A DNA stretch of 64,000 nucleotides from a virus (Duplodnaviria; Caudoviricetes). A model generated the notes under the pieces. That model had not been told where the DNA came from and ran no database searches. It was given only the letters and a program-made list of their open reading frames with translations. Numbering within the stretch: position 1 is the first letter of the stretch; every line of letters begins with the position of its first letter. Below are positions 1 to 64,000 of the stretch, one piece after another. Where the stretch lies: the IMG/VR virus record IMGVR_UViG_3300028797_000128, positions 32,001-96,000 of that record; one strand, 5' to 3'. The translations under genes were made by a program, and so were the position numbers.

Positions 1-134
1 CTTTTGCCGATAGCTTCAAAGTGGTGCTGAATTTCCACAAGCTCACTATAACTATAATTATGATCGGCAAATGTAAGCTGATATTCCATAGCTTCCTGTC
101 GGGCTTTTCCCTTTGCGGTCTGGTAGTTGTTCAT
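1..134 (-). CDS. Early hypothetical protein (runs off window edge; MNNYQTAKGKARQEA...)
   Basis: AAGGAGG RBS and ATG on minus strand, open to position 1. Confidence 0.7.
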   Translation of the reverse strand, partial: MNNYQTAKGKARQEAMEYQLTFADHNYSYSELVEIQHHFEAIGK

Positions 135-146
135 GCCGTCGCCTCC

Positions 147-284
147 TTAATTGCTCCATGAGATATAATTGGTTCTGATATATTCGTGCTTGTCTCCGTT
201 GGCTACAATATAGGCTATTGCAGCATTCAGTTCTGCTTCATCCTCTGCATTGGTATAGCAGTTTTCCAGTATCTTCTGTATCAT
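147..284 (-). CDS. Small hypothetical protein (45 aa)
   Basis: Manual translation MIQKILENCY...; AAGGAGG RBS; ATGA overlap with upstream gene. Confidence 0.65.
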   Translation of the reverse strand: MIQKILENCYTNAEDEAELNAAIAYIVANGDKHEYIRTNYISWSN

Positions 285-493
285 GCCTTGTCCTCCTTTA
301 ATGGCTCATAATATTTGATACTTGCCTTTATAGCCTCAGTCTCGGTCATTCCTCTAACTGAGCCTGTATCTGAGATATTAGAATGTATAGATATTCCCAT
401 GCCTGTGCTGCCGTCCTCTATCCATGCAATGCCTGTAACATCATCACGATAAAGGTCTGTATACTCATTGATTTCTCTTATAAGCTTTTTCAT
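281..493 (-). CDS. Early hypothetical protein
   Basis: ORF track; RBS AGGAGG before MKKLIRE. Confidence 0.75.
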   Translation of the reverse strand: MKKLIREINEYTDLYRDDVTGIAWIEDGSTGMGISIHSNISDTGSVRGMTETEAIKASIKYYEPLKEDKA

Positions 494-578
494 AACTTTC
501 CCTCCTGTAAAATACACTTTTCATTCATTTGTTTTCTTGTGAAGTGATATAATATACAAGGTTTTTCCTTGTGATTAT

Positions 579-607
579 AGTATACCACACATTTGTTATC
601 TTGTCAA
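579..607 (-). promoter_or_regulatory. sigma-A promoter, leftward
   Basis: TTGACA-17bp-TATACT with TG extension on minus strand. Confidence 0.8.
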
Positions 608-654
608 GTATAGGTTCTGCACAAATTTCCAGTAGAAAACTTGTGCAGAATTTG

Positions 655-1191
655 TTACCAATTTTCCCTTGCCTTTTCCTCAGCTTCAATAAATTCCTGT
701 TCTTCTTCAAATCTGTTTAAAATTTCCTCGGCTCTATCTGCATAATCCGATCTCATATCGTCAATACATTCTTCATATGCTGCCTGTAATTTTTCCATAT
801 ACTCATCATTAGCCTTGAAAAATTCCCTTGCCTCATAATAGTCAAGCTCAAAGTCCTCGGCTTCATCCTCATCAAGCTTAAGTCTCTCAATCACTTTTTC
901 TCTGAGTTCATCAAGCGGAATTTCCGCATACTCGGCAAGCTCCTCAACAGACTGATACCGTGACCACATATCCCCGTCATAATGTTCTTTGTCGGTATAG
1001 ATGGTATAATGATCGTCATTTAACCATGAATTTCCGCCTACATTTGCGAATGTATCAAGCTCCGCCGTCTGATTTTCCGAATCATAATATAGATATACGT
1101 CTGTTGGATAGCGTGTGTTAGCTTCTTTGTCAAACTGCATTAACATTTCTGTAAGCTGTTCAACTATTTCTTCACGATTTGTAATTGTCAT
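655..1191 (-). CDS. Highly acidic early hypothetical protein
   Basis: 178 aa ORF, AAGGAGG RBS, very D/E-rich. Confidence 0.85.
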   Translation of the reverse strand: MTITNREEIVEQLTEMLMQFDKEANTRYPTDVYLYYDSENQTAELDTFANVGGNSWLNDDHYTIYTDKEHYDGDMWSRYQSVEELAEYAEIPLDELREKVIERLKLDEDEAEDFELDYYEAREFFKANDEYMEKLQAAYEECIDDMRSDYADRAEEILNRFEEEQEFIEAEEKARENW

Positions 1192-1278
1192 AAGAATACC
1201 TCCTTTAATTTTCCGGTTTGCTTATAGTTTCATATTATCACATATCAGCTATAAAGTCAATATGTTTTCTGTGATTAT

Positions 1279-1307
1279 ATTATATCACACATTAGTTGTT
1301 TTGTCAA
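1279..1307 (-). promoter_or_regulatory. sigma-A promoter, leftward
   Basis: TTGACA-17bp-TATAAT with TG extension. Confidence 0.85.
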
Positions 1308-1330
1308 TGATTTTCCGAAAAGTTTTTATT

Positions 1331-1477
1331 TTAATTATCATTGCAATAGTTTTTCCCTTCCATGAGTTGACAAAATATTTTTGCGTAACTGTCATATTCA
1401 AGGCTATTATTGCAATTTTCCATTGCATTATAAAAGCGTTGTATAGCTTCTGATCGGTTTGTAAAGTGCTGCCTCAT
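1331..1477 (-). CDS. Small hypothetical protein (48 aa, MRQHFTNRSEAIQRF...)
   Basis: Manual translation; ATGA coupling to upstream ORF. Confidence 0.5.
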   Translation of the reverse strand: MRQHFTNRSEAIQRFYNAMENCNNSLEYDSYAKIFCQLMEGKNYCNDN

Positions 1478-1602
1478 TCCAAAACAGCAAACTGTTGCAT
1501 ACAGTCTTTTGCATTATCGCCTGTTATCACTTCTGTTACACGCTGCGAATTAATTGTTATTTTTCCGTTTAGGTTTTTCCAGTAAGCTATTGTTATTTTC
1601 AT
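1474..1602 (-). CDS. Small hypothetical protein (42 aa)
   Basis: Manual translation; AAGGAGG RBS. Confidence 0.6.
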   Translation of the reverse strand: MKITIAYWKNLNGKITINSQRVTEVITGDNAKDCMQQFAVLE

Positions 1603-1614
1603 AATTACGCCTCC

Positions 1615-2079
1615 TTATATACAGAAATTCCAATATCTGAAAAATGGATTTTCACAACTAATTGCAAAATGCGGTTTATTCATTTTGTGATCCTTATAGT
1701 ATTTTTCCGCTACATCATAATAGCTGCGTAACATTTCCGATAAAGTCATTTCATACTGTTTTAAAGGTTTTTCCTGATATGTGAAAATATCCCTTGACCA
1801 TAGTGTAAAGGTATATGTTTTTCTGTCTGTTATATCAATTAAATCTGAAGTGCTGCGAAAATATCCGTCATTGCCTATAATGTAAAATTCGTCTGATTCG
1901 TCAAAAATTTCCATCAATAGCCATTCAAGCTCTTTTTTGTTTGCCTTAATAGCGGATGATCCAAAGTTAGTATAGTTAAAGAAATTTCCGTTTTTAACTA
2001 TAGAAGTGTGCATTTGACCAACTTTTTTGACTGAATATCCGTCATTTAACCATCTGAAAATACGTTCAACTTTATTCAT
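1615..2079 (-). CDS. Early hypothetical protein
   Basis: ORF track, AAGGAGG RBS. Confidence 0.8.
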   Translation of the reverse strand: MNKVERIFRWLNDGYSVKKVGQMHTSIVKNGNFFNYTNFGSSAIKANKKELEWLLMEIFDESDEFYIIGNDGYFRSTSDLIDITDRKTYTFTLWSRDIFTYQEKPLKQYEMTLSEMLRSYYDVAEKYYKDHKMNKPHFAISCENPFFRYWNFCI

Positions 2080-2168
2080 AATATAGCCTCCTTAAAATTG
2101 TTGTTGGTGAATAAGCCTATATTTATAGGCTTGAAATTTCCAGTCAAGCCCATAGTATATAGGTTTAT

Positions 2169-2378
2169 TCAAAGTGTTTTTGCATAGGCTTTCGCCTCTT
2201 TTAGAGTCTTAAAGCAATCCAAATTATCCCCTTCAAATTCATCAACAGAATACACCACACTATTAGGTATCTTTTTTCCGTCATAGTCTGATACAAGATA
2301 AGATTTTGTGATGATTAAAGGATCGGCAAAATTTTTGTTGTCAACAGTCCATGTTTTTTCGATAATTATTTTACTCAT
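2169..2378 (-). CDS. Early hypothetical protein
   Basis: ORF track, RBS; C-terminal FKTLKEAK motif common in small phage proteins. Confidence 0.8.
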   Translation of the reverse strand: MSKIIIEKTWTVDNKNFADPLIITKSYLVSDYDGKKIPNSVVYSVDEFEGDNLDCFKTLKEAKAYAKTL

Positions 2379-2391
2379 AATTTTCCCTCCT

Positions 2392-2628
2392 TTAAAAGCT
2401 CCATCTTTTTTCCCATATTAAACCGCCGTCATAGTCTCCAATACAGCGATATTTATACAGATCATTTCCGTATTTGTCAATAGCTGTTGAGTCACACCAC
2501 CACATTATATTATGCAGTATGCCTCTTGTAGTGTGCTTTTTTCCTGTCTTTTCAGTGCGATATCTTGCATCCCTAAAAGCTGCATATCTGATATCATGTG
2601 ATATTTTCTTGTATTCCGCTTTATTCAT
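2392..2628 (-). CDS. Early hypothetical protein
   Basis: ORF track, RBS. Confidence 0.8.
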   Translation of the reverse strand: MNKAEYKKISHDIRYAAFRDARYRTEKTGKKHTTRGILHNIMWWCDSTAIDKYGNDLYKYRCIGDYDGGLIWEKRWSF

Positions 2629-2666
2629 AGTTTAGCCTCCTTTAAATTTTCCGTTATTGGTTTATA

Positions 2667-2720
2667 TGCCTGTATGGAATAGGGCTTTTAATTAGCTGTA
2701 AAAACCCTTTAGAAAACAGC
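2667..2720 (-). repeat. Intergenic pseudoknot-forming motif, copy 1
   Basis: Near-identical to 3675-3724; predicted H-type pseudoknot with compensatory changes in stem 1. Confidence 0.75.
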
Positions 2721-2739
2721 TTTAAACTTTGATTTTATT

Positions 2740-2883
2740 TTACTTTTCCCATATCCAGTTTATTTTGTCAACTGTAAAATAATTCAGTAAAAACGATTGA
2801 ATATAATATATTTTATCGTCATAGCTAATTTTGTCCGACTGCATTATTTTTTCAATAACGCTGCATTTTTCCTGATTAGTCAT
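2740..2883 (-). CDS. Small hypothetical protein (47 aa)
   Basis: Manual translation MTNQEKCSV...; GGAGG RBS. Confidence 0.6.
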   Translation of the reverse strand: MTNQEKCSVIEKIMQSDKISYDDKIYYIQSFLLNYFTVDKINWIWEK

Positions 2884-2900
2884 AACATCAAACCTCCATT

Positions 2901-3161
2901 TTATAATAATTTAAGATTCAATATTTTTCCCGTTTCTTCATCGGCTGCAAGATCGCATCCGCAAAACGGACAATATTTGATATGAATAGTTTTATATGTT
3001 TTTTGTCCGTTCAATTTGCATCCGGTCACAACGTCAATAAATGTGCTTACATCGTGGCGGCGTACCATTGCAATTTCCTGTTTATGTTCTGTTGTGTATT
3101 TGTCCGCGTCTGCACACTGATGCACAACAGTTTCCTCAAAATCATTATGCCTATACATCAT
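2901..3161 (-). CDS. Hypothetical protein with CPFCG zinc-ribbon half motif
   Basis: ORF track, GGAGG RBS, IKYCPFCG. Confidence 0.8.
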   Translation of the reverse strand: MMYRHNDFEETVVHQCADADKYTTEHKQEIAMVRRHDVSTFIDVVTGCKLNGQKTYKTIHIKYCPFCGCDLAADEETGKILNLKLL

Positions 3162-3191
3162 AATATATAACCTCCAAAAGATATATTTACA

Positions 3192-3262
3192 GATTCAGCG
3201 GGCTTGTGACCGCCTCCGGCTGCATTACCGCGGGAAAAATCCCGCGTCACTCTGCATTGAAA
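3192..3262 (-). ncRNA. Twister self-cleaving ribozyme, circularly permuted (type P5-like)
   Basis: Minus strand reads GCAGAGUGA-CGCGGGA(UUU)UUCCCGCG-GUAAUGCAGC-CGGAG-GCGGUCACAAGCCCGC: twister core elements UAAUGCAGC, GGUCACAAGCCC and GCAGAGUGA with GUGA/UCAC pseudoknot. Confidence 0.88.
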
Positions 3263-3270
3263 TTTGAATT

Positions 3271-3636
3271 TTATTTGCTGAATTTGAAAGTTGTCACGCT
3301 TTTTACTGCTCCGTCGGGGCGTACACTTGTAACTCTTGTGGGAATATATCCGCAATATGTGTATGATTTGCCCGTAACTTTCACACCCAACCATGCACCA
3401 ATCCATGTCATGTGATTTAAGAACTGCTCCGCTGTTATCTCTGTTGTATCACTTTCAACGGGCTTTTTGCTCCAATTGCCGCCCGTTGTTTTGTGGTATA
3501 ATTCATGTGTTTGTGTAATCGTTCCGCCCGATTCACAAAAGCCTATGATTGATTCTATGCGGATATTGTACTTGCTAAAAGTTTTTGCATACTGTTTGTA
3601 CTGCTCAAAAAGAGCTAAAACCTGATTATTATTCAT
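3271..3636 (-). CDS. Early hypothetical protein
   Basis: ORF track, AAGGAGG RBS. Confidence 0.8.
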   Translation of the reverse strand: MNNNQVLALFEQYKQYAKTFSKYNIRIESIIGFCESGGTITQTHELYHKTTGGNWSKKPVESDTTEITAEQFLNHMTWIGAWLGVKVTGKSYTYCGYIPTRVTSVRPDGAVKSVTTFKFSK

Positions 3637-3674
3637 AAAATAGCCTCCTTTAAAATATTAATTTGATTTGTTTT

Positions 3675-3724
3675 TGCCTATGTGGAATAGGGCTTTTTTT
3701 GCGGAAAACCCTTTAGAAAACCGC
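3675..3724 (-). repeat. Intergenic pseudoknot-forming motif, copy 2
   Basis: Shares TGGAATAGGGCTTTT and AAAACCCTTTAGAAAAC (plus strand) with 2667-2720. Confidence 0.75.
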
Positions 3725-3729
3725 TGCTT

Positions 3730-4035
3730 TTATCGGTCATACTCTACAATGTAAAGATATCCGAATCCATCTTTTTCACCGAAAAAATCAAATTCCATAA
3801 TAAAATTGTAGTTGTCTCTTAAGAATATTTGATGTTCATAAGGCTGCATTTTGCATATTTCTGTTGATGTTCTGCTGTTGCTTTTTTGAATCGGATTCAC
3901 AAACTGTTCAAATGAATCCATCCACATATCAAGAGAAATGCCGTGCTTTTCGCAGAACTTTTCACAGTGTTTGTAAAATGCCTCTACGTTCTTAAAATGA
4001 CGGTTTGTCTCTATTTCGTATAACTTCTTTTTCAT
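3730..4035 (-). CDS. First gene of leftward early operon, hypothetical
   Basis: ORF track, AAGGAGG RBS. Confidence 0.8.
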   Translation of the reverse strand: MKKKLYEIETNRHFKNVEAFYKHCEKFCEKHGISLDMWMDSFEQFVNPIQKSNSRTSTEICKMQPYEHQIFLRDNYNFIMEFDFFGEKDGFGYLYIVEYDR

Positions 4036-4149
4036 AGTGAATCCTCCTTAAAATTATTGTTTAATGGTTTGTTTTCGTTTGGTGCTTTTATCGGTATCAT
4101 TGCAACCGATTCAAGCATATTCAAGCGGTCAACTGTATGAGTCAACCGC

Positions 4150-4178
4150 TTGACATTTACCGCTTTTTGCGGTATACT
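4150..4178 (+). promoter_or_regulatory. Rightward sigma-A promoter with palindrome in spacer
   Basis: TTGACA-17bp-TATACT; TACCGC-TTTTT-GCGGTA palindrome between the boxes. Confidence 0.6.
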
Positions 4179-4337
4179 TGTTATGTATCTTATTGCATTC
4201 TCGATATATAGGATTCACTTGCCTTTATGTTATTCCGCTTTCGGCGTATTTATTATCGCCCTACTTGCGGCATATAGGATTAAATCCCCCGCGTTGCGTT
4301 GTTTTACGCGGTTTGAGTCTCCCGTGGTTATTGAGGC

Positions 4338-4376
4338 ATAAAAAAAGCCCCTCAGGGAGTCACCTCCTCAGAAGGT
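4338..4376 (-). terminator. Intrinsic terminator/attenuator in early leader
   Basis: Imperfect GC-rich hairpin followed by 7 U on minus strand, ~60-95 nt after the 4438-4466 promoter. Confidence 0.5.
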
Positions 4377-4437
4377 TCGACGGGTTGAGTTACGCGCCCC
4401 CGTGATAGCGGTCTGCCATTGCTCTTGCTGTGATTAT

Positions 4438-4466
4438 ATAATACCACATCATTTTTGATTTGTCAA
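4438..4466 (-). promoter_or_regulatory. Main leftward early sigma-A promoter overlapped by operator-like direct repeat
   Basis: TTGACA-17bp-TATTAT; ACCACATCATTTTTG at 4443-4457 repeated at 4503-4517, partial copy at 4546-4555. Confidence 0.75.
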
Positions 4467-4568
4467 CAGCTTTTTTGATACTTTGTATATATGCATAAAA
4501 CAACCACATCATTTTTGCTGTGGTTAGTGCAGCTTATACAGAAATACATCATTTTGGAGGTTTACAAA

Positions 4569-4805
4569 ATGTTTAATACAAGTAAAATTATACGAAAATT
4601 AATGATAGATCGTGATATATCGGTCACGCCTTTAGCCCGTAAGATCGGCATAACTCAACAGAATCTATCACGAAAATTAAATAATGTCAATGAATCGTAT
4701 ACCCTTGAATATCTTGAAAATGTTGTCAAGGGTATGAATTGCCATATACAAGTAAATATTATTGATTCAGATACAAATGATATCTTGTATACCTTAACTG
4801 ATTGA
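4569..4805 (+). CDS. XRE/Cro-CI family HTH transcriptional regulator
   Basis: LARKIGITQQNLSRKLN HTH; GGAGG RBS before MFNTSK. Confidence 0.88.
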   Translation: MFNTSKIIRKLMIDRDISVTPLARKIGITQQNLSRKLNNVNESYTLEYLENVVKGMNCHIQVNIIDSDTNDILYTLTD

Positions 4806-5694
4806 CCAGTACAATATAATTTATCGTTATTCAATAATTTATTATTGTTTTGCATATTATACAGCGTATAGCATTCTATTTTGCGTTTAAATGCCTTTTT
4901 TTGACGTTCTATCAATTCATAGTTAATACTATATATAGTGCAATGCGATATCAGAATAACGGAAAATAGGCGTATAATGTGAGATGTGATACTATATGTT
5001 GTGTTTTTGTTGCATTTGCAACACTTTTTTCAATTTTGCGAACTGTTAATATCATAATGATAATATCAAATTGATAATAACATTGATTCAGGAGCTTGTA
5101 ACCATTAAAGAAATATTAATAAAATAAGAATTTAAACAATTGCATTTGGACAAAACGATTGTTTGGCTATATATAGCAGTTTTTGCCGTATCCGTGACGG
5201 GGCTATATTTACATTTTCAAGGCGGATCGAGGCAGCCCCGGCAGGCACAGGTGATGAATCGCACTGTCCGTTAATTTTTTAAAGTCTGCGAAATTTATGC
5301 CATTTTTCATCGCTGTCATTTTCGGACAAATCCCCGTAAATAGCCATTAAGAGATAATGCAAATCCCAACATTTTTAGACCAAAACCAACCAAAATCCCC
5401 ACTTCTCTGCAAAATATGGGGCTTTGGGACGAATGGGGAGTTTTGCGGACTTTTTTATTAGTACGGACTACTCTAATTCTCACCACTACAATAAGAGTAG
5501 GGCAACTATTATTAAGAAAAATAAATATTTTTTATTAGAGGCTTCCGAAGAAGTTGTGGCTACTGTAAGAGTAGGAGTTACTCTCTGTCTTGTCAGCTCC
5601 TAACGCAATGCCGTTGCTTACGCAACGTCACCGCCCCAATCATGGGGCTTTGCTTTTTCGCCTTACGGCGAAGAAAATTTTTTCTTTTAAAGGC

Positions 5695-5723
5695 TTGACA
5701 AATCAAGAGATTAGTGTTATAAT
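5695..5723 (+). promoter_or_regulatory. Rightward sigma-A promoter (family copy 1)
   Basis: TTGACA-17bp-TATAAT with TG extension. Confidence 0.88.
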
Positions 5724-5750
5724 ATAATTGCAGAGTAAGAAATGAGAATT

Positions 5751-5940
5751 TTAACACGTTTTCATATGATATTCTTTTAAAGGGTTAGGGGTGATAAACG
5801 GCTATAAATCGGCAAAAAAAATTAATTTTAACACGTTTGTTGCGCATAAATGCGCCAGCGCGAAAAGGTGTTAAAATCCATACAAGGCTATATATCGGCA
5901 TTTGTGGGCTTAACACGTTGGCAACACTCAAAGGTGTTAG
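5751..5940. repeat. Iteron/operator-like TAACAC(G/C)TT repeats in direct and inverted orientation
   Basis: TTAACACGTT at 5751, 5828, 5910; inverted AAGGTGTTA at 5865, 5931; GGCTATAWATCGGCA at ~5800 and ~5886. Confidence 0.65.
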
Positions 5941-5952
5941 AAGGGAGAGTTT

Positions 5953-7200
5953 ATGGAATACACCTGCAAGGTTCATGTGGTGGATATGATAATGGGGTCT
6001 GGAAAGAGTTCCGCTGCTATTAACTACATGAATCGCAACAAAGGAAAGAAGTTTTTATTTATCACACCGTTTCTGACTGAGGTGGAGCGAGTGACACAAT
6101 CGTGTCCCGACTTACACTTTGTTCAGCCAGAAGCAAAGAATGGGCGGGGCAAACTGAGGAACATCAAAACGCTTTTATCTAAGGGCTTCAACATTGTGAG
6201 CACTCATGCCCTATTCCGATTATTCACGACGGAGATTATAGACATTTGCAGAGCAAAGAATTATACGCTCATAATGGATGAGGTGTCGGATGTGGTTGAG
6301 CCATACGAGGTGACGGATGACGATATGGAAATCATACTGCGTGATCTTGCTTATATAGATGAGGAGAGTAATCTGCTAAGATGGCGAGAAGATAAGCTCG
6401 ACTATAAAGGCAAGTACAACGATATTAAAGAAAAAGTCAGTATGCAGTCTTTGGCAATGTACGGGCGAAGTAGAAAAGATATTGTGCTGTGGCTTATGCC
6501 TGTGCAGAGTTTTAATGCATTTAAGGAAGTGTTTATTCTCACCTACTTATTTGAGGGGCAGATACAAAGATACTATTACGACTTCTTTCAGCTCCCGTAT
6601 GATTATCTTTATGTTAAGGGCAATACACTTGCGGAGTATGAGTTTACTCGTGAGGAACAAGCTCAAAGAATCAAGTATGATTATGAGAGCCTAATACATA
6701 TATGTGACAATAAGAAACTCAATCAGATTGGCGATTTGAAATCCGACTTGTCAAAGAACTGGTTTCAGCGCAACCGGGACAATAAAGTTGTGATTCCTCA
6801 GTTGCAAAAGAACATCTTTAATTTCTTTCACAACATTCAAAAGTCATCCGTTAATAATAATATATGGACTACGTTCAAAGATTATCAGAAACAGCTATCA
6901 GGTAAGGGTTATGCTAAAGGTTTCTTACCAAGCAATAGCAGAGCCACTAACGCCTATAAGGACAGAACGTGTGTGGCATATTGCTTGAATAAGTACATTA
7001 ATGCTGTGGTTAAGACCTTCTTTGATAGTAAGGGAATACAGACCGATGAAGATACTTACGCTGTTTCGGAAATGCTTCAATTTATTTGGAGATCGGCAAT
7101 ACGAGAGGGCAACGAGATTTGGGTGTATATCCCCAGTTCAAGGATGAGAGAATTATTAATTAAGTGGATTGCAGAGAATCCAATGAGTAAAGGAGAATAA
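5953..7200 (+). CDS. Superfamily-2 helicase-like / origin-binding ATPase
   Basis: Walker A MGSGKS, Walker B IMDEV, C-terminal QFIWRSAIR motif-VI-like segment. Confidence 0.75.
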   Translation: MEYTCKVHVVDMIMGSGKSSAAINYMNRNKGKKFLFITPFLTEVERVTQSCPDLHFVQPEAKNGRGKLRNIKTLLSKGFNIVSTHALFRLFTTEIIDICRAKNYTLIMDEVSDVVEPYEVTDDDMEIILRDLAYIDEESNLLRWREDKLDYKGKYNDIKEKVSMQSLAMYGRSRKDIVLWLMPVQSFNAFKEVFILTYLFEGQIQRYYYDFFQLPYDYLYVKGNTLAEYEFTREEQAQRIKYDYESLIHICDNKKLNQIGDLKSDLSKNWFQRNRDNKVVIPQLQKNIFNFFHNIQKSSVNNNIWTTFKDYQKQLSGKGYAKGFLPSNSRATNAYKDRTCVAYCLNKYINAVVKTFFDSKGIQTDEDTYAVSEMLQFIWRSAIREGNEIWVYIPSSRMRELLIKWIAENPMSKGE

Positions 7201-7203
7201 AAA

Positions 7204-7446
7204 ATGAATGGAGATCACTTTAAAATGTTCTTTAACGATTTGACCTTTCATACGTTTTATTTTAGCGAAAAGAATTATAAATGGCGTTATAATTGGGTAG
7301 GAGATAAAATTAAACTTTATTATGGTCGCAATTTATATTGTACAATTCAAATTATAAATGAATCTAAAATATATCTGGACAAAGAATTATCTGAATATGA
7401 TGATTGGTTTGCGGAAGTTTTTAAAAAATATTTCAAAAACTCTTGA
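7204..7446 (+). CDS. Hypothetical protein
   Basis: ORF track, AAGGAG RBS. Confidence 0.7.
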   Translation: MNGDHFKMFFNDLTFHTFYFSEKNYKWRYNWVGDKIKLYYGRNLYCTIQIINESKIYLDKELSEYDDWFAEVFKKYFKNS

Positions 7447-7471
7447 CAAGTCTATAAATTAGTGCTATAAT
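7443..7471 (+). promoter_or_regulatory. Rightward sigma-A promoter (family copy 2)
   Basis: TTGACA-17bp-TATAAT; shares ATTAGTG.TATAATATAAT with copies 1 and 3. Confidence 0.85.
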
Positions 7472-7544
7472 ATAATCAGAAAAGGGGATATTCCTTTCAT
7501 ATCCCCTCACAAAGCAACAAATTATAGATAAGGTGATGAAAACA

Positions 7545-7688
7545 GTGGATGACTACATAGCTTACAGGCAGACGATCTTAGCTCCGTGTGACGACGTATA
7601 CACGGATAATATACAGAGCGACTACGACGCTTGCGACACCTATCAAGGCTGTCGAGCGTGGTATGAATATCAAGAATTATGGAACTGA
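7545..7688 (+). CDS. Small hypothetical protein (47 aa)
   Basis: Manual translation, AAGGTGA RBS. Confidence 0.5.
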   Translation: MDDYIAYRQTILAPCDDVYTDNIQSDYDACDTYQGCRAWYEYQELWN

Positions 7689-7696
7689 GGTGCGGT

Positions 7697-7900
7697 ATGA
7701 CAAACCGGGAAAAATATATTTTGAGGCGTAATGAGTATGATATGCTTGTGCAGATACAGGCGGCAATTGCATCACAGCCTTATCTATGCGTTATCGAAGC
7801 TTTGACAGGCAAGGATTACCCTTGTCCAGATGATAAGGTGTGTATGCTTGATACCTGTGAAGAATGCATTCAAAATTGGTTAAACGAGGAGGCGGAATAA
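7697..7900 (+). CDS. Small Cys-rich hypothetical protein
   Basis: CPDDKVC...CEECIQNWL. Confidence 0.7.
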   Translation: MTNREKYILRRNEYDMLVQIQAAIASQPYLCVIEALTGKDYPCPDDKVCMLDTCEECIQNWLNEEAE

Positions 7901-7901
7901 T

Positions 7902-8060
7902 ATGTTTCTTTTACTGGCATTGCTGCTCGTCGCAAGTGGCACAACATTTATGACGTTGTACGGCAAGGCAAAGACACACAGAGAACAGACTGTGTATATG
8001 GTGATGGTGATATGGCAACTGCTGACCGCAGGAATCACTATGGATAAATTTTTTAAATAG
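7902..8060 (+). CDS. Small membrane protein (52 aa)
   Basis: Manual translation; two hydrophobic stretches; GGAGG RBS. Confidence 0.6.
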   Translation: MFLLLALLLVASGTTFMTLYGKAKTHREQTVYMVMVIWQLLTAGITMDKFFK

Positions 8061-8114
8061 ACTAAGCAAGGAGCCCCATAATCTAAAACACATGGGAGGA
8101 ATTGCAAAAAACGC

Positions 8115-8143
8115 TTGACAAATCAAGAAATTAGTGTTATAAT
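8115..8143 (+). promoter_or_regulatory. Rightward sigma-A promoter (family copy 3) upstream of tnpB
   Basis: 8113-8150 matches 5693-5730 at 37 of 38 positions. Confidence 0.88.
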
Positions 8144-8218
8144 ATAATTGTGGGGAACAATATAATTTTTCTCTATTATTATATCCTTGCATAACAAGAA
8201 ATGAAAGGTGGTGAATAA

Positions 8219-9316
8219 ATGTTTAGAGCTTACAAGATGAGAATATTCCCAACAGAAGAACAAAAAACATTGATAACAAAGACTTTTGGTTGCTGCCGTT
8301 GGTACTGGAATCAGGCATTGCATGACAATATAGAATATTACAAAGAAAACGGCAAGGGCAAAATAACAACTCCCGCAAAATATAAAGCGGAGAATGAATG
8401 GTTAAAAGAAGTGGATGCTGTTGCATTGTGTTGTACTCAAATGGATCTGCAATCGGCTTTCTCTAAGTTTTTCAAAAAACCAAATGTTGGATTCCCTAAA
8501 TACAAATCTAAGAAAAGACCTAAGAACAGCTACAAAACAACTCAAACACGAGGATTTGTTGTTGGAGATGATTATGTAAAGCTTACGAAATTAGGTAAGG
8601 TTAAACTTATAAATCATCGTCACAAAACTGGAACGTGTAAATCGGCTACGATATCACTCACATCAAGTGGCAAATACTATGTGTCTTGTTTATTCGAGGA
8701 AGATATTGACTTTCTGTCAGAGACAAACAAGGAAGTTGGGATTGACTTAGGTCTTGCAGATTTGGCAATTTGCTCCGACGGCACTAAGTTTCCTGTGCTT
8801 AGGGCGTTGCGTAAGAATTTAGCAAAACTAAAGAGAGAACAACGTAAACTTAGTAAAATGACTTTCGGTAGCAATTGCTATCTAAAACAAAAACAAAGAG
8901 TAGCAGAATTGCATGAGCATATAGCAAATCAGCGCAAAGATTATTTACATAAGGTAAGCCACAAACTCATAAACGAGAACCAAGTTGTGTGTTTGGAGGA
9001 CTTAAATGTAAAGGGTTTGCTCAAGAATCATCATCTGGCTCTATCAATATCTGACGTTGGCTGGTCTAAATTTGTATCAATGCTACAGTACAAGGCAGAT
9101 TGGTATGGCAGAACAGTACAGAAGATAGGGCGATTCTATCCGAGTAGTCAGATATGCAGTAGTTGTGGTTGCGTAACAGGTAAGAAACCATTGCATATTC
9201 GAGAGTGGGTTTGCCCTGAGTGTGGAGCAAAACACGACAGAGATGTAAACGCAGCTAAGAATATACTGCAAGAAGGTAAAAGAATTTTGGCGGCAAGCAC
9301 TTGTCGTGACAGGTAG
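8219..9316 (+). CDS. tnpB: RNA-guided endonuclease TnpB
   Basis: N-terminal HTH (TFGCCRWYWN), RuvC GIDLG / CLEDL / HDRDVNAA, zinc finger CSSCG..CPECG. Confidence 0.96.
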   Translation: MFRAYKMRIFPTEEQKTLITKTFGCCRWYWNQALHDNIEYYKENGKGKITTPAKYKAENEWLKEVDAVALCCTQMDLQSAFSKFFKKPNVGFPKYKSKKRPKNSYKTTQTRGFVVGDDYVKLTKLGKVKLINHRHKTGTCKSATISLTSSGKYYVSCLFEEDIDFLSETNKEVGIDLGLADLAICSDGTKFPVLRALRKNLAKLKREQRKLSKMTFGSNCYLKQKQRVAELHEHIANQRKDYLHKVSHKLINENQVVCLEDLNVKGLLKNHHLALSISDVGWSKFVSMLQYKADWYGRTVQKIGRFYPSSQICSSCGCVTGKKPLHIREWVCPECGAKHDRDVNAAKNILQEGKRILAASTCRDR

Positions 9317-9434
9317 TTTATGCTTTCGGATAAGTTGTGTCAGCCTATAAATGGCACAACGAAGCCGAATCGAGCTACAAGCCCGTTGGCTTTAGGCGAC
9401 GGGTAGTTGACATTCTTTAATTGAGGTGGATGAT

Positions 9435-9668
9435 ATGTATTATAATGGCAAATGGTACGAGGAATGTGAAATGTCAGCTTATGTGCGACAATTGGAACAA
9501 GAACGTGATGCCTATAAGGAAGAATTAAAAGACTGGCTGCGTAAGGCTTGTGAATGTATCGAGGGCAACGATTTCGACTGCTCAATATGTACATTTTATG
9601 GTTCTGTAAAGTGTCCAAGCAAAGTCAACACTTATGATGCAAAGCTCAGACTGGAGGAGTTACGATGA
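9435..9668 (+). CDS. Hypothetical Cys-containing protein
   Basis: ORF track, GAGGTG RBS. Confidence 0.7.
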   Translation: MYYNGKWYEECEMSAYVRQLEQERDAYKEELKDWLRKACECIEGNDFDCSICTFYGSVKCPSKVNTYDAKLRLEELR

Positions 9669-9793
9669 AACTGAGAGAACTACTTAAAGGCAAAGGTCAG
9701 ACACGCATCAAGGAATATGAGCAGTATGGAGATCAACTCATATTTGTAGGTGGTGGTTTCTATGACGGCAGACGCATACTTCCTCTTGATTAG
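9665..9793 (+). CDS. Small ORF (MKLRELLKGK...ILPLD) hit at its 3' end by IS element 2
   Basis: GGAGG RBS; stop codon TAG supplied by the first bases of the element. Confidence 0.55.
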   Translation: MKLRELLKGKGQTRIKEYEQYGDQLIFVGGGFYDGRRILPLD

Positions 9794-11086
9794 AATTTCG
9801 GCGCGTACTCGTGACTTTAGTCGTGAGTTAGCCGAAACAATATCTCAAATAAGACAATACATACAAAATCAGAAAGAGAGGTGATATTATGGAGAAAGCG
9901 TATAAGTTTAGGTTATATCCTAATAAGGAGCAACAGATTCTTTTGGCAAAGACTTTTGGTTGCGCACGCTTTGTTTATAATTATTATCTCGACAAAAGGA
10001 TAACTGCTTATAAAACTGATAAAACTACATTAAGTGCTTACGATTGTATAAGAGATTTGACTTCTTTAAAGAAAGAGTATGAATGGCTTAAAGAACCTGA
10101 TAAGTGTGCATTGCAGAATACGCTAAAAGATTTGGATAGTGCATACAAAGGATTCTTTAAGTCGGGCAAAGGCTTTCCCAAGTTTAAATCAAAGAAAACA
10201 CATAGATATTCATATAGAACTTCTTATACAAATAACAATATACAATTCTTAGGTAACTCAATCAAACTACCTAAACTTGGTAAGGTTAAAATCAGAGATA
10301 AGCAGATTCCACAGGGTAGGATTCTTAATGCTACAATATCTCAAACACCTTCTGGTAAATACTATTGTTCATTATGTTGTACAGATGTAACAGTAGAACC
10401 TTTTGAAAAGACTGGAAGTGTAGTTGGTATTGACTTAGGTATTAAAGAATTTGCAATAACGTCTGATAATGAACACATTGAAAATCCTAAATATTTAGCA
10501 AAATCTTTAAAGAAACTCGCTCGGTTACAACGTCAACTTTCTCGAAAAACAAGAGGTAGTAATCGTTGGAATAAGGCAAGAATAAAGGTTGCTAAGTGTC
10601 AGGAACAAATTGCAAATCAAAGAACAGACTTCTTACACAAACTATCTACAAGACTTGTAAAGGAATATGATGTTATTAGTCTTGAAGATTTAAATGTAAG
10701 CGGTATGCTTAAAAATCATAAACTTGCAAGAAGTGTTTCTGATGTGTCGTGGTCGCAGTTTACTACTATGTTGCAATACAAAGCTAATTGGTACGGCAAG
10801 GATATTATCAAAATAGATAGATTCTTTGCGAGTAGCCAGTTATGCAATGTGTGTGGCTATAAGAACACTGAGACTAAGGATTTAAGTGTTAGGTCGTGGG
10901 TGTGTCCTAACTGTGGCACTTCACATGACAGAGATGTTAATGCTTCAATAAATATATTGAACGAAGGACTAAGGCAAATAGTCTAACATATGTAAAGCGG
11001 TAGGAACTATCGTGTTAGCTCGTGGAGAAAGTAGGTTACGAAATCTATGAAGCGAGAACCCTACGACTTTAGTCGTGGGAGGTTCA
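9791..11086 (+). mobile_element. tnpB-only IS200/IS605 (IS1341-type) element 2
   Basis: Preceded by TTGAT; left and right subterminal hairpins share GACTTTAGTCGTG (9808-9827, 11060-11079); ends GGTTCA. Confidence 0.88.
9889..10986 (+). CDS. tnpB: RNA-guided endonuclease TnpB
   Basis: [17 protein letters not shown] / SLEDL / HDRDVNA catalytic D-E-D, CNVCG..CPNCG zinc finger. Confidence 0.97.
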
Positions 11087-11096
11087 GGATAGCGAG

Positions 11097-11288
11097 GTGA
11101 CGAAAATGAGATTAATATTGAGTTTAGTTCTGACAATTTGTGGCGCATATTTTATTTTCAGTTATGGAGAGTCAATGAATAGCCTAAGTTATCTCGACCA
11201 AAATCACAAACCTGTGTGGAAGGTGGCAGTCGCTTGTTTTGATTTATTAGTGGCTGGCATAAACCTTGCCAAATTTTTACAGAAATGA
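11097..11288 (+). CDS. Small membrane protein
   Basis: Two hydrophobic segments. Confidence 0.65.
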   Translation: MTKMRLILSLVLTICGAYFIFSYGESMNSLSYLDQNHKPVWKVAVACFDLLVAGINLAKFLQK

Positions 11289-11470
11289 CTTTGCCTGTAA
11301 TAAAAACCGTGTTGGCAACAGGCGACCAATACGGATCTGGATTGAAGAAGATGATGGCTTGGCTGAAGATATGTGACTTAGGCAATGTGTCAGACGCACA
11401 GGCTCAGATGTATTTAGATTATTTGAATGGAGATGATAACAATGTGTTCAGAGACAACAAGAAAGATTAA
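11285..11470 (+). CDS. Hypothetical protein
   Basis: ORF track, ATGA coupling. Confidence 0.6.
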   Translation: MTLPVIKTVLATGDQYGSGLKKMMAWLKICDLGNVSDAQAQMYLDYLNGDDNNVFRDNKKD

Positions 11471-11615
11471 AGAGTTTTCTACCGATGTGAAACAAACCGA
11501 CGCACTTCTTGCTTTACTCGATTATTATGATAGACCCGCCCTTATCAATATATCAGAGCAAGAGGGACTTGAATTTCTCGCAAAGTTAGAAAGTGGTGAA
11601 ATTGTAATTGGGTGA
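11427..11615 (+). CDS. Hypothetical protein (true start probably a few codons downstream)
   Basis: ORF track. Confidence 0.55.
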   Translation: MEMITMCSETTRKIKEFSTDVKQTDALLALLDYYDRPALINISEQEGLEFLAKLESGEIVIG

Positions 11616-12171
11616 TATATTTCGAGGCTTCTTGCATTGTTTACTTGTTGATGTAGCTGTTGCTCTTGCATTCACCGCATTGTATGCCTATATGGATGAA
11701 AAGGCTTTTGAGATATTATACAGTGGGCGCAGAAGATTTGACGGGGAGTATAATACAGAACGACTATTATCAGCATTGGTATTCGGTCTTATTCCATTTA
11801 TAGGCTTTGGAAGTTTGTGTTACTGCCTTTATACACTATCAGATAGGGTTGAGGGGCACGTGTGGAGTATTAGATTGATAAGTAGAAAGAGACAAAGCGT
11901 TCTAATCGTGCAAGAACCGTGTGATTTTAGTGCAGAATTGGCGTTGTTTATTTTACAAGGTCAAATTATATTCAGAAAACTAAGGCGCAGAATTGCCACG
12001 AGAATTACACGAATTTTTCATAAGGAGGATAAAGATGGTTCATATCATAAGCGAGTGGTATTACGAGATGGACGAATTTCAGTATGTTCTGATACGGAAA
12101 TATATGAAAAGAAAAGGCATTTTCGGGCAAACTGGAAAGTATTCGGACGAAATGGTAGAGAAGAAAGATGA
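11608..12171 (+). CDS. Membrane protein (3' part overlaps next gene)
   Basis: Two transmembrane-like segments. Confidence 0.5.
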   Translation: MGDIFRGFLHCLLVDVAVALAFTALYAYMDEKAFEILYSGRRRFDGEYNTERLLSALVFGLIPFIGFGSLCYCLYTLSDRVEGHVWSIRLISRKRQSVLIVQEPCDFSAELALFILQGQIIFRKLRRRIATRITRIFHKEDKDGSYHKRVVLRDGRISVCSDTEIYEKKRHFRANWKVFGRNGREER

Positions 12172-12331
12172 AGTGGGATATTATCATACTTTAGAGTCGA
12201 TGATGAAGGGACTTGCAAGAATCATGGTCAAGGAGAAATACGACCGTGGAGAGATCAAGACTATCAGAGATCACATTCAGGCATTACAGGATTTACAAGA
12301 AGAACTGCGTGATTTATTGAGGAGTGAATAA
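12035..12331 (+). CDS. Hypothetical phage protein (GYYHTLE motif)
   Basis: AAGGAGG RBS before MVHIISEW. Confidence 0.8.
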   Translation: MVHIISEWYYEMDEFQYVLIRKYMKRKGIFGQTGKYSDEMVEKKDEVGYYHTLESMMKGLARIMVKEKYDRGEIKTIRDHIQALQDLQEELRDLLRSE

Positions 12332-12467
12332 AATGATATTAAGAAGTAAATATACTATGATAGTTTGTGCGGATGATTTTGATTATAAATGGTGTTCTCG
12401 CAAAGGCGTATTTTGCCACAAAGATTCATTTGGGTTTGAATGTGGTAGCTGTCATAGGAGATAGTAT

Positions 12468-13046
12468 ATGCCTGTAGGAGTGTACCAGATAAAGAATGTG
12501 GTTAATGGCAAGAGATATGTTGGTGAGTCATTAGATGTTGTCAAACGCTGGGGCGAGCACCGCAGAGATTTAGCAAAGGGCAATCACCATTGCAAGCGTC
12601 TACAAACTGATTACAAACATTATCCCGATGCTGTGTTCAGGTATAGGATAAGAGAAAGGTTTTGGTTTACGAAACATTTTGTTAATCACAACAAGCTTAT
12701 TCTCACTCTACTACTTCGAGAAGGTTATCACATGGATAAGACTAACTCACTTCTTGCATACAATACCGACGATACTATCGGTGCTTTGAAGATGTTTGCC
12801 GATACCGGGAATAATAAGCGATTTGCAAAATATAAACGATATCGCAGATGGATTAATCGCCACATTGGTTATGCAATTCACTGGCGACCACATATCTTAG
12901 TGGCAAGTTTATATAATTACGCAGTCCGTTTCTTCCTTTACACATTGGTGGGGGTGATAATATGGGTACTCTTATCTTTTACATCATTCTCTTTGGAGGC
13001 GGTTACAAACTTTATAAATGGTTTCAGATTCGCAAACGGGGCATAA
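12468..13046 (+). CDS. GIY-YIG nuclease-domain protein with C-terminal hydrophobic anchor
   Basis: GVYQIKN...YVGES..V.KRW.EH; C-terminal FFLYTLVGVIIWVLLSF. Confidence 0.8.
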   Translation: MPVGVYQIKNVVNGKRYVGESLDVVKRWGEHRRDLAKGNHHCKRLQTDYKHYPDAVFRYRIRERFWFTKHFVNHNKLILTLLLREGYHMDKTNSLLAYNTDDTIGALKMFADTGNNKRFAKYKRYRRWINRHIGYAIHWRPHILVASLYNYAVRFFLYTLVGVIIWVLLSFTSFSLEAVTNFINGFRFANGA

Positions 13047-13426
13047 ATATTGTCAGGCTCGATCAGGAATTGCAAAGTCTTAACGAGCAGCGTAATCGCT
13101 TAATGGCATTGCACTCTATGATAACGGATGTAGATTTGTGTAGCCACAAAGCTCACACCTATAAGATATTTAACATCTCATGGATAGATGATGTTACAGG
13201 CGAAAGACAAGAGTACGATTTGTTTATTGCCGATAATAAAAATGCAAACGCTAAAGCCTTGCGGACTTTGGCAACAATTGAGATAGCTGAAATCAAACCT
13301 TCTCTCAATGATGATATTGAGAGATTCAAATTGAGAAGTCATATGATGACTAAAGAGCAGAAGCAAGTCTCTAATGAGATTGAAAGAGAAGTTGAAACTA
13401 TGGGAGAGACAAGTGTTCATTTCTGA
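12962..13426 (+). CDS. Membrane-anchored coiled-coil hypothetical protein
   Basis: N-terminal TM segment; GGGGTG RBS. Confidence 0.7.
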   Translation: MGTLIFYIILFGGGYKLYKWFQIRKRGINIVRLDQELQSLNEQRNRLMALHSMITDVDLCSHKAHTYKIFNISWIDDVTGERQEYDLFIADNKNANAKALRTLATIEIAEIKPSLNDDIERFKLRSHMMTKEQKQVSNEIEREVETMGETSVHF

Positions 13427-13520
13427 CCTCTCCCCTGCCGGGTTTAGGGTAGCGATTGTGCCTTTGCGGTAGATTAATCTATAAATTTTTAACCGCTATT
13501 GACGAAAGGGGAGATAAAAA

Positions 13521-13829
13521 ATGCAATGTAAGGATATTAAATATTGTGAGATGTGTGGAAAGAAAATAAGTGATATCAACGATCCTAATACGGACTGGAT
13601 GTCTCATATAAGAATTAAATATTGTCCTGAGTGTGCTGCTTATAGGAGAAAGATGAATAAACGGAATTGGGCTTCTAAAAATACCGATGCTCATAAGACG
13701 GTTGAAGCGTTTCTCGGAGAGTATTCTGCTCTGATGAGAGAGCAGATATCGGAACTGAAAGAACAGGTTGAGTTGGTTAAGTCTGAGAATGATTTGCTTA
13801 GAAAACAGATAATTAGTCTTAGAGAGTAA
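13521..13829 (+). CDS. Zinc-finger/coiled-coil protein
   Basis: CEMCG...CPECA plus leucine-rich coiled coil. Confidence 0.8.
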   Translation: MQCKDIKYCEMCGKKISDINDPNTDWMSHIRIKYCPECAAYRRKMNKRNWASKNTDAHKTVEAFLGEYSALMREQISELKEQVELVKSENDLLRKQIISLRE

Positions 13830-13895
13830 AAATGTGTAAAATATTTGCTATATTTTTGTGTGAGCAAGATAATAAATGAGTGATACAAGGGGGGA

Positions 13896-16754
13896 ATGGA
13901 TAATTTGGAAACAAATTCTGTATACATACTTTCATGTGAGGCAAAAGACCTTTATGCAGCCAAGAGATTGGTTAATCCCGTAATAGATGATAAAGGTGTG
14001 GTTCTCGGACATACCAACACTAATCTGAAGCGTTGGAAGAATACACTTGACTTCAGCCTTGATCTTATGAAACTTCGTGAAGTTGCCTATCAGCATTATC
14101 ATAATCGTAGCTCATTCTTCTTTGATAAGGAGTTGGGCAAGGAATTTACTCAGCGTGTTATCAATGTAGACTTTGACTTAGCCTATAAAGAGTGGAATCG
14201 TCATGGTGACATATATGTGCGTGATGGCTACGGCATGGCAGACATTAAAGAGATTGGCAAGTATGGTGACAGGACATTCTATAAGGACGGAATCTGTATT
14301 GGTGTAAAAGTTGGCGATGTTACAGAAGATGAAGTCGTGGTGTGGGACGGTGTGCCAAAGTATTTCGTGTATGATGAAGCTAATCGCAAAATCAAACTTG
14401 GCAAGAGTATACCGACGCTTATGAGTCGTGGAGAGCTTCGCTTTGACCTTTATGAGAATGGATTTATCTGTAATGGCATAAAGTATGTGCGTTACAAGAG
14501 ATCGTCAGGCAGTAGTCGTGTTGGTAAGTGTCTTTTTATAGACGAGAATCTTTATCCCGCAATGCACAAATGGGAGTTGTGTGGCTTAAAGATTAAAGAG
14601 GGAGACAAGATTGACCTTGCCGCATTTGAAGCCTACATCTCATTACCTTCCAGTAGTTGTATTGATACTCTTGAGATACGCCCCGAAAACATACTTGTTA
14701 TTGATGACTATGAGTCAGAGTTTGAAGATGATGTCGTAGCGGTCTATGGCGAGGGTGAGGATTTTGTTGCCAAAGAGGAACGAGCCAAGATAAAGAATAG
14801 CATTTGGGATGGGCAAAGTCTCTTAGATGTAAGTATGTATGGTGAGCATTACGCAGATAGAACAATGCTCCTTCTTCGTAACCGTTTCTTCAAGAGTGCA
14901 TCATTCAAGACAAGAATACAGGACTGGTTTAGAGATAATGGCATTACAGAAGTATCTCAGCTTAAAGGTTATACCAGAGCAACCCGCATAGAGGATATCA
15001 AACTTATTACTACTCCATCAAGTATAAAGTATGTGAAGTTTGGCACTATTGAGCAATGGCTTGACAATCTCTATCCGACTTTTGGAATAGTAAAGTATGA
15101 GAAGCCTACTAAATATTTGGATGGCAGAATGGTTCAATGCCATTATCAATTACTCAACTCTCTGCAACTTACTCGTGATGATATACAAGCATTACTACAG
15201 CCTAATTTTGATTATCTCAATCTCATCCGCAAGGACGCTGCGGTAATGCGCTATCATCTCAAATACCCTTATGCTTTAGCCGATAATGATGAACCTTGTT
15301 TGACCCGTGATGAGATTATCATGAAGGTAATTGGAATGAATAGCAAGTTTGTAGAAACAAAGTTGTATGACAACTTCCGCAAGGAACTTGTAAAGTCTAT
15401 GCTAAAAGAATATCGCAAGGGGCATATATGGATTAGTGGCAACTATGAAACCCTGATTGGCAACGGCATTGAAATGTTGCAAGCTACTATTGGCGCGTTT
15501 AAAGGCGAGAGTGTTTTAGGTGTTGGACATATTCATACAAAGAGATTTGAGTATGGTAAGACTTTGCTTGGTACAAGATCCCCGCATATAAATTCAGGTG
15601 ATGTTCTACTTACAACCAATGTGGCAAATGAGCTTTATGACAGATATCTGGTTTCAAGCAATGAAGTTGTTCATATTAATAGCATAAATGAAAATATATT
15701 GCAGAGACTTCAAGGTGCTGACATGGATTCCGATTGTATACTGCTTACTGATAATGAAGTTCTTATAAATGCCGCTAAGAAAAATTATGATAAGTTTAGA
15801 GTCCCCACAAGTTTCATTGAGGCTAAGAAGATTCAGTGGACTTATGACGCAAAATCAAAGGCACAGCTTGATATAAATACAAGTGTTAATTTGATAGGTC
15901 AGATTGTTAATCAATCGCAATACCTCAATTCAATAATGTGGGAACGCATTTATAATGAAGTAAAACAAGGTATTTCAAACGAAGATGCAATCAGGCATCA
16001 ACATGAATTATATGATGATATTTGTATACTCAGTGCTGCCAGTGGATCTGAGATCGACCGAGCCAAGAAGATGTTTGATGTTGATACGTCAAAAATGCTC
16101 ACAACATTAAAAGAAAAGTACGGCATTTATACTGAGGTTAATGGTAAAGAGAAATTTACAAAACCGCTTTTCTTTCGCAACATCACTCTCGGAAACGGAT
16201 ATACACTTAATCCTAATCAGTATTATAGGCAGTTTGAAACATCTATGGATTATCTACAAAAGGCAATTGATAAATTCAGAGCCGATAAGATTGAAGCAAA
16301 AAATCTGCCGTTCTGTGAGATTATCAAACCTATGGACGTAGATTGGCGCAAGGCAAACTCTCGCCTGTACAACAAGGTTTATGAGATTATAAACAAAATT
16401 AAGGCTATGCGTGAAAGCATACAGAGTGCATATATTGGGTATACGGATAAAACCAAAGATGAGAAAAAACTCATAACCAAAGAAGTCGCAGAAATCAGAA
16501 GTCACTGTGTAGACTATGTTGCAAACATTCATTTAAACGATGTTGAGATGTATTTGCTTTTAAGGGAAATAGATAAGGATAAAAATGCAGGATATGCAAG
16601 AACAATTTTCGACACATTGTTTGCAACAGGCAATGCCGACCTGTATGAAATGATAAGAAGTAGTTCTGACGAGCAGTATAAACTCTCAAAAAAGAGTAAT
16701 GAAAATTGCGTAAGACTATTCAATTATGACTATTTTAAGCAAAAAATCGGCTAA
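13896..16754 (+). CDS. yonO: YonO-like single-subunit DNA-dependent RNA polymerase (cellular RdRP/double-psi barrel family)
   Basis: 952 aa; RSPH motif and catalytic loop RLQGADMDSD (DxDxD at ~15720-15734); located upstream of yonK/yonJ-like genes and the late module as in SPbeta. Confidence 0.85.
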   Translation: MDNLETNSVYILSCEAKDLYAAKRLVNPVIDDKGVVLGHTNTNLKRWKNTLDFSLDLMKLREVAYQHYHNRSSFFFDKELGKEFTQRVINVDFDLAYKEWNRHGDIYVRDGYGMADIKEIGKYGDRTFYKDGICIGVKVGDVTEDEVVVWDGVPKYFVYDEANRKIKLGKSIPTLMSRGELRFDLYENGFICNGIKYVRYKRSSGSSRVGKCLFIDENLYPAMHKWELCGLKIKEGDKIDLAAFEAYISLPSSSCIDTLEIRPENILVIDDYESEFEDDVVAVYGEGEDFVAKEERAKIKNSIWDGQSLLDVSMYGEHYADRTMLLLRNRFFKSASFKTRIQDWFRDNGITEVSQLKGYTRATRIEDIKLITTPSSIKYVKFGTIEQWLDNLYPTFGIVKYEKPTKYLDGRMVQCHYQLLNSLQLTRDDIQALLQPNFDYLNLIRKDAAVMRYHLKYPYALADNDEPCLTRDEIIMKVIGMNSKFVETKLYDNFRKELVKSMLKEYRKGHIWISGNYETLIGNGIEMLQATIGAFKGESVLGVGHIHTKRFEYGKTLLGTRSPHINSGDVLLTTNVANELYDRYLVSSNEVVHINSINENILQRLQGADMDSDCILLTDNEVLINAAKKNYDKFRVPTSFIEAKKIQWTYDAKSKAQLDINTSVNLIGQIVNQSQYLNSIMWERIYNEVKQGISNEDAIRHQHELYDDICILSAASGSEIDRAKKMFDVDTSKMLTTLKEKYGIYTEVNGKEKFTKPLFFRNITLGNGYTLNPNQYYRQFETSMDYLQKAIDKFRADKIEAKNLPFCEIIKPMDVDWRKANSRLYNKVYEIINKIKAMRESIQSAYIGYTDKTKDEKKLITKEVAEIRSHCVDYVANIHLNDVEMYLLLREIDKDKNAGYARTIFDTLFATGNADLYEMIRSSSDEQYKLSKKSNENCVRLFNYDYFKQKIG

Positions 16755-16782
16755 ATTTGCACGATAGTAAAATAATTAACAT

Positions 16783-16819
16783 GAGGAAAACGGCTATATT
16801 ACGCCGTTTTTTCTCTTTT
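16783..16819 (+). terminator. Intrinsic terminator after RNAP gene
   Basis: GAGGAAAACGGC-loop-GCCGTTTTTTCTC then TTTT. Confidence 0.65.
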
Positions 16820-16893
16820 GGATAGTGGGGAATATGGATATATGAATATTTGTTCATGTATTCAAATAATAAAACACGAAAGATGTGAAATTA

Positions 16894-17082
16894 ATGATTG
16901 AAATTTCAAAAGCTGAAGCACAGTATCTCAGAAATCACGGAATCCATGAGGGTATAACAAGAACGATGAGACAGAAGTCCAAGCGCAAGCATGTATTGGT
17001 TGCTGAGGAACGTTATATTCTTGAGTTGCTTAATGAATATCGCAAGTCTCAGAATGTCGTACTCACATACGGCACAGTCTAA
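16894..17082 (+). CDS. Small basic hypothetical protein
   Basis: ORF track; MIEISKAEAQYLR. Confidence 0.7.
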   Translation: MIEISKAEAQYLRNHGIHEGITRTMRQKSKRKHVLVAEERYILELLNEYRKSQNVVLTYGTV

Positions 17083-17137
17083 ATCCACTACGGTGGCAGT
17101 CGGATGGCTGATCTTAATTTAAGTGAGGAATTGTTTT

Positions 17138-17899
17138 ATGGCTAAGAAGAAACCAGAAACAAAAGTTGATGAAGTAATAGAGAAGGAAATCCCAGAAGGA
17201 TATGTAGAAATCACGCCAGAACAGCTTATGGAATTGCAGGGCGGTGGAATCCAAACTGTAATGAATATCGGTCTTGGTGAAAAACTCGTTCTTGAAGATA
17301 TGCAGGATCGCATTATGTATCTTGATGGCGAAGTAAATTCAGATGTACTTCATACAATTATTATGCAGATATATAAATTAAACGGAGTAGATATTGGTCT
17401 TGAACCAGAAGATATGCAGCCTATTATACTCATTATTAATTCTGGCGGTGGTTCTGTTATGGACGGACTTGCTTTATGTGATGCTATTAATGCGAGTCGT
17501 GTACCTGTAATTGCAATCTGCATTGGTTACGCATATAGTATGGCATTCAACATTTTTACTCAGTGCGACTTGAGACTTGCTACTAAGAACGCCTCATTCC
17601 TTTACCATGATGGCTGGACTTGTGATAGTAATGTTTCAAGCAAAGTTAAGGATGCGGCTAAGTTCTACGACAAGGTTGATGAACGAGTAAATAAGCTCAT
17701 TGCCAACAGGACAAAACTTACAGTAGATTATCTTTCGAGTATAGCAAGAGCAGACACATATTGGTTTGCCGATGAAGGCAAAGAAAATGGATTTGTTGAT
17801 GCTATTATAGGCGAGGATATTGATATAGCAGAGATATTTGGCTTTATGGGGGATATACCTTGTGAGTGTGACCACGACAAGTGCGATTGCAAGAAGTGA
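17138..17899 (+). CDS. clpP: ClpP-family serine protease
   Basis: INSGGGSV, AYSMA (catalytic Ser), LYHD (His), DTYWFADE. Confidence 0.9.
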   Translation: MAKKKPETKVDEVIEKEIPEGYVEITPEQLMELQGGGIQTVMNIGLGEKLVLEDMQDRIMYLDGEVNSDVLHTIIMQIYKLNGVDIGLEPEDMQPIILIINSGGGSVMDGLALCDAINASRVPVIAICIGYAYSMAFNIFTQCDLRLATKNASFLYHDGWTCDSNVSSKVKDAAKFYDKVDERVNKLIANRTKLTVDYLSSIARADTYWFADEGKENGFVDAIIGEDIDIAEIFGFMGDIPCECDHDKCDCKK

Positions 17900-17910
17900 G
17901 GTGAAGCCTC

Positions 17911-19332
17911 ATGGCAAAGAATAAAAACGCTATGCGAGTTTCGTTCTGTGGGAGTAATGCAACAGAGGTAACGGGAAGTCGCACATTGTTGACCGTAGCT
18001 GACAAACAATATCTTTTTGAGTGTGGATTGCACCAGTCCTCTAAGTCAATATGGGAAGAATATAAAATCAACTCAGCTAAGTTTGATTTTAAGGCAAAAG
18101 ATATTGATGCGGTATTTGTCGGACACGCACATTCAGACCACGTGAATCTATTACCATTGCTTGTAAAACGTGGATTTACTGGTAATATCTATATCCCGAA
18201 AGACAATTTTGACCTCATGCGTATTCTTATGGAGGATTGTGCTCATATATGTGACAGAGACGCAGAGTTCTTAAATCGCACAGAACATTCAGTCGAGCCA
18301 TTATATACAGAAGAAGATGTGCAAGCTACATTAGATAGAATGGTTGAGTTGCCGTTTGGTGAAAAGATTGTTATTGATGACCATGCAACATTACGTTTCA
18401 CTCATAGTGGGCATATCACAAACTCAGCTCATATAGAGTTATGGGTGACAAACAATAATGTGATGAAGAAAATTTATTACACTTCGGATTTAGGAAACAC
18501 ATCTGTTCCCTGTTATTATGTTCATCCTATAGAACCTGTTTCAAATGCAGATTTGGTAATTGCTGAAGCAACATACGCAAATCCTAAAAGGCAAATTAAG
18601 CCAAAAGATAGGCAATGTGATATTGATAAGATTAAAACGGTAGTAGAGCAAACTGTTGAAAAGGGTGGCAAAGTTCTATTCCCTGTTTTTGCAAATCACA
18701 GATGTCAAACTATTCTTACGGTTCTATATGAGATATATGGCAACGATGAGAATTTTAATACTCAAATCTATGTGGACAGTCCGATGGCGGTTAAGATATG
18801 CAAGCTCATGTGTCACATAGTCAACGAGAAGCAAATGCACGTTTGGGAAAAGGTTATGACTTGGAAGAATGTTCATTTTATTAGTGAATATGCGGACAGC
18901 AAGGCGTTGCAGGAAACAAATGAGTCTTGTATCATACTGGCAAGTAGTGGCATGATGTCGGCGGGCAGATCGGTGTCATGGGCGCAGAAACTCTTAGGCA
19001 GCACCAAGAATCACTTTGTATTCTGCGGTTACAGTGCCGAAGGTAGTCTTGCCGATAAGATTAGAAATAGTATGCAAAAGACTATTACGATTGATGGTAA
19101 GGTTGTACCTAACAAGGCGTATGTCACAACGCTGAATAGTTTTTCAAGTCACATACAGCATAATCAGATGTTAGAGTATTACTCAGATATAGATTGCAAC
19201 AAGATTGCAATTGTTCATTCCAATTTCAATGATAAGGAAAAGTTTTGCAAAGAATTGCAAGAAGAATATTCAAAGAAATCTAAAAGCACAAAGGTGGTTT
19301 GTGTTAATAGTGGAACGGTAATCAGCTTATAA
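17911..19332 (+). CDS. MBL-fold beta-CASP ribonuclease
   Basis: EVTGS, HAHSDH, SGHITNS, YTSDLG, EATY, ASSGM, FSSH motifs. Confidence 0.92.
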   Translation: MAKNKNAMRVSFCGSNATEVTGSRTLLTVADKQYLFECGLHQSSKSIWEEYKINSAKFDFKAKDIDAVFVGHAHSDHVNLLPLLVKRGFTGNIYIPKDNFDLMRILMEDCAHICDRDAEFLNRTEHSVEPLYTEEDVQATLDRMVELPFGEKIVIDDHATLRFTHSGHITNSAHIELWVTNNNVMKKIYYTSDLGNTSVPCYYVHPIEPVSNADLVIAEATYANPKRQIKPKDRQCDIDKIKTVVEQTVEKGGKVLFPVFANHRCQTILTVLYEIYGNDENFNTQIYVDSPMAVKICKLMCHIVNEKQMHVWEKVMTWKNVHFISEYADSKALQETNESCIILASSGMMSAGRSVSWAQKLLGSTKNHFVFCGYSAEGSLADKIRNSMQKTITIDGKVVPNKAYVTTLNSFSSHIQHNQMLEYYSDIDCNKIAIVHSNFNDKEKFCKELQEEYSKKSKSTKVVCVNSGTVISL

Positions 19333-19445
19333 GGTAGCCTGTAGGCGTAGAGATTATAGGGTACTTCCCTGCTCACCTTTCTGCAAAAGCTTGATTATGC
19401 AGAAAATCATGCAAATAAAAATCTTGATTTGTGTAAGGAGATAAT

Positions 19446-19634
19446 ATGGCAAAAGCAAATGTAATACGCAAGAACTCTCTTGGTATTAAGGGTGTTCTGA
19501 ATGTAGATAAAGACAGCAATAGCGTTGTTATAGAGATTGAGGACGGCGAGGCTTTAGAGTTGGCAAGTCTGCTTGATGATTTTAACGGCTCGGAAGTCTC
19601 GATCTCAGTTGGCGAGTCAATTGACATCGCATAA
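19446..19634 (+). CDS. yonK: YonK-like small protein
   Basis: 62 aa, IKGVLN...LLDDFNGSEVSISV pattern and SPbeta-like synteny. Confidence 0.65.
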   Translation: MAKANVIRKNSLGIKGVLNVDKDSNSVVIEIEDGEALELASLLDDFNGSEVSISVGESIDIA

Positions 19635-19690
19635 ATTCAGTGAAACGTGATTCAGTAAATCACAATTAGAATTTAAGGAGGAAAAATCAG

Positions 19691-20659
19691 TTGAAGAAAT
19701 TCACGACTGAGCAATACTGTCGTATCTTCGAGGTTTGCAATAGTAAGCCAAAGGATAGGACTTGGGACGATGTAGCGATACAACTCAATTCTGAGTTCAA
19801 TAGTGATGTAAGTTCCAGTGCATATAGGAAGTGTTACCAATATTATACTTTAATGAATAACGCTCTCAAAGCAAAAGGTGATACCTCTGTAGCAACTCGC
19901 ATACTTAGCATATCGGACACACACGTTCCTTTTGAACTGCCGATAGAGATGTTATCAGCCTATAAAGGCAGAGTTGATATACTTCAACTTAATGGCGACA
20001 TCTGTGATTGTCAGGCTATTTCAAAATTCAATAAGGTTTATCGTGTGTCCCCTATGGAAGAAATTATTAAGGCTCGTAAATATGTGATTGATATGATTGA
20101 ATATTTGCAACCCAAGAAAGTGGTTGTAACATACGGCAATCACGATCTGCGCTTTCAGAACTACATAGCTAAAAATCTTGACAATGAAATGGCTGAGCTT
20201 ATGCCGAGAACAAGTCTTGAATTAATCTTTGTAGACGGTTTCTTTCATTATGATAAAAGAGAAGGGACTAAATCTTGGTATACTCCTATAAAAGAACTGT
20301 TCCCCACTATTGAGATTGACTATACCGATGATTGGTGGGTACAGATTGGCGACACAATATTTGCTCATCCGTCAGCATTTTCATCGGGAGTTCTCAAGAC
20401 TGCGGAAAAAGCGATGTATTTCTTCAGGAATGAAGGTATGCAGTTTATGGAACTCGTAATGGCTCATACTCATAGAGTTGGTGAGTATTACATCGGTAAC
20501 ACAAGAATAATTGAACAGGGTGCGTTTAGTGACGTATCTAAGAACAATTATAATAACGGTCAGCTTTATAATTCTCAGAAAGAGGGTTTTGTGTATCTGT
20601 GTCAGGATATAAACGGCAAAACTATGCGTGAGAAAACAGAGTTGGTCGCACTGAATTAA
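19691..20659 (+). CDS. Calcineurin-like metallophosphoesterase (YonJ-like)
   Basis: SDTH, NGDICD, GNHD, AHTH motifs. Confidence 0.9.
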   Translation: MKKFTTEQYCRIFEVCNSKPKDRTWDDVAIQLNSEFNSDVSSSAYRKCYQYYTLMNNALKAKGDTSVATRILSISDTHVPFELPIEMLSAYKGRVDILQLNGDICDCQAISKFNKVYRVSPMEEIIKARKYVIDMIEYLQPKKVVVTYGNHDLRFQNYIAKNLDNEMAELMPRTSLELIFVDGFFHYDKREGTKSWYTPIKELFPTIEIDYTDDWWVQIGDTIFAHPSAFSSGVLKTAEKAMYFFRNEGMQFMELVMAHTHRVGEYYIGNTRIIEQGAFSDVSKNNYNNGQLYNSQKEGFVYLCQDINGKTMREKTELVALN

Positions 20660-20748
20660 GCAAGATTGGTCTTTCTGTGTGAAAGATAAGTAGAATTACA
20701 GGGTTGTCCCCTATCTACGCCTTTCTATTTTAAAGGAAAGAGGATAAT

Positions 20749-21495
20749 ATGTCTTGTGGAATTTATTGTATTGAAAACAAAGTGAATGGCAAAAGGTATG
20801 TTGGGTTAAGTCGTAATATTGAAATCAGATGGAAATCACATAAAAACAGACTTAATTCAGGAAATCATATTAATACTCATTTACAAGCGGCTTGGAATAA
20901 ATATGGTGAAAGTAATTTTGATTTTATTATTATAGAATTATGTTCCGATGATGTCATAAAAGATAGGGAAATTTATTATATTTCTTTATACAAAACGCAA
21001 GATAATCGTTTCGGATATAATCAAACCGCTGGCGGTGATGGTATAAAAAATTTAAATGAGGATTGTGCAGACAAAATTTCTTTAGGCGAAACACTTTACC
21101 CAGTGGTTAAATTAGATTTTGATGGCAACTACATATGCGAATATAGAAATTGTAGATTTGCAGCGGAAGATACTGGATTGTTTACTGAAAATATAAGATA
21201 TTGTTGCGATAAAAAAGGTAAACGCAAAACTACTGGTGGATATATTTGGATGTATAAATCTGATTATGAACAAAACGGGTGCGATGTAGAATACTATAAA
21301 ATTTTAAAAAGAGGAACGCCTGTTAGTCAATTTACAAAAGACGGGCAATATATTGCAACATACATATCAATGCATGAAGCGGAAAGACAAACAGGATGTC
21401 CATTTAAAAACATATCTGCGGTTTGTAATGGGACAAAACATACTTGCATGGGGTATGTATGGAAATTCGCAGATGAAAGCATACTATTAAATTGA
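20749..21495 (+). CDS. GIY-YIG homing endonuclease with NUMOD1-like repeats
   Basis: GIYCIEN...YVGLS; two C-terminal repeats ending GGYIW / MGYVW; AT-rich. Confidence 0.9.
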   Translation: MSCGIYCIENKVNGKRYVGLSRNIEIRWKSHKNRLNSGNHINTHLQAAWNKYGESNFDFIIIELCSDDVIKDREIYYISLYKTQDNRFGYNQTAGGDGIKNLNEDCADKISLGETLYPVVKLDFDGNYICEYRNCRFAAEDTGLFTENIRYCCDKKGKRKTTGGYIWMYKSDYEQNGCDVEYYKILKRGTPVSQFTKDGQYIATYISMHEAERQTGCPFKNISAVCNGTKHTCMGYVWKFADESILLN

Positions 21496-21516
21496 ATTAA
21501 AAGGAGAGTATCTTAA

Positions 21517-21939
21517 GTGATTATATCTGAATCTGTTTGCAAGAAATATGATAGATACGAGGATTTTACATCTGAGTTTGTGCGCACCGCTATGGAGAAT
21601 GGAGTTACGTTCCTCATAGTGAATTGGCAGGATGCGCTTGGCGTGTGTCAGCTGCTTAACGCCTTTACCATTAATGGAAATAGCATTGCTATGCGTGGCG
21701 AGTTCACAGATGAGGCTTATGCAGATATTCAGTGTGTTAAAGAATACGATGGCAACACGCTAATAACATTATTTGATAATGGCGAGATGATTTGCGAAAA
21801 GGCTCTGAATGATGAAACCGCATATGTGGATGACGCTATGTATTTTGTTGAATACAGTGCAAAAGAAGTAGTTCTGCCTTTACACGCAAAGGTTGTACCT
21901 TTCAAGATCGAAACTCAGATTTTTGAGAACGTATTTTGA
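21517..21939 (+). CDS. Hypothetical protein
   Basis: ORF track, AAGGAG RBS. Confidence 0.75.
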   Translation: MIISESVCKKYDRYEDFTSEFVRTAMENGVTFLIVNWQDALGVCQLLNAFTINGNSIAMRGEFTDEAYADIQCVKEYDGNTLITLFDNGEMICEKALNDETAYVDDAMYFVEYSAKEVVLPLHAKVVPFKIETQIFENVF

Positions 21940-21940
21940 T

Positions 21941-22315
21941 TATATAGTCGCAAGTCGGCTTATAATTCTCGCCTAAAGCTGTGGCGAGTAACTAAATGAC
22001 GGAACGGGGCATAGATTAAGCCCCGTATGTGGAAAGCAACTGCAATGATGTTGTAATCTGCACCAAAGCAAATCTCGGAGAACAACTTCACGGTTAAACT
22101 GTTGTCGCAAAATCCGAGGTTTTATGTACCTACCACGCCTCTGTTGTAAGCGTACCACGGTGGGTCTTTAAGACAAAGCTCTTTACGAGCACTTATTAGG
22201 AAAGAGTTTTCAAGCATCTCTTGCATTGTGGTGTCTGTGCGCACAGGTATCGCTTTGATTTTCGTGCTTGAATGCTGCGCATTATGGGATTTAGAGCACA
22301 ATCTAAACTTGCGCA
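21941..22315 (+). ncRNA. Candidate large structured noncoding RNA
   Basis: ~370 nt with no credible ORF and many nested inverted repeats, directly upstream of a tRNA. Confidence 0.55.
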
Positions 22316-22319
22316 TTAT

Positions 22320-22393
22320 GGCAGTTTGGTGAAATGGTATCATATAAGGTTCATACCCTTATGTTCCAAGTTCGACTCTTGGGGCTGCAACCA
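22320..22393 (+). tRNA. tRNA with CAT anticodon (Met/fMet or Ile2)
   Basis: Cloverleaf: D arm GTGA/TCAT, anticodon arm TAAGG-TTCATAC-CCTTA, T arm CCAAG-TTCGACT-CTTGG, encoded CCA. Confidence 0.9.
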
Positions 22394-22419
22394 AGCGTAT
22401 CTTCAACGCTATAAGCATT

Positions 22420-22519
22420 AAAGGCAGATAGAGAGAACCGATCATTCTCTTGACAAGTGTCACCATTCACTTCTGCCTTTACAAGTTTAAAATGGTGAGA
22501 TTGGAAATGGTGCATATGA
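22420..22519 (+). promoter_or_regulatory. Three-way-junction leader with anti-SD loop (copy C)
   Basis: P1 AAAGGCAG/CTGCCTTT; loop TCACCATT complementary to AATGGTGA (22491) and AATGGTG (22506). Confidence 0.65.
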
Positions 22520-23410
22520 ATGTTAGATGTGAGGACACAAGATGTTACGATTATAAGTAATTCTACGGGTGAAGATATTACGGAGCAGTATGCGTTGTTA
22601 ATGACGCAAGATGAGAAAGAAAGAAAAGATAAACAACAAAAAGAAAGAGATAAAAAGACTTATAAAAGATTATGCCAAAACGAAAGAGGGTATTTTACTA
22701 TGATGCTCTACGAGATGAAAAAGGCTTTGGAATTAGGTGTTTCTCAACCGAATGTGACACGATTAATGTATCTCGCAACATACATGGATTATGATAATAT
22801 TTTAAGAGCTGGAAATAATACCTTGATGACTAAAAGAAGTATGCAAAAATGTTTGAGATTAAAAGAAGATACTTTTAGAAACTTTTATAAGGATTGTATA
22901 GATGCAAAACTTATTCAATACAAAGAAGATAAGTATTTTTTGAATCAGTCTATTTTCAAGCGTGGTCGTATAACGCAAGAACAAGCTAAGAACGACAACA
23001 CAATGTTCTTGTATCATAAAGGCATTAGAGAAATTTACGAGAATAGCAAGATTTCAGAGCATAAGATTTTAGGCTATGTATTCTTAGTAATGCCTTATGT
23101 TAATCAAACTTTCAACGTCATTTGTAAAAACCCTAAAGAGGAATCATTTCAAGAAATGGAATGTTTAGATTGGAATGATGTTGGAGATATACTTCAAATA
23201 AATGCTATTCGTAATTTAAAAATGAAATTCAAAAGATTCACTGTTGGTGGACAATATGTTTTTGTTGACGCATCTACTGATAGTAAATCCTTTATATTTG
23301 TGAATCCTCAAATTTATTATACTGGCAAAAATTGGGAACAGGTAGAATGGATAGAAGGGGTTTGTTCTTCGTCTCAGTTGGAACGGAAGGGCGAAATTCA
23401 CAGCACATAA
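22520..23410 (+). CDS. Putative winged-helix DNA-binding protein (RepL-like)
   Basis: Two repeats ending YFLNQSIF / IFVNPQIYY; family assignment is from recall only. Confidence 0.5.
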   Translation: MLDVRTQDVTIISNSTGEDITEQYALLMTQDEKERKDKQQKERDKKTYKRLCQNERGYFTMMLYEMKKALELGVSQPNVTRLMYLATYMDYDNILRAGNNTLMTKRSMQKCLRLKEDTFRNFYKDCIDAKLIQYKEDKYFLNQSIFKRGRITQEQAKNDNTMFLYHKGIREIYENSKISEHKILGYVFLVMPYVNQTFNVICKNPKEESFQEMECLDWNDVGDILQINAIRNLKMKFKRFTVGGQYVFVDASTDSKSFIFVNPQIYYTGKNWEQVEWIEGVCSSSQLERKGEIHST

Positions 23411-23524
23411 GCTATACGTTGATATATAGGCAAATACAAAGATTTTTGCAAACCGAAAAAAGTCAACATAATGACATACTTTTTCGGAAAATAATTAACA
23501 AAACGAGCGTAAGGAGATGATTGA

Positions 23525-24553
23525 ATGGAAGGCAGATCGACGGTCTATAATAAGATTACAAGTGATGAAAAGATTAAGCAGATCAACCCCGAAAACGCTC
23601 AGTTGAGCAAAGACTTTCTTGATTACCTTGCTTCAATTGACAGAAGTCCTAAGACTATTTTTGCATATAATTCTGACCTTGAAATATTCTTTGTTTGGAA
23701 CTTAGAAGAAAATGCCAACAAGGATTTTATAAAGATTAGTAAACGTGACTTTGCGAGATTTCAGAATCACGCTCTCAATGTGTGGAAATGGAGTCCTCGT
23801 AGGATAAGGCGAGTTAAATCTACAATTTCTTCTCTTAGCAACTATATCATGAATATGCTCGACGAAGAAGAAGGGTATGAAGATTATCGCAGTATTATTA
23901 AGAAGATTGAATCTCCCGCAAATGAGGCTGTTAGAGAAAAGACTGTGCTTTCTACAGAACAGGTGCAGAGGTTGCTTGATGAACTTGTAAAGCGTGAAGA
24001 ATACGATAGAGCTGTTTGTATTGCAATTCTCGCTTATTCGGGTATGCGTAAGGCGGAACTGCTTCAAATGAAAATGGAATACTTTAACGCAGACCACTTA
24101 GAGTTTGGCTGCCTTTATAAAACAGATAAGGTGAGAGCCAAAGGTTGTGGTGTGCGCGGCAAACAGATAAACAAGTATGTAATGAATAAAGTTGATACCT
24201 ATATGGATTTATGGCGCAAGAAGCGTGAAGAATTAGGTATTGACAGCGAGTGGGTTCTTGTTATAAAGCGTGGTGACGTTTGGGAGCAGAGAACGGATAT
24301 TGAGAGTTGGAAAGATGAGTTTACTCAGATTCTCGGTTGCCCGTTCTATTTTCATGCCCTTAGGCACGCATTGTGTACTGAGCTTGTTCAAATGAACATA
24401 CCGTCAGAAGTTATAAAAGAATTTTTCAAATGGGAGTCTGTAGAAATGATTAGCCATTACAATGATGCTTCTGCGGCTGATGACTTTGGTAAATACTTTA
24501 GTGCAGATGGCATTATACAGCAAGAAAATAAGGGTATTGCTGATATAAAATAG
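23525..24553 (+). CDS. Tyrosine recombinase
   Basis: YSGMRKAEL (R), HALRH, C-terminal HY (catalytic Tyr). Confidence 0.93.
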   Translation: MEGRSTVYNKITSDEKIKQINPENAQLSKDFLDYLASIDRSPKTIFAYNSDLEIFFVWNLEENANKDFIKISKRDFARFQNHALNVWKWSPRRIRRVKSTISSLSNYIMNMLDEEEGYEDYRSIIKKIESPANEAVREKTVLSTEQVQRLLDELVKREEYDRAVCIAILAYSGMRKAELLQMKMEYFNADHLEFGCLYKTDKVRAKGCGVRGKQINKYVMNKVDTYMDLWRKKREELGIDSEWVLVIKRGDVWEQRTDIESWKDEFTQILGCPFYFHALRHALCTELVQMNIPSEVIKEFFKWESVEMISHYNDASAADDFGKYFSADGIIQQENKGIADIK

Positions 24554-24597
24554 AACCCACATTTTATTAGAAATCTACAAATCATATATTCCTCCTT

Positions 24598-24618
24598 GCC
24601 CTCTTTGAGAGGGCTTTT
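24598..24618 (+). terminator. Intrinsic terminator
   Basis: GCCCTCT-TTG-AGAGGGC-TTTT. Confidence 0.7.
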
Positions 24619-24677
24619 GTGTTGTCTGACTGCGATGATGTTGGACGGCGCACCAATACTATGAAAAGAGGAAAGAT

Positions 24678-24869
24678 ATGCCAATATATAATTATGTTTG
24701 CCCAAACTGCGATAATAAGTTTGAGACAGACAAGAAAATAAGTGAGTATAATCCTCATGAATTATGCCCTAAATGTGGAGAACCTGCAAATAGGAATATG
24801 ACCAAGAACTATTGCAATGGCAACTACGTTGTGAAATGCGATGGGTTCTATGGAAAAACATCAAAGTGA
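24678..24869 (+). CDS. FmdB-family zinc-ribbon protein
   Basis: MPIYNYVCPNC...CPKCG...GFY. Confidence 0.88.
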   Translation: MPIYNYVCPNCDNKFETDKKISEYNPHELCPKCGEPANRNMTKNYCNGNYVVKCDGFYGKTSK

Positions 24870-24973
24870 ATAACAATATATGGGAGTAGCTACCCATATA
24901 TGAGGGCGGTTTTCTATCCTGCCGCCCTCTGTTATTTATAAATATAAAAGAAGGATAGAGAGAGGATAGAACA
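24869..24973 (+). promoter_or_regulatory. Three-way-junction leader with anti-SD loop (copy D)
   Basis: P1 AATAACA/TGTTATT, P2 ATATATGGG/CCCATATAT, P3 GAGGGCGG/CCGCCCTC; loop TTCTATCCT complementary to AGGATAGA at 24952 and 24963. Confidence 0.7.
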
Positions 24974-26296
24974 ATGTTAATTACGACAGAAGTCCAAGTG
25001 GTAGTAGCCAGTCGCACTCTATATTTTTATCGTAATCTTGGCTACGATTGTAAGATAGGCGACACAATTACCGTCCCGGTAGAAAAGACTCATAATGGGT
25101 GTAACGAGAAGATTTGGTATAAATGTGACATTTGCAATAAGCAAAAACAAGTATCATTAAAATCGTTTAAGGCAACGCGGGGTTTCGATGAACCTATGTA
25201 TTGCGTAGAATGCGCAAATCTTTTACGGTGTGGCAAGTCAATTGATGATATTCGGGAATATATTAGTTTAAAAGCAAGAGATGGATATAGAATATGCAAA
25301 AAATGTAACAGAGAATTACCTCTTGATATAAAATATTTCAATCCCGATGTAATGTGTGCAGACGGTTTACGGTTTGTTTGCAGAGAATGTTCTGGTGATC
25401 CATTCAAAACACATGAAGATGATTGGAGTAGAGAGTGGACTGATGATGAATTGTCCTTGCTTAAACAACATTACGCAGATTGCACCACTAAAGAATTACA
25501 GGAGAAATTCTTTCCAGATAGAAGCATTCGTGGAATCCGATGTATGGGAAACAAATTGCATATTGCAAAAAGTGAAATAGCTAAAACCAAAAGCAATGAA
25601 AGCAGAGCAAATCTATGTCGGGAGGCATTTACTGGTAGAAAATTAAGTGATTCAGCAAAAGAAAAATTGTCTGTTAAAGCAAGGGAAAGGTATGAAAAAT
25701 ATGGGAGTCCATTAAAGGGTAGACCTTTTACTTTGACTCACAAACAAAACATAAGTAAAGGGCTTAAAGAGTCTGGAAGATGGAAGGGCGAAAATAACCC
25801 TCGTTATGCTAATCCTTTATGCGGAAAAGACAACCCTAATTGGAAGGGTGGTTTAACGCCATTATATCAAGAATTGAGAAGTGACACGAGAGATTGGTTT
25901 GTCGAATCTGGAGAATTGTCGAATTTTAAATGTGTTATAAGCGGATTAAAATTAGACAATGTTCATCACTTGATACCGTTTAAAGATATTGTAAAAGAGG
26001 TCTTTGATGTTTTAAATCTTGAATTTAAAGACAGTATTGCTGATTATACCGCCACTGAAGAAAGTCAAATAAGAAATCTTCTAAAAGAACTACATATACA
26101 ATATGGATTAGGAGTAGGACTGAATAAGGAGGTTCACAAATTATTTCATGATAATTATGGGTATAGCAATGTCACTAAAGAGGATTTTAAATCTTTTTTG
26201 ATTGGAATACAAAACGGTGTGTATGATGAATATTTTGCGGAACATAATTTGCCTATTATGTTAAACGTGTCTGCGATAGACGTATTATTAAATTAA
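24974..26296 (+). CDS. HNH-type homing endonuclease with zinc-finger and NUMOD3-like repeats
   Basis: Multiple CxxC, HKQNISKGLK / GENNP / GKDNPNWKGG, C-terminal VHHL...HKLFHDNYG. Confidence 0.8.
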   Translation: MLITTEVQVVVASRTLYFYRNLGYDCKIGDTITVPVEKTHNGCNEKIWYKCDICNKQKQVSLKSFKATRGFDEPMYCVECANLLRCGKSIDDIREYISLKARDGYRICKKCNRELPLDIKYFNPDVMCADGLRFVCRECSGDPFKTHEDDWSREWTDDELSLLKQHYADCTTKELQEKFFPDRSIRGIRCMGNKLHIAKSEIAKTKSNESRANLCREAFTGRKLSDSAKEKLSVKARERYEKYGSPLKGRPFTLTHKQNISKGLKESGRWKGENNPRYANPLCGKDNPNWKGGLTPLYQELRSDTRDWFVESGELSNFKCVISGLKLDNVHHLIPFKDIVKEVFDVLNLEFKDSIADYTATEESQIRNLLKELHIQYGLGVGLNKEVHKLFHDNYGYSNVTKEDFKSFLIGIQNGVYDEYFAEHNLPIMLNVSAIDVLLN

Positions 26297-26310
26297 GGAG
26301 GAATGGTGCG

Positions 26311-27417
26311 ATGCCACAAAAGAAGCGAAAGAAAGCTCCTCGTGCAGCGCAAAAGAAAATTTGCACTTGTTGTGGCAAGGAGTTGTCGTTAATTAATTTT
26401 TATACGGCATCTAACCCGCTAACATCGAGTGATGGCGAGAGAGTGAACGTTTGCAAAAATTGTGTTAAGAAAGAGTCTTTGAATGAAGATGGCTCATTGA
26501 ATATGGAAAAATTCAAGCAAATGTTAATGTTAATGGATAAACCACTTGTCCCACAAGCATTAGATTCTGCAATAGCTGAAACTGATAAGGCAAAAGAATT
26601 GGGAAAAGGACGCACCGATATAATTGGTGTGTACATGAAAAACATTATTACTCTACCCCAGTATTCAAAATTGTCTTTTATGGAGTCGATGGCTCTCTTA
26701 GAAAGTGGGCAGACTGTATCTGCTAATGTGACAACTGCCGAAAGGCGTGTAAGACCAAATCCAAAAGAAGATGTGTATATAAGGCAAGTTGATGATTTTG
26801 TAGTCACTGATGAAATACTTGATCGTTTTGGAGAAGGATATTCTAAGAGCGATTATCGCAAAATGCAGAGAAAGTATGATAAGCTAAAGCAAAATTATCA
26901 GATTTCGACAAATCTGCACGAAGAAGCTTTGGCTACCTATGTAAGATTTAAGGTTAAAGAGGAACAAGCTACTGCAAATGGAGATGTGGGTGGAGCAGAA
27001 AAATGGAATAAGGCAGCTCAAGAAGCTGCGGACAAAGCGAAACTTACCCCTAAGCAATTATCACAAGCGGATTTGCAAGGTGGTATAACTGCCATATCTG
27101 AAATCTCAAAGGCTGTTGAAGAAGCGGCTGATATTGTAGAGATATTACCGAGATTTAAATATTCTCCTAATGATGCCCCTGATTTTATTATTTGGTGTTA
27201 TGTTAATTTTTGCAGAAAACTCAAAGGACTTCCAGAAGTTGATTATAAGGATGTTTATTCATTTTATGATAAAAAGAAAGAAGAATATATTGCTCAATAT
27301 GGTGATCCTTACAATATTTTTGCAGATGATACCACGGAGAAAAACAGGGGTGCAGTAGAGAAATTCATTAAACTCCCCAAAGATTATAATACTGGTGGTG
27401 ATGATAATGGCGAGTGA
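26311..27417 (+). CDS. YonG-like zinc-finger protein upstream of terminase (possible small subunit)
   Basis: CTCCGK...CKNC; position immediately 5' of TerL. Confidence 0.6.
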   Translation: MPQKKRKKAPRAAQKKICTCCGKELSLINFYTASNPLTSSDGERVNVCKNCVKKESLNEDGSLNMEKFKQMLMLMDKPLVPQALDSAIAETDKAKELGKGRTDIIGVYMKNIITLPQYSKLSFMESMALLESGQTVSANVTTAERRVRPNPKEDVYIRQVDDFVVTDEILDRFGEGYSKSDYRKMQRKYDKLKQNYQISTNLHEEALATYVRFKVKEEQATANGDVGGAEKWNKAAQEAADKAKLTPKQLSQADLQGGITAISEISKAVEEAADIVEILPRFKYSPNDAPDFIIWCYVNFCRKLKGLPEVDYKDVYSFYDKKKEEYIAQYGDPYNIFADDTTEKNRGAVEKFIKLPKDYNTGGDDNGE

Positions 27418-29062
27418 AAGAATCAAGGCGTTAGCTGACGATACAGTGTTTGGTCGAAATATAGCCAACTACCATGACTTCATTAGCTTTTGTCGCTGGT
27501 ATCCTGATTTGATGTTTGATTTGCTTAAACCATCAAAGGGCGGAATAAATCTACATCTTGACCAAAGAATATTTTTAAGGTGTGATGTAAGATTTTTTAG
27601 TATGTATGGCGATTTTAGCCGAGGTTACGGAAAGACCTATGATGAGGTAATGGCGGCTGTTGCGGTTGCGTTATTGTACCCCAATATGTCTCTTGCAATT
27701 TCTGCACAGACTAAAGAGAACGCAGCAGATCTCTTAACTGATAAGTGGAATGAATTGACTAAGCACTTCCCTTTGTTGGTTAATGAGCTTTCGGACAAAC
27801 CAAAGTTTTCGAGGGGTATTGCTGTTATCAAATTCAAAAACGGTTCTGAGATTGATGCTATTGCAAATTCTCAATCAACTAAAGGTCAAAGACGTAGAAG
27901 GTTAAAAATTGAGGAATCTGCTTTACTTAATAATGCGTTGTTTGAAGATGCTCTTGCACCTGTTGTTGAAGTGCCACGTTTAACCGCTGGAAGATTAAGT
28001 GTTCCTGATCCTTGTGAATTAAATCAGCAAATACACTTCTTCACCACAGCGGGATTTAAAGGTAGCGACGAGCATACAAGAATTGTTACTATGGTTGACG
28101 AGATGGAAAACCTTAAAGGTAAGATTGTTCTTGGAGCGAGTTGGATGTTACCTTGTTGGTATGGGCGTGGTTCAAGCAAGAGTCAAATTCTAAACAAGAA
28201 GAAAAATATGTCTTTGGTTGCATTTGCACAAAACTATGAACAGGAATGGGTTGGTGCAAGTGACGGTGCGTTAGTGAATATTAATAGGCTTTTAAATTGC
28301 CGAGTAATTCCTCATGTTGTCCCAAACTGCAATAATGAAGATGAAGAATATTATATGGGCGTGGACGTTGCTCGTTCTCAAAAGACATCAAACAATCAAT
28401 CTTCTGTAGTTGTTGGTAGAGTTATACGCAATGCTGATAGATCAAGAATTGTGGCTGTTGATATAGTGAATATTATCAACATACCAAATATCTTAAATTT
28501 TTCGGCACAGGCAGTTAAGATAAAACAAATCCAAAAGGCGTATAACGCTAAGATGGTTGTTTGTGACGGAAACGGTCTTGGTGCGGGATTGATAGATTGT
28601 TTATTGATGGAGTCAATTGATCCAATCACTGGTGAAAGTTTAGGCTGTTGGGACACTATAAATGATGACAATGCTCCTGAAATACCCAACTCTCCGCAAA
28701 TTGTATATAACTTAAAAGCACAGTCTTGCCAAAACGAAGTTATCACTACGTTTATCGATTATGTTGATAGCGGGAAACTTAAACTTCTTGAACGTAGACT
28801 TGAAAATGATTTCACAGAAAAAGAATGGGAGAATCCAGACGACATGATTCGTCCGTTTGTTGAAACAGATGCTTTTATAGAAGAAGCTGCTAACTTAAAA
28901 ATGAAACACTTATCTAATGGTGGCATTACTATTGAGAAGGCTGTAAAGAAAATAGATAAAGACCGTGTTTCGGCTTTAATCTATATGCTTTGGTATGTAG
29001 AAAAATTTGCAAAGGATTTATCTATTGAGACTGAGTATTCAGTTGGAGTGTATGTAAATTAA
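27407..29062 (+). CDS. terL: Terminase large subunit
   Basis: Walker A SRGYGKT, Walker B IEES, FTTAG, RNase H-like GVDVAR and KDRVSA. Confidence 0.93.
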   Translation: MASERIKALADDTVFGRNIANYHDFISFCRWYPDLMFDLLKPSKGGINLHLDQRIFLRCDVRFFSMYGDFSRGYGKTYDEVMAAVAVALLYPNMSLAISAQTKENAADLLTDKWNELTKHFPLLVNELSDKPKFSRGIAVIKFKNGSEIDAIANSQSTKGQRRRRLKIEESALLNNALFEDALAPVVEVPRLTAGRLSVPDPCELNQQIHFFTTAGFKGSDEHTRIVTMVDEMENLKGKIVLGASWMLPCWYGRGSSKSQILNKKKNMSLVAFAQNYEQEWVGASDGALVNINRLLNCRVIPHVVPNCNNEDEEYYMGVDVARSQKTSNNQSSVVVGRVIRNADRSRIVAVDIVNIINIPNILNFSAQAVKIKQIQKAYNAKMVVCDGNGLGAGLIDCLLMESIDPITGESLGCWDTINDDNAPEIPNSPQIVYNLKAQSCQNEVITTFIDYVDSGKLKLLERRLENDFTEKEWENPDDMIRPFVETDAFIEEAANLKMKHLSNGGITIEKAVKKIDKDRVSALIYMLWYVEKFAKDLSIETEYSVGVYVN

Positions 29063-29070
29063 CAAGAATT

Positions 29071-29111
29071 TAGCCAGAAATCCCACTGGCTTTAGACGGT
29101 GGGTAGTTCAC
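29071..29111 (+). mobile_element. Orphan IS200/IS605 right-end (omega-RNA 3' module) remnant
   Basis: CCCACTG-GCTTTAGA-CGGTGGG-TAGTTCAC parallels the tnpB-1 right end with compensatory stem changes. Confidence 0.7.
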
Positions 29112-29130
29112 CAAGAAAGGAAGTGAGATA

Positions 29131-30702
29131 ATGTCAGAGAAAAAGGCAAATGAAGAAACTATAAACGAAACTAATGCTTATCATTTCTTTAGGGATGTAA
29201 CTACTGGAACTATGTTTACGGGGCTGTTGCATGATTATACTGCTGATCCATCACATCTGTTGTGGATTATTCAGCACCCTATGGACTTTAACAAAGAAAT
29301 CAGGGATATATCAAACCGCCTTTATTCAAGTAATGGTAACTTTAGAAACACAGTAGATTACATGAAGGCACTTCCTACTCTTGATTACGTTGTCACAAAT
29401 TATATTAAAGACAATGGTTCAAAGGCTCGTAAGGAGATTATAGAGTATGCGCTTGGTAAGATTAAGCATAAAGAGATTATAAGAGATGCCATTCACAAGG
29501 GCTGTGTTGACGGCATCGCTTTTTATTATCTTGTTGTTGGAGAGCGCAAACTTAGCAACAAGAAATCAGTGAGTTATTGGGACGTACATGATATTAGTGA
29601 GATTAATTCGTTGAAGCCAAAACTTTCAAAGATGAATCTGTCTGTTATTAATCTGCCAGTAGACTATTGTAGAATCATTGGCTTTAAAAACAATTCTTAT
29701 ATTGTGGCATTTGATCTTGAATATTTTAATGAGGGTGAGGAGACAAACGAGAGTAAGCTTCGCAAATACCCCAAAGAAATACAAGAAGCTTACAATAAAT
29801 GGCACAATGGAAAAGGTCAACAGGAAGTAGTTCTCGACAATACCAAAACTATGGTTTTCAAAATATCATCAAAGAGAGATGAGCCGTGGGGCAGACCACT
29901 TGTTTTAGCGGCAATTCTTGATATTCTTTATGGGGATTATTTTACTAATACTAAGCGTAAAACTCTTGATGAAGTTAATAACAAACTGGTGTACGAAACA
30001 TTCCCAGAAGGTAAAGCTACTGGCACATCTGCCTTGACTGATAAGCAGCAAAAGGAACAGCATGATGCAGTCAAGAGCGTTATTGCTACAAAGAATACAA
30101 GAGGTGCGACATCATTTGTATCTGTTGCGGCTGGCACAAAAATAAATGTTATTGATACAAGCACAGATATTTTTGATGATAAATATGAGAGCAAGCTCGA
30201 CGAAAAGATTGGAACGGATTTAGGATTTGCGGCTACATTGCTTAATGCAAGTGCTTCAAGTTCATATTCTGCGCAGCAAACCAATCTTGAACTTGTTACG
30301 GCTCAGATATTCAAGTGGATTGAAGAAATAACTGCGGAGTTAAATAAAGTGTTGAACTTCAATGTTCTTAATCTGAATTATATAGATGTAAAGGTAAACT
30401 ATTTACCTATTACGCATCTTAATAAACAACAGATGATTGGTTATGTGAAAGACTTATATTTACAAGGCAAAGGTAGCTTGACTCTATGGGCTTCGGCAGT
30501 TGGTATTTCGTCAGATGTATTTTATGCAATGCTTGATGAAGAATTAGAAGATGATATTGAGAATAAATATCCTGTCCATCAAACAAGTTATACGCAGTCA
30601 TCAAAAGATGCTGGCAGACCTACGGTTGATAATCCAACTAACGAAAATACGATTCAAAGCAAAACCAATAATTCAAACGGGCAACCAAAGCCCAATAGTT
30701 AA
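29131..30702 (+). CDS. Portal protein (YonE-like)
   Basis: Size, position after TerL, EPWGRPL motif. Confidence 0.8.
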   Translation: MSEKKANEETINETNAYHFFRDVTTGTMFTGLLHDYTADPSHLLWIIQHPMDFNKEIRDISNRLYSSNGNFRNTVDYMKALPTLDYVVTNYIKDNGSKARKEIIEYALGKIKHKEIIRDAIHKGCVDGIAFYYLVVGERKLSNKKSVSYWDVHDISEINSLKPKLSKMNLSVINLPVDYCRIIGFKNNSYIVAFDLEYFNEGEETNESKLRKYPKEIQEAYNKWHNGKGQQEVVLDNTKTMVFKISSKRDEPWGRPLVLAAILDILYGDYFTNTKRKTLDEVNNKLVYETFPEGKATGTSALTDKQQKEQHDAVKSVIATKNTRGATSFVSVAAGTKINVIDTSTDIFDDKYESKLDEKIGTDLGFAATLLNASASSSYSAQQTNLELVTAQIFKWIEEITAELNKVLNFNVLNLNYIDVKVNYLPITHLNKQQMIGYVKDLYLQGKGSLTLWASAVGISSDVFYAMLDEELEDDIENKYPVHQTSYTQSSKDAGRPTVDNPTNENTIQSKTNNSNGQPKPNS

Positions 30703-30733
30703 AATCTCTCCGTCGTAATGTCGGGGATTTTTT
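30701..30733 (+). terminator. Intrinsic terminator
   Basis: Imperfect hairpin plus U-tract. Confidence 0.5.
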
Positions 30734-30760
30734 ATATATTACGGAAGAAAGGAGGTAAGC

Positions 30761-31930
30761 ATGAAAAGTTTTGAACTTTCGTCTAAGAAACGAAAAGACG
30801 GCAAGAGGAGATTTACTGCGCTTCTTTACAAGTTGCAACCTCCCGAATCCGTAGTCAACAATGTCGGCACAGACGGGCATTGGAATGAAAATGGCATAAC
30901 TTTTATTGAAGAATATGCCGCACAGAATCTTGAATCTATAAAGGATATGAGTATGACTTGTGATTTTATAGATGCGGATAAAACAGAAGTTTCAGGACAT
31001 GGGGAAACTGGTGAAATCACAGATGACGGTTTACCTAAGTTTGAAGCGGATATAATTGGTCATTTTACAGAGGGTTTTATTGCAGAGTTTGACGATAATG
31101 GAACTACAAGCAAAGCTGTATTTGGCAAGGGTGTTATTGATGAAATGCGCCATGCTGATTTTGTAGCTCAAATTGAAACCAATATGGCAAATGGCATTGC
31201 TCCAAGCGGTAGTATTGAAATACTACATCCCGAAGATAGTGATAGCATCATTTATCTTAATGGCAAATTCGAGCAAGGTCGTGTGCCTGTAAAGTATGTT
31301 CACAGTGGTTTTTCTTTAGTATCAAATCCTGCGGATAAAGCTTCTAAGATGATTGAACTGAATAATAAACGAGAAAGTGAGGATGAGACAATGGATGAGA
31401 AAACAATTAATCTGATTTGTGATTCTGTAAAGAACGCAGTATCAGAAACAAATTCAAAGAATGCCGAGTACGAAGCAACAATCTCTGAACTTAATACTTC
31501 TGTTGCCGATAAGGATAATCAGATAGCAGAACTTAACGCTTCTGTTGATTCACTTAAAAAGGCTATTGCAGATATGGAGGTAGAGCGTGACGCTTGGTGG
31601 GCTGAAAGAGATTCGCTTCAGAAACAGCTTGGCGAGGCTCTTGCTGCTCAGAGACTTGGTGAACTCAATTCTGCTATTGAAGGTTTTACTGATGAGCAGA
31701 AGGCTTTCGCAAAGGATGAGATTGAGGCGTTCAAGGCTGATCCTATGAACGGTGAAATCAATTCTATCACAGATAAGATTTATCGTGAGATAGGCAGAAC
31801 TGCACTTGAGAGTGCAAAGGTTGTTGAAACAAATTCTGTTGATGACACAACAGATATTTTTGGCGAAATCAATTCAACAAATGCAAACACCGATGGCGAA
31901 GATATAGACATTTTCGCAACTGTACTTTAA
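30761..31930 (+). CDS. Prohead protease/scaffold (YonD-like)
   Basis: N-terminal domain with GHG / SGSIE / NPAD, C-terminal acidic coiled coil. Confidence 0.7.
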   Translation: MKSFELSSKKRKDGKRRFTALLYKLQPPESVVNNVGTDGHWNENGITFIEEYAAQNLESIKDMSMTCDFIDADKTEVSGHGETGEITDDGLPKFEADIIGHFTEGFIAEFDDNGTTSKAVFGKGVIDEMRHADFVAQIETNMANGIAPSGSIEILHPEDSDSIIYLNGKFEQGRVPVKYVHSGFSLVSNPADKASKMIELNNKRESEDETMDEKTINLICDSVKNAVSETNSKNAEYEATISELNTSVADKDNQIAELNASVDSLKKAIADMEVERDAWWAERDSLQKQLGEALAAQRLGELNSAIEGFTDEQKAFAKDEIEAFKADPMNGEINSITDKIYREIGRTALESAKVVETNSVDDTTDIFGEINSTNANTDGEDIDIFATVL

Positions 31931-31952
31931 TTGAGAAAGGAAGGGTAATATT

Positions 31953-32408
31953 ATGGTAAGATTTCATTCTGTAGAGGAAATTGAGCACTCTGCTCATAGC
32001 GTTCCTAATGTAACTGCACACGCAGATATGCCTAATGGCGCACTCGTTGGTCTGACATATACTAATGCTTCAAAGGTGACAAAAGCACCTGCAACAGCTA
32101 ACGATCTTTATGTTGTTATTAACACACAGACAGGCGACAATGAGTACATCACAAACTACACAATCAAGCAGGGTGAGTATGTAAACCTCTTTAAGCTTGA
32201 GAATTGGGTAGGCAAGGAGCTTGACGTAACTAAGGATAATGTTACAGGTACATATGCAAACATTGCCGCTGGTGATACTCTTACATTCGATGCTACAACA
32301 TTTAAGTTTAAGGAAGATACACCTGCCGCTGCTGGAGATATCTGCTTCAAGGTTCTTGAACTCGCTCCTTATGGTCTTAGAGTTCTTGTACAGGTATATT
32401 CTGCTTAA
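31953..32408 (+). CDS. Head decoration protein (YonC-like)
   Basis: Position between scaffold and MCP; strongly biased codons. Confidence 0.6.
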   Translation: MVRFHSVEEIEHSAHSVPNVTAHADMPNGALVGLTYTNASKVTKAPATANDLYVVINTQTGDNEYITNYTIKQGEYVNLFKLENWVGKELDVTKDNVTGTYANIAAGDTLTFDATTFKFKEDTPAAAGDICFKVLELAPYGLRVLVQVYSA

Positions 32409-32434
32409 TTATGGGGAAAGGAAGGTAAAACAAT

Positions 32435-33526
32435 ATGAGTTACACAGTTGAACTTAATTCTGCTCGTAAGGATGCAGATTTCGTAACAAAGGAGTATAAT
32501 GCTCACACTGGTGTAGTAGAAGTATTTTCTGCTATGGTAAACGGAAAGTCTCTTGATAAGTTTGGCAAGAATATGGCAGATAAGTCTGTTAATTATATTA
32601 AGGAACTTGCAAGCAAGGCTTCAAATGGTGACGGTTCTGCTATTGCCGAGCTTAACACAATTCGTAAGTACACAATTGAGCCTGAACTTCTCAAGGAAAT
32701 TCAGCTTCTTGGTTTCTTTGGTTCTTATGAGAATGTTGGTTACGGCGAAAGCATTGAGCGTGAAGTAATTGATACTCAAGGCGAGCTTTCAAGAGCACAG
32801 GCTGCTAACGGTGATGTTCCTCTCGGATTCCTTGCTTCAAAGAAGTACCCTGTTGCTACACAGAATATTTCTGCTGGCTATCAGATAGACTATCGCAAGC
32901 TTCAGTTTGGTGATCTTTCTGCTGAGAACGCTCTCAAGGAAAACATCAAGAGAGATATGAGAAACAAGGCTGCTCGTTATGCTATCAACACAGTTTGGAA
33001 CTCTATTAAGAACGCTGTTGGCGTTAAGAACTATTCTGAGGCTGCTGGCGTCACAAAGAGTGCTGTTGACAACGCTCTCAAGTTTGCTCGTAGATTTGGT
33101 GTTCCCTCAATCGTTGGTGACTACAGCGTAGCTTCACAGGTTAATGATTTTGCACCTTATAATTCTTCTACATTTAGCTTCACAGATATTTCTCCTGAAG
33201 CTATGGAAGAAATTCGTAAGACAGGTCTTGTTTCATGGTACAATGGCGCACCTGTTTATGCAATCCAGAACGCATTTGACACCTCAAAGCTTAATGCTGC
33301 TGGCACTGGCTTTGATACTGTTGCTCCAGAGGGACTTCTCTTTGTAATTCCTGCTGGCATCGATTCTCCTATTAAGCTTTGGACTCGTGGTGGTCTTACA
33401 AGCTTCACAGGCAATGATGTAACTACTGGCAGACAGCTTACAAGATATGACCTTGAGGTTGCTGTTGACGTTGCACAGGGCAGAGAGTATGAGATTGGTC
33501 TTATCAGAGACACAAACTTATTCTAA
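32435..33526 (+). CDS. Major capsid protein
   Basis: 363 aa, strongly biased codons, followed by terminator, position in head module. Confidence 0.82.
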   Translation: MSYTVELNSARKDADFVTKEYNAHTGVVEVFSAMVNGKSLDKFGKNMADKSVNYIKELASKASNGDGSAIAELNTIRKYTIEPELLKEIQLLGFFGSYENVGYGESIEREVIDTQGELSRAQAANGDVPLGFLASKKYPVATQNISAGYQIDYRKLQFGDLSAENALKENIKRDMRNKAARYAINTVWNSIKNAVGVKNYSEAAGVTKSAVDNALKFARRFGVPSIVGDYSVASQVNDFAPYNSSTFSFTDISPEAMEEIRKTGLVSWYNGAPVYAIQNAFDTSKLNAAGTGFDTVAPEGLLFVIPAGIDSPIKLWTRGGLTSFTGNDVTTGRQLTRYDLEVAVDVAQGREYEIGLIRDTNLF

Positions 33527-33536
33527 TTAATATTTA

Positions 33537-33568
33537 AGGGGAGTTGAAAAACACTCCCCTACTATTAT
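33537..33568 (+). terminator. Terminator-like hairpin after MCP
   Basis: AGGGGAGT-loop-ACTCCCCT. Confidence 0.6.
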
Positions 33569-33588
33569 ATTGAAAGGAGACTTAGTAA

Positions 33589-34050
33589 ATGAGTCTTAAT
33601 ATGGACGAGAAAATCACAATTAAGAATCTTTGTGATTTTTACCTCTATTTTAACCGCATAAACGGAGTTGGCGATATTGCAATGCCTCCGAGAACTTCTA
33701 TGCGTATTGATCGTGGAGAAGTTATTTCTCAGGCGCAAATTAACAACATTATGTTTGTGGGTGAAGATGGTAATGGTAGTCACGCAAGGATTTTTATTGA
33801 TGATAAAGATACTCGTATCGAGCTTGGCTTTGAAACAGAGGAAACTCCACAGGTTGTTATTAGCGATGACAAGGTGAAATCCGCCTTTGGTGCTAAGACA
33901 AAGACTGCGTTCAAGAAAGCTATCGAGGAACTTGCTCACACTTATCCTGAGAAGGTTAGTCTCGTAAAGGCTGTTAAGAAGCTTGGCTTAAATGAGTATG
34001 ACAAGATTAAATTTATCGAGGAATACACTGGCTTAAAGGTTGAAGATTAA
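33589..34050 (+). CDS. Head-module protein (YonA-like)
   Basis: Synteny. Confidence 0.6.
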   Translation: MSLNMDEKITIKNLCDFYLYFNRINGVGDIAMPPRTSMRIDRGEVISQAQINNIMFVGEDGNGSHARIFIDDKDTRIELGFETEETPQVVISDDKVKSAFGAKTKTAFKKAIEELAHTYPEKVSLVKAVKKLGLNEYDKIKFIEEYTGLKVED

Positions 34051-34052
34051 GG

Positions 34053-34460
34053 ATGGTGATGACATTGGGTGAAGCAACAAAGAAAAGCGATGTTATCAGA
34101 AGTTTTCATTCTCACCCAATGGCAAAACAGGCTTTGCCAGAGGGCTTAGAAGATGAGTTCTTTCTTTCGGCATTAGCTGAATATGAGCTTGACGTAAAGG
34201 AAATTGGCTACGACGATTCAACTTATGAGTTTCAGAATACTCTTGACAGAGCCGTGATATATACTTTGGGACTAATGATGTATTCGGAGTATCTTACTCG
34301 TGAGCTTTCAAGACTTGAAAAGTTGCAGGGCTTTTATGGCAAAGACATTCATCTTACAGGAAATGACGCTTCAAAGAATGTAACCTATAAAGATTTAGTT
34401 CTTGAACAAGAGCGAGTTCAAATGCTTTTACATAAGCAGAAAAATCATTCGTATAATTGA
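34053..34460 (+). CDS. Head-tail adaptor-like protein
   Basis: Helical, size and synteny. Confidence 0.55.
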   Translation: MVMTLGEATKKSDVIRSFHSHPMAKQALPEGLEDEFFLSALAEYELDVKEIGYDDSTYEFQNTLDRAVIYTLGLMMYSEYLTRELSRLEKLQGFYGKDIHLTGNDASKNVTYKDLVLEQERVQMLLHKQKNHSYN

Positions 34461-34469
34461 GGTGATAAT

Positions 34470-35486
34470 ATGCAAGAATGGTATGTTATTAATCCTCAGC
34501 CTACAATGTTGGACGGTCTTGAAAAAGATGAATGGGATGCTTGGGTTACAGATAGTTTTGACGAGTTAATCACTGAAACGCCTTTAAGAGATGATGTAAA
34601 ACTTTGTCGTGGACAATTCAACGGAGAAACTGGTGAATTTGAAGTAGAAGTTGAAACTCAGGCTATAATTCAAAATAGAGATTTTGATGCTTATACGCAA
34701 GGTTGGAAACGTCAGATCCTTACAAGAATATCTGATAATCTTGCAGAATACAAGTATGTTAAATCTGTAGATACACTTGGCAATACTCAGATTTATCTCA
34801 TTATGACTATGCCTGAAAGTAATAAGATATATACCAAAGCCGTTTTGCATGAGTGTAACTATACGCTCAAATGGCAGGACAATGATGGTACGATATATTA
34901 TTACCCCACATATACCGCAGATGCTACGCAATACAATACTGGTGTTGAGAGAAACGGTAATTATCTGGAAACAGGTTATATTCAGTTAATGAGTTGGATA
35001 TCGCTTGATAATGTAACGAAAGAGTTATATCGTGATAAGCGAATGTTTATTGATTTGGCAGAAGAAAAACCCGACACTTACATTATTACATCAACTTCAA
35101 AAGTTCCTTATTCATATAACGAAATGCGTATTATGCGTATAACATTTACAGAATGTGAGTATAATCCCGATACAGACAGAATTGACCTTATGCTTTGCGA
35201 TTACAAGACAGCTCCTACGCCTACGTCACCTATTCTTATCACTTATAGTGGCAATGCAGAATTACGCATCGGTGGTCGTAAAACCTTTACGGCTGAGACT
35301 GCTAATAATGTGGTGTTCACGCTTATATCCGCTTGGGGCGATAAGATAACGATGACTCAGACTGGCAACAAGTGTGTTGTCAAGTGTGCTAATGATTCTG
35401 CAATGGTTGGCGCAAGCTTCAAGATTGAAGTCGCAGGTGGCGGTCAGAGAAGTGAATTGCTTGTCAGTATAATCGGTGCTGTGTAA
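34470..35486 (+). CDS. Head-closure/connector-like protein with C-terminal Ig-like domain
   Basis: Synteny; CNYTLKW motif; beta-rich C-terminus. Confidence 0.55.
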   Translation: MQEWYVINPQPTMLDGLEKDEWDAWVTDSFDELITETPLRDDVKLCRGQFNGETGEFEVEVETQAIIQNRDFDAYTQGWKRQILTRISDNLAEYKYVKSVDTLGNTQIYLIMTMPESNKIYTKAVLHECNYTLKWQDNDGTIYYYPTYTADATQYNTGVERNGNYLETGYIQLMSWISLDNVTKELYRDKRMFIDLAEEKPDTYIITSTSKVPYSYNEMRIMRITFTECEYNPDTDRIDLMLCDYKTAPTPTSPILITYSGNAELRIGGRKTFTAETANNVVFTLISAWGDKITMTQTGNKCVVKCANDSAMVGASFKIEVAGGGQRSELLVSIIGAV

Positions 35487-35499
35487 GGAGGTGTTGGGA

Positions 35500-35991
35500 A
35501 TTAGCCGTTCAAGTTGTATAAGAGACTGGAAGAATAAAATTGTCTCCGAATTATCGCAAGATGATGAGATTATTAATGCTTTAGGGCTTAATGATGATGA
35601 ATCATCTGATGACCTTGTTTACAATAGGATATTTCCTTTTCTCTACATTGAAAATACACAGGAAATTGTTAAGACATATATTCTTGTCGAAATCAACATT
35701 CCAGAGCGCAGACAGCGTTACGGCAGTAGCAGTAGTTCTATCTGGACGTACCCGGTTATCATATTCAACGTGCTGACTCATCAGGACGATATGCGTATGA
35801 ATATGACAGGCGAAAGTGGTACTCGCATGGACTATCTGTCGGAGCTTATCGAGGATAAGTACAGTGGCAGACAGGACTTCGGTGTCGGCACTCTGCAACT
35901 CAAATCCGATGTGGCAGGTAGTGTGAACAATACGTATCGCTTCAGGGAGCTTATCTTTGAGGCTGTGGACGTAGACGGAGTTTGTGGGTGA
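35500..35991 (+). CDS. Tail terminator/completion-like protein (start codon uncertain, possibly ATT)
   Basis: NRIFPF...TRMDYLSELI; synteny. Confidence 0.6.
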   Translation: MSRSSCIRDWKNKIVSELSQDDEIINALGLNDDESSDDLVYNRIFPFLYIENTQEIVKTYILVEINIPERRQRYGSSSSSIWTYPVIIFNVLTHQDDMRMNMTGESGTRMDYLSELIEDKYSGRQDFGVGTLQLKSDVAGSVNNTYRFRELIFEAVDVDGVCG

Positions 35992-35995
35992 TTGA

Positions 35996-36736
35996 ATGTT
36001 TGCAGTTGATGAGATTAGACTGCTCTCTGGCAAACCATTTGATATTGGCATTGGGATAACCTTGTATCAGCCCACGGTGAGGGAAATTTCGGATTTTGGA
36101 GAAAGCGAATATATGAGTTTGGTGAACGCTCTCACTTCAGAACCATTTGATATGCCATATTACTTGGATCAAATGGGAATTGATTTCGAGGAAATTAAGC
36201 CGTTTGAACTATTTTGTATTCTTACTTCTGGAATCCCGAAGGAAACATCTAAACTATTGTTGGGGGATTTGGACTTGTCTCAGTTCAAGCCCGCGGAGCA
36301 AAACGGAGATTTGGTACTCGTTAATAATCGTGGGATAATTATTGACTCGTTAACGAGGGAGAGACTGGCGGATTGCATACGACGTATGCATTGTTTGCCA
36401 AAGAATATCCTTACATCTTGCGAAAACAAGTTTACTCACGATTTAATGATAAGACAACAAAAGAAGAATATTGACAGAGAGCAACGCAAAAAAGAATTGT
36501 TTGGCGACCATTCTCAGTACGCTCCACTTATTTCTTCTTTGGCGTGTGAATGGCACGACTATGATAAGGTTTACGATTTAAAAATAGGTCAGTTTTTTGA
36601 CGCTATTGTCCGTATGGGCTATAGGCAAAATTCAAATAATTTATATCGTGGACTGTATGCAGGAACGGTGTCATTCAAGGATATACATAAAACGGATCTT
36701 GATTGGATGCGTCCGATTAAGATTAAAACTTTATAA
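35996..36736 (+). CDS. Tail-module protein (YomV-like, chaperone-like)
   Basis: YQPTVREI...GLYAGTV; synteny. Confidence 0.55.
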   Translation: MFAVDEIRLLSGKPFDIGIGITLYQPTVREISDFGESEYMSLVNALTSEPFDMPYYLDQMGIDFEEIKPFELFCILTSGIPKETSKLLLGDLDLSQFKPAEQNGDLVLVNNRGIIIDSLTRERLADCIRRMHCLPKNILTSCENKFTHDLMIRQQKKNIDREQRKKELFGDHSQYAPLISSLACEWHDYDKVYDLKIGQFFDAIVRMGYRQNSNNLYRGLYAGTVSFKDIHKTDLDWMRPIKIKTL

Positions 36737-36751
36737 GAAAGGTGGTAAAAT

Positions 36752-37588
36752 ATGGCTATAAATAGTATTGCTATTAAGCAGATTATCGGCGCATGGGCTT
36801 TCGACTCAGCAGAAAATGTTAAGTGGATGTGTTCTCAAGTTGAAAATCTGCAAATCACTCAGGACGGTGAGGTTACAGAAAAGCGTGATGCTAATGGTTC
36901 TGTTATCTTTACAATTGACAGAAATAAGTCTTGTCAGATAACATTCGATTCATCTGTTTTAGATCTTAGCCTCGTGGCTGCGTTGAATGGTACAGAGAAG
37001 TTTACGGCAGACAGTGACCACGCAATGCGTGTTCCTTATATTGACAGATTTGTGTTAAAGGCAGCAGACGTAAGCGCAGGTTATGTTACTCTGACTAAAA
37101 CTCCTGAAGCAGAGGTTGGCGGTGCATATAAAATTTCATTCCACACTCTGACTGAGGATAACTCTCTTGAGGATAACTATGAACAGGTATCTTCAGCAGC
37201 CACATCAACTAAGTTCTACTATGATTCTACAAATCATAGAGTTTACTTCCCTACAGATGCTACAATATTTAAAGCTGGCACAAAGATAGAGATTATTTAC
37301 GAATACTCTGTAACTGCCGGTGTTAAGGTTGTTAATGCTGCCGATAAGTTCCCTGATGCTGCAAAGGTAAGATTCCTTGTTCTTGCTGTGTCGTTATGTG
37401 ACCAGTCAAGGGTTAAGGCTTTGTGGATTACCGCTAAAAATTCTAAACCACAGACAGGAAATACTATCGGTTTTAACTTAGACGATACAATTTCGGTAAC
37501 TTTAGACCTCGCCTACTCATATTGTGATCAGTCTAAGGATTTCTACGAAATCACAGTCGCAGACGAGACTTTCGTTCCTTCTTGGTGA
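36752..37588 (+). CDS. Major tail tube protein
   Basis: Size, beta-rich, synteny; paralog at 51030. Confidence 0.72.
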   Translation: MAINSIAIKQIIGAWAFDSAENVKWMCSQVENLQITQDGEVTEKRDANGSVIFTIDRNKSCQITFDSSVLDLSLVAALNGTEKFTADSDHAMRVPYIDRFVLKAADVSAGYVTLTKTPEAEVGGAYKISFHTLTEDNSLEDNYEQVSSAATSTKFYYDSTNHRVYFPTDATIFKAGTKIEIIYEYSVTAGVKVVNAADKFPDAAKVRFLVLAVSLCDQSRVKALWITAKNSKPQTGNTIGFNLDDTISVTLDLAYSYCDQSKDFYEITVADETFVPSW

Positions 37589-37594
37589 TAATAT

Positions 37595-37906
37595 ATGAGC
37601 AACATGATAAGGTGTTGGGTTTGCGGTAAAGAGCATGAATATTGCCCTACCTGTGGTCAAACTCATGGTTGGAGATTTGTTGCCGACACCGTTGAGCATT
37701 ATCTCATACATATGACCATTGAAGAATATCGTAGCGGTTCTCTTACTAAGGAACAGGCTGTTGAAAAATTCAAAGAAAAGTGTGATGTAAAGGCAGAAGA
37801 TGATTTATCGTGGATGCTCCCTAATGTCGAAAAGGGTGTTAGAGAAATAATTGGCGACAAAGCAAAAACAGTAAAAACCACAAAGAAATCTAAATTATTT
37901 GAATAA
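37595..37906 (+). CDS. Zinc-finger hypothetical protein
   Basis: CWVCG...CPTC. Confidence 0.75.
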   Translation: MSNMIRCWVCGKEHEYCPTCGQTHGWRFVADTVEHYLIHMTIEEYRSGSLTKEQAVEKFKEKCDVKAEDDLSWMLPNVEKGVREIIGDKAKTVKTTKKSKLFE

Positions 37907-37911
37907 ATGAA

Positions 37912-37950
37912 AGGGGTAAGTAACTTTTACAGAAACTTACCCCTATTTTT
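37912..37950 (+). terminator. Intrinsic terminator
   Basis: AGGGGTAAGT/ACTTACCCCT then ATTTTT. Confidence 0.75.
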
Positions 37951-37965
37951 TATATTGGAGGAAAT

Positions 37966-38511
37966 ATGAAACGAGTTTTGAGCATAGATCAGTCAACTTC
38001 CGCAACAGGGGTTGGCTTTTTTGCTAATGGCAAATTAAAAGATTATTGCCTAATAAAACCAAAAATGAGTAAACGAGCTGATGAGATGTGGGTTGAAGAA
38101 GAACCGCACTTTGTCAGTATTATTATGCCCGAATCAGAGTATGACACTACCCTACTCCGCATAACGGCAATAACAGATCAACTCGAAAAGCTGATTGAGG
38201 AATTTAAGCCAGACGAGATATGGTTTGAAGAAATATTTGAAAATGCGAATCCGAAAGGGTTTAGGTCACTTGCGAGACTGCAAGGATTCATAGCACACAT
38301 TGCCCACAAACATGGCATTAAGTATACCATTGTGGAGGAAACAAAGTGGATAACAGCGTGGGGCAAGTATGGCAGAGGTGTAAAACGTGCAGAACGCAAA
38401 CAAGATATAAAACAGAAAGTAAATGATTATTATAATCTTGATATAAAGGTAGATGACATATCCGACGCTATTGCCATTGGGCGATATGCGGTCGAGTCTC
38501 AAATCGACTAA
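37966..38511 (+). CDS. RuvC-like Holliday junction resolvase
   Basis: LSIDQS, WFEE, DDISDAIAIG. Confidence 0.85.
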   Translation: MKRVLSIDQSTSATGVGFFANGKLKDYCLIKPKMSKRADEMWVEEEPHFVSIIMPESEYDTTLLRITAITDQLEKLIEEFKPDEIWFEEIFENANPKGFRSLARLQGFIAHIAHKHGIKYTIVEETKWITAWGKYGRGVKRAERKQDIKQKVNDYYNLDIKVDDISDAIAIGRYAVESQID

Positions 38512-38577
38512 TCGTGCTTATATCATTACGGGCATAAGCACGAAAGTCGCAATTCTAATTATAAAGGAGATTTAATT

Positions 38578-39093
38578 ATGGCAAACATTATTGAAATCAC
38601 TGACAAGAACCCACTCGTCAATAAGACGGTGCGAATCGGCAAAGTGGCAGTAACAGTAAAAAGCTATCTCAGTGCAGATATCTACGCTGAAATAGCCAAT
38701 ACAATTGCAAATTCTTCGTTTGATGAGACAGGAGCATATCGTCCCGAATACCGTGAAATCGCCCGTCGCTATGTTGTGCTGAAGTACATGACAGACCTCG
38801 ACTTGGGTGAGATGGACACAAGTGAGATATTCAAAGTTACACAGTCTGGAACATGGTACAACACTATTATTAACGAGGTGAACAAGCTCCCCGTATGGGC
38901 AGAACTTGAGCAGTCCGTGGACGAAATCATCAACTATAAGTTGCTCACTCGCAAGACATCATTTGATGACCTGTGTGAAACTCTCTCCGCATTTGCAGAG
39001 AAAATGAGTGACACAAAGTCGCTTGATGAGATTGCTGAAAAACTCACAAACCTTGATGATAAGGCTGTGGTTGAAACTATTGTAAACAAGTAA
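38578..39093 (+). CDS. Hypothetical protein (possible tail assembly chaperone)
   Basis: ORF track, synteny. Confidence 0.6.
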   Translation: MANIIEITDKNPLVNKTVRIGKVAVTVKSYLSADIYAEIANTIANSSFDETGAYRPEYREIARRYVVLKYMTDLDLGEMDTSEIFKVTQSGTWYNTIINEVNKLPVWAELEQSVDEIINYKLLTRKTSFDDLCETLSAFAEKMSDTKSLDEIAEKLTNLDDKAVVETIVNK

Positions 39094-39529
39094 GCGTTTC
39101 TAAAACATCTCCAAAGATGAGATTGAGTCCTTTCTTTTGTAAAGCAACAACTTTCTTGGCTTTGGAGATTAACTTTTTGCGATCCTTGTGAGGTATCTGT
39201 ACGGGTGTTCCGTCACCGAGATATTCGTTCTTGATATATTTGTCTGTTGCCGGACACATATTTTGAAGGAGAACAGCCTTTCTGTGACCGAGAACATCAC
39301 AGAAATCTATGGTATCGCACTTGCCGTATCTTGCAATCTTTTGGTTGTAGATACGCTCAAATTTTTCTACGTGAGAAGAAATTGGTATAAGCCAAAATGC
39401 GCTACCGTCTGTAAAAGCGCAGAAGTAGGGACGATTGTGATTCTCATCCTTATGGGCGTTCATAAAATGCGGATTAGGGAAATCTTTAGCGTATTGGTCA
39501 TTGAGAAAATAGAAGTGTCCGATAGTCAT
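39077..39529 (-). CDS. cptN: Type III toxin-antitoxin toxin, CptN family endoribonuclease
   Basis: GHFYFL.D.Y...NRPYFC...WLIPISS..EKF...CDTI...LLQNMCP..DKYI..EY matches the CptN pattern; preceded by RNA repeats and terminator. Confidence 0.88.
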   Translation of the reverse strand: MTIGHFYFLNDQYAKDFPNPHFMNAHKDENHNRPYFCAFTDGSAFWLIPISSHVEKFERIYNQKIARYGKCDTIDFCDVLGHRKAVLLQNMCPATDKYIKNEYLGDGTPVQIPHKDRKKLISKAKKVVALQKKGLNLIFGDVLETLTCLQ

Positions 39530-39542
39530 GGTATTCTCCTTA

Positions 39543-39577
39543 TAAAGAAAGCCTCGCTGATTAGAGCAAGGCTTAAA
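39543..39577 (-). terminator. Terminator between antitoxin repeats and toxin gene
   Basis: Minus strand AAGCCUUGCU-loop-AGCGAGGCUUUCUUU. Confidence 0.8.
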
Positions 39578-39579
39578 TT

Positions 39580-39672
39580 TGAGCCGATATATTTATGCGA
39601 CGCTTATCGGTAGCGACAAACATATAAAGCCGACATATTTAAGTCGCTTGTCGGTGGCGACAATAAGCAATA
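39580..39672 (-). ncRNA. cptI: Type III antitoxin RNA (CptI-like), two ~46-nt pseudoknot repeats
   Basis: Repeats 39582-39627 and 39628-39670; loop-tail pairing CCGAUA/UAUCGG vs CCGACA/UGUCGG covaries. Confidence 0.85.
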
Positions 39673-39694
39673 ATATAGGTTTCCCTATGATTGT

Positions 39695-39723
39695 ATTATA
39701 TCACAATGAAACGAATTTGTCAA
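39695..39723 (-). promoter_or_regulatory. sigma-A promoter of cptIN
   Basis: TTGACA-17bp-TATAAT with TG extension. Confidence 0.85.
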
Positions 39724-39750
39724 GTATTTTTTTGAAAGGTGGTGGAGAGT

Positions 39751-40269
39751 ATGGCAGATAGCATAAAAACGCAGTTGGCACGTATAATGGCTGGTAAGAC
39801 AAAAATGGGTAACGGATTAACCATAAGACAAAATCTTGAAAAAGCAGTAGATTATCTCTATGACTGTGTGGACAACTTTATACAGGAATATTATCTGTCA
39901 TATACTCCTAAAATATATCAACGCACAAATGATTTTCAAGATTCTCTTTATGCAGAGGATTTTATTCATGCAAGAGTAAACGGAAACAGGATTGAACTTA
40001 GTGTATCATTTAGACCGTCAATGGCGTATCATAAGAATTTGTTTGGTGACCATATGTCCTACGTTCCACTTCTTATTAATAACGGATGGCATAGTAAAAA
40101 ACTGGAAGATAGAATTGGAGAAGTGCCACGTTTTACCAGATATGAGGGCTATCATTTTTTAGAAAAAGCGGTTCAGATGTTCAACCGTACAAATCCTTAT
40201 GGTGTCTACATTTCTCCTAACGACATAGAAGCTCAATGGGAAGGTCGAGACATTGAATTTAGTTGGTAA
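39751..40269 (+). CDS. Tail-completion/neck-like protein
   Basis: YTPKIYQRT motif; position before TMP. Confidence 0.55.
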   Translation: MADSIKTQLARIMAGKTKMGNGLTIRQNLEKAVDYLYDCVDNFIQEYYLSYTPKIYQRTNDFQDSLYAEDFIHARVNGNRIELSVSFRPSMAYHKNLFGDHMSYVPLLINNGWHSKKLEDRIGEVPRFTRYEGYHFLEKAVQMFNRTNPYGVYISPNDIEAQWEGRDIEFSW

Positions 40270-40284
40270 AAAGAAAGGAGTGAT

Positions 40285-43200
40285 ATGATGGCAAATGATA
40301 GTAAGATAGTAATAACTGCGGGATTGCAAATACCTGAAACAGTCAGCACCGTTGAAAAAGAATTAAAAGTTGTCGGGGAAAAGGTATCAGCAGATCGTGC
40401 ATTAAAGATAGTAGCGAATGTGGATTTGAGCAAGACTACTCAGCGTATTCAGTCACAGTTAACTACTCTTAGTAAAAATCTTAAGCTTGATATTAATACT
40501 GTAAATGTTAATGCTCATGGAATCAATGGTGTTCAACAGAACATACAGCAAACATCCGCATCAATTGATGATGCTAACAAAAGAGTTCAGCAATTGAATA
40601 ATAGCCTTGCTGATTTAAAAGACTCATATTCACAACCAATCAAAGCAGTTTTAGATAAGCAAGGTTTTGTAAAAGCATCTGAAACGATGCAGGAACTCAA
40701 AAAGCAACTTGCCGATCTTGGTACGGTTTCGGTTCAAGGCGTTTATGGAGACACTAACGGAACAAACAAACTTGAAAAAATGATTGCCACTGTTAAATCG
40801 GCTTATGGAGAATTAAGAACTCTAACCTTTGAGCTTGGAGATAACGATTTCTTTAGATTTGTTAGTGGTAAGTTTGATAATGATGGTATTCGTAAGCAAA
40901 CTGAAGAAATAACCAAGTTTGTAGACCAGTACACATCAAAACTCAATTCTTTAAAGGCAAAAGTCGGAGAGAACTTTGCCCCTAATATATCTGCAACCAT
41001 TGGCGAAGATATTGACAAGACAATTGTCACATTTGACAGTTTTGAAAAGAAGTTAGCAGAATTGAAAAGTGGCAAAGGGAGCATTGAGGAGCTTCGTGCT
41101 GAGTTTGTTGCTCTCGATGGAACTGTATCAAATTTAGGTTCTCTGTTGCGTGGCGGTGATTCGTCACTCAATCAGTTTACTAATGCTACTATTAAAGCAA
41201 GAAACTTTGCTAATGACTTAAAGGCTTTAGAGGTTGAATTTGAGAATCTTAGTGCAGTTACTCAAAACGACAAACTGTTTAGTTCTCTTGCAGAGGCAGA
41301 ACAAAAACTTGTGGCTTTGCAGAATGTTCAGAAGAATGAGGGCTACACCGAAAATTGGATAAAACAATACCAAGAATTAAGTGTTGCCATCAAACAGGCT
41401 ACGGAAGATGTCAAGTTAGCAAAGAAACTTGAACAGCAAGATGCATCGTCTGCTACCAAAAAGCAAGCCGACGCATTAAGAGAGGTTGCTTCTGCATACA
41501 AAGAGATTAATCAGTATACAAAAACTCTTTACTCTACTTCTGCAACCGATGTTGAAAAGGGACTTGTGGGTGCTCATCGTGGAGATCAATACGCTCTTAT
41601 TGAGCAGATCAAACAACGCCTTGAATCAGAAGGACTTCTTGACGATGTATTAAAACAGGAAATCCAGAATTATGAGGCTATAGCCAAAGAAATTGAATTA
41701 ATTGCCAAGTCAAGGAGAGATGCGACACAAGCTCACAGAGAAGAAGTTGAAGCAGAAAAGGCAGAAAAACAAAATCTGCAAGATGTCAACAGACTAATTA
41801 ACGACAACATTAAATCTCTTGAAAAGTTCAACAATAGCACTGTCGCAAAGAATAACGCAAGTAACTCAGCAGTTGCAAGTCAAACTGGATTAAATGCGGA
41901 TTTGATTAATCAATTGCGTGGCTTACAGGAGTCTTTGGCAAATGACAAATCTCCTGAGAATATCGCAAGAATTACTGCACGTTTGAATGAACTTGGCGGT
42001 TCTTTGAAAGACGCAACTGCTCGGAGCGCAGAGTTAAATCAGAGTTTAAAAGACAATGATGCGTCTGCCAAATTCAGTGCAAAACTCAATCAGCTCAAAA
42101 ATCAGGTTGATGTATTTGCCAACACAAACCGCAGAGCGACAGAATCTTTGCGTTTAATGCGTGATGGTCAGACAACATTTGCACAGGGTTTTCAGAATAT
42201 CAGAGATGCTTTAAGTAGAGGAAATCTTGATGCTGCTGGTTTGCAACGATTAACTGAACAGTTCCGCAACTTCCGTGGCGAGGCAGATGCGGCAGGAATG
42301 ACGGTAAGCCGTTTCTTCCAGAGTATGCAGTCTCAGCTTCGCATGGTGCTTCAGCGTTGGATAAGTCTGTATGCTGTAATTGGATATATCCGCAAGATGA
42401 TAGATAATGTCAAGGAACTTGACAATGCTATGATAAACCTGCGGAGAGTTACTGACGAAACCGATGCTGGTTATCAGAGATTTTTAGAAGATGCTAATAA
42501 GTTGGCACGACAGATGAAAACCACAACGGCAAGTCTTGTGGAAATGAGCTACCAGTGGAGTAAGCTCGGCTTTGAAATGAACGAGGCGTTAGAGTTGTCG
42601 AAAGCGTCTACTATCTTTATGCGAGTTGCTGACGTTGGACAGGATCAGGCTTTGAGCAACCTTGTTACATCTTTAAAGGCATTTAGACTTGAAGCAAGTC
42701 AAACTATGGATGTAGTTGACAAACTTGATAAACTGAATAACGAGTATGCTGTAAGCGCATCTGGTTTGGGTCAGGGTCTTGAGCGTTCTGCTTCGGCTAT
42801 GGCAATGACAGGAAACAGTCTTGAAGAAACTCTTGCAATGTTGACTGGCGCTGGCGAAATAACTCAGAATCTTGAAAATACGGGAAATGCCCTTCGTGTA
42901 ATTTCGCTCAGACTTCAAAATATGAAAGGTAAATTAGAGGAGTTAGGTGAGCCAGTAGACGACCTTATGGAAGTCAGCAAGGTTCAAACTCAAATTCTCA
43001 ATCTCACTCATAATCAAGTTGACATTATAGACCAAAGTACGGGGGAATTTAGAAGTACATATCAGATACTACAAGATATCGCAAAGGTGTGGGATTCTCT
43101 AAACTCGCAAAGCCGTAGTTCATTGTTGGAAATTATAGCTGGTAAGAACAGAGCCAATATCGGTTCTGCGCTCATACAGGCATTTCAGTCTGGACAAATT

Positions 43201-46200
43201 CAATCTGCCTTTGATGCTGCTAAAAATGCCGCAGGAACGGCAACTGAAGAATATGGCAAAATGATGCAGGGTATTCAAGCTCAGTTCGATGCGTTTAAAG
43301 GTGCGTTCCAAGAGTTCTCAAATGCATTCGTCAATTCGGATTTGCTTAAAGGATTAGTAAAATTCGGAACTCAGTTCATTAAGTTCCTTACTGCCGTCAC
43401 TGATAAGGTTGGTGGGCTGATTGTTGTGCTTACACCAATTTTGATGTATTTTGGAGGTAAAACTGGCACTAATATTTTTTCAGTTATCATTAATGGACTT
43501 AAAGGATTGGTTGCAGCGGAGACAGGTGCTATAACTGCAACTGGTGCATTAACAACCGCTTTAAAGACTATGGGAGGCGCACTTTCAGGTCTTGCGATAG
43601 GACTTGCAATCGGTGCTATCTCAGCCATTGTAGATAAACTTGTTGTTACATCGGCTGAAACAGAGGCATCTATCAAAGATATTACAAGTGCAGTTGGCGA
43701 TTTAGCCAATGCGACAGAAGAACTCGAAAAATCTCAAACAGATATAGAGAACATTGCACAGAGCTATTCTAAAATTGCGACTACAGTCGGTGATGTAAAT
43801 GAGCGTAAAACTCAATTGCTCGAATTACAGAATCAGTTGTCAGATAAATTTAAAGATGAGGCGGATGGAATTGACCTTGTAAACGGCAAGTATTCTGACC
43901 AAATTAAGAAAATAAAAGAACTTGCTGAAGAACAGCGTAGACAGTATGAAATTGAAAATGCTGATAAAATTGCAAAAGCAAGAAGGTTAGCTAATTTAAG
44001 AGTTGAAGAACCAAGTTATGTGTCTGCTGGGGATAACTTAACATCTCCTAATGGCTATTACGACCGAATTGATGATAAAAAAGGAGATAGGGCGTTATTC
44101 ACATTAAAAGGGTTGAATAAAGAAGCTATGATTGCCGCCACTAATATAGAGGGGGTTTATAGAGCAAGTGATTTTGCAGGAGTTTATCTCAGCGGAACTC
44201 TTGAAGATGCACGAAATCAACTCAAACAAATTATTGACAATTATAGCAAACTTAGAGATGTCGATTCTGAAACACTCGAAAAACTCACGGCTCGTTATAA
44301 AGAACTTAATGATGCGTTGAATGATATAAAAGAAGTAACGCCTTATATTGAAGATATTGAGTTTAAACCTGTTTTTACTGGCATATTTGATGGATTTTCT
44401 GATGCTGTTAATCAAGCGGTTTCAGATGTAACAATGCAACCATTTTATGACAAACTTGATGAAGCGCAAGACAAGTTAAGGCAACTTGCAAACCCAAGCG
44501 ATCTCACCATTGCCGAATATGACACTCTTTATAAAGATGTGCAGAAACTCGAAGGCGAGTTATATAAAATAGCTGGTGATAGTGAGGATTCAAAGAGAGC
44601 CGTAGCCGATTTGTTTAATGGCTTTAAACAAGGCACATCAGAAAACGGCGACCACTTAGAGCAGTTCGTGGAACAGTTTAATACTACTCTTGAAGATTCG
44701 TTCAAGAAGGTTGCTGAGACTGTAACTGGTGTGCAGGACGCTATAAACAAATTAGCAGAAGGTAAAGGTCTTAGCCATTCCGAAGCATGGAAATTGCTCA
44801 AAGAAGATACAGATGGTTATTTGCAGTCTATTAAACTTGTTAATGGTGAATACTACTTATCACAAGAAGAATTAATTAAGTTTAAGGACGCTAAGATAAA
44901 AGCGTCAATAGATGAATTAAAGGCTTCTAACGAGCAGTATGTACAAGAAAGAGAAAATTTAATAAAGCAGTTGGGTTTATTAAAGGAAGATCTCAAGGTA
45001 CAGTTGAAAATATATAATCTTAAAGTGAAGCAAAGATCGGCAACGCAAACTGATCTTAGAGAAATCGAGAAAATTAAAATTGATATTTCTGAGACTGAGG
45101 GTTCAATCAAGAGATGTAACGATTTGTGGACACGCAACAATTATCTCATTGAAGAACTCAATCAAAATCTTGGCGATACTCGTATACTTTCGCTTGCAAC
45201 AGAAACGGAATTAAATAATGCTATCAAATCGTTTGAGAATGAAATCAAATCAATAGAGGATTCAGTTGATGTTCTCAATGACCGCAAAGACGCTCTTGAA
45301 TCTGAGAAAGACCTTTTGCAAGATCAGCTTGATATCCTCAATGAGCAGAAAGAAACTATTGAGGACACAATCAAAAAATATGATGCTGTTGCTGATGCTG
45401 TAAGTGGTTATGCAAAGGCTCAGACTGATGCTATTCAAGAACAGATTGATGCAATGGAAGAAGCTGCTGAGTCTATCAAAAAGGATTATGATGACCAGAT
45501 TAGTGAGCTTGAAGAACAAAACGAAGAACGTGACGATGCCATTAAAAAGGAAAAAGCACTTGCCGACCTTCAAAATGCGCAGAATCAGAAAAAGCGTGTG
45601 TTCTCTGCTGAACGTGGCTGGGAATATCAATCCTCAAAGGAAGATATACTTACGGCTCAAAAAGAACTTGCTGACATTGAAACCGAGCAAAGGATTAAGT
45701 CTCTTGAAAAAGAACGTGATACTAAACTTGCCGAGATTGATAACCATAAAGAAGTTTATGAGTTGCAAATTAAGGCTTATGAGGACTACGCTAAGAAATA
45801 TTCAGACATCTCATCTAACATCAAACAAACAGAAAACGAATTATTAGCAGATCAAATACTTGGTGCTGATTGGCGTGAGAAGATAACAGAAGAAGCACAA
45901 AGTAGTATCGAAACTCTGTTTGGCAATTGGGGTACATTTGGTGGCTTAGACATTGCTTTTACGCCTGTGCTAAAGACATCTAATAACTCAACAGAAGTTC
46001 TTGATTCTCAAACCATATCCGATTATATCAATGCCATAGTTCAAAAAGCAGGTGGCGATTTAAGTGCAGCCAATATTCTCAAGCTTGATTCTACGGGTCT
46101 TGATATTGGTGGTAAAACGATTAAAAATATCATAGCTGATGTAGGTACTACGGCAGAACAGACAAGCAAGATTATTCGTTATATTGGCAAAAACGGAGTT

Positions 46201-47088
46201 TACAATCTCGTATCAGAACAGATTGGTAATGTTACGTCTACTCTTGATATAGGCATTGACAAAGTTCACGAAACTAATGAAGCACTTCTTGGTAATACAG
46301 AAATGCTTAATAGGTTTGAGAGCGAATATAAAGAATATAATAATCAACTCAATAATCTTATTAACAACGAAATTAAGAACTTGCAAGACAGTATTGATAT
46401 GAAACAGTCCGAGATAGATAAGATTGATGACGAAATCAAGGCTTACAACAAATATAAATCTGCTGTCCAAAGCAATTTGAACGATGCAAAAGATGCACTT
46501 GAAAGCTACAAGAACACCGTAAATACGGTCAAGACAGATACAATTAATTATATGAATGAAATGTCTGGCACTGTTGGCGGTGCTTGTGGAGCGATCGGCG
46601 CTGCTATTGCAGGAATGGAAAATTCTATCTGGAACAATCATAATAAGATATTAGATTGGTTTAGGGACATAGGCAACGCCGCAAGAGAGATGTATGATGA
46701 AGTTGGACAAGGCGCAACAGGTGCAGGATTTTTAGGCTTAAAACTTGCAGGATTTTCAAAGGGCGGTGTCAATGACTACACTGGACTTGCTATGCTTCAC
46801 GGTACAAAACAGAATCCAGAGACAATCTTCAATGCTAATGATTCTAAGAAACTGTACGATCTTGTGCATAATACTCCAAACTTGATAGATAGCATTGTAA
46901 AACGGGCTGGACAAATCAGTAGTTTTACTCCAACAACTATCAACAACAGAAACGATACAAATTCAAGCAATATAAGTGTAAATATCGGTCAAGTTGTGGC
47001 TAATAACCCGCAAGAATTGACACGTAATCTCGACACGCATCTTGACAGCTATTTTAGACGTAAGCTGACAATGGGATATGTACAATAA
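40285..47088 (+). CDS. Tail tape measure protein
   Basis: 2267 aa, coiled-coil; ELDNAMINLRRVTD, IAGKNRAN core; hydrophobic segment; C-terminal GFSKGGVNDYTG. Confidence 0.95.
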   Translation: MMANDSKIVITAGLQIPETVSTVEKELKVVGEKVSADRALKIVANVDLSKTTQRIQSQLTTLSKNLKLDINTVNVNAHGINGVQQNIQQTSASIDDANKRVQQLNNSLADLKDSYSQPIKAVLDKQGFVKASETMQELKKQLADLGTVSVQGVYGDTNGTNKLEKMIATVKSAYGELRTLTFELGDNDFFRFVSGKFDNDGIRKQTEEITKFVDQYTSKLNSLKAKVGENFAPNISATIGEDIDKTIVTFDSFEKKLAELKSGKGSIEELRAEFVALDGTVSNLGSLLRGGDSSLNQFTNATIKARNFANDLKALEVEFENLSAVTQNDKLFSSLAEAEQKLVALQNVQKNEGYTENWIKQYQELSVAIKQATEDVKLAKKLEQQDASSATKKQADALREVASAYKEINQYTKTLYSTSATDVEKGLVGAHRGDQYALIEQIKQRLESEGLLDDVLKQEIQNYEAIAKEIELIAKSRRDATQAHREEVEAEKAEKQNLQDVNRLINDNIKSLEKFNNSTVAKNNASNSAVASQTGLNADLINQLRGLQESLANDKSPENIARITARLNELGGSLKDATARSAELNQSLKDNDASAKFSAKLNQLKNQVDVFANTNRRATESLRLMRDGQTTFAQGFQNIRDALSRGNLDAAGLQRLTEQFRNFRGEADAAGMTVSRFFQSMQSQLRMVLQRWISLYAVIGYIRKMIDNVKELDNAMINLRRVTDETDAGYQRFLEDANKLARQMKTTTASLVEMSYQWSKLGFEMNEALELSKASTIFMRVADVGQDQALSNLVTSLKAFRLEASQTMDVVDKLDKLNNEYAVSASGLGQGLERSASAMAMTGNSLEETLAMLTGAGEITQNLENTGNALRVISLRLQNMKGKLEELGEPVDDLMEVSKVQTQILNLTHNQVDIIDQSTGEFRSTYQILQDIAKVWDSLNSQSRSSLLEIIAGKNRANIGSALIQAFQSGQIQSAFDAAKNAAGTATEEYGKMMQGIQAQFDAFKGAFQEFSNAFVNSDLLKGLVKFGTQFIKFLTAVTDKVGGLIVVLTPILMYFGGKTGTNIFSVIINGLKGLVAAETGAITATGALTTALKTMGGALSGLAIGLAIGAISAIVDKLVVTSAETEASIKDITSAVGDLANATEELEKSQTDIENIAQSYSKIATTVGDVNERKTQLLELQNQLSDKFKDEADGIDLVNGKYSDQIKKIKELAEEQRRQYEIENADKIAKARRLANLRVEEPSYVSAGDNLTSPNGYYDRIDDKKGDRALFTLKGLNKEAMIAATNIEGVYRASDFAGVYLSGTLEDARNQLKQIIDNYSKLRDVDSETLEKLTARYKELNDALNDIKEVTPYIEDIEFKPVFTGIFDGFSDAVNQAVSDVTMQPFYDKLDEAQDKLRQLANPSDLTIAEYDTLYKDVQKLEGELYKIAGDSEDSKRAVADLFNGFKQGTSENGDHLEQFVEQFNTTLEDSFKKVAETVTGVQDAINKLAEGKGLSHSEAWKLLKEDTDGYLQSIKLVNGEYYLSQEELIKFKDAKIKASIDELKASNEQYVQERENLIKQLGLLKEDLKVQLKIYNLKVKQRSATQTDLREIEKIKIDISETEGSIKRCNDLWTRNNYLIEELNQNLGDTRILSLATETELNNAIKSFENEIKSIEDSVDVLNDRKDALESEKDLLQDQLDILNEQKETIEDTIKKYDAVADAVSGYAKAQTDAIQEQIDAMEEAAESIKKDYDDQISELEEQNEERDDAIKKEKALADLQNAQNQKKRVFSAERGWEYQSSKEDILTAQKELADIETEQRIKSLEKERDTKLAEIDNHKEVYELQIKAYEDYAKKYSDISSNIKQTENELLADQILGADWREKITEEAQSSIETLFGNWGTFGGLDIAFTPVLKTSNNSTEVLDSQTISDYINAIVQKAGGDLSAANILKLDSTGLDIGGKTIKNIIADVGTTAEQTSKIIRYIGKNGVYNLVSEQIGNVTSTLDIGIDKVHETNEALLGNTEMLNRFESEYKEYNNQLNNLINNEIKNLQDSIDMKQSEIDKIDDEIKAYNKYKSAVQSNLNDAKDALESYKNTVNTVKTDTINYMNEMSGTVGGACGAIGAAIAGMENSIWNNHNKILDWFRDIGNAAREMYDEVGQGATGAGFLGLKLAGFSKGGVNDYTGLAMLHGTKQNPETIFNANDSKKLYDLVHNTPNLIDSIVKRAGQISSFTPTTINNRNDTNSSNISVNIGQVVANNPQELTRNLDTHLDSYFRRKLTMGYVQ

Positions 47089-47095
47089 TAAACTA

Positions 47096-47128
47096 TCTCC
47101 CCTATTAATTTAGGGGAGAATTATTTTT
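47096..47128 (+). terminator. Terminator-like hairpin
   Basis: TCTCCCCTA/TAGGGGAGA then ATTATTTTT. Confidence 0.6.
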
Positions 47129-47142
47129 AAGGAGGTGAGTCA

Positions 47143-49047
47143 ATGTTACAGTACCCGACAAACCTATATCCAGACGGTGCAACATTTGACCCGTCTGTGC
47201 TTGATGAAAAAAATAAGATATCTTTCACCTTTAATGGCGATTTGCTCACAGGCGTTGCTTTTAAAGTTTATGACTATGATACAGGTGAAATTATATACAT
47301 AAATGACAAACCATATCCTCAACCCGACATATATCAAGATTATCATCCTATAAAATATAATGAGGAAGAATACCAAACACCAACTGGCTATCTTAGCAGA
47401 TTACAGGCTGGAAAAGATTACGGCTTACAATTAGAACTCGTACAATATACGGCAGATGGTACGAGTCCTTTATGTGATATGTTTGTTTTAAGAGGACTTA
47501 CACAAGAGGATTATACTCCACAAGCTCAGAATGACTATATTGTCATAAAAAGTAATATTGATAATATCTACGAGTGGGACACAAATCCAGAAAACGAGGG
47601 TGTGCGCACAAGAAAAACGACTGAATACGGCGCAATATTAGACCAGATGGAGATTGTCATTAATGGTGAAAGAAAAGCGTTTTGGGGATATAACACTATT
47701 GCTGGTTATATACTTCTTTTGGACTCATTTTCTGAGCCAATACCAGCAGGAACGCCATTTCAGATATATTGCAACTATAAAGTATCACCATTATATTTCT
47801 TTAAGTGCAGAAGCAACCCAACAGCGACAGCAACGCTCACAGTTATTAATAATGGTGGAAGAAACGATGCTTCTCTTGGCTTTCATGTGGATGGGACATA
47901 TCTTCAAGACGAAGGTAGTTTTATAAATTATTATACTATTAGTCTATATTGGTGTTGGAAAGATGATGGCACTGTCCCGTGGAGATTTCTTGACAAAACA
48001 GATAAAATATATTCTCAGAATATAGAATATACATTTTATGACGATTTTGTTCTTAGATATAAAAAACGTGTTCATGGCGTTGTTGTTGATGTTTCTGCTG
48101 ATGAAGCAACGGATATGTACTATAAGGCTGTTGTTGATATAGTAACTGCGGATGGAGCAACCATCTCTGTTTCTTCTGACTCAATTAACAGAGGCGGGAC
48201 TAATGCCGACTTCCCTTATGCTGATATACAAAACTTTATCATTCATAATAGTGACATAGCCGATTTATATTATCCAGATAGTATTGATGCCCCGATTAAT
48301 GAATTATCATCAAATTATAAACATTGGATTCATATTGTTGGTGGAGGTATTCATAGGCAAGATTTGCCAGAAGGAACAAAGTTTACTTACTATCGAGAAA
48401 ACCTACAAACAGGCGAATTAAAGATGATTGAAACCGCCGATGATATTACTGTGCCAACTAAGGGGAAATTTAGATATTATGAAGTTCCACGTAATTCTTC
48501 GGGACGAGCCTATTTGAAAGGAATAGCATATCGAGATATTGAATTAGGATCTGATAATATGAACGGATATACAATTTCAGAACTCATTCCAGAAAACGAT
48601 GAAGGCACAAGAAAAACATATCGCTTAGGGCAACAGTGGAAATTCGTTGGAGATATTAATGACACAACATATACTCAGAATTTAGATAAATATGTTCATG
48701 TGGGATATAATTCTTATCCAAGTGTAACTTCAACACAAACAAAATATTTGTCAGGAACATTATCTGCGATGATGGGATATGCAGATTGTACTACTATTAA
48801 ATTTATGGATGAGATTGATAAAGTACGTGCGTGGAGAGATTTTATTACAAGGCAATCTATTTATATGCTAAAATCTCAAAAAGGCGACGTACTTATTATC
48901 GCTATATCAAATAATCCTACTACATCTTATAGTGAAATGTCACAAGAATTACTCACAACATTTTCATTTGATTGGGTTGAAGTATGTAATGTAAATGATA
49001 TCAAAGTCTATATAGATATTGGATATGACCCAAATCGTGATTATTAA
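47143..49047 (+). CDS. Tail tip / distal tail-like protein
   Basis: Position after TMP; C-terminal FSFDWVEV. Confidence 0.65.
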   Translation: MLQYPTNLYPDGATFDPSVLDEKNKISFTFNGDLLTGVAFKVYDYDTGEIIYINDKPYPQPDIYQDYHPIKYNEEEYQTPTGYLSRLQAGKDYGLQLELVQYTADGTSPLCDMFVLRGLTQEDYTPQAQNDYIVIKSNIDNIYEWDTNPENEGVRTRKTTEYGAILDQMEIVINGERKAFWGYNTIAGYILLLDSFSEPIPAGTPFQIYCNYKVSPLYFFKCRSNPTATATLTVINNGGRNDASLGFHVDGTYLQDEGSFINYYTISLYWCWKDDGTVPWRFLDKTDKIYSQNIEYTFYDDFVLRYKKRVHGVVVDVSADEATDMYYKAVVDIVTADGATISVSSDSINRGGTNADFPYADIQNFIIHNSDIADLYYPDSIDAPINELSSNYKHWIHIVGGGIHRQDLPEGTKFTYYRENLQTGELKMIETADDITVPTKGKFRYYEVPRNSSGRAYLKGIAYRDIELGSDNMNGYTISELIPENDEGTRKTYRLGQQWKFVGDINDTTYTQNLDKYVHVGYNSYPSVTSTQTKYLSGTLSAMMGYADCTTIKFMDEIDKVRAWRDFITRQSIYMLKSQKGDVLIIAISNNPTTSYSEMSQELLTTFSFDWVEVCNVNDIKVYIDIGYDPNRDY

Positions 49048-49061
49048 GGGGGCGTATATTA

Positions 49062-50393
49062 ATGGAGTATTTTAATAATTATACCCCTGAATATGAAAAA
49101 GCATTAAAAAACAATTCAGTTATAAGATGCTTACTGAAAATCGAGTTATTATCCTCAAATGAGAGCGTAATTGGCGAAATTACTAAAGACCTCACTTATG
49201 ATACACAAGGGCAAATCAATATAAATTACAATCAGTTAGTGCGCAGATCGTGCAGTTTAACGGTTGCAAATGTGGATAACAAGTATATCCCCTCCCCTAA
49301 CAATCCTATTTGGTATAATAGGAAATTCAAGTTATGGGTGGGGGTTCTTGATGATAAAGGCGATGTTTACTGGTGGTCGCAAGGAGTTTATTATAGTCGT
49401 TCTGTAACAGCAAACGCCCATACAATTTCTATTGAAGCCGTTGACAAAGGCGGCGCATTAGATGGTACTCTAAAAACAAATCTTGCCGATGCGCAATACA
49501 TTATAGAGGCAGGAACAGCCATTAGTGACGCTGTTAAGGAAACATTGGCTCTTAATATTGGTGCTAATATCAAAATGAATAATTCTGATAGTTATGCGGG
49601 AATAAGTATGCCAATAGACCCAGTAAAGCCTTTAGTTGATTTAAGTTATAACAATAAGATACTTCAAGCCGATGTGTCGGTTGATACTAACGGCTATATA
49701 GGCGAATTGCTTACGTCCCTTGCAGATAGTTATGGTGCAGACGTTTATTATGATACGGAGGGACGTTTGCGCTTTACAGGCATAGCAGATATTTTCTTCA
49801 TTGATGGCTACCGTTGTATGGCTCATCAATGGGATTTTATCAATTTGTCGGCAGGTTTCGCAAATCCAAATTATGAGTATAGTTTTGATGGTATTAATGC
49901 TGTTACAGTGTATACAAATCTTAGTTCTGATGCACAAGCTTTGGCAAATGCGCAGACGGAAGCAAAGACTGGCGATGTGCCTCAAGACGAATCAGAAAAG
50001 GTTCAAAATATATCGTATACAGCCTATAATGTCAATCCTCGATCCCCTTTACGTGTAGGTGCTATTGGTCTTAGACAAATGGCGAGTCAGGAAATTGAGT
50101 ACATAGACACAACTCAAAGCGATATGGAAACACGCTGTCAGCAATATGCGGTATCTTTACTCCAAAAGGAAAGTTTGAAAGGAATGAGTTTGAGTTTTGA
50201 ATGTCCGCTCATTCCGCATCTTGATGTAAACAAAACAATAGGAATTACCGACGAGTTTCAGAATATCAATGCTGGAACTTTTATTATTCAGTCTATAACA
50301 ATACCGCTTGGTGCAAACTCAATGAAAATTTCGGCAACAAATGTAAACTGGATGCCAGTAGATTCAAATATTGAAGGAATGGGGGCGAGGTAA
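49062..50393 (+). CDS. Baseplate hub / Tal-like protein
   Basis: RRSCSL, YYDTEGRL, IPHLDVN; position. Confidence 0.65.
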   Translation: MEYFNNYTPEYEKALKNNSVIRCLLKIELLSSNESVIGEITKDLTYDTQGQININYNQLVRRSCSLTVANVDNKYIPSPNNPIWYNRKFKLWVGVLDDKGDVYWWSQGVYYSRSVTANAHTISIEAVDKGGALDGTLKTNLADAQYIIEAGTAISDAVKETLALNIGANIKMNNSDSYAGISMPIDPVKPLVDLSYNNKILQADVSVDTNGYIGELLTSLADSYGADVYYDTEGRLRFTGIADIFFIDGYRCMAHQWDFINLSAGFANPNYEYSFDGINAVTVYTNLSSDAQALANAQTEAKTGDVPQDESEKVQNISYTAYNVNPRSPLRVGAIGLRQMASQEIEYIDTTQSDMETRCQQYAVSLLQKESLKGMSLSFECPLIPHLDVNKTIGITDEFQNINAGTFIIQSITIPLGANSMKISATNVNWMPVDSNIEGMGAR

Positions 50394-51037
50394 TGGCAGA
50401 TGTATTAGAAGAATATGTGACACAAGTCATTGATAAAAAAATGCAGAATAGCGATTATCTCATTGCTATTCCTTCAAAAGTTATGCAAGTTTTATCAAAT
50501 GGAATGTATGTGGTACAACTTATCTCAAACGGTTCAGAATATTGCGTTCCGAATTGGAGTGGCGCTGACCTTGAAGTCGGAGATAATGTTCATCTTTATT
50601 ATAAAGGCAAAATATTGTCAGATAGAACTGCATACATTGGCGCAGCATTTCATCAAAACAATCATCTTGAATTTATTGTTGGTAATTCGCAGACAGGCAG
50701 AATTGTACCTGATTCTGCTCCTGCGACTTTTGCAACTATTAATTTCACCGCAACAATCAAGACAAATATTTTTGTGTGTTTCAATGCAAATCTCATAACT
50801 AATTCTATGGGTTCAAATACTGTGACGGTTTATTTAGATAATGTTCCGCACACATATCAACATGATCTCAATTTATCAAGAGGTTGGAAGTATACACAGA
50901 ACTTCACGCTTCCGTTTGAAGCTGATGCAGGTGAACACACGGTTTTAGTCAAGATAAATGGTAGTGGAGATGTGACTTATGCGGCAGTTTATGCATATGT
51001 TTTCGGTCAAGGAATAAAGGAGGTGGAGAATGGATAA
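50393..51037 (+). CDS. Tail spike-like protein (OB-fold N-terminus, beta-sandwich C-terminus)
   Basis: VPNWSGADLEVGDNV; position. Confidence 0.5.
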   Translation: MADVLEEYVTQVIDKKMQNSDYLIAIPSKVMQVLSNGMYVVQLISNGSEYCVPNWSGADLEVGDNVHLYYKGKILSDRTAYIGAAFHQNNHLEFIVGNSQTGRIVPDSAPATFATINFTATIKTNIFVCFNANLITNSMGSNTVTVYLDNVPHTYQHDLNLSRGWKYTQNFTLPFEADAGEHTVLVKINGSGDVTYAAVYAYVFGQGIKEVENG

Positions 51038-51932
51038 GTTTTTTATAAGAGAAATTGCTGCGGTTTGGGCGTTTGATAAGCAGAATGAAGCTGTGTGGAA
51101 ATGCACCAATATTGGCAAATTGAAGATTACTCAGGACGGTGAAACAATCCGCAAAAAAGATTCTCAGGGCGCAACAATTTTTAAAATGGACACGGCAAAA
51201 AGTGCAAGTATAAGTTTTGAGGTGAATTACTGGGACTTCAATATTTTATCAATGATTTCGGGAGCAGATAAACGCACTCTTGATGGCACTGATAATCCGT
51301 ATATAGTAGAACCTATAAATGTTCCTTATGCACAGGACATCGTACTCACTGTTGAAGATATTGAAAACGGATATGTGGAACTCGATGAAACACCACGCAG
51401 AAACGAATATGGAGTATGTGAGATGTCTATGTTTCGCACTGGTAAGGGAGATACAATATTGCAAAATTATAAACAGGGATTATTCGCTGACGAAACTCAT
51501 TTTGCCGTTGAAGGGAATAAACTTATGTTTCCTACTTCTCTATCGGACGAGGATAGATTTGAAATAGTTTATGAATTTAATTCTGCGGTTGGCGTGGAGT
51601 TGATTAATTCTGCTGATAAAGTCCCTGAAACATGGAAGGTCAGAATCCTTATGCTTGTATCTCCGATTTGCAATACAGACATTGTATCTGCGGTATGGCT
51701 AACGGCTAACAACGCAACTCCTGATATGAGCGTTTCGCTTGATTTAGGCACAGAGGATAATATTCCTGTGAGCCTTGAATTGGGTTACAGCATTTGTGAC
51801 GACAAGAAGGAATTGTATAAAATCGTTTCCGCATATGCTGTCAGCGATGAAAGCTATGGTATACCGTTGCGCACAAATGACAGAAATACAGTATATACTT
51901 ACGATCAAGATCCGGTAAGGACGATATCGTAA
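51030..51932 (+). CDS. Second tail-tube paralog
   Basis: Colinear similarity to 36752-37588 (WAFD, ITQDGE, VPY, EI.YE, ADK.P, LS.CD, L.L.YS.CD). Confidence 0.75.
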   Translation: MDKFFIREIAAVWAFDKQNEAVWKCTNIGKLKITQDGETIRKKDSQGATIFKMDTAKSASISFEVNYWDFNILSMISGADKRTLDGTDNPYIVEPINVPYAQDIVLTVEDIENGYVELDETPRRNEYGVCEMSMFRTGKGDTILQNYKQGLFADETHFAVEGNKLMFPTSLSDEDRFEIVYEFNSAVGVELINSADKVPETWKVRILMLVSPICNTDIVSAVWLTANNATPDMSVSLDLGTEDNIPVSLELGYSICDDKKELYKIVSAYAVSDESYGIPLRTNDRNTVYTYDQDPVRTIS

Positions 51933-51948
51933 GAGAAAGGAGAAATAG

Positions 51949-54543
51949 ATGGGAAAATTAAGTAGAAACTATCCCACATCTGAAGCGGTTGAAGCTGCGT
52001 TAAACAGAGCCAATAAAGCTGAAGCTGATATAAACAACTTACAGGCACAAATAGATGAGATAGTTATTTCATCTTCTGCTGAAGCTATTGTTGCGCCTGA
52101 AGTTGCACAAGCAAGAGTCGGTGAAGATGGTACTGAATATACAACTCTGAAAGATAGATTGGATTCCGAAGTCAAATTGATTCGTGATGATTTACTCAGC
52201 ACAGTTGTTGAAGATATTTATGTGTTGGGCGACATTACAGACGGAGAATATTATGACATTGATGGAGAAGTTCAGAGTAGTCAATATTGGAGCACCTGCA
52301 CAATTAATGTGTTACCATATAAGAGAATAATTTATTCGGGTGTTACACATACCAGCGACAATTTGCGTTCAGTATTCATAAACAAGAACAATCGTGTTAT
52401 CGCTACATTCCCAATGGAAACAGGGCAAAATGTCATAGACGTACCGAAAGATGCGAGTGTAGTTGTGTTTTCTATTCACACGGCTGAAAAAGATGATTTT
52501 GTAAGTCTGGGAATTAATCGCAATGTCTTTATTGATGATTCCCAAATTGTTGAACACAATAATTATCTTGATTTATCAAATTATTCGGGCAATGGAATTA
52601 CCATAGTAAGGAATGAAGATGACACATTAACGATTAATGGAGCGGCATCTCTTGTAACAGATGTGACAATTTGCACATTACAGGCAGGAACATATACGGC
52701 TCTTTACAAATTTGTAAGTGGCTCAACAACTTCTACTTCAGATATTTCTGTTAGAGTTAATGATGAAAGATGGGTAAATAACCATACAAAAGTGTCAACC
52801 GTATCTCTTACTGGCATTACAGAAGTTAAATTGCGTATCTCAGGTGGGGCAGTTTTAAATAATGCCAAGGTTGAAGTTGTTATTAACAAGGGAACAGAGG
52901 TTGATGAAGAAGCAAACTGGAGGTATACGGCATTGGATCAAAAAGCGAGAGAGATGTCAACAAAAAACGCAAGTGACATTTCTGATAATAGCGATCTCAT
53001 ATCCATTATATCTGAAGAATCTTCAAATATGTTCTACGTGACAACAGTTCCTCAAACGCTTGGTGGTATTACAATTACGACCGACACTAAAGGAAGAATT
53101 GTGATTAACGGTACAAGTTCTGGAAGTGTTAAGATACCGTTAATGGGCGCAGTAAGTGCAAGTAACACGAATTTGCCAGCGGGAACATATACAGCAAAGA
53201 TAGAGAGAGTTTCAGGTACGATTTCAACAGCAGGAAATATTAGTCTGAGATATGGTGATGTAAGTTCTGGTTCAGGTACAAGATGGGTAATTAGCACAAC
53301 GCCAATCGAAACAGATACTTTTGAGAGTGACCAAAGCGTAATTTTGTATATTTCACCTAATACGGAATTTCATGATGCAACTTATGAGTTGCAAATTGAA
53401 CAAGGAGAAACGGTTGGTAATTTCTATCCTTATGGGTTTATTACAGGCTATGACAAAATTGCAAGAGACAAAATCGCTGAAATAGAAGCCGAAATAACAG
53501 ACGTTCCAGAATTGAGTCTTACCGATTTTGAGTATGAACTTATAGGCGGAGGCTTAAATGCTCTTAACTCTCTTTATGATGTGACAGGCAAATTATTTAA
53601 TGTGAGCTATGTTACAGACACCCATATCGACATTTATCAGAATACACGACACGGGGAAGATTCTTTTAAATTATTCAATTCAATAACAAACTACTGTGAT
53701 ATCTCTGTGCATATGGGTGATGTTGTACAATCAACAGGACGTACACGTGCTGAGGCTTTGCATAATTTTGAGGTTGCAGATTATCTTATGAGAGATGCTA
53801 AAAGTTGTGTGATTTGTAGAGGTAATCACGATACCAACGTAAGAGCGGGATATCCAATAAATACAGCAGTCTTTAACACAATGGAAATGCGCAGACGACC
53901 TGCTAATTTTATATCAAATCCAAATGATACTAATAAAATGTACGGATATATGGATTTTGCAGAGTATAAGTTGCGTGTGTATTTCTTAGACCCATACGAT
54001 GATCTCACTCTTGCGCATTCAGGTTCTTCTTCTGCTCCGTATAATGACGTTGCCATAATAACCGAAAACCAACTTGACTGGCTTTTTGTGCAAAATGCCG
54101 TTACGGACACAACATGGACTGCCCTCATATTCTCTCATAACTCAACAGCTTCTACTTTAAAATACCAAGAAGCCGACTCGAAGAATAGCTCGTTTAGAAC
54201 CAAACTGGCTACAATGATAGGCAATGGAATCCCCGTTGTCCTTTGTCATGGCAACAATCATAAAGATGCATGGCAATCTGTTGTTTGCGGAAATTCGGTT
54301 GGTAATATTTTAGATATTACATTTGAAAATGGTTTCTACAACTTTAATGATTCAGATGATATCGCAAAAGGATATTATTTTGATGGACAAGGAAATCTGA
54401 TCCCTAAAGATTTATATTGCGTAGGCTTTATTAGTATTGATACAACAAATCACATAATTTACGATACCAGAATTGGTAGAGGCAGTAGTAGAACTTGGCA
54501 CTACGGATTATCCGATTCGGATATTTATGAAATTTCAAACTAA
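51949..54543 (+). CDS. Receptor-binding/tail fiber protein with C-terminal metallophosphoesterase domain
   Basis: N-terminal EVAQAR..TLKDRLD anchor; repeated beta-sandwiches; VTDTH, MGD, RGNHD, FSH motifs. Confidence 0.75.
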   Translation: MGKLSRNYPTSEAVEAALNRANKAEADINNLQAQIDEIVISSSAEAIVAPEVAQARVGEDGTEYTTLKDRLDSEVKLIRDDLLSTVVEDIYVLGDITDGEYYDIDGEVQSSQYWSTCTINVLPYKRIIYSGVTHTSDNLRSVFINKNNRVIATFPMETGQNVIDVPKDASVVVFSIHTAEKDDFVSLGINRNVFIDDSQIVEHNNYLDLSNYSGNGITIVRNEDDTLTINGAASLVTDVTICTLQAGTYTALYKFVSGSTTSTSDISVRVNDERWVNNHTKVSTVSLTGITEVKLRISGGAVLNNAKVEVVINKGTEVDEEANWRYTALDQKAREMSTKNASDISDNSDLISIISEESSNMFYVTTVPQTLGGITITTDTKGRIVINGTSSGSVKIPLMGAVSASNTNLPAGTYTAKIERVSGTISTAGNISLRYGDVSSGSGTRWVISTTPIETDTFESDQSVILYISPNTEFHDATYELQIEQGETVGNFYPYGFITGYDKIARDKIAEIEAEITDVPELSLTDFEYELIGGGLNALNSLYDVTGKLFNVSYVTDTHIDIYQNTRHGEDSFKLFNSITNYCDISVHMGDVVQSTGRTRAEALHNFEVADYLMRDAKSCVICRGNHDTNVRAGYPINTAVFNTMEMRRRPANFISNPNDTNKMYGYMDFAEYKLRVYFLDPYDDLTLAHSGSSSAPYNDVAIITENQLDWLFVQNAVTDTTWTALIFSHNSTASTLKYQEADSKNSSFRTKLATMIGNGIPVVLCHGNNHKDAWQSVVCGNSVGNILDITFENGFYNFNDSDDIAKGYYFDGQGNLIPKDLYCVGFISIDTTNHIIYDTRIGRGSSRTWHYGLSDSDIYEISN

Positions 54544-54562
54544 ACAGAAAGGAAGATGAACT

Positions 54563-54874
54563 ATGGCTAACAAATATACGGTTGTAAGTGATGAGCTTTA
54601 TGCAAACGGGGTTGCCAAAGAGGTTAAAATATATAATCTTACTGGCTCTGACCTCCGCATTAAGGCTACTGGCACTGGTTCTTGTCAGGTGGTTGGAAAG
54701 CTGACTGCTAATGACGATTGGAAAGTGTTGTCCCTTGTAAAGCTTAAAGGCTTTGACGTTGTGGACACGATTACAGATAATGAAATTTATGCTGCCGATG
54801 TGAGTGGTATCTATGCTATTTCTGTGCAGAATGCCTCTGGCTTTTCTAAAGTCTGGGCTACGGTTCTTGCGTAA
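54563..54874 (+). CDS. Small structural/tail-associated protein
   Basis: ORF track, RBS. Confidence 0.6.
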   Translation: MANKYTVVSDELYANGVAKEVKIYNLTGSDLRIKATGTGSCQVVGKLTANDDWKVLSLVKLKGFDVVDTITDNEIYAADVSGIYAISVQNASGFSKVWATVLA

Positions 54875-54887
54875 GGAGGTGTAGCAT

Positions 54888-55298
54888 ATGGATGTTGTAA
54901 CATTAGGTGCTGCTCTTAATGGCAGTAAAACATATACAGATAATGCAGTTGCCGCCCTTGTGGGCGGTGTGCATTACAAGGGTAGTGTCAACTATTATGC
55001 TGACCTACCAAACAATGCAAGTGAAGGCGATGCTTACACGGTAAAATATTTAGGTACAAGTGGAACTGATATTGACGGTGGAGAGTATGTCTGGGGATAT
55101 GACGACGATTTAAGCGACTACGCATGGATTAGCTTTTCTAAAAGCTGTTATACAAAAAGCGAAGCTGATACTCTATTAGATGGGAAAGCAGATTGCGGTA
55201 ATGATTATTTGGAACTCCCCAACGGTAAAAGATTATATATATCATCAACTGCGCCTACTGGCAATATCCCCGATGGCTCAATCGGTGTCGGTTGGTAA
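54888..55298 (+). CDS. Tail fiber-associated protein
   Basis: HYKGSV...LP...GDAY repeat typical of fiber proteins. Confidence 0.6.
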   Translation: MDVVTLGAALNGSKTYTDNAVAALVGGVHYKGSVNYYADLPNNASEGDAYTVKYLGTSGTDIDGGEYVWGYDDDLSDYAWISFSKSCYTKSEADTLLDGKADCGNDYLELPNGKRLYISSTAPTGNIPDGSIGVGW

Positions 55299-55313
55299 GG
55301 CGGTGAATAAAGC

Positions 55314-56120
55314 ATGAATTTTAAGAGATACGTAGAGAGTAGCGGCACATGGGTTGACTCTCACTATATTCGTGGAACATCAACCGACACGATAACTCTA
55401 CCAACAACCATATACGGCGACGGCACAAATGCAAGTTTGACTATCAAGGGTAACACCGTCCAGAACGGAACGCCGTCACCGAGTAATCCTGTATCAGTGG
55501 ACGGAGTGGGAGAATTAGAAACATCGGGAGAACACGCAGGAGATTATAAAATCCCGATTTTAAACGGACAGACCACAACGCCTGTATATTTGGGAAGTGT
55601 GGAGAGTGAGAGGAAGATTAAGAAGTTAGTCTTTGATGGCACTGAAGGTTGGACAAAAAGCAGAAACGATGATACTGCATTTTTTAAATTGCAGTTGTCA
55701 GATTATAAGCTTCAAACCGTTGCGTTTTGTTCTCATTTTGAATATGCAAATGTTACGCAAAGCGGAACAACATTAGGGTTTTATATTGTGCTTGGTTCAG
55801 GCATGATAAGAATACGTCCAGAAAATGTTGCAACAACAAGCCTTGAATCATTTTTATCATTCCTTTCAACGCAGTATTCTAATGGCACAGCTGTAACAAT
55901 TTATTACGTATTGGACACGCCCGAAACTATAATCTCTAATGAGCCTTTATATAAAATTGATAACTATTCTGATTCCATCTCGACTTCAATCCCCACGACA
56001 GACGAAGCAAACACACTCTCAGTTGGCACTACGGTACAGCCGAGTGAGGTAACTGTCACCTTTAAAGGGTGGCATCCTGTTGCGGATGTCCATGAACACA
56101 CAAACGGTGCATGGACATAA
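55314..56120 (+). CDS. Tail fiber-related protein
   Basis: GNTVQNGTPSPSNPV, FDGTEGW, YYVLDTP motifs. Confidence 0.65.
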   Translation: MNFKRYVESSGTWVDSHYIRGTSTDTITLPTTIYGDGTNASLTIKGNTVQNGTPSPSNPVSVDGVGELETSGEHAGDYKIPILNGQTTTPVYLGSVESERKIKKLVFDGTEGWTKSRNDDTAFFKLQLSDYKLQTVAFCSHFEYANVTQSGTTLGFYIVLGSGMIRIRPENVATTSLESFLSFLSTQYSNGTAVTIYYVLDTPETIISNEPLYKIDNYSDSISTSIPTTDEANTLSVGTTVQPSEVTVTFKGWHPVADVHEHTNGAWT

Positions 56121-56200
56121 CTGAATAAAAAAAAGGTAATTTCAACTAAGGCGTGGTCATTAATTTGGTCACGCCTCTAATTATGAAAGGAAGTATGCCG

Positions 56201-56719
56201 ATGCACGAAATATTCAAGAAATTATCAAATCATATGGTTGGTGCTATGATGATTCACACTCAGCTTACGGAATTGTTTAATTTCATTGACCTTGAAGCTG
56301 ACGCTAAACGACAGAAGAAGCAACTGCACGAAGAATCGGACGGTCTTTTGAAGTTAGAGAAGTATGCTACACAGCATCATCACATACTGATAACGTCAGA
56401 TAATCCTCCACAGGTAGACATATTGAATCTTGATATATTAGAACGTCCAAACGATAAATTATCGCCAGATGATAAAATTCATCTCATTCAGTACGCCCTT
56501 AAAGAGTGGATTGAGTGGGAAAAGAAAAGCAAAGTAATATATGAGGACTCCTATCACAACCTTGTGGATATGTCAGAAATAGCCGCCGCAGACTTTGTTT
56601 TGCAATACGTCAAGGACGTTGACAAAGAACTGAGAGATGCAGAACTGCTTTACAGAGTTAGGGATGCTATTGATTGGGACTTGGCAACTATTTACGATGA
56701 ACAAGCAAGAAAGACGTAA
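56201..56719 (+). CDS. Ferritin-like four-helix-bundle protein
   Basis: HEES...WIEWEKKSK..YE...VKDVDKEL helical pattern. Confidence 0.6.
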   Translation: MHEIFKKLSNHMVGAMMIHTQLTELFNFIDLEADAKRQKKQLHEESDGLLKLEKYATQHHHILITSDNPPQVDILNLDILERPNDKLSPDDKIHLIQYALKEWIEWEKKSKVIYEDSYHNLVDMSEIAAADFVLQYVKDVDKELRDAELLYRVRDAIDWDLATIYDEQARKT

Positions 56720-56728
56720 GGAGATTTT

Positions 56729-57112
56729 ATGTATGTAAACTTCAATGAAAACCCTCGTGGAAACTACTACGCTGGCGACTGTGTGATAAGAGCCATTAAT
56801 ATTGTCACAGGAATATCGTGGGACGAAATCTACACTACTCTTTGTGCTGAAGGTTTTTACTTAGGTGATTGGGGCAATACAAACGCATCGTGGGACTGGT
56901 ATCTTAGAAGTTTGGGCTTTAAGAGATATATCTGCCCTAATGACTGTCCGTTTTGCTATTCACTTGTAGATTTTGCAAACGATCACCCGACTGGCAAATA
57001 CATAGTGGCGACTGGCACTCATGCCGTAGCAGTAGTTAATGGTGATTACTATGACGCTTTCGACAGTGGTCATGTAACACCGATATATTATTACACGAAA
57101 GAAGGTGAGTAA
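56729..57112 (+). CDS. Putative papain-like cysteine peptidase
   Basis: GDCVIRA...THAVAV...YDAFDS (Cys-His-Asp order). Confidence 0.55.
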   Translation: MYVNFNENPRGNYYAGDCVIRAINIVTGISWDEIYTTLCAEGFYLGDWGNTNASWDWYLRSLGFKRYICPNDCPFCYSLVDFANDHPTGKYIVATGTHAVAVVNGDYYDAFDSGHVTPIYYYTKEGE

Positions 57113-57505
57113 ATGGCTTATGGTTATATCCCAAACAATTACAACCTTTATGGGCAACAATTTCAGTCTGCGCAGCAATATATGCAACCGCAAACTAACA
57201 ACATAGTTCACGTTCAAAATGAGCAACAGGCTCGTGCGTGGACGGTTGCTCCAAACAGTTCTGTGATGTTCATTGATGATAGTAGCCCACATTGTTATAC
57301 AAAGACAATGGGAATGTCACAATTAGAGCCCCCCGTATTCAAGTGCTTCAAACTTGTAGAGGTGGAGACTTCACAGCAACAGGTTCAAGAACCGCAACAA
57401 AATGCTGATTTATCTGCCTTTATGACAAAAGAAGAATTTGAGCCATATAAGGCGATAATAGAAGAAATGCAGAAAATAGCAAAGGAGCTGAATGGAAATG
57501 AGTAA
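57113..57505 (+). CDS. Gln/Tyr-rich hypothetical protein
   Basis: ORF track, low-complexity N-terminus. Confidence 0.8.
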   Translation: MAYGYIPNNYNLYGQQFQSAQQYMQPQTNNIVHVQNEQQARAWTVAPNSSVMFIDDSSPHCYTKTMGMSQLEPPVFKCFKLVEVETSQQQVQEPQQNADLSAFMTKEEFEPYKAIIEEMQKIAKELNGNE

Positions 57506-57710
57506 TCCTTTGAATGTAGGGAGACAGCAACAGCCTGATATGAACGCATTATATCAGCAGTTTGCGCAGAATCCTATGCAATATCTTACGGGAATGAATA
57601 TCCCAAAGGAGCTTACAACTCCACAACAAATTGTACAATACTTAGCCGATAATGGCAAAATCCCACCAATGCTTCAACAGCGTGTAAACGCAATGCTTGG
57701 CAGGAAGTGA
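57498..57710 (+). CDS. Small Gln/Met-rich helical protein
   Basis: ORF track, AAGGAG RBS. Confidence 0.75.
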   Translation: MSNPLNVGRQQQPDMNALYQQFAQNPMQYLTGMNIPKELTTPQQIVQYLADNGKIPPMLQQRVNAMLGRK

Positions 57711-57860
57711 GTTATAGTGTAAAGCTATGGCTCACAATGAGTTATAGTCTTTACCTTTCTAATGGTATTAAGGCAATTCCGCCTTGATATATAACGCACC
57801 GTTCACACATAAGGATGTGAACGCTCACCCCTAAAAGTTATGGGGAGAAAGGAGGGCTTT

Positions 57861-58817
57861 ATGGCTCTTACAGAAAACGGAATGGACACAACAATGCTTG
57901 TATCTCCTACTGGTGGCTACGGCGGTGGCAACGGACTCTTTGGTGGCGGAGACTCATGGCTCGGCATACTGTTCCTCATCGCACTCTGTAACGGTGGCTT
58001 TGGCTTTGGCGGCTTTGGCGGCGGTTATGGCGCAATGATGGGAATGGGCATGGCAGATGGCTTCGGTCTTTATCCGTGGCTCAACAACAGCCAGAACATC
58101 AACGATGGATTCCGTGACCAGATGCTTAACTCCACAGTACAGGGCATCCAGAACTCTATCACAAGCGGATTTGGTGACGTACAGCTTGGCATTGCAGGTG
58201 TAAATCAGAACATCTGTCAGACTGGCAACGGCATTACAAGTGCAATCAATCAGGGATTTGCAAGCACAAATCTCGGTATGTGTCAGGGCTTCAATGGCGT
58301 GAATAATTCTATCTTTGGAGCACAGACTGCAATTTCTCAGCAGCTTAATGGTAATGAGATAGCAAATCTTGAAAGAAGTTTTGCTTCACAGACAGCTAAT
58401 TCTCAGGGCTTAAACGCTATTCAGTCACAGCTTGCTAACTGCTGTTGTGAGAATCGTGCAGCTACCGCTGACGTAAAGTACACACTCGCACAGGAAGGAT
58501 GTGCTACAAGAACCGCTGACGCTCAGAATACCAATGCGCTTCTCACAGCCTTTAATAGTGGTATTCAGAGCATTAAGGATCAGCTTTGCTCAGACAAGAT
58601 TGAGAGCAAGAACGACATCATTGCACAGCTTCGCTCAGAGCTTATGTTCGCTCGTGGACAGGCTTCACAGGATGTTCAGACAGGGGTTATCCAGCTTGGT
58701 CAGAGAAATCTCGCTAACGAAATAGAGCAGTATGTTGCTCCAAAGGCTATCCCCGCTTACATGGTACAGAACCCTAATTGCTGTGCCAACGCTTGCGGTT
58801 GCAACGGCTCATTTTAA
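57861..58817 (+). CDS. Gly-rich, hydrophobic-segment, coiled-coil protein with Cys clusters
   Basis: GGGDSWLGILFLIAL, LANCCCENR, C-terminal CCANACGC; biased codons, strong RBS. Confidence 0.85.
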   Translation: MALTENGMDTTMLVSPTGGYGGGNGLFGGGDSWLGILFLIALCNGGFGFGGFGGGYGAMMGMGMADGFGLYPWLNNSQNINDGFRDQMLNSTVQGIQNSITSGFGDVQLGIAGVNQNICQTGNGITSAINQGFASTNLGMCQGFNGVNNSIFGAQTAISQQLNGNEIANLERSFASQTANSQGLNAIQSQLANCCCENRAATADVKYTLAQEGCATRTADAQNTNALLTAFNSGIQSIKDQLCSDKIESKNDIIAQLRSELMFARGQASQDVQTGVIQLGQRNLANEIEQYVAPKAIPAYMVQNPNCCANACGCNGSF

Positions 58818-58835
58818 TGATGGGCGGTGATAACT

Positions 58836-59324
58836 ATGGCAGCAGAATACAGCAGTAATGCTACACAGGTAGTACAGGCTACCGCACCTGTAATCTTTAC
58901 GGAATCCCCCGTTCCTTGCAACGCAGGACTTGTATTCCATAGAGATGAAAGCGGAATCTTCTTACTCGCAAACAATGCACCTACTTTTAAAGGTTGCTAT
59001 GAGTGCAGACGAGTATATGAAACACTTTACAACGTGGAGTTCCACGGCAATATCAGTTTGCCCGAAGAACCCGCAGGAACAGTTGAACCTATCAGCCTTG
59101 CAATTGCAATAGGCGGTGAAACTGATCCGAGTTCCATTATGACAGTAACCGTACCTCTGGTTTCAGACGTATCGGGCGATAATGTCGGAGCTTCAATAAT
59201 CGTGGCAGTACCAAGTCTTTGTGGCTGTCAGAGTGTTTCAGTACGCAACATAAGCACACAGGCAATTAATGTGATGAACGCTAATATTATCTTTGAATAT
59301 ATTGGCACTCGCAGGATTAGATGA
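58836..59324 (+). CDS. Beta-sandwich (BclA-C/C1q-like) Cys-containing protein
   Basis: Q.V....PVIF...YNVEFHGNI...SVRN...NANII pattern. Confidence 0.55.
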   Translation: MAAEYSSNATQVVQATAPVIFTESPVPCNAGLVFHRDESGIFLLANNAPTFKGCYECRRVYETLYNVEFHGNISLPEEPAGTVEPISLAIAIGGETDPSSIMTVTVPLVSDVSGDNVGASIIVAVPSLCGCQSVSVRNISTQAINVMNANIIFEYIGTRRIR

Positions 59325-59338
59325 AAGGTAGGTAGAAC

Positions 59339-59773
59339 ATGGATAAGAAGTTAGATACCCTGTATGACCTTTGCGAAACAGTGTCAAAGGAACTTGAAAG
59401 TGCAAACGAGAAGATTAATGGTGCAGGTGGTGAACTGAGTGCTGGCGATTTGGAATACCTTGACAAACTCACCCACACAATGAAGTCTCTCAAGACCACT
59501 ATCGCTATGATAGAGGCAGAGGACGGACACAGTGGCTATTATATGGGCGGCAGATATTACTACGACAATGATATGTCTATGGAAGGCAGAGGCGGTCGTT
59601 CTAACGCTCGTGGTGGTCGTAGTTCTTATGCAAGACGAGGCTCATACGCTCGTGGCTACAGCAGAGATGATGCGAAAGAGGACTTCATCGACGAGATAGA
59701 AGAACTCGTGGAGAAAGCTCCTGATGAGCGTACTCGCAAGAAATTTGAAAGATTCCTTTCCGAAATGAAGTAA
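59339..59773 (+). CDS. Helical protein with RGG/RGS-rich low-complexity segment
   Basis: GRGGRSNARGGRSSYARRGSYARGYSR. Confidence 0.8.
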   Translation: MDKKLDTLYDLCETVSKELESANEKINGAGGELSAGDLEYLDKLTHTMKSLKTTIAMIEAEDGHSGYYMGGRYYYDNDMSMEGRGGRSNARGGRSSYARRGSYARGYSRDDAKEDFIDEIEELVEKAPDERTRKKFERFLSEMK

Positions 59774-59887
59774 GCTAAGGCTCTTTCGGGTGGTGGTGTA
59801 ACAGCCATCACCCCTCAAATATGGAAATTCAGGTGGCAAGATAATGTCGCCTTTAATATATAAAAACTAAATGAAAGGAGTGATCGC

Positions 59888-60085
59888 ATGAAATTAATAC
59901 TCCAAAAATTAGCAAAACTCATTGATGTAAAAACGTTTGTGACTTTCTCACTAACGGCAACATTTGTGTATCTATGTGTGTTAGACAAAGTTGAACCTCA
60001 AATATTTTTGACAATCTACAGTTCAGTATTGGGTTTTTATTTTGGCACACAGCATGAAAAAAAGAATAGTGATGGAAAGGAGTGA
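59888..60085 (+). CDS. Holin
   Basis: Two TM segments, LAKLIDVK...GFYFGTQ, charged tail, upstream of endolysin. Confidence 0.82.
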   Translation: MKLILQKLAKLIDVKTFVTFSLTATFVYLCVLDKVEPQIFLTIYSSVLGFYFGTQHEKKNSDGKE

Positions 60086-60089
60086 AAGA

Positions 60090-60839
60090 ATGGCAGGTAA
60101 AGCACAAGATTTAACTGGGTTAGTGTTTGGGAGATGGAAAGTGTTGGAAAGAGCTGAAAATCGTTATTATTCAAATGGTAGGCAAGCCGTATATTGGAAA
60201 TGCCAGTGTCAATGTAGCAACGGAACAATAAGAGATGTATTGGCTACAACATTAAAAACCGGCAAGTCAGTTTCGTGTGGCTGTTATCAAAAGGAAATCG
60301 CAACACAAACAATAGCCGAAGTCCGCAAAAAATATAATGCTTATGTTGTTCATGATGATTATGTCATTTTATATACTTATAAAAATGAACCATTTTTCGT
60401 AGACATAGAAGATTTTGGACGGATTCATAAATACTGCTGGCATAAAAATGATAACGGATACTTGGTTACAACAATCAATCATACTACAGTTTACTTGCAT
60501 AGAATGATTATGAATGCTCCACCTAATATTGATGTTGACCATGAACACGGCTCAAGCACAAAGCATGACAATCGCAAAAGTAATCTTCGCCTTGCAACGA
60601 TATCTCAAAATGGCATGAATAAAGAAAAACAATCCAATAATACATCGGGTTATGTTGGTGTTTCATGGAGTAAAAAATCTAATAAATGGAGATCGCGCAT
60701 CTGTATCAATAAAAAGGAAATATTTTTAGGGGAATATGTCAATATCCAAGATGCTATTGATGCGAGGCGCAAGGCAGAAGAAAAATATTTTGGCGAATTT
60801 GGGTATAAACAAAGCAGAGGAAAAGGACGAGAGGAGTGA
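60090..60839 (+). CDS. HNH homing endonuclease with AP2 domain
   Basis: DLTGLVFGRW, VSCGC, VDH...DNRKSNLR, NNTSGYVGVSW. Confidence 0.92.
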   Translation: MAGKAQDLTGLVFGRWKVLERAENRYYSNGRQAVYWKCQCQCSNGTIRDVLATTLKTGKSVSCGCYQKEIATQTIAEVRKKYNAYVVHDDYVILYTYKNEPFFVDIEDFGRIHKYCWHKNDNGYLVTTINHTTVYLHRMIMNAPPNIDVDHEHGSSTKHDNRKSNLRLATISQNGMNKEKQSNNTSGYVGVSWSKKSNKWRSRICINKKEIFLGEYVNIQDAIDARRKAEEKYFGEFGYKQSRGKGREE

Positions 60840-60845
60840 AAACAT

Positions 60846-61814
60846 ATGGCATTTTTAAACCCCGATAAAACTTATGACGCAAACGGTGTCACGGTAAAAG
60901 AGTATTTACTTACCAATCACAATCCAAACGGAATTGCGATGCCTACGGCGGCATTACCCACAAAGCCCATAGGCATTACAGTTCATAATACTGATTGGAT
61001 TGCAACGGCAAATGGAACTCACCCATCAGAACAATATTCTCGTGCTACCGTGAATGGCAACATGAATGATGTACGTGTGCATTACTATGTGGATAATGTA
61101 TGCGCTTGGCAGATGTTGCCTCTCACTCTTTCAGGTTGGCACGCGGCAGACGGTGGCGGAGATGGTAACCGTAAAACAATATCAATAGAGTGCATTATGT
61201 CGTCTGCTTATAATGACACCGATAAGAAGTCTGAGGATAACTGTGCAAAGTTAGTAGCCTATCTTTTGCACAAATATGGTCTTAATGTAGACGATCATCT
61301 TTATACGCATACTCACTGGCTGAATGTAAGGGATGGCATCAAAGGTTCAAATGATTATCTTAATACTCGCAAACATCCTTATAAGTGGTGTCCTTTATAT
61401 ATACTCCCTCACTGGGCTGCATTTAAAGAAAAAGTTAGGACATATCTTAATGCTCTCAATGGGGCAAGCACCTCACCCGCTGGCTACACTAAGACTCTTG
61501 ATAAAGGAACACCAATCTATAAAGTTATAGGCGAGAATAAAACCGGTGAAATCACAACGACCACAAAATACACTATTGTTGAAGAAAAGATTGTAGGGAA
61601 TATTAAATACGGCAAATTAAAATCTGGTGCTGGCTGGGTTGAACTTGAAAAGATTGAACGCAAATTTGACATTAACAATTCTAATGATGTAAAAGAGCTA
61701 CAAACAGCCCTTAACGAGCATGGCTTCAATTGTGGCGATATAGACGGTATTTTAGGTTCAAAGTCTTACAACGCTATGTTTCAAGCTTTGTGTAAGTTAT
61801 GGCTTGTAGAGTAA
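60846..61814 (+). CDS. Endolysin, N-acetylmuramoyl-L-alanine amidase (Amidase_2) with cell-wall-binding domains
   Basis: ITVHNT, HYYVD, GWHAADG, SIECI, CP; C-terminal GKLKSGAGW and DVKELQ..L...IDGILG. Confidence 0.92.
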   Translation: MAFLNPDKTYDANGVTVKEYLLTNHNPNGIAMPTAALPTKPIGITVHNTDWIATANGTHPSEQYSRATVNGNMNDVRVHYYVDNVCAWQMLPLTLSGWHAADGGGDGNRKTISIECIMSSAYNDTDKKSEDNCAKLVAYLLHKYGLNVDDHLYTHTHWLNVRDGIKGSNDYLNTRKHPYKWCPLYILPHWAAFKEKVRTYLNALNGASTSPAGYTKTLDKGTPIYKVIGENKTGEITTTTKYTIVEEKIVGNIKYGKLKSGAGWVELEKIERKFDINNSNDVKELQTALNEHGFNCGDIDGILGSKSYNAMFQALCKLWLVE

Positions 61815-61839
61815 ATATCATTAAGAAAGGAGGCATTTC

Positions 61840-62061
61840 ATGTTGACTCAGGAAGATTACGCTTTACTGGATAATCGCTACGTGCGAAAAGACGACTGTA
61901 ATGAGAGACATACCATTGAGACAAACAAGATTACTGAATTAACTGTGTCACAGGCTAAGATGAACACACAATTGGGACTTCTTATTAAAATCAGCTCCGT
62001 AACTCTTGGCACAATCATTACAGCTATTATTGGCGCAGTAATGGGAATGATACTGAAGTAG
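61840..62061 (+). CDS. Small membrane protein (XhlA/holin-like)
   Basis: Coiled coil plus C-terminal TM. Confidence 0.65.
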   Translation: MLTQEDYALLDNRYVRKDDCNERHTIETNKITELTVSQAKMNTQLGLLIKISSVTLGTIITAIIGAVMGMILK

Positions 62062-62074
62062 AAGGTGATTTCTC

Positions 62075-62431
62075 ATGGATTGTAGACAATGTGAAGATAG
62101 AAATTGGAGAAATCATTATATAGTAGCACAAGAAAGGTTTGACAAAGTAGTAGCAAGACTAACAATTGGCACAATAATTGCTTTCACAATTGCAGTCCTA
62201 TGTCTCTTTGCCACTATTATAACAATATGGCGAGTGCAGAAATTTATCAACGAATTTGAATATGTAGAAGAAACTGAGATACAAATAGAACAGGATTGTA
62301 GAGGTGAAAACACCGTTATATTAAGCGATGATTCGGAGGTAAGAAATGGGGCAGAAGTACACAGAGAAAAAGAAGAGTTATTGGCGGAAGAAAGCAACAA
62401 CAAAAACAACACCATTACTGTCTACAAATGA
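62075..62431 (+). CDS. Single-pass membrane protein
   Basis: One TM, acidic C-terminus. Confidence 0.7.
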   Translation: MDCRQCEDRNWRNHYIVAQERFDKVVARLTIGTIIAFTIAVLCLFATIITIWRVQKFINEFEYVEETEIQIEQDCRGENTVILSDDSEVRNGAEVHREKEELLAEESNNKNNTITVYK

Positions 62432-62486
62432 GAATGAAAAAGAAAGTTTATGGCAGAAGATAAAGAAGATATTCACCAAAAAATAA
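62346..62486 (+). CDS. Overlapping basic 46-aa peptide
   Basis: GGAGGT RBS, MGQKYTEKKKSYWRKK...SLWQKIKKIFTKK in a different frame. Confidence 0.55.
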   Translation: MGQKYTEKKKSYWRKKATTKTTPLLSTNENEKESLWQKIKKIFTKK

Positions 62487-62489
62487 TTA

Positions 62490-62538
62490 TAGGGTGCATA
62501 TTAGGTCTAATTGACTTGGTATGCACCCTATTTTTTTG
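62490..62538. terminator. Terminator between convergent lysis and integrase units
   Basis: TAGGGTGCATA...TATGCACCCTA then TTTTTTT. Confidence 0.8.
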
Positions 62539-62641
62539 TCTATAAATAATCACTCGTGACTTCTTCAAGTGTCTATTTATAGGCAAAAGCTACCACCAGC
62601 CGTTTCATTTTGTACGGTTCGGAGAAGCGGAGCGTACAACT

Positions 62642-64000
62642 TTACACGCGCCACACGATTTCGATATGGTCTTGAAAAACCAAAATTTTGTCGATTAATA
62701 GGTCTATAACAGCTTTTTTGTCATCAAAAGAAAGCTCGCTCCATTTGCTTACTGCGTTTGATATTCGTGACTGATTTAACTGTTTTGTTTCTTGTTCTGA
62801 CTGGATAGTTTGTATCTCGGATTCGATCTTTCGTTTCTGAGAATCCAAGTCGGCTATCTTCTTTTCTATATAACTTATGGCTACTTGATTAGATGTGGCT
62901 GCGAGAGTGTTTACTATGTTTTCAATCTCTGTCGAAATTTTTTCTCTTTGTAGGTTTAGGCTATCAATTCTGCTATCCACAAGAGTTGTCTTTTCGCATC
63001 TTTTAATTGTTAATGAATCTAACTTGTTTTTGATATGCTCTACGATATCGGCTTCAAATTCATTAGCTTTTAAAGATGGGAGTTTTACGGGGCAACAATG
63101 CATGAAAGAATATCCAGAATCTACAAAGTAACGCACATCTTCACTTCTGCGTCTTTGTGAAATTCTGACTACAAAGGCGTAGCCACAATGTCCGCATTTT
63201 ACTTTGCCAGCAAGGAATGAGTTCTTGGCTTTACAGGTTTTGATTTGATGATTTGCCAAGAGTTTCTTGCGGCAGATGAGCCATGTTGTTGAATCTATTA
63301 TGGGTTGATGTGGTGCTACAACAATATTGTGATTTGATAAATCCCATGTTTTCCGATTATGGTTTTCGCCTTGAAAAAGATATAAGCTTGTCTCTCCTGT
63401 AAAATCGTCAATTGGGTTGATTATGTTGCAACCTTGAGTTTTAAAGAAATTATATGTATCTCTGTTCGCATAAGTATAAATCGGATTGCGCATTACCTCT
63501 GAGATTCGAGATGTTTGCCATGTGTAACCGTCGCGTTTGGTATTAAGCCCTCTTTTGGTTAGTTCTCTTAATACGTCGCCCAAAGTGACTGATGGCTTTG
63601 AGTAAAGTTCATAAATAAATCTTATAACCTCTGCTTCTTCAGGCTGTTGCTCGTACATTGATGTTTTGACACCGTTTATTATTATAGGCACTTTTATATA
63701 GCCATATGGTATCTTGCCACCCATATAGAAGCCTTTCTTGCTTCGGCTTGCATAAGCATCTGCCACACGTTGTTGTATTGTTTCGCGTTCAAGCTGCGCA
63801 AATACAATGCAGATATTTAGCATTGCTCTGCCCATAGGCGATGATGTGTCAAAGTGCTCGGTTGCCGACACAAAGGCGACATTCATCTTTTGAAACAAGT
63901 CCATCATTCGGGAAAAATCAAGGATTGAACGGCTTATACGGTCAAGCTTGTAGACAATAACCTTGTTAATCTTTTTGCTCTTAATGTCCTCTATCATGCG
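62642..64000 (-). CDS. Large serine recombinase (integrase), N-terminus outside window
   Basis: VYKLDRISRS, FAQLERETI..R, GGKIPYGY, NPIY, zinc ribbon CGHCG, coiled coil, C-terminal LIDKILV. Confidence 0.95.
   Translation of the reverse strand, partial: RMIEDIKSKKINKVIVYKLDRISRSILDFSRMMDLFQKMNVAFVSATEHFDTSSPMGRAMLNICIVFAQLERETIQQRVADAYASRSKKGFYMGGKIPYGYIKVPIIINGVKTSMYEQQPEEAEVIRFIYELYSKPSVTLGDVLRELTKRGLNTKRDGYTWQTSRISEVMRNPIYTYANRDTYNFFKTQGCNIINPIDDFTGETSLYLFQGENHNRKTWDLSNHNIVVAPHQPIIDSTTWLICRKKLLANHQIKTCKAKNSFLAGKVKCGHCGYAFVVRISQRRRSEDVRYFVDSGYSFMHCCPVKLPSLKANEFEADIVEHIKNKLDSLTIKRCEKTTLVDSRIDSLNLQREKISTEIENIVNTLAATSNQVAISYIEKKIADLDSQKRKIESEIQTIQSEQETKQLNQSRISNAVSKWSELSFDDKKAVIDLLIDKILVFQDHIEIVWRV

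Follow-up and report, generated by a model that had tools for sequence, protein, structure and literature searches.

T7 early-gene RNase III hairpins are host-nuclease structures that lie between cistrons and both cut and stabilize individual mRNAs. Phages also scatter self-cleaving ribozymes between small genes, for a reason that to our knowledge is still unexplained. The pistol ribozyme (RF02679) comprises stems P1–P3, a pseudoknot from the P1 loop to the P2/P3 junction, ten conserved nucleotides in its core, and a cleavage junction of fixed length that separates P3 from P2. Pseudoknots with a triple helix, such as those of telomerase, SAM-II, and the ENE, have unusual stability. Cleavage of synthetic H-type pseudoknot substrates by bacterial RNase P RNA takes place in loop 1, beside stem 2, and requires a 3′ RCCA; the tRNA-like pseudoknot of TYMV is another substrate of this RNA (PMC12710915).

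The window, a 64-kb stretch of a 106-kb phage genome, carries two minus-strand copies of a repeat where an earlier note on this DNA had placed them. The Twister-P5 ribozyme which that note described as interspersed with the repeats lies in the gap between them, and the three elements lie in one sigma-70-type early transcription unit; the next sigma-70-type promoter on the minus strand is at 1279–1307 (consensus scan). The elements of this unit are as follows.

4438..4466, minus strand: sigma-70-type promoter heading the unit with both copies and the twister (consensus scan, 11/12 matches, extended −10 TG; repeat family D6)
3683..3724, minus strand: motif copy B (model R1, 67.2 bits; pair columns checked on alignment A6)
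3721–3724 with 3701–3704, minus strand: copy B, stem 1
3715–3720, minus strand: copy B, loop 1 (U-run, then CU)
3705–3714 with 3687–3696, minus strand: copy B, stem 2
3697–3700, minus strand: copy B, loop 3, A-rich
3683–3686, minus strand: copy B, N-CCA
3198..3256, minus strand: Twister-P5 self-cleaving ribozyme in the gap between copies A and B (Rfam RF02684, 64.1 bits, E = 5e-11, gathering score 37.6)
2675..2721, minus strand: motif copy A (model R1, 48.3 bits; RNAfold recovers stem 2, z = −2.1)
2716–2721 with 2694–2699, minus strand: copy A, stem 1
2711–2715, minus strand: copy A, loop 1
2700–2710 with 2679–2689, minus strand: copy A, stem 2
2690–2693, minus strand: copy A, loop 3
2675–2678, minus strand: copy A, N-CCA

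Stem 1 changes compensatorily between the two copies, a claim of the earlier note borne out on both sequences. The second stem it described is present and covaries, and it is three pairs longer than had been seen, so that most of the supposed AUUCCA tail is helix plus N-CCA; AGGCA is common to copies A and B and one close relative (L032) only and is not a family feature. With a U·G wobble allowed, stem 2 is continuous in both copies and contains no bulged G. Conserved blocks of 16 and 14 nt occur exactly twice each in the 64 kb, and a covariance model finds copies A and B only in the whole phage genome; copy A, absent from the model seed, still reaches its score with E ~1e-11 to 1e-13. A candidate third copy in the 89-nt gap at 2080–2168 was rejected: it offers an 11-bp stem-2-like hairpin without UUCU, stem 1, or CCA, and even an unfiltered model search gives no score there.

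The repeats are members of a widespread phage RNA family that is uncatalogued in Rfam 15; an unnamed earlier listing is possible, as 10,006 unnamed IMG/VR candidates have been reported that could include the motif (PMC10690425). The covariance model retrieved ~100 copies (96 distinct) from IMG/VR phage contigs and Clostridia MAGs. Carriers include many gut and rumen phages, on contigs of ~8 to 127 kb with unrelated neighboring genes, and the copies sit at intergenic positions, up to five per operon and all on one strand. The earlier note had recognized no family, and Rfam 15, RAGATH models included, agrees: a 1.8-kb search matched no family on either copy even at E ≤ 10, none matched the full-form homologs, and gathering scans of 41 motif loci returned matches to other elements only. 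Most copies were retrieved with search patterns containing UUCU and CCA, which limits the pattern-free support for the invariance of these two elements. The first two single-block scans and a loose genome scan gave mostly chance matches; in the loose scan, 16 matches passed the model in the 100 loci searched out of 120 genome loci returned.

The motif folds as an H-type pseudoknot of ~45 nt, with a variable stem 1 (3–6 bp) and a stem 2 of 9–11 bp whose upper segment has six fixed pairs. Its short, pyrimidine-rich loop 1 has UUCU as its last nucleotides, and its loop 3 (1–6 nt) is A-rich. One nucleotide and CCA follow directly 3′ of stem 2. About half of the copies then have a hairpin directly abutting CCA, often GNRA-capped, which is absent from both window copies and the other half of the members, and nothing is conserved beyond its position. 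Sequence conservation is concentrated in the stem-2 core, loop 1, and CCA, with stem 1 free to vary; the unpaired conserved core amounts to about seven nucleotides, and the conserved features include an A·A or bulged A and a U·G or C-G pair.

Both stems covary among ~96 distinct homologs and the motif strand follows the genes, which upholds the earlier claim of a pseudoknot acting at the RNA level. Twelve of the 14 modeled pairs change on both sides (5/5 in stem 1, 7/9 in stem 2), and pairing cells make up 87.2% as against 73.1% in shuffles. The covariation score of 0.314 compares with 0.098 for shuffled alignments and was reached by 0/500 shuffles; slid controls gave at most 0.093. A separate stem-1 finder recovered at least 3 bp in 99 of 104 copies, with 56 distinct helices, and scored 8.85 vs. 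5.41 ± 0.24 with permuted partners. Loop 1 is longer where stem 2 is longer (rho 0.47), and the total of stem 1, loop 2, and stem 2 is held at 13.9 ± 1.2; both relations are expected if the two stems form together.

Several other accounts of the conserved sequence were rejected. Coding sequence is opposed by the lack of a frame, by loop-3 indels, and by the stem covariation, and an intrinsic terminator by the missing U tract after the motif. An outer closing helix, pairing the upstream pyrimidine-rich flank or loop 1 with the purine-rich ribosome-binding region, gave −8.48 vs. −8.32 ± 0.27 for permuted partners; the outer helices drawn by RNAfold are compositional. Loop 1 resembles a mimic of the 16S 3′ end over 4–6 nt only.

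The copies occupy a defined place in their operons. They start 0–10 nt past a stop codon; a median of 15 nt separates the stop of the same-strand ORF from stem 2, and CCA precedes the next start codon by a median of 43 nt. All 13 multi-copy loci keep one strand, with copies dispersed 0.3–2.4 kb apart between ORFs, so the orientation with transcription that the earlier note had proposed holds in these loci too. That note had named three outcomes that would count against it—an Rfam family, a second stem without covariation, and an orientation independent of transcription—and none of them was observed. The element is not gene-specific, given that the 81 downstream ORFs make up 55 clusters and the 87 upstream ORFs make up 62. 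Flanking ORFs had no informative matches in PHROGs, and a protein-based locus search found no relatives for the 121-aa downstream ORF.

Known ribozymes share this setting. A hammerhead or twister lies on the motif's strand in 5 of 42 motif sources (the window, L224, L144 with three copies, L231, and L272), and RAGATH-16 and RAGATH-33 occur in two further motif loci, L220 and L136; none of these elements was found in 17 control loci. The co-occurrence of 5/42 vs. 0/17 is suggestive and, in this small sample, not significant. Five of the seven ribozyme copies in motif loci follow a stop codon at a gap of −1 to 20 nt (the gap is 53 nt in L272 and 110 nt in L224), and all six with a downstream ORF lie 12–36 nt before the next start, the same layout as that of the motif in the shared loci. 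A BLAST comparison of ribozyme-flanking with motif-flanking ORFs, seeking a homologous gene with the motif in one phage and a ribozyme in another, returned same-locus matches only. The motif is a compact, highly conserved, covariation-supported RNA in the slots of phage self-cleaving ribozymes.

Its strand topology is that of a pseudoknotted tRNA acceptor arm, with UUCU before stem 2 and N-CCA after it. CCA stands one nucleotide after stem 2 in 95 of 96 aligned sequences, and N-CCA is present in 34 of 35 real members for which the search pattern left the tail free; UUCU is found in all copies retrieved with loop 1 left free, and seven copies matching none of the retrieval patterns keep both. 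The single-stranded 5′ leader ends in U in all aligned members. From stem 1's 5′ strand through N-CCA, the strand order equals that of TYMV-type tRNA-like structures and synthetic RNase P pseudoknot substrates, and in all of them coaxial stacking of the stems can give a helix like that of an acceptor arm.

By analogy with these substrates, we tentatively favor the reading of the motif as an intercistronic mRNA punctuation signal with a cleavage site for host RNase P just before stem 2. Stems 2 and 1 would stack into a helix of ~14 bp mimicking the tRNA acceptor arm, complete with discriminator, CCA, and U at −1. A precedent in the phage itself is its tRNA-Met gene, which encodes CCA and carries U at −1. 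Host RNase P would then cleave between UUCU and the first stem-2 nucleotide, leaving the upstream cistron with a 3′-OH end and the downstream cistron with a 5′-phosphate on a stable hairpin, an end that should slow 5′-end-dependent decay of the downstream cistron. The cleavage points predicted in the window are as follows.

3714..3715, minus strand: predicted cleavage point of copy B, U3715/A3714
2710..2711, minus strand: predicted cleavage point of copy A, U2711/A2710, by the same reasoning as for copy B

We infer that this punctuation role equals that of the twister and hammerhead ribozymes in neighboring gaps. If host RNase P does cut the motif, DNA phages would provide the first widespread case in nature of mRNA punctuation by mimicry of a tRNA acceptor, and ribozymes and tRNA mimics would be interchangeable solutions for separating cistrons. 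The T7 RNase III sites are a functional analogy only, being long double-stranded hairpins of ~20 bp or more as against a 14-bp pseudoknotted stack with CCA.

The correspondence with the described RNase P substrates is partial. The motif is internal to DNA-phage mRNAs, whereas the TYMV-type structure is the 3′ terminus of the genome of an RNA virus; the motif has no mimics of the T, D, or anticodon arms, and its stem 2 is 9–11 bp long vs. 4–5 bp. The motif contained no T-loop, T-arm/elbow, or cloverleaf-like remainder, and ARAGORN and the Rfam tRNA model gave only tRNA-Met at 22320–22393. Where RCCA has a purine, the motif mostly has a pyrimidine (U or C) before CCA; in the commonest class this nucleotide changes together with the opening nucleotide of stem 2 (A-U 73, G-C 12, C-G 1), and it may therefore be paired, leaving a bulged A, rather than act as a free discriminator. 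The hairpin that abuts CCA in about half of the copies, another difference from those substrates, makes CCA a junction rather than a free tail. Conservation of the stem-2 core and loop 1 extends far beyond what RNase P substrates need and fits a catalytic core or a sequence-specific partner.

A catalytic core would make the motif a new self-cleaving ribozyme and thus a new ribozyme class, an alternative that we regard as rather unlikely. Its active site would combine the pseudoknot, UUCU, the A·A or bulged A, the U·G wobble, and the CCA junction, with the optional GNRA hairpin as a peripheral stabilizer. The shared intergenic slot and layout with twister and hammerhead in the same operons speak for self-cleavage, as do the GNRA-capped hairpin abutting the junction in half of the copies, a size close to that of pistol, and the occurrence of the motif in unrelated phages and genes, which implies that it needs no partner or only a universal host factor. 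None of the models of known ribozymes matches the motif, however; its conserved unpaired core of about seven nucleotides is very small, and tRNA mimicry already accounts for a conserved CCA after a helix. In the RAGATH study, moreover, only three motifs near ribozyme-associated genes reportedly proved catalytic, which also counts against a ribozyme. Many motif positions are nevertheless conserved at 97% or more in the alignment of 96, and a pseudoknot with many highly conserved positions is the Weinberg/Breaker mark of a biochemically demanding RNA (PMC5737381). That such a ~45-nt pseudoknot ribozyme, with UUCU and CCA at its active site, is interchangeable with twister and hammerhead for cutting phage operon transcripts is likewise unlikely.

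Among described ribozymes, pistol offers a close comparison. Both are small phage-associated RNAs of Firmicutes in which the loop of a short first hairpin pairs downstream into a G-C-rich pseudoknot, with another hairpin after it, and the motif has equivalents of P1, the pseudoknot, and, optionally, P3. It lacks P2, since loop 3 (1–6 nt) joins the pseudoknot strand directly, and its hairpin is not followed by a cleavage junction with a fixed length of two nucleotides; the pistol model gave no match to the motif even at E ≤ 10. Like RAGATH motifs and clustered hammerhead and twister ribozymes, the motif occurs once per gap between small genes of phage operons, on the strand of those genes, but it matches none of the catalogued RAGATH models, and its fold is a pseudoknot with CCA.

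A passive, uncleaved element is a further and doubtful alternative: a mechanically stable, possibly triple-helical fold that blocks 3′-to-5′ or 5′-to-3′ exonucleases at the borders of cistrons, or that insulates or couples the translation of neighboring cistrons because terminating ribosomes must melt stem 1. Stem 1, 0–10 nt past the stop, is within the footprint of a terminating ribosome, and a beta-CASP nuclease gene has been noted elsewhere in this phage. The stability of triple-helix pseudoknots would serve such a role, and the architecture recalls them: as in the telomerase, SAM-II, and preQ1-II pseudoknots, a U-rich loop 1 would face junction U-A pairs in the major groove of stem 2, and an A-rich loop 3 would face the minor groove of stem 1. 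The length of the U run in loop 1 correlates with the count of junction-proximal U-A pairs (rho 0.65), a trend that loop-length geometry alone also predicts; the loop-1 C is invariant and aligned with the invariant putative partner G of the conserved U·G or C-G pair, and loop-3 columns are A in ~66 of 96 sequences. A triple helix, the central suggestion of the earlier note, is consistent with this conservation pattern but unproven. Unlike those pseudoknots, the motif has no template/TERT context, ligand-type gene context, or Rfam match, and its own marks are the fixed six-pair upper stem 2 and CCA, with the base triples putative. Those two marks are what a passive element leaves unexplained. 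Long-range pairing with the downstream ribosome-binding site is no more specific than with permuted partners (duplex energy −8.48 vs. −8.32 ± 0.27), and if ribozymes and the motif alternate in equivalent gaps, cleavage would be expected as their common activity.

It is quite improbable that the motif is instead a site bound or cut by a sequence-specific protein, whether of the phage or a host protein other than RNase P, such as a T4 RegB-like endoribonuclease or a tRNA-end-binding enzyme. A conserved stem-2 core, loop 1, and CCA beside a free stem 1 are a typical protein-recognition pattern, yet the ~8 to 127-kb carriers have unrelated neighbors, no common partner gene was seen within ~15 kb per locus, and flanking ORFs were uninformative in PHROG.

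A riboswitch or aptamer of SAM-II or preQ1-II type, a type III toxin decoy, or a DNA-level site is very unlikely indeed. The motif is, like SAM-II and preQ1-II, an H-type pseudoknot, with a possible major-groove triplex as in those RNAs, but it has no Rfam riboswitch match, diverse orphan downstream genes, several copies per operon, and a ribosome-binding site 30–60 nt away and outside the fold, and it is followed by no U tract. Antitoxin RNAs of type III likewise form pseudoknots, and a type III toxin–antitoxin system lies at 39077–39723 in this phage; the motif, dispersed between ORFs, shows no tandem arrays, adjacent toxin gene, or similarity to the phage's own antitoxin repeats, and a decoy was rejected. 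Double-stranded DNA sites were rejected as well, given a strand that always follows the genes and two covarying stems.

In synthetic operons of Firmicutes, the motif could find use as a small, portable part for processing or insulation. At the contig level, relatives appear as short fragments that show no RNA ends, in small shares, in bovine and sheep gut metatranscriptomes (four runs).

The repeat flagged in the earlier note is an intergenic H-type pseudoknot of about 45 nt, comprising stem 1, a loop 1 that ends in UUCU, stem 2, an A-rich loop 3, and N-CCA. Its two copies, A and B, share an operon with a Twister-P5 ribozyme, matching the twister that the note had placed among the repeats:

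4438-4466, minus strand: near-consensus sigma-70 promoter, upstream of copy A, copy B, and Twister-P5
3683-3724, minus strand: copy B, between a 101-aa ORF (3730-4035) and a 121-aa ORF (3271-3636)
3198-3256, minus strand: Twister-P5 ribozyme, 64.1 bits
2675-2721, minus strand: copy A, between a 47-aa ORF (2740-2883) and a 78-aa ORF (2392-2628)
1279-1307, minus strand: next sigma-70-type promoter on the same strand

Each of the two long conserved blocks of the motif occurs exactly twice in the 64 kb, and the complete 106-kb phage record holds no copies beyond A and B. Stem 1 changes compensatorily between the copies, as first noticed; stem 2 is present as proposed and is continuous once U.G wobble is counted, but it had been drawn too short.

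The same operon contains other candidate structures. Its third long intergenic gap (2080-2168, minus) carries an 11-bp perfect hairpin followed by a second, overlapping one. The arms of the 11-bp hairpin are similar to stem 2 in one subclass of the motif; the element lacks UUCU, stem 1, and CCA, receives no score from the motif model, and may be either a decayed copy of the motif or something different. A G+C-rich, apparently structured leader of ~380 nt (4040-4430, minus) separates the promoter at 4438-4466 from the first ORF and matches nothing in Rfam at gathering score. Some 90 nt downstream from that promoter, a short hairpin precedes a seven-T run (around 4335-4355), which could be a small RNA or attenuator.

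A gapped pattern spanning both motif halves recovered 37 loci in IMG/VR, of which about 35 are real members. A covariance model seeded with 15 members, in which stem 1 was the modeled helix, together with further pattern scans yielded 99 matches at E<=0.005 (96 distinct, from 86 sources), with up to five copies per locus. Genome matches confirmed by the model were mostly gut or rumen MAGs of Oscillospiraceae, Ruminococcus, Butyricicoccus, Christensenellaceae, and other Clostridia, each with one or two copies. Rfam 15 gave no match to copy A or B even at E<=10 (short search), nor to full-form homologs, in keeping with the absence of a recognizable family in the earlier reading. The literature searched yielded no paper describing the motif; PMC10690425 has thousands of unnamed IMG/VR candidates, and the motif may be among them. 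We consider it a new RNA family whose general kind is already known: a ribozyme-associated intergenic phage motif and tRNA-like pseudoknot.

Homologs provided the covariation, in both stems, that the earlier note had named as a check. In an alignment of the 96 distinct sequences, both sides change in 12 of 14 pairs, 87.2% of cells pair (73.1% in shuffles), and covariation scores 0.314 (0.098 in shuffles), with 0 of 500 shuffles reaching the observed score; sliding the partners gave at most 0.093. An independent stem-1 finder returned 56 distinct helices, scoring far above permuted controls. Divergent copies extend stem 2, the 3 nt after UUCU pairing with the 3 nt after the CCC block. This top segment reads A-U, A.A, A-U in the window copies and consists of fully complementary triplets of many kinds in other members; the GGG/CCC core occasionally covaries too. 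At the second position from the top (alignment columns 20 and 64), 72 of 96 sequences have a conserved A facing A, and the others mostly form a Watson-Crick pair.

Length relations indicate that both stems form simultaneously: a longer stem 2 goes with a longer loop 1 (rho 0.47) and with a shorter combined stem 1 and loop 2 (rho -0.49), and the stacked length stays at 13.9 +/- 1.2 bp, although the sequences are mutually related and the p-values are thus not true probabilities. Upper stem 2 spans six positions in every member; beneath these, the stem continues with a U.G (or C-G) pair plus one to four U-A pairs, whose number correlates with the U run in loop 1 (rho 0.65). The C of loop 1 would lie opposite the G of the U.G (or C-G) pair. 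This pattern fits the telomerase-like major-groove triplex first proposed, which stays unproven because loop-length geometry alone predicts an equal U-run trend.

The motif's ends are strongly conserved. UUCU lies directly 5' of stem 2, and one nucleotide—U in 79, C in 14, A in 2, and G in 1—separates its 3' end from CCA. Most sequences were retrieved by patterns holding these letters, and unconstrained cases were therefore examined separately: N-CCA appeared in 34 of 35 real members when the tail was left free, UUCU in all when loop 1 was, and seven copies outside every retrieval pattern kept both, with compensatory changes in the helix core. In the commonest class, the pre-CCA nucleotide covaries with the first stem-2 base (U to C when A becomes G). 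The helix end may hold either an A.A mismatch or a bulged A. A hairpin starts directly after CCA in 48 of 89 members (about 10 in shuffles), nearly half with a GNRA loop; both window copies lack it.

Gene context places the motif between cistrons. The median distance from the stop codon of a same-strand ORF to stem 2 is 15 nt, placing the stop 0-10 nt ahead of stem 1, and from CCA to the next start codon the median is 43 nt. The ORFs on either side are small and mutually unrelated (81 downstream in 55 clusters, 87 upstream in 62), with no informative family matches. Known self-cleaving ribozymes occupy the motif strand in the window and in four other motif-bearing loci: L224, L144 (three hammerheads), L231 (twister), and L272. 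Three further loci carry catalogued motifs whose function is not known:

L220, 1959-2030, same strand as the motif and 140 nt downstream of it: RAGATH-16
L136, 2373-2485: RAGATH-33
L133, 365-412: gut-2

No ribozymes, RAGATH-16, or RAGATH-33 were found in 17 control loci. Because ribozymes in motif loci have equal placement relative to stop and start codons and the flanking genes are unrelated, we regard the motif as generic punctuation, either self-sufficient or reliant on a universal host factor. The L144 operon is the clearest case of alternation, with three type II hammerheads and one motif in successive gaps (299-395, 1159-1227, 1380-1448, 2023-2069; minus).

We tentatively rank first an RNase P-dependent cut, a possibility in which host RNase P would cleave the motif mRNA between UUCU and the first stem-2 nucleotide, at predicted sites 3715/3714 (copy B) and 2711/2710 (copy A). 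The ranking reflects a strand order (stem 1, pyrimidine loop, stem 2, stem 1, loop 3, stem 2, N-CCA) equal to that of pseudoknotted tRNA acceptor arms, and the precedent that loop-1 cleavage of an H-type pseudoknot by bacterial RNase P RNA requires an added 3' RCCA (Kosek et al., PMC12710915, who also review cleavage of the TYMV tRNA-like structure). It also reflects a U at -1 and encoded CCA shared with the phage's own tRNA:

22320-22393, plus strand: tRNA-Met gene, encoded ACCA end, U at -1

The main rival, rather improbable in our estimate, is a new self-cleaving ribozyme class. It draws on what counts against RNase P: the pre-CCA nucleotide is usually a pyrimidine, its covariation with the first stem-2 base would imply a bulged A and not a free discriminator, the hairpin often abuts CCA, a T-loop mimic is lacking, and helix core and loop 1 are conserved beyond what RNase P would require. 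The motif also combines a pseudoknot with conserved nucleotides, the ribozyme criterion of PMC5737381. The motif may instead be a passive barrier to nucleases or ribosomes, or a protein site. Disfavored are its readings as a riboswitch, an antitoxin decoy, a terminator, coding sequence, or a DNA site, the last by retention of one strand in 13 of 13 multi-copy loci, the orientation check set out earlier.

Elsewhere in the window, two diverged paralogous plus-strand ORFs (8219-9316 and about 9900-11000) share a TnpB-like zinc-finger/RuvC stretch, corresponding to repeat families D8, D12, D14, and D15. The plus strand also has three near-identical consensus promoters (family D4), at 5689-5730, 7437-7478, and 8109-8150.

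What the first reader, a model, noticed from the sequence alone, without database searches (positions are those of the whole stretch)
21941..22315. ~370-nt highly structured ORF-free region directly upstream of the tRNA
Seen: successive and nested helices (CTCGCC/GGCGAG, ACGGGGC/GCCCCGT, CTCGGA/TCCGAG, TCAAGCA/TGCTTGA, GGTGTCTGTG/CACAGGTATC, GCGCA/TGCGC) in a gene-dense genome where such a gap is unusual. Known: large ornate ncRNAs such as GOLLD and ROOL occur in Firmicutes phages next to tRNA genes. Inference: a large ncRNA, either a divergent or short member of those classes or a new one, released by tRNA 5' processing.
Basis: partly seen in the sequence, partly recalled or inferred. Interest (0 to 1): 0.7.

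Follow-up and report, generated by a model that had tools for sequence, protein, structure and literature searches.

The report
Phage tRNA-locus array of small RNAs
The 380-base gene-free stretch before the tRNA of this rumen phage is not one giant RNA but a string of small, swappable folded RNA units. They include a tRNA-stem mimic ending in CCA and a look-alike of the RNA antidote to the bacterial AbiF suicide nuclease, so it may help the phage disarm host defences.

Summary
No GOLLD, ROOL or other large-RNA model matches, even at E<=10.

About 20 related phage contigs carry, at the same site, a mosaic of tRNA genes and shuffled 20-70-nt modules. The borders fall exactly at tRNA 5' ends and at CCA 3' ends.

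Three modules show covariation:
- A 12-bp acceptor/T-arm-like minihelix ending in A-CCA (22029-22065). Two more copies lie in 5'UTR-like gaps of the window.
- A hairpin with the architecture of the abiF antitoxin motif (22129-22165). It scores 28 bits, below the Rfam cut-off of 37.
- A leader stem flush against the tRNA.

The phage has no AbiF (Abi_2) gene. Canonical abiF motifs are common in viral contigs, often abut tRNAs, and almost never sit near an AbiF gene.

Best reading: a co-processed small-RNA cassette array. Its counter-defence role is inferred, not shown, and expression is untested. This scan reached similar readings on at least eight other phage genomes. Verdict: a new variant of a known kind.

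The parts
21946..21960 (+). Hairpin U1 (AGTCG / CGGCT), directly after the stop codon of the 140-aa ORF
   Evidence: Sequence. A hairpin sits at the same place in relatives with U-G to U-A changes, read by eye. Function unknown.
21968..21988 (+). Hairpin U2 (CTCGCC / GGCGAG)
   Evidence: In the MFE fold. At the syntenic position relatives carry six different, fully complementary stems: CTTCCC/GGGAAG, CTGCC/GGCAG, CTTGCG/CGCAAG, AGCACG/CGTGCT, AGCGCG/CGCGCT.
22004..22026 (+). Hairpin U3 (ACGGGGC / GCCCCGT), the 5' leader hairpin, followed by AU and then G+1 of the minihelix
   Evidence: In the MFE fold. Relatives have a different complementary hairpin here, often with a GAAA loop, followed directly by a minihelix or by tRNA-Asn. 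Metagenome contigs switch sequence at 22027/22028.
22029..22065 (+). tRNA acceptor/T-arm-like minihelix: 12 stacked positions (2x2 mismatch in this copy), 9-nt loop UGCAAUGAU, discriminator A, encoded CCA
   Evidence: Family of 14 copies in related arrays. In 10 aligned copies, 9 of 12 pairs show compensatory change, and G1-C72, U2.G71 and CCA are invariant (A73 in 9 of 10). Model R1 scores 59.6 bits here. Contigs break right after the CCA at 22065.
22070..22122 (+). Long hairpin (AAAUCUCGGA / UCCGAGGUUU closing stem with an inner hairpin)
   Evidence: MFE fold. Only one other copy is known (L006), and it has an uncompensated mismatch, so support is weak. A metagenome contig skips 22067-22128, so it is a separable cassette.
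22129..22165 (+). abiF-motif-like hairpin: 6-bp stem, bulged A, 3-bp inner stem, 11-nt loop beginning CUCU, 6-nt 3' bulge UACCAC, closing U
   Evidence: Rfam RF03085 gives 28.1 bits (cut-off 37), E = 0.011 in 1 kb and 2.8e-4 in the whole phage, where it is the only abiF match reported at E<=1. Across 12 variants, 100% of cells pair and 5 of 9 pairs show compensatory change. Model R2 gives 57 bits.
22178..22190 (+). Small hairpin GCUC-UUUAC-GAGC
   Evidence: In the MFE fold. The same sequence follows the abiF-like unit in L007, L009, L037 and L031. It is conserved but does not covary.
22209..22272 (+). Large hairpin: 9-bp closing stem, conserved internal loops (UCUCUUG.. / UUGAUUUUCG), and an inner 10-11-bp stem at 22228-22253 followed by a U-rich run (terminator-like)
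   Evidence: W, L037 and L003 give the same predicted fold although most inner-stem positions differ between W and L003. The inner stem was flagged as terminator-like.
22274..22319 (+). Leader Y: palindrome UGCGCA twice (22276-22281 and 22310-22315) pairing as P1 around an inner hairpin; its UUAU tail abuts tRNA position +1
   Evidence: Found before tRNA-Met, -Asn and -Glu, or before a tRNA-like unit, in 13 arrays. P1 is 93.6% paired and 2 of 6 pairs show compensatory change (UGCACA/GUGCA; UGCGUA/UACGCA).
22320..22393 (+). tRNA-Met (CAU) with encoded CCA and a G1.A72 mismatch
   Evidence: ARAGORN. Rfam tRNA 45.9 bits, with pair 1-72 flagged as non-canonical.
22394..22410 (+). Trailer hairpin AGCGU-AUCUUCA-ACGCU, directly after the CCA
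   Evidence: Conserved after a tRNA or a minihelix in L003, L005, L028, L036 and L037. It forms the right-hand junction of the L028 deletion.
24615..24655 (+). Second minihelix copy, preceded by a terminator-like hairpin plus UUUU and followed by the RBS of a small zinc-ribbon ORF
   Evidence: R1 gives 50.1 bits. Sequence.
4080..4120 (-). Third, weaker minihelix copy in the 5'UTR-like gap before the minus-strand gene 3730-4035
   Evidence: R1 gives 25.5 bits, E = 7e-5 per genome. Sequence: same loop UGCAAUGAU and the same A-CCA end.
20749..21495 (+). Free-standing GIY-YIG homing endonuclease gene, one ORF upstream of the array
   Evidence: Pfam GIY-YIG 1.1e-12 and PHROG homing endonuclease 4.8e-30. 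The relatives' upstream ORF sizes include none matching it.

Best explanation
The gap is the variable RNA-gene island of an SPbeta-like rumen phage. It is a head-to-tail array of small structured RNA cassettes on the + strand, and the tRNA-Met is only one of them. In order, the units are: three leader or insulator hairpins; a tRNA acceptor/T-arm-like minihelix with an encoded CCA; a long hairpin; a hairpin built like the abiF antitoxin RNA motif; a small hairpin; a large hairpin with a terminator-like core; a leader stem flush with the tRNA; and the tRNA itself.

Shown here: each well-sampled unit is conserved as a structure, with compensatory changes. The units are shuffled, replaced by tRNAs or deleted among relatives, with borders at tRNA or minihelix 5' ends and CCA 3' ends. 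The phage has no AbiF toxin gene.

Inferred: the array is transcribed as one or a few precursors. Host RNase P (at G+1 of the tRNA and the minihelix) and 3'-end maturation at the CCA cut it into small stable RNAs, so the tRNA-like elements act as punctuation. The abiF-like RNA then acts in trans as a toxin-less antitoxin mimic against AbiF-type HEPN RNases, as pseudo-ToxI does against ToxN. I put this last step at about 0.35. The neighbouring GIY-YIG endonuclease may drive cassette exchange, as SegB does in the T4/T6 tRNA region.
For: Modularity:
- All-against-all BLAST of 10, later about 20, syntenic gaps gives short shuffled blocks.
- The tRNA content differs between relatives: Asn, Glu, Trp, Met or none.
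- L028 equals W minus 22066-22393, joined at a CCA.
- Rumen metagenome contigs break or join at 21939/40, 22027/28, 22065/66, 22124/25, 22319/20 and about 22390.

Structure:
- Minihelix: 9 of 12 pairs compensatory.
- abiF-like hairpin: 5 of 9 pairs compensatory, 100% paired.
- Leader P1: 2 of 6 pairs compensatory.
- Large hairpin: same fold in three divergent copies.
- G-U pairs fit the + strand only.

abiF likeness:
- Same helix, bulge and loop lengths, and the same conserved CC..CCA.GCCUCU..GC..A...CGG..GGU letters.
- It is the only abiF match reported at E<=1 in each of 5 phage records, always at this locus.

Toxin absent: no Abi_2 gene in this phage or in 4 relatives.

Generality:
- Cyanophage S-CREM1 has a bona fide abiF RNA between tRNA-Asn and tRNA-Gly, near a GIY-YIG gene, and no Abi_2 gene.
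- The canonical abiF core occurs in more than 120 viral contigs. Of 80 fetched, 21 have a same-strand tRNA within 400 nt, often 14-22 nt away.
- Abi_2 is present in 3 of 50 of those records, and in 0 of 9 that are at least 90% complete.

Precedents:
- The abiF RNA RCd22 binds and neutralises AbiF in trans (PMC12373285).
- Pseudo-ToxI of phage phiTE (PMC3475682).
- SegB, tRNA regions and anti-defence loci (PMC2330249, PMC13096335).
Against: - There is no expression or RNA-end data. No RNA run was listed and only contigs could be laid.
- The abiF match is below Rfam's gathering score. Its 3' bulge (UACCAC, or GACUAC in relatives) differs from the canonical CAAAUC, the region reported to contact and inhibit AbiF (PMC12737573).
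- My model of the phage variant does not find the S-CREM1 copy.
- No cognate host system was found. In 151 genomes of the order of the one MAG that holds this phage family, the variant occurs only on that MAG's two phage-like contigs. The 9 genomes with Abi_2 genes show no abiF-type RNA beside them.
- A strict pattern scan of 185,579 species genomes found the variant only in that MAG.
- The long hairpin has only two copies and one uncompensated mismatch.
- RNase P cleavage of the minihelix is assumed, not tested.
- A terminator-like stem inside the array could split it into separate transcripts.
Confidence: 0.6

Rival explanations
1. The hairpins are purely cis-acting parts of a tRNA operon: leaders, insulators, terminators and processing signals that ensure correct tRNA and mRNA maturation. 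They have no trans-acting role, and the abiF resemblance is convergence or chance.
For: - Leader Y always abuts a tRNA or tRNA-like unit.
- Minihelix copies also sit in 5'UTR-like gaps before protein genes, preceded by terminator-like hairpins.
- One inner stem looks like a terminator.
- The abiF score is below the cut-off.
- No cognate host AbiF-RNA pair was found.
Against: - The abiF-like unit matches the motif in every helix, bulge and loop length and in its conserved letters.
- It is the only abiF match reported (E<=1) in each phage record searched.
- Bona fide abiF RNAs occupy the same kind of slot in unrelated phages that lack the toxin.
- A relative carries a 6A RNA above its Rfam cut-off in the same array. 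So at least some cassettes are known free-standing sRNA motifs.
Confidence: 0.25
2. The stretch is decaying debris: scars of lost tRNA genes and recombination junctions left by cassette turnover and homing-endonuclease activity, with no function of its own.
For: - The site turns over quickly and some relatives lack most of it (L028, L002).
- tRNA-like units that ARAGORN does not call, and truncated minihelices, occur in relatives.
- A GIY-YIG gene lies next door.
Against: - Compensatory changes in three module families show selection for pairing.
- The invariant U2.G71, loop and CCA of the minihelix across divergent stems argue for function.
- The same modules recur in contigs from many samples.
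Confidence: 0.08
3. It is one large ornate ncRNA, either a divergent GOLLD/ROOL-type RNA or a new class.
For: - It lies next to a tRNA in a Firmicutes-type phage.
- The MFE fold closes the whole stretch with a long-range stem, and z = -2.95.
Against: - No GOLLD, ROOL or other large-RNA match even at E<=10.
- The modules occur separately, in other orders, and are cleanly deleted in relatives.
- The long-range stem is not conserved.
Confidence: 0.04
4. The gap encodes one or more small proteins, for example the 73-codon minus-strand frame 22122-22343.
For: Open frames of 34-73 codons exist. The 73-codon frame is also open in the 95%-identical L037.
Against: - That frame overlaps the tRNA gene.
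- No PHROG match.
- Substitutions are not codon-periodic, and the frame changes in L003.
- The pattern of variation is base-pair compensation.
Confidence: 0.02

Closest known systems
abiF RNA motif (Rfam RF03085; RCd22 of C. difficile, AbiFr of PbAbiF), the RNA antitoxin of AbiF/Abi_2 HEPN RNases (PMC12373285, PMC12737573)
   Same: Same architecture: 6-bp stem, bulged A, 3-bp inner stem, 11-nt loop starting CUCU, 6-nt 3' bulge, closing U. Many conserved letters are shared. Like most viral copies of the motif, it is toxin-less and sits in a tRNA array.
   Different: It scores 28 bits against a cut-off of 37. The 3' bulge is UACCAC/GACUAC, not CAAAUC, and the loop continues GUU. It is a single copy, with no abiF gene downstream. 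Binding to any AbiF is untested.
abiF RNA in the tRNA/ncRNA array of cyanophage S-CREM1 (OP535465; PMC9964418)
   Same: A small hairpin RNA wedged between tRNA genes on the same strand, with a GIY-YIG endonuclease gene nearby and no Abi_2 gene in the genome.
   Different: That copy passes the Rfam cut-off (51.6 bits per the paper). It comes from an unrelated T4-like phage, and its neighbours are the manA and wcaG motifs. The authors proposed no decoy role.
Pseudo-ToxI of phage phiTE (PMC3475682)
   Same: A phage-encoded non-coding RNA that mimics a type III antitoxin and neutralises an abortive-infection toxin. This is the mechanism proposed here.
   Different: It belongs to a different toxin family (ToxN) and consists of tandem 36-nt repeats. 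Its function was shown experimentally, whereas here function is only inferred.
T4/T6 tRNA gene region with SegB (PMC2330249, PMC13096335) and its stable non-tRNA RNAs, species 1 and 2 (rnaC, rnaD; from my own knowledge)
   Same: A cluster of tRNAs plus small stable non-tRNA RNAs, processed from common precursors. It is associated with a GIY-YIG homing endonuclease and linked to counter-defence.
   Different: No sequence relation was tested. The units here are much shorter and turn over as cassettes. This phage is SPbeta-like, not T4-like.
GOLLD and ROOL large RNAs (PMC5737381)
   Same: Found in phages or prophages of Firmicutes, often near tRNAs.
   Different: Those are single RNAs of about 600-800 nt with conserved multi-stem architecture. 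There is no model match here, and this stretch is modular.
tRNA acceptor-T-arm minihelices and tRNA-like processing signals (for example mascRNA-type punctuation; from my own knowledge)
   Same: A 12-bp coaxial helix, a loop, a discriminator and CCA make up the minimal RNase P and CCA-enzyme substrate. It is placed between functional RNAs or in front of mRNAs.
   Different: The loop is 9 nt (UGCAAUGAU), not a canonical T-loop. The U2.G71 wobble is invariant. Processing has not been shown.

Membership tests
GOLLD / ROOL large ncRNAs | Match to the Rfam covariance model (conserved multi-stem core of several hundred nt) | tested here: not met
   cmscan of the whole window at the gathering score, and of 21700-22700 at E<=10, finds neither family.
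GOLLD / ROOL large ncRNAs | A single contiguous RNA whose parts are co-inherited | tested here: not met
   The modules are shuffled, replaced or deleted independently in relatives and in metagenome contigs.
abiF RNA motif (RF03085) | Secondary structure: 6-bp stem, 1-nt bulge, 3-bp stem, loop, 6-nt 3' internal loop | tested here: met
   cmscan alignment over model positions 1-37. Across 12 variants, 100% of cells pair and 5 of 9 pairs covary.
abiF RNA motif (RF03085) | Score at or above Rfam's gathering cut-off (37 bits) | tested here: not met
   28.1 bits here, 29 bits in L005/L007/L009/L037, and 13.6-21.4 bits for other variants.
abiF RNA motif (RF03085) | Conserved unpaired nucleotides (loop CUCU..., 3' bulge CAAAUC) | tested here: inconclusive
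   The loop CUCU and the flanking GCC/GC are kept. The bulge reads UACCAC or GACUAC, sharing only A2 and C6.
abiF RNA motif (RF03085) | Lies just upstream of an Abi_2/AbiF gene | tested here: not met
   There is no Abi_2 gene in this phage or its relatives. The same is true of 47 of 50 viral records with the canonical motif, so this feature does not define the phage-borne copies.
abiF RNA motif (RF03085) | Binds and neutralises an AbiF toxin | not testable with these tools
   This needs co-expression and pull-down experiments. No cognate host toxin-RNA pair was identified.
Type III antitoxin RNAs of the ToxI type | Tandem array of 34-50-nt repeats upstream of the toxin gene | tested here: not met
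   The hairpin is a single copy, and there is no toxin gene. No repeat finder was run on the gap.
tRNA (RF00005), applied to the 22029-22065 element | Cloverleaf with D and anticodon arms | tested here: not met
   Neither ARAGORN nor the Rfam tRNA model calls it. It is a single 12-bp helix.
tRNA acceptor/T-arm minihelix mimic | About 12 stacked base pairs, a hairpin loop, an unpaired discriminator and a 3' CCA | tested here: met
   14 copies found. In 10 aligned copies, 9 of 12 pairs covary and G1-C72 and CCA are invariant, with A73 in 9 of 10.
tRNA acceptor/T-arm minihelix mimic | Cleaved by RNase P at position +1 | not testable with these tools
   This needs an in vitro RNase P assay or 5'-end mapping.

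The most novel reading that the evidence does not exclude
The locus is an RNA-only counter-defence island. It combines a toxin-less AbiF-antitoxin mimic, CCA-ended acceptor-stem decoys or punctuation elements, and replacement tRNAs. These are carried as cassettes that are exchanged at CCA borders, possibly driven by the adjacent GIY-YIG endonuclease, and are released by the host's own tRNA-processing enzymes. Relatives plug other orphan sRNA motifs (6A, DUF3800-I-like, int-alpA-like) into the same slots. That would make such arrays a general phage toolbox of RNA decoys.
Probability: 0.3. Interest if true: 0.8.

Novelty: new variant of a known kind. Interest (0 to 1): 0.55.

Why it matters
RNA antitoxin mimicry by phages has been shown experimentally for only one system, pseudo-ToxI. 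AbiF is the proposed ancestor of Cas13.

If toxin-less abiF-type RNAs in phage tRNA arrays neutralise AbiF, three things would follow:
- A widespread class of orphan phage RNAs would be explained.
- Non-tRNA units in phage "tRNA islands" would have a function.
- A predictive marker of phage host range against Abi systems would be available.

The CCA-minihelix, which recurs before protein genes, may be a compact natural RNase P-dependent processing or insulation part. All of this can be tested directly with ordinary RNA mapping and toxin co-expression assays.

Tried and rejected
- blastn of the gap against 50,697 phage records: no match.
- Protein-anchored scans for more relatives: the viral collection gave the same 9 contigs, metagenomes added only 2-3, and genome contigs gave none.
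- Scan with the 296-aa downstream ORF: none.
- Sequencing runs: no RNA holder listed. The runs labelled metatranscriptomic are marked as probably DNA and are kept as contigs, so they say nothing about expression, RNA ends or abundance.
- AlphaFold model of the conserved 140-aa ORF upstream of the array: mean pLDDT 42.8, unusable, so no fold search was run.
- Looking for a cognate host system:
  - The Abi_2 gene of the MAG that holds this phage family has an AT-rich upstream region with no abiF-type RNA.
  - Nine Abi_2 loci from 151 genomes of that order have neither the canonical nor the phage-type RNA.
  - Model R2 finds nothing outside the MAG's two phage-like contigs.
- DUF3800 protein genes in this phage and three relatives: none.
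- Minihelix model R1 on 80 unrelated viral loci, S-CREM1, the 162-kb phage locus L046 and the MAG locus L055: its only matches were the three in the window.
- Sigma-70 promoter scan: no site above the shuffle expectation in the gap. A TTGATT-19-TATAAT match at 21936-21966, seen by eye, falls outside the tool's spacing rule and is not conserved.
- Small ORFs in the gap: no PHROG match.

Full report
**What is at the coordinates**

The window is part of a 106-kb viral record. Its large terminase is 43% identical to that of Bacillus SPbeta-type phages. The DNA is held by bovine gut metagenomes.

The flagged stretch, 21940-22319, lies between the stop codon of a conserved 140-aa ORF of unknown function and a tRNA-Met(CAU) gene at 22320-22393. 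All neighbouring genes are on the + strand. One ORF further upstream is a free-standing GIY-YIG homing endonuclease gene (20749-21495).

That fold is moderately better than shuffled sequence: z = -2.95 on the + strand and -2.12 on the - strand. The short open frames in the gap have no PHROG match, one overlaps the tRNA, and differences from the nearest relative are not codon-periodic.

**Not one large RNA**

Rfam finds only the tRNA in this region at gathering scores. At E<=10 the only additional non-trivial match is the 37-nt abiF motif. GOLLD, ROOL and every other large family are absent.

I anchored on the 140-aa ORF to fetch the same site from 9 viral contigs. A motif scan and a metagenome scan added about 10 more. 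Every one has a non-coding gap of 250-1100 nt after that ORF, but the contents differ.

- The tRNAs vary: Asn, Glu, Trp, Met or none.
- All-against-all BLAST gives only short blocks in shuffled combinations.
- One relative (L028) is identical in layout to this window except that 22066-22393 is missing, and the junction falls exactly between a CCA and the trailer hairpin.
- Contigs from four rumen runs, laid on the stretch, switch to other sequence or skip segments at 21939/40, 22027/28, 22065/66, 22124/25, 22319/20 and about 22390.

These breakpoints are the 5' ends of the tRNA and a tRNA-like element, the 3' CCA ends, and the start of the abiF-like unit. A single RNA with long-range architecture would not survive this. 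The long-range closing stem of the MFE fold has no comparative support.

**The modules**

1. *Minihelix, 22029-22065.* It has twelve stacked positions (this copy carries a 2x2 mismatch), a 9-nt loop UGCAAUGAU, an unpaired A and then CCA. A structural search found 14 such elements in the related arrays. In ten aligned copies, 9 of the 12 pairs show changes on both sides. G1-C72, the U2.G71 wobble, most loop positions and the CCA are invariant, and the discriminator is A in 9 of 10. This is the shape of a tRNA acceptor/T-arm minihelix. In some relatives the same slot holds a real tRNA-Asn, or a 76-nt cloverleaf-like unit ending in ACCA that ARAGORN does not call. A covariance model of the minihelix finds two more copies in this window. 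One is at 24615-24655, right after a terminator-like hairpin and just before the ribosome-binding site of a small zinc-ribbon ORF. A weaker one is at 4080-4120 on the minus strand, before an early gene.

2. *abiF-like hairpin, 22129-22165.* Rfam's abiF model aligns end to end: 6-bp stem, bulged A, 3-bp stem, 11-nt loop beginning CUCU, 6-nt 3' bulge and closing U. The score is 28.1 bits against a cut-off of 37. In each of five phage records searched it is the only abiF match reported at E<=1, and it always lies at this locus. E is 2.8e-4 for this genome. Twelve distinct variants carry four unrelated outer stems (CCUACC/GGUGGG, CCUUGC/GCAAGG, CCGCAC/GUGCGG, CUUGAC/GUCAAG). Every cell pairs, and 5 of 9 pairs covary. 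A further variant, CCACAC/GUGUGG, turned up later. One variant lies between tRNA-Gln and tRNA-Ile of an unrelated 162-kb phage.

3. *Leader Y, 22274-22319.* The palindrome UGCGCA occurs twice and pairs around an inner hairpin, and the UUAU tail touches tRNA position +1. In 13 arrays it precedes tRNA-Met, -Asn or -Glu, or a tRNA-like unit such as a minihelix. Two independent compensatory changes support the stem.

4. *Hairpins U2 and U3.* Both occupy fixed positions but have several unrelated, fully complementary stems.

5. *Large hairpin, 22209-22272.* It keeps one fold in three copies although most inner-stem positions differ between W and L003. Its core looks like an intrinsic terminator.

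6. *Long hairpin, 22070-22122.* It has only one other copy, which carries an uncompensated mismatch, so it is weakly supported.

G-U pairs throughout fit the + strand.

**Relation to abiF and the decoy idea**

The abiF motif is the RNA antitoxin of AbiF/Abi_2 HEPN RNases. RCd22 of C. difficile carries two copies, binds AbiF and neutralises it in cis and in trans (PMC12373285). In PbAbiF, a single-stranded bulge of the RNA blocks the RNase (PMC12737573).

Neither this phage nor four relatives encode an Abi_2 protein.

To see whether a toxin-less abiF RNA in a tRNA array is an oddity, I checked bona fide copies. Cyanophage S-CREM1 has one (51.6 bits according to PMC9964418) between tRNA-Asn and tRNA-Gly, near a GIY-YIG gene, and has no Abi_2 gene in its genome.

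A scan for the canonical core found more than 120 viral contigs.
- Most of the 80 fetched have the expected stems.
- 21 of the 80 have a same-strand tRNA within 400 nt, often only 14-22 nt away.
- Only 2 of 36 downstream ORFs are Abi_2.
- Only 3 of 50 records have Abi_2 anywhere, and none of the 9 records that are at least 90% complete do.

So phage-borne abiF RNAs are typically orphans, and a quarter of those examined are embedded among tRNAs. That fits antitoxin mimicry, as demonstrated for pseudo-ToxI of phage phiTE (PMC3475682).

I found no paper in the held library that states this for abiF. Notes of this scan reach the same reading on at least eight other phage genomes. Those notes are not independent evidence, but they show that the pattern recurs.

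**Limits of the decoy reading for this locus**

- The match is below Rfam's threshold.
- The 3' bulge differs from the canonical one, and the bulge is the part said to inhibit the toxin.
- My model of the phage variant does not recognise the S-CREM1 copy.
- I could not find a host partner. A strict pattern scan of 185,579 species genomes hit only one Eubacteriales MAG, on a contig that carries the same phage array. In 151 genomes of that MAG's order, the variant occurs only on two phage-like contigs of that MAG. The Abi_2 genes in 9 of those genomes have no abiF-type RNA nearby.
- The host assignment itself rests on metagenomic binning.

**Other cassettes in relatives**

The same site holds a 6A RNA above its Rfam cut-off (50 against 41.2 bits, directly after an abiF-like unit). 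It also holds a near-threshold DUF3800-I match (43 against 44.2) and a weak int-alpA match (28.8 against 35.8). No DUF3800 gene is present. These are orphan sRNA motifs of unknown function (PMC5737381). They show that the site collects diverse small RNAs.

**Mechanism proposed**

Shown: a modular, structure-conserved array whose borders lie at tRNA-type ends, and no toxin gene.

Inferred:
- The array is transcribed with, or like, the tRNA.
- RNase P cuts at G+1 of the minihelix and the tRNA, and 3' maturation stops at the encoded CCA. The units between them, including the abiF-like hairpin, are thereby released as small RNAs with hairpin-protected ends.
- The minihelix copies in front of protein genes suggest the same element also punctuates mRNAs.
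- The abiF-like RNA may sequester AbiF-type RNases. I put this at about 0.35.
- The GIY-YIG endonuclease next door parallels T4/T6 SegB. SegB sits in the tRNA region, drives its preferential inheritance, and amplifies anti-defence loci (PMC2330249, PMC13096335). It could explain the cassette turnover.

**Verdict**

The structure is real and selected, but it is a cassette array and not a GOLLD/ROOL-like giant RNA. It is best filed as a new variant of a known kind, namely a phage tRNA-locus small-RNA array with a divergent, toxin-less abiF-type hairpin. It also contains an apparently undescribed CCA-minihelix family. Expression, processing and any counter-defence activity remain untested.

Noticed in passing
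window 3198-3256 (-): Type-P5 twister self-cleaving ribozyme, 64.1 bits against a cut-off of 37.6, just downstream of the minus-strand gene 3271-3636 in the early region. With the minihelices, it suggests this phage relies heavily on RNA-level processing of its operons.
   Followed up: no
window 24596-24868 (+): A terminator-like hairpin (GCCCUC.../...GAGGGC plus UUUU) is followed at once by a CCA-minihelix and then by the RBS and a small zinc-ribbon (CxxC...CxxC) ORF of about 69 aa. In several relatives this same unit sits directly in the array after the 140-aa ORF. In this window, therefore, the 296-aa ORF plus tyrosine recombinase (22520-24553) look like an insertion between the two.
   Followed up: partly
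window 22320-22393 (+); also L008:5003-5076: The phage tRNA-Met(CAU) has a conserved G1.A72 mismatch at the top of the acceptor stem. This is reminiscent of the 1-72 mismatch of bacterial initiator tRNAs, but it lacks three G-C pairs in the anticodon stem.
   Followed up: no
L009:4511-4586, L008:4516-4590, L003:4915-4991 (approx.): A cloverleaf-like unit of about 76 nt (7-bp acceptor stem, D-arm GCUU/AAGC with a GG loop, T-like arm with loop UGCAAAU or CGCACAU, ending in ACCA). ARAGORN and Rfam do not call it as tRNA. In L009 it replaces, base for base, the tRNA-Asn of L007.
   Followed up: partly
L005:4595-4646; L039:5331-5441 (-); L052:6361-6436: The same array in relatives holds a 6A RNA (50 bits, cut-off 41.2), a DUF3800-I-like RNA (43 bits, cut-off 44.2) and an int-alpA-like RNA (28.8 bits, cut-off 35.8). 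None has its usual partner gene on the records searched.
   Followed up: partly
Viral-contig loci L061-L140: The canonical abiF motif core occurs in more than 120 IMG/VR contigs. Of 80 fetched, 21 have a same-strand tRNA within 400 nt, and only 3 of 50 records have an Abi_2 gene. Toxin-less abiF RNAs next to tRNAs are therefore a general phage feature.
   Followed up: yes
L052:5508-5542 (approx.): A hairpin (stem CUCUGC/GCAGAG) that combines the phage-type loop CUCUGUU with a canonical-type 3' bulge UCAAAU. It may be an intermediate between the phage variant and the Rfam abiF consensus. Neither model reported it: the Rfam scan covered L052, but R2 was never run on that locus.
   Followed up: no
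L182 (G006:C74:33526-36572): The same Eubacteriales MAG holds a second contig with a related array: a 139-aa ORF, a tRNA-like unit, tRNA-Met, an abiF-like hairpin with stem CCACAC/GUGUGG, a leader and a minihelix. Two phages of this family were binned with one genome.
   Followed up: partly
window 20749-21495 (+): The GIY-YIG/NUMOD homing endonuclease gene appears to be specific to this phage, judged only from ORF sizes. Relatives carry a 115-120-aa ORF (or directly a larger one) before the 140-aa ORF, and none has a 248-aa ORF there.
   Followed up: partly

What the first reader, a model, noticed from the sequence alone, without database searches (positions are those of the whole stretch)
22420..24973. 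Three-way-junction leaders whose loop pairs with a duplicated ribosome-binding site
Seen: two leaders unrelated in sequence share one architecture, a closing stem P1 plus hairpins P2 and P3. The P3 loop is complementary to a sequence present twice just before the start codon. Copy C (22420-22519): loop TCACCATT vs AATGGTGA (22491) and AATGGTG (22506). Copy D (24869-24973): loop TTCTATCCT vs AGGATAGA (24952, 24963). A third candidate (20660-20748) has TTGTCC able to pair with GGATAA in the RBS of the GIY-YIG gene. All precede homing-endonuclease or DNA-binding accessory genes. Known: phage T4 homing endonucleases are repressed by simple SD-occluding hairpins. Inference: a more elaborate translational switch in which the loop pairs with either the upstream decoy copy (ON) or the real SD copy (OFF), travelling with mobile endonuclease genes. 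This is possibly an undescribed cis-regulatory RNA class.
Basis: partly seen in the sequence, partly recalled or inferred. Interest (0 to 1): 0.8.

Follow-up and report, generated by a model that had tools for sequence, protein, structure and literature searches.

The report
Loop-to-ribosome-site RNA leader of phage endonucleases
Two short folded RNA leaders in this rumen phage belong to a widespread, apparently undescribed family that sits in front of selfish endonuclease genes in phages of Bacillota, and whose hairpin loop always matches two small boxes at the ribosome-binding site, most likely to hold translation of these risky enzymes down.

Summary
Leaders C (22419-22519) and D (24864-24973) are confirmed. 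The third candidate (20660-20748) is not.

Both leaders fold as P1-P2-P3 three-way junctions. In each, the P3 loop is complementary to two boxes just before the start codon. Relatives settle the question of chance. I found 10 loop variants of C and D, and about 44 further distinct leaders of the C type in IMG/VR. Two cultured phages carry it too: Sporosarcina phage Lietuvens and Clostridium phage vB_CpeS-1181. The loop and both boxes change together:
- Cognate loop/tail duplex -10.5 kcal/mol against -6.6±0.35 permuted, 0 of 20000 permutations.
- Second box, p=9e-11.

P1, P2 and P3 covary, and G-U pairs point to plus-strand RNA. A -10 promoter box usually lies just upstream of P1, so the junction probably starts the mRNA.

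The downstream genes are swapped directly after box 2. They are mostly free-standing homing endonucleases (HNH, GIY-YIG, LAGLIDADG, PD-(D/E)xK), plus TnpB, integrases and a RepL-like protein.

There is no Rfam match, and I found no paper on the motif.

The most likely role is translational damping: a loop-to-SD pseudoknot or kissing pair, with box 1 as a competing site. The pairing is shown by covariation. The regulatory direction and the switch logic are inferred.

The parts
22419..22481 (+). Leader C core: three-way junction P1 (22419-22428/22472-22481), P2 (22431-22437/22445-22451), P3 (22456-22459/22468-22471). It carries the conserved junction motifs GAUAG and UGACAAG.
   Evidence: Fold. 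Covariance model R1 scores it 106.7 bits. Helices covary in 28 relatives.
22460..22467 (+). P3 loop of leader C (anti-SD-like, 8 nt).
   Evidence: Complementary to both boxes at -10.1 and -7.9 kcal/mol. The loop changes together with the boxes in L085, L068/L101, L064 and L056.
22491..22498 (+). Box 1 of leader C (upstream copy, perfect 8-nt complement of the loop).
22506..22512 (+). Box 2 of leader C, overlapping the weak SD (GGUG) 7 nt before the start codon at 22520.
   Evidence: The N-terminus from 22520 is conserved in homologues.
22520..23410 (+). o296, the gene served by leader C. It is a RepL-like winged-helix DNA-binding protein (a lead only).
   Evidence: PHROG 9501, unknown function. 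Atlas look-alikes are RepL/HTH clusters of Bacillota. Absent from some relatives (joints).
24866..24939 (+). Leader D core: three-way junction P1 (24866-24875/24930-24939), P2 (24876-24884/24893-24901, apex conserved in all 5 variants), P3 (24902-24910/24921-24929).
   Evidence: MFE z -4.46. Model R2 scores it 113 bits. Compensatory changes are seen in P1, P2 and P3 among L060, L061, L062, L065 and L085.
24911..24920 (+). P3 loop of leader D.
   Evidence: Pairs with box 1 at -12.6 and box 2 at -11.6 kcal/mol. There are five loop variants, each matched by its own boxes.
24952..24959 (+). Box 1 of leader D.
24963..24970 (+). Box 2 of leader D, which is the SD of o440 (start 24974).
24974..26296 (+). 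o440, a homing-endonuclease-like gene served by leader D. It is an insertion relative to the closest relatives.
   Evidence: In L005-L008 the zinc-ribbon gene is followed directly by the o368 homologue. PHROG 5104 and weak homing-endonuclease hits. Its C-terminal half is shared with the L061 gene.
22320..22393 (+). tRNA-Met ending in CCA, 25 nt upstream of leader C. It may define the 5' end of the leader by processing.
   Evidence: Other members follow tRNA-like minihelices ending in ACCA, or a -10 box.

Best explanation
Leaders C and D are cis-acting 5' leader RNAs of one superfamily. A three-way junction (P1 closing stem, P2, P3) sits at or near the 5' end of the mRNA. The pyrimidine-rich P3 loop base-pairs with a purine-rich box that overlaps the Shine-Dalgarno sequence (box 2). 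It can also pair with a second copy 9-14 nt upstream (box 1). In many members box 2 is presented in the loop of a small tail hairpin, so the contact would be a loop-loop kiss. In C and D it would be an H-type pseudoknot.

Pairing with box 2 hides the SD from the 30S subunit and keeps translation of the downstream gene low. That gene is a homing endonuclease, TnpB, integrase or replication-type DNA-binding protein. Box 1 competes for the same loop, and so sets or switches the fraction of open messages.

Shown: the structure, and both pairings, by covariation.
Inferred: repression rather than activation, the role of box 1, and any trigger.
For: 1. Ten loop variants of C and D each fit their own tail best (cognate best or tied in 10 of 10). 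Both boxes are complementary in 13 of 15 members.
2. In the wider family there are 33 distinct P3 apices. The cognate duplex is -10.5 against -6.6±0.35 kcal/mol for permuted pairings, 0 of 20000.
3. The second site scores -7.5 against -4.1 kcal/mol, p=9e-11. Box 2 lies at about -19 to -7 from the start codon.
4. Nested helices: 87.9% of cells paired, covariation 0.655 against 0.20 for shuffles and at most 0.13 for slid partners. All 8 P1 pairs show compensatory changes.
5. G-U pairs in P2, P3 and in the loop-box helices fit only the plus-strand RNA.
6. A -10 box ends 3-12 nt before P1 in 19 of 33 members, against 3 of 33 in a control. L068 and L101 have a perfect -35/-10 pair.
7. The tails are otherwise open, and box 2 is usually a good SD, so pairing can only reduce access.
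8. The downstream genes are endonucleases of several unrelated folds. SD occlusion is documented for T4 homing endonucleases, which the review suggests may need stringent regulation if toxic (PMC2988022).
Against: - No expression or probing data; the one read-mapping call returned only DNA contigs.
- In isolation leader C is no more stable than shuffled sequence.
- Loops of 8-11 nt cannot be fully paired in a compact pseudoknot, so only part of the complementarity can form at once.
- Which box pairs better differs by family: box 1 in C, box 2 in D.
- L040 and L041 have lost box 2 and use a distant SD.
- The strongly conserved junction motifs and P2 apex are not explained by simple occlusion.
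Confidence: 0.55

Rival explanations
1. The loop-box pairing activates translation rather than repressing it. This is how the pseudoknot next to the repZ/repA ribosome-binding site of IncI-alpha/IncB plasmids works (my own knowledge of that system, not checked in a paper here).
For: The geometry is the same: a hairpin loop pairs next to the RBS. One served gene is RepL-like. The SDs of C and D are weak.
Against: There is no conserved leader peptide or upstream ORF (tails). The antisense promoter-like site at D is not kept in other variants. The tails are unstructured without the pairing, so there is nothing to open. Many members have strong GGAGG-type box 2 sequences.
Confidence: 0.1
2. The element is mainly an mRNA 5'-end module. 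The 5'-terminal junction would block 5'-dependent RNases, and box 1 would act as a ribosome-binding stabiliser like the STAB-SD of Bacillus cryIIIA mRNA (my own knowledge). The loop-box pairing would be secondary.
For: P1 begins 3-12 nt after a -10 box in 19 of 33 members. In others it lies directly after a tRNA or a tRNA-like helix ending in ACCA. Box 1 is SD-like but too far from the start codon to serve it.
Against: This does not explain why the loop covaries with both boxes. It is compatible with the main reading as an added function.
Confidence: 0.15
3. It is a factor-responsive switch. A host or phage protein, or a small ligand, would bind the conserved junction (GAUAG, UGAYAAG) and P2 apex, and would decide whether the P3 loop is free to pair with box 1 or box 2.
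For: Junction strands and a 14-nt P2 apex are invariant across 27 aligned leaders, while all stems vary. P2 apical loops carry 6-nt palindromes in four loop types. The architecture resembles the preQ1-II riboswitch, with a sub-threshold hit.
Against: C1/C2 and D lack the common P2 apex, and D lacks the junction strands, yet they keep the loop-box pairing. The gene context is not metabolic. The preQ1-II score is far below its threshold (22.4 against 47 bits).
Confidence: 0.15
4. It is a DNA-level element: a recombination, insertion or operator site for cassette exchange. The repeats would be protein-binding sites rather than RNA partners.
For: Genes are exchanged exactly after box 2. An integrase lies between C and D. 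P2 is a near-palindrome.
Against: Strand-specific G-U pairs, and compensatory changes in three nested helices plus the loop-box helices. Box 2 has a fixed distance to start codons. Members occur in phages with no integrase nearby.
Confidence: 0.04
5. It is a chance resemblance: an ordinary terminator of the upstream gene followed by an ordinary RBS.
For: P3 of D is GC-rich and followed by a U-rich stretch. Plain terminators elsewhere score weakly with model R2. There is no enrichment within this genome.
Against: The comparative statistics. P3 of C and of variant D5 is not terminator-like.
Confidence: 0.01

Closest known systems
RBS-sequestering hairpins of T-even phage homing-endonuclease genes (I-TevI, I-TevII, I-TevIII, segB, mobE); review PMC2988022
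   Same: A cis RNA structure upstream of a phage homing-endonuclease gene that involves the SD. The presumed purpose is to limit translation of the endonuclease.
   Different: In T4 the SD lies inside a simple local stem, and it is freed on transcripts from an internal late promoter. Here the family is conserved. It has a three-way junction, a loop-to-SD pseudoknot or kissing pair, a second target box, and a promoter upstream of the whole structure. It occurs in Bacillota phages and in front of several nuclease folds.
preQ1-II riboswitch (Rfam RF01054)
   Same: The SD is sequestered by a pseudoknot with a loop, in a fold with an embedded extra hairpin. It is the only Rfam model with a sub-threshold hit on a family member.
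   Different: The score is 22.4 bits against a gathering score of 47. The pairing nucleotides here vary freely. There is no queuosine gene context, and no evidence of a ligand.
Pseudoknot next to the repZ/repA RBS of IncI-alpha and IncB plasmids (own knowledge)
   Same: A hairpin loop pairs with a sequence next to the RBS of a gene for a DNA-acting protein.
   Different: That pseudoknot activates translation. It depends on a leader peptide and is blocked by an antisense RNA. None of these features is conserved here.
STAB-SD mRNA stabilisers of Bacillus (cryIIIA; own knowledge)
   Same: An SD-like box upstream of the real SD, not used for initiation, near the 5' end of a Bacillota mRNA.
   Different: STAB-SD acts by binding the ribosome. 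It is not known to pair with an intramolecular loop.

Membership tests
T4-type HEG RBS-occluding hairpin | The SD lies within the stem of a local hairpin. | tested here: not met
   In C and D the tail is unpaired in the MFE. In 20 of 33 relatives the SD sits in a hairpin loop, not in a stem.
T4-type HEG RBS-occluding hairpin | An internal (late) promoter gives transcripts that lack the 5' arm. | tested here: not met
   The sigma-70-type -10 box lies upstream of P1 in 19 of 33 members. No conserved promoter was found inside the structure. Promoters of the phage's own polymerase could not be tested.
T4-type HEG RBS-occluding hairpin | Lies directly upstream of a phage homing-endonuclease gene. 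| tested here: met
   HNH, GIY-YIG, LAGLIDADG and PD-(D/E)xK-type genes lie downstream.
Any Rfam 15 family | Covariance-model score at or above the gathering threshold. | tested here: not met
   Window: only a tRNA and a twister-P5 ribozyme. Nothing on the leaders at E up to 5, apart from noise. Ten relatives' loci gave only tRNAs.
preQ1-II riboswitch | Score at or above 47 bits, and a queuosine-related gene context. | tested here: not met
   22.4 bits, E 0.11, on L136. The downstream genes are endonucleases.
Intrinsic terminator | A GC-rich stem directly followed by a U tract, in all members. | tested here: not met
   The scan does not call P3 of C or D on the plus strand. P3 of C is 4-5 bp, and variant D5 is followed by a non-U-rich strand.
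New leader family defined here (models R1 and R2) | P1-P2-P3 junction, a P3 loop complementary to two boxes before the start codon, and a position 5' of a gene. | tested here: met
   C scores 106.7 bits with R1 and D scores 113 bits with R2 (both were training sequences). Independent members score 31-71 bits. Boxes are shown.
IncI-alpha/IncB activator pseudoknot | A leader peptide coupled to the pseudoknot, and an antisense RNA that targets the loop. | tested here: not met
   No conserved upstream ORF (tails). The minus-strand promoter-like site at D is absent from the other variants.

The most novel reading that the evidence does not exclude
This would be a new, widespread class of bistable leader RNA. 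It would be carried as a portable promoter-plus-leader unit that many unrelated selfish nucleases of Bacillota phages plug into. A conserved junction and a palindromic P2 apex would sense a factor, or dimerise. That would decide whether the P3 loop holds the decoy box (ON) or the SD box (OFF), timing endonuclease production during infection.
Probability: 0.25. Interest if true: 0.9.

Novelty: new variant of a known kind. Interest (0 to 1): 0.78.

Why it matters
How free-standing homing endonucleases are kept harmless to their own phage, yet active against competitors, has been studied almost only in T4-like phages.

This is a conserved, covariation-supported leader shared by HNH, GIY-YIG, LAGLIDADG and PD-(D/E)xK endonuclease genes, and by TnpB, integrase and Rep-like genes, in many Bacillota phages. 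It gives a common, testable control point.

It also supplies a compact natural part (promoter, junction, programmable loop-SD pair) of the kind used in synthetic riboregulators. It marks mobile-gene slots in phage genomes, and it adds a family that current RNA annotation misses.

It occurs in two cultured phages, so experiments are possible.

Tried and rejected
- The protein-based locus search for o296 found nothing useful.
- The GenBank phage search with the whole region found nothing.
- The genome contigs pattern scan gave only chance hits in unrelated phyla.
- The recurrent hairpin motif seen next to some D leaders is absent from the window.
- Genome-wide loop/SD complementarity in this phage is not enriched, so the claim rests on comparison, not on this genome.
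- Hits of model R2 near position 20350-20680 of many loci are plain terminators.
- MAFFT alone misaligned P3 and P1 of the large family. I used the model-fitted alignment instead, which leans towards the structure.
- The read mapping gave only DNA contigs. It gave no transcript ends and no full variant leader.
- Readings considered and dropped: group I intron fragment (no room after o440, no Rfam intron hit); integron attC-like site (no R-box motifs); small ribozyme (the conserved core is not universal); CsrA sites (this does not explain the covariation).
- No structure prediction or complex prediction was run.

Full report
**Context**

The window is bases 32001-96000 of a 106-kb IMG/VR phage record rated complete. 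Sequencing runs place it in the bovine gut.

Gene order around the finding:
- beta-CASP nuclease
- metallophosphoesterase
- GIY-YIG endonuclease (20749-21495)
- o140
- a 380-nt gene-free stretch
- tRNA-Met (22320-22393)
- leader C
- o296 (22520-23410)
- tyrosine integrase (23525-24553)
- a 63-aa zinc-ribbon gene
- leader D
- o440 (24974-26296)
- o368 and the large terminase

**Observation**

Leader D folds as the described three-way junction, and this fold is the minimum-energy structure. It is far more stable than shuffled sequence (z -4.46).

Leader C folds the same way when the core is folded alone. The full stretch, however, is no more stable than shuffles (z -0.38).

Within this genome alone they are not statistically remarkable. 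Over 103 gene starts, cognate and non-cognate loop/SD pairings score alike.

The third candidate, upstream of the GIY-YIG gene, lies within that chance range. Neither covariance model hits it, and no homologue was found.

**Leader D in relatives**

The closest relatives by terminase (L005-L008) have the zinc-ribbon gene directly followed by the o368 homologue. So o440 is an insertion.

Pattern scans and a covariance model found leader D in eight other contigs, in five variants.
- The P2 apex is constant.
- P1, the P2 stem and P3 change by compensatory or wobble steps.
- The P3 loop differs in each variant, and in each variant the boxes differ to match it. Each loop fits its own tail best.

Several pairs are G-U, which would be C-A on the other strand. 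This points to plus-strand RNA.

The gene after the leader differs between contigs that have the same leader. These genes are o440-type, a 378-aa zinc-finger/PD-(D/E)xK-like protein, and a 304-aa protein. The break point lies within a few bases after box 2.

**Leader C in relatives**

A pattern built from P1 and the junction found true homologues.
- L087 has the same loop but a different gene.
- L085 has a new loop and new boxes, followed by a TnpB-like gene.
- L068 and L101 have another loop and other boxes, with two different genes. They also have a perfect -35/-10 promoter that ends a few bases before P1.

The covariance model added L064, and a distant group (L040, L041, L053, L056) in front of integrase-like genes. 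In that group one P2 apex resembles that of leader D, which links the two families.

Each genome holds at most one C and one D. Where both occur, C lies about 2.4 kb upstream of D.

**The wider family**

A last scan used the P2 apex shared by most C-type members, plus the junction motif. It returned 77 loci and about 50 distinct leaders from many samples. Of these, 44 fold as the same junction.

Statistics:
- Among 33 distinct P3 apices, the cognate loop/tail duplex averages -10.5 kcal/mol, against -6.6±0.35 for permuted pairings (0 of 20000).
- A second, non-overlapping site is also specific: -7.5 against -4.1 kcal/mol, p=9e-11.
- Box 2 lies at about -19 to -7 from the start codon. Box 1 lies at about -43 to -20.
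- On a model-fitted alignment of 28 members, 87.9% of cells pair. The covariation score is 0.655, against 0.20 for shuffles and at most 0.13 for slid partners. All eight P1 pairs show compensatory changes. This alignment leans towards the structure, so the numbers are upper estimates.
- A -10 box ends 3-12 nt before P1 in 19 of 33 members, against 3 of 33 in a control. Other members follow a tRNA or a tRNA-like helix ending in ACCA.
- In 20 of 33 members, box 2 sits in the loop of a small tail hairpin, which suggests a loop-loop kiss. C and D lack that hairpin.

**Genes served**

Of 33 downstream proteins, most carry domains of these families:
- HNH
- GIY-YIG
- LAGLIDADG
- DUF4379/CapR zinc-finger
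- DUF559, Vsr or MTES_1575

The others are antirepressors and an integrase.

In the window, o296 looks RepL-like, which is a lead only. o440 is endonuclease-like.

The leader also occurs in two cultured phages:
- Sporosarcina phage Lietuvens, between the terminase gene and an annotated HNH endonuclease gene.
- Clostridium phage vB_CpeS-1181, between two terminase fragments.

**Known or new**

No Rfam 15 family reaches its threshold on the window or on ten relatives. The best sub-threshold hit is preQ1-II, at 22.4 of 47 bits.

Four full-text searches found no description of the motif.

The nearest known thing is the SD-occluding hairpin of T4 homing-endonuclease genes (PMC2988022). It differs in structure and in promoter logic.

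**Mechanism**

The pairing of the P3 loop with both boxes is shown by covariation. That this hides the SD and damps translation is inferred from three things: the position of box 2, the otherwise open tails, and the nature of the genes.

The role of box 1 is open. It could be a decoy, a standby site or a stabiliser. So is the role of the conserved junction and the palindromic P2 apex. The rivals are listed with their tests.

**Earlier notes of this scan**

Earlier notes on this genome made the same observation from another window. They also described the tRNA-like units upstream.

Noticed in passing
window 22391-24583; also 21992-22318 and 22069-23520: Contigs from other cattle-gut runs join 22390/22394 to 24584, skipping leader C, o296 and the integrase. 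Others join 22068 to 23521, or 21991 to 22319. This region is therefore a patchwork of indels among close relatives.
   Followed up: partly
window 22394-22418; L085, L087, L060, L061, L062 and L065 just upstream of their leaders: Leaders are often directly preceded by a tRNA, or by a short tRNA-like helix ending in ACCA. This suggests that the 5' end of the leader may be made by tRNA-type processing.
   Followed up: partly
P2 loops: window 22438-22444 and 24885-24892; relatives: P2 apical loops contain palindromes: three different 6-nt ones in relatives and in D, and a 4-nt one in C. This hints at kissing dimers or at a DNA-level site.
   Followed up: no
window 13425-13520: Upstream of the small zinc-ribbon gene at 13521, a 9-nt pyrimidine run pairs at long range with the SD region. 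This is the only other gene start in the genome at -13 kcal/mol or lower. The overall fold is not significant (z -0.14).
   Followed up: partly
L085:10440-10543 (-) and downstream: A leader C variant sits directly in front of a TnpB-like gene (370 aa), not a classical homing endonuclease.
   Followed up: no
L031-L058 group, locus positions about 8677-10001: The large terminase gene of many relatives is interrupted by about 1.3 kb. In Clostridium phage vB_CpeS-1181 the two terminase fragments flank a leader plus an ORF (L204).
   Followed up: no
window 3198-3256 (-): A twister-P5 ribozyme at 64 bits, well above the Rfam threshold.
   Followed up: no
window 22129-22165: A sub-threshold abiF RNA match (28.1 of 37 bits) in the gene-free stretch before the tRNA.
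   Followed up: no
L146:6230-6328 (-) and 9882-9985 (-): One contig carries two leaders of the family. One of them precedes a GIY-YIG gene whose N-terminus looks, by eye, like that of the window's GIY-YIG gene at 20749, which has no such leader.
   Followed up: no
L065:74-1099: An integrase 91% identical to the window's lies in a phage whose terminase is only about 20% identical. The integrase and leader D region therefore appears to move between distant phages.
   Followed up: no
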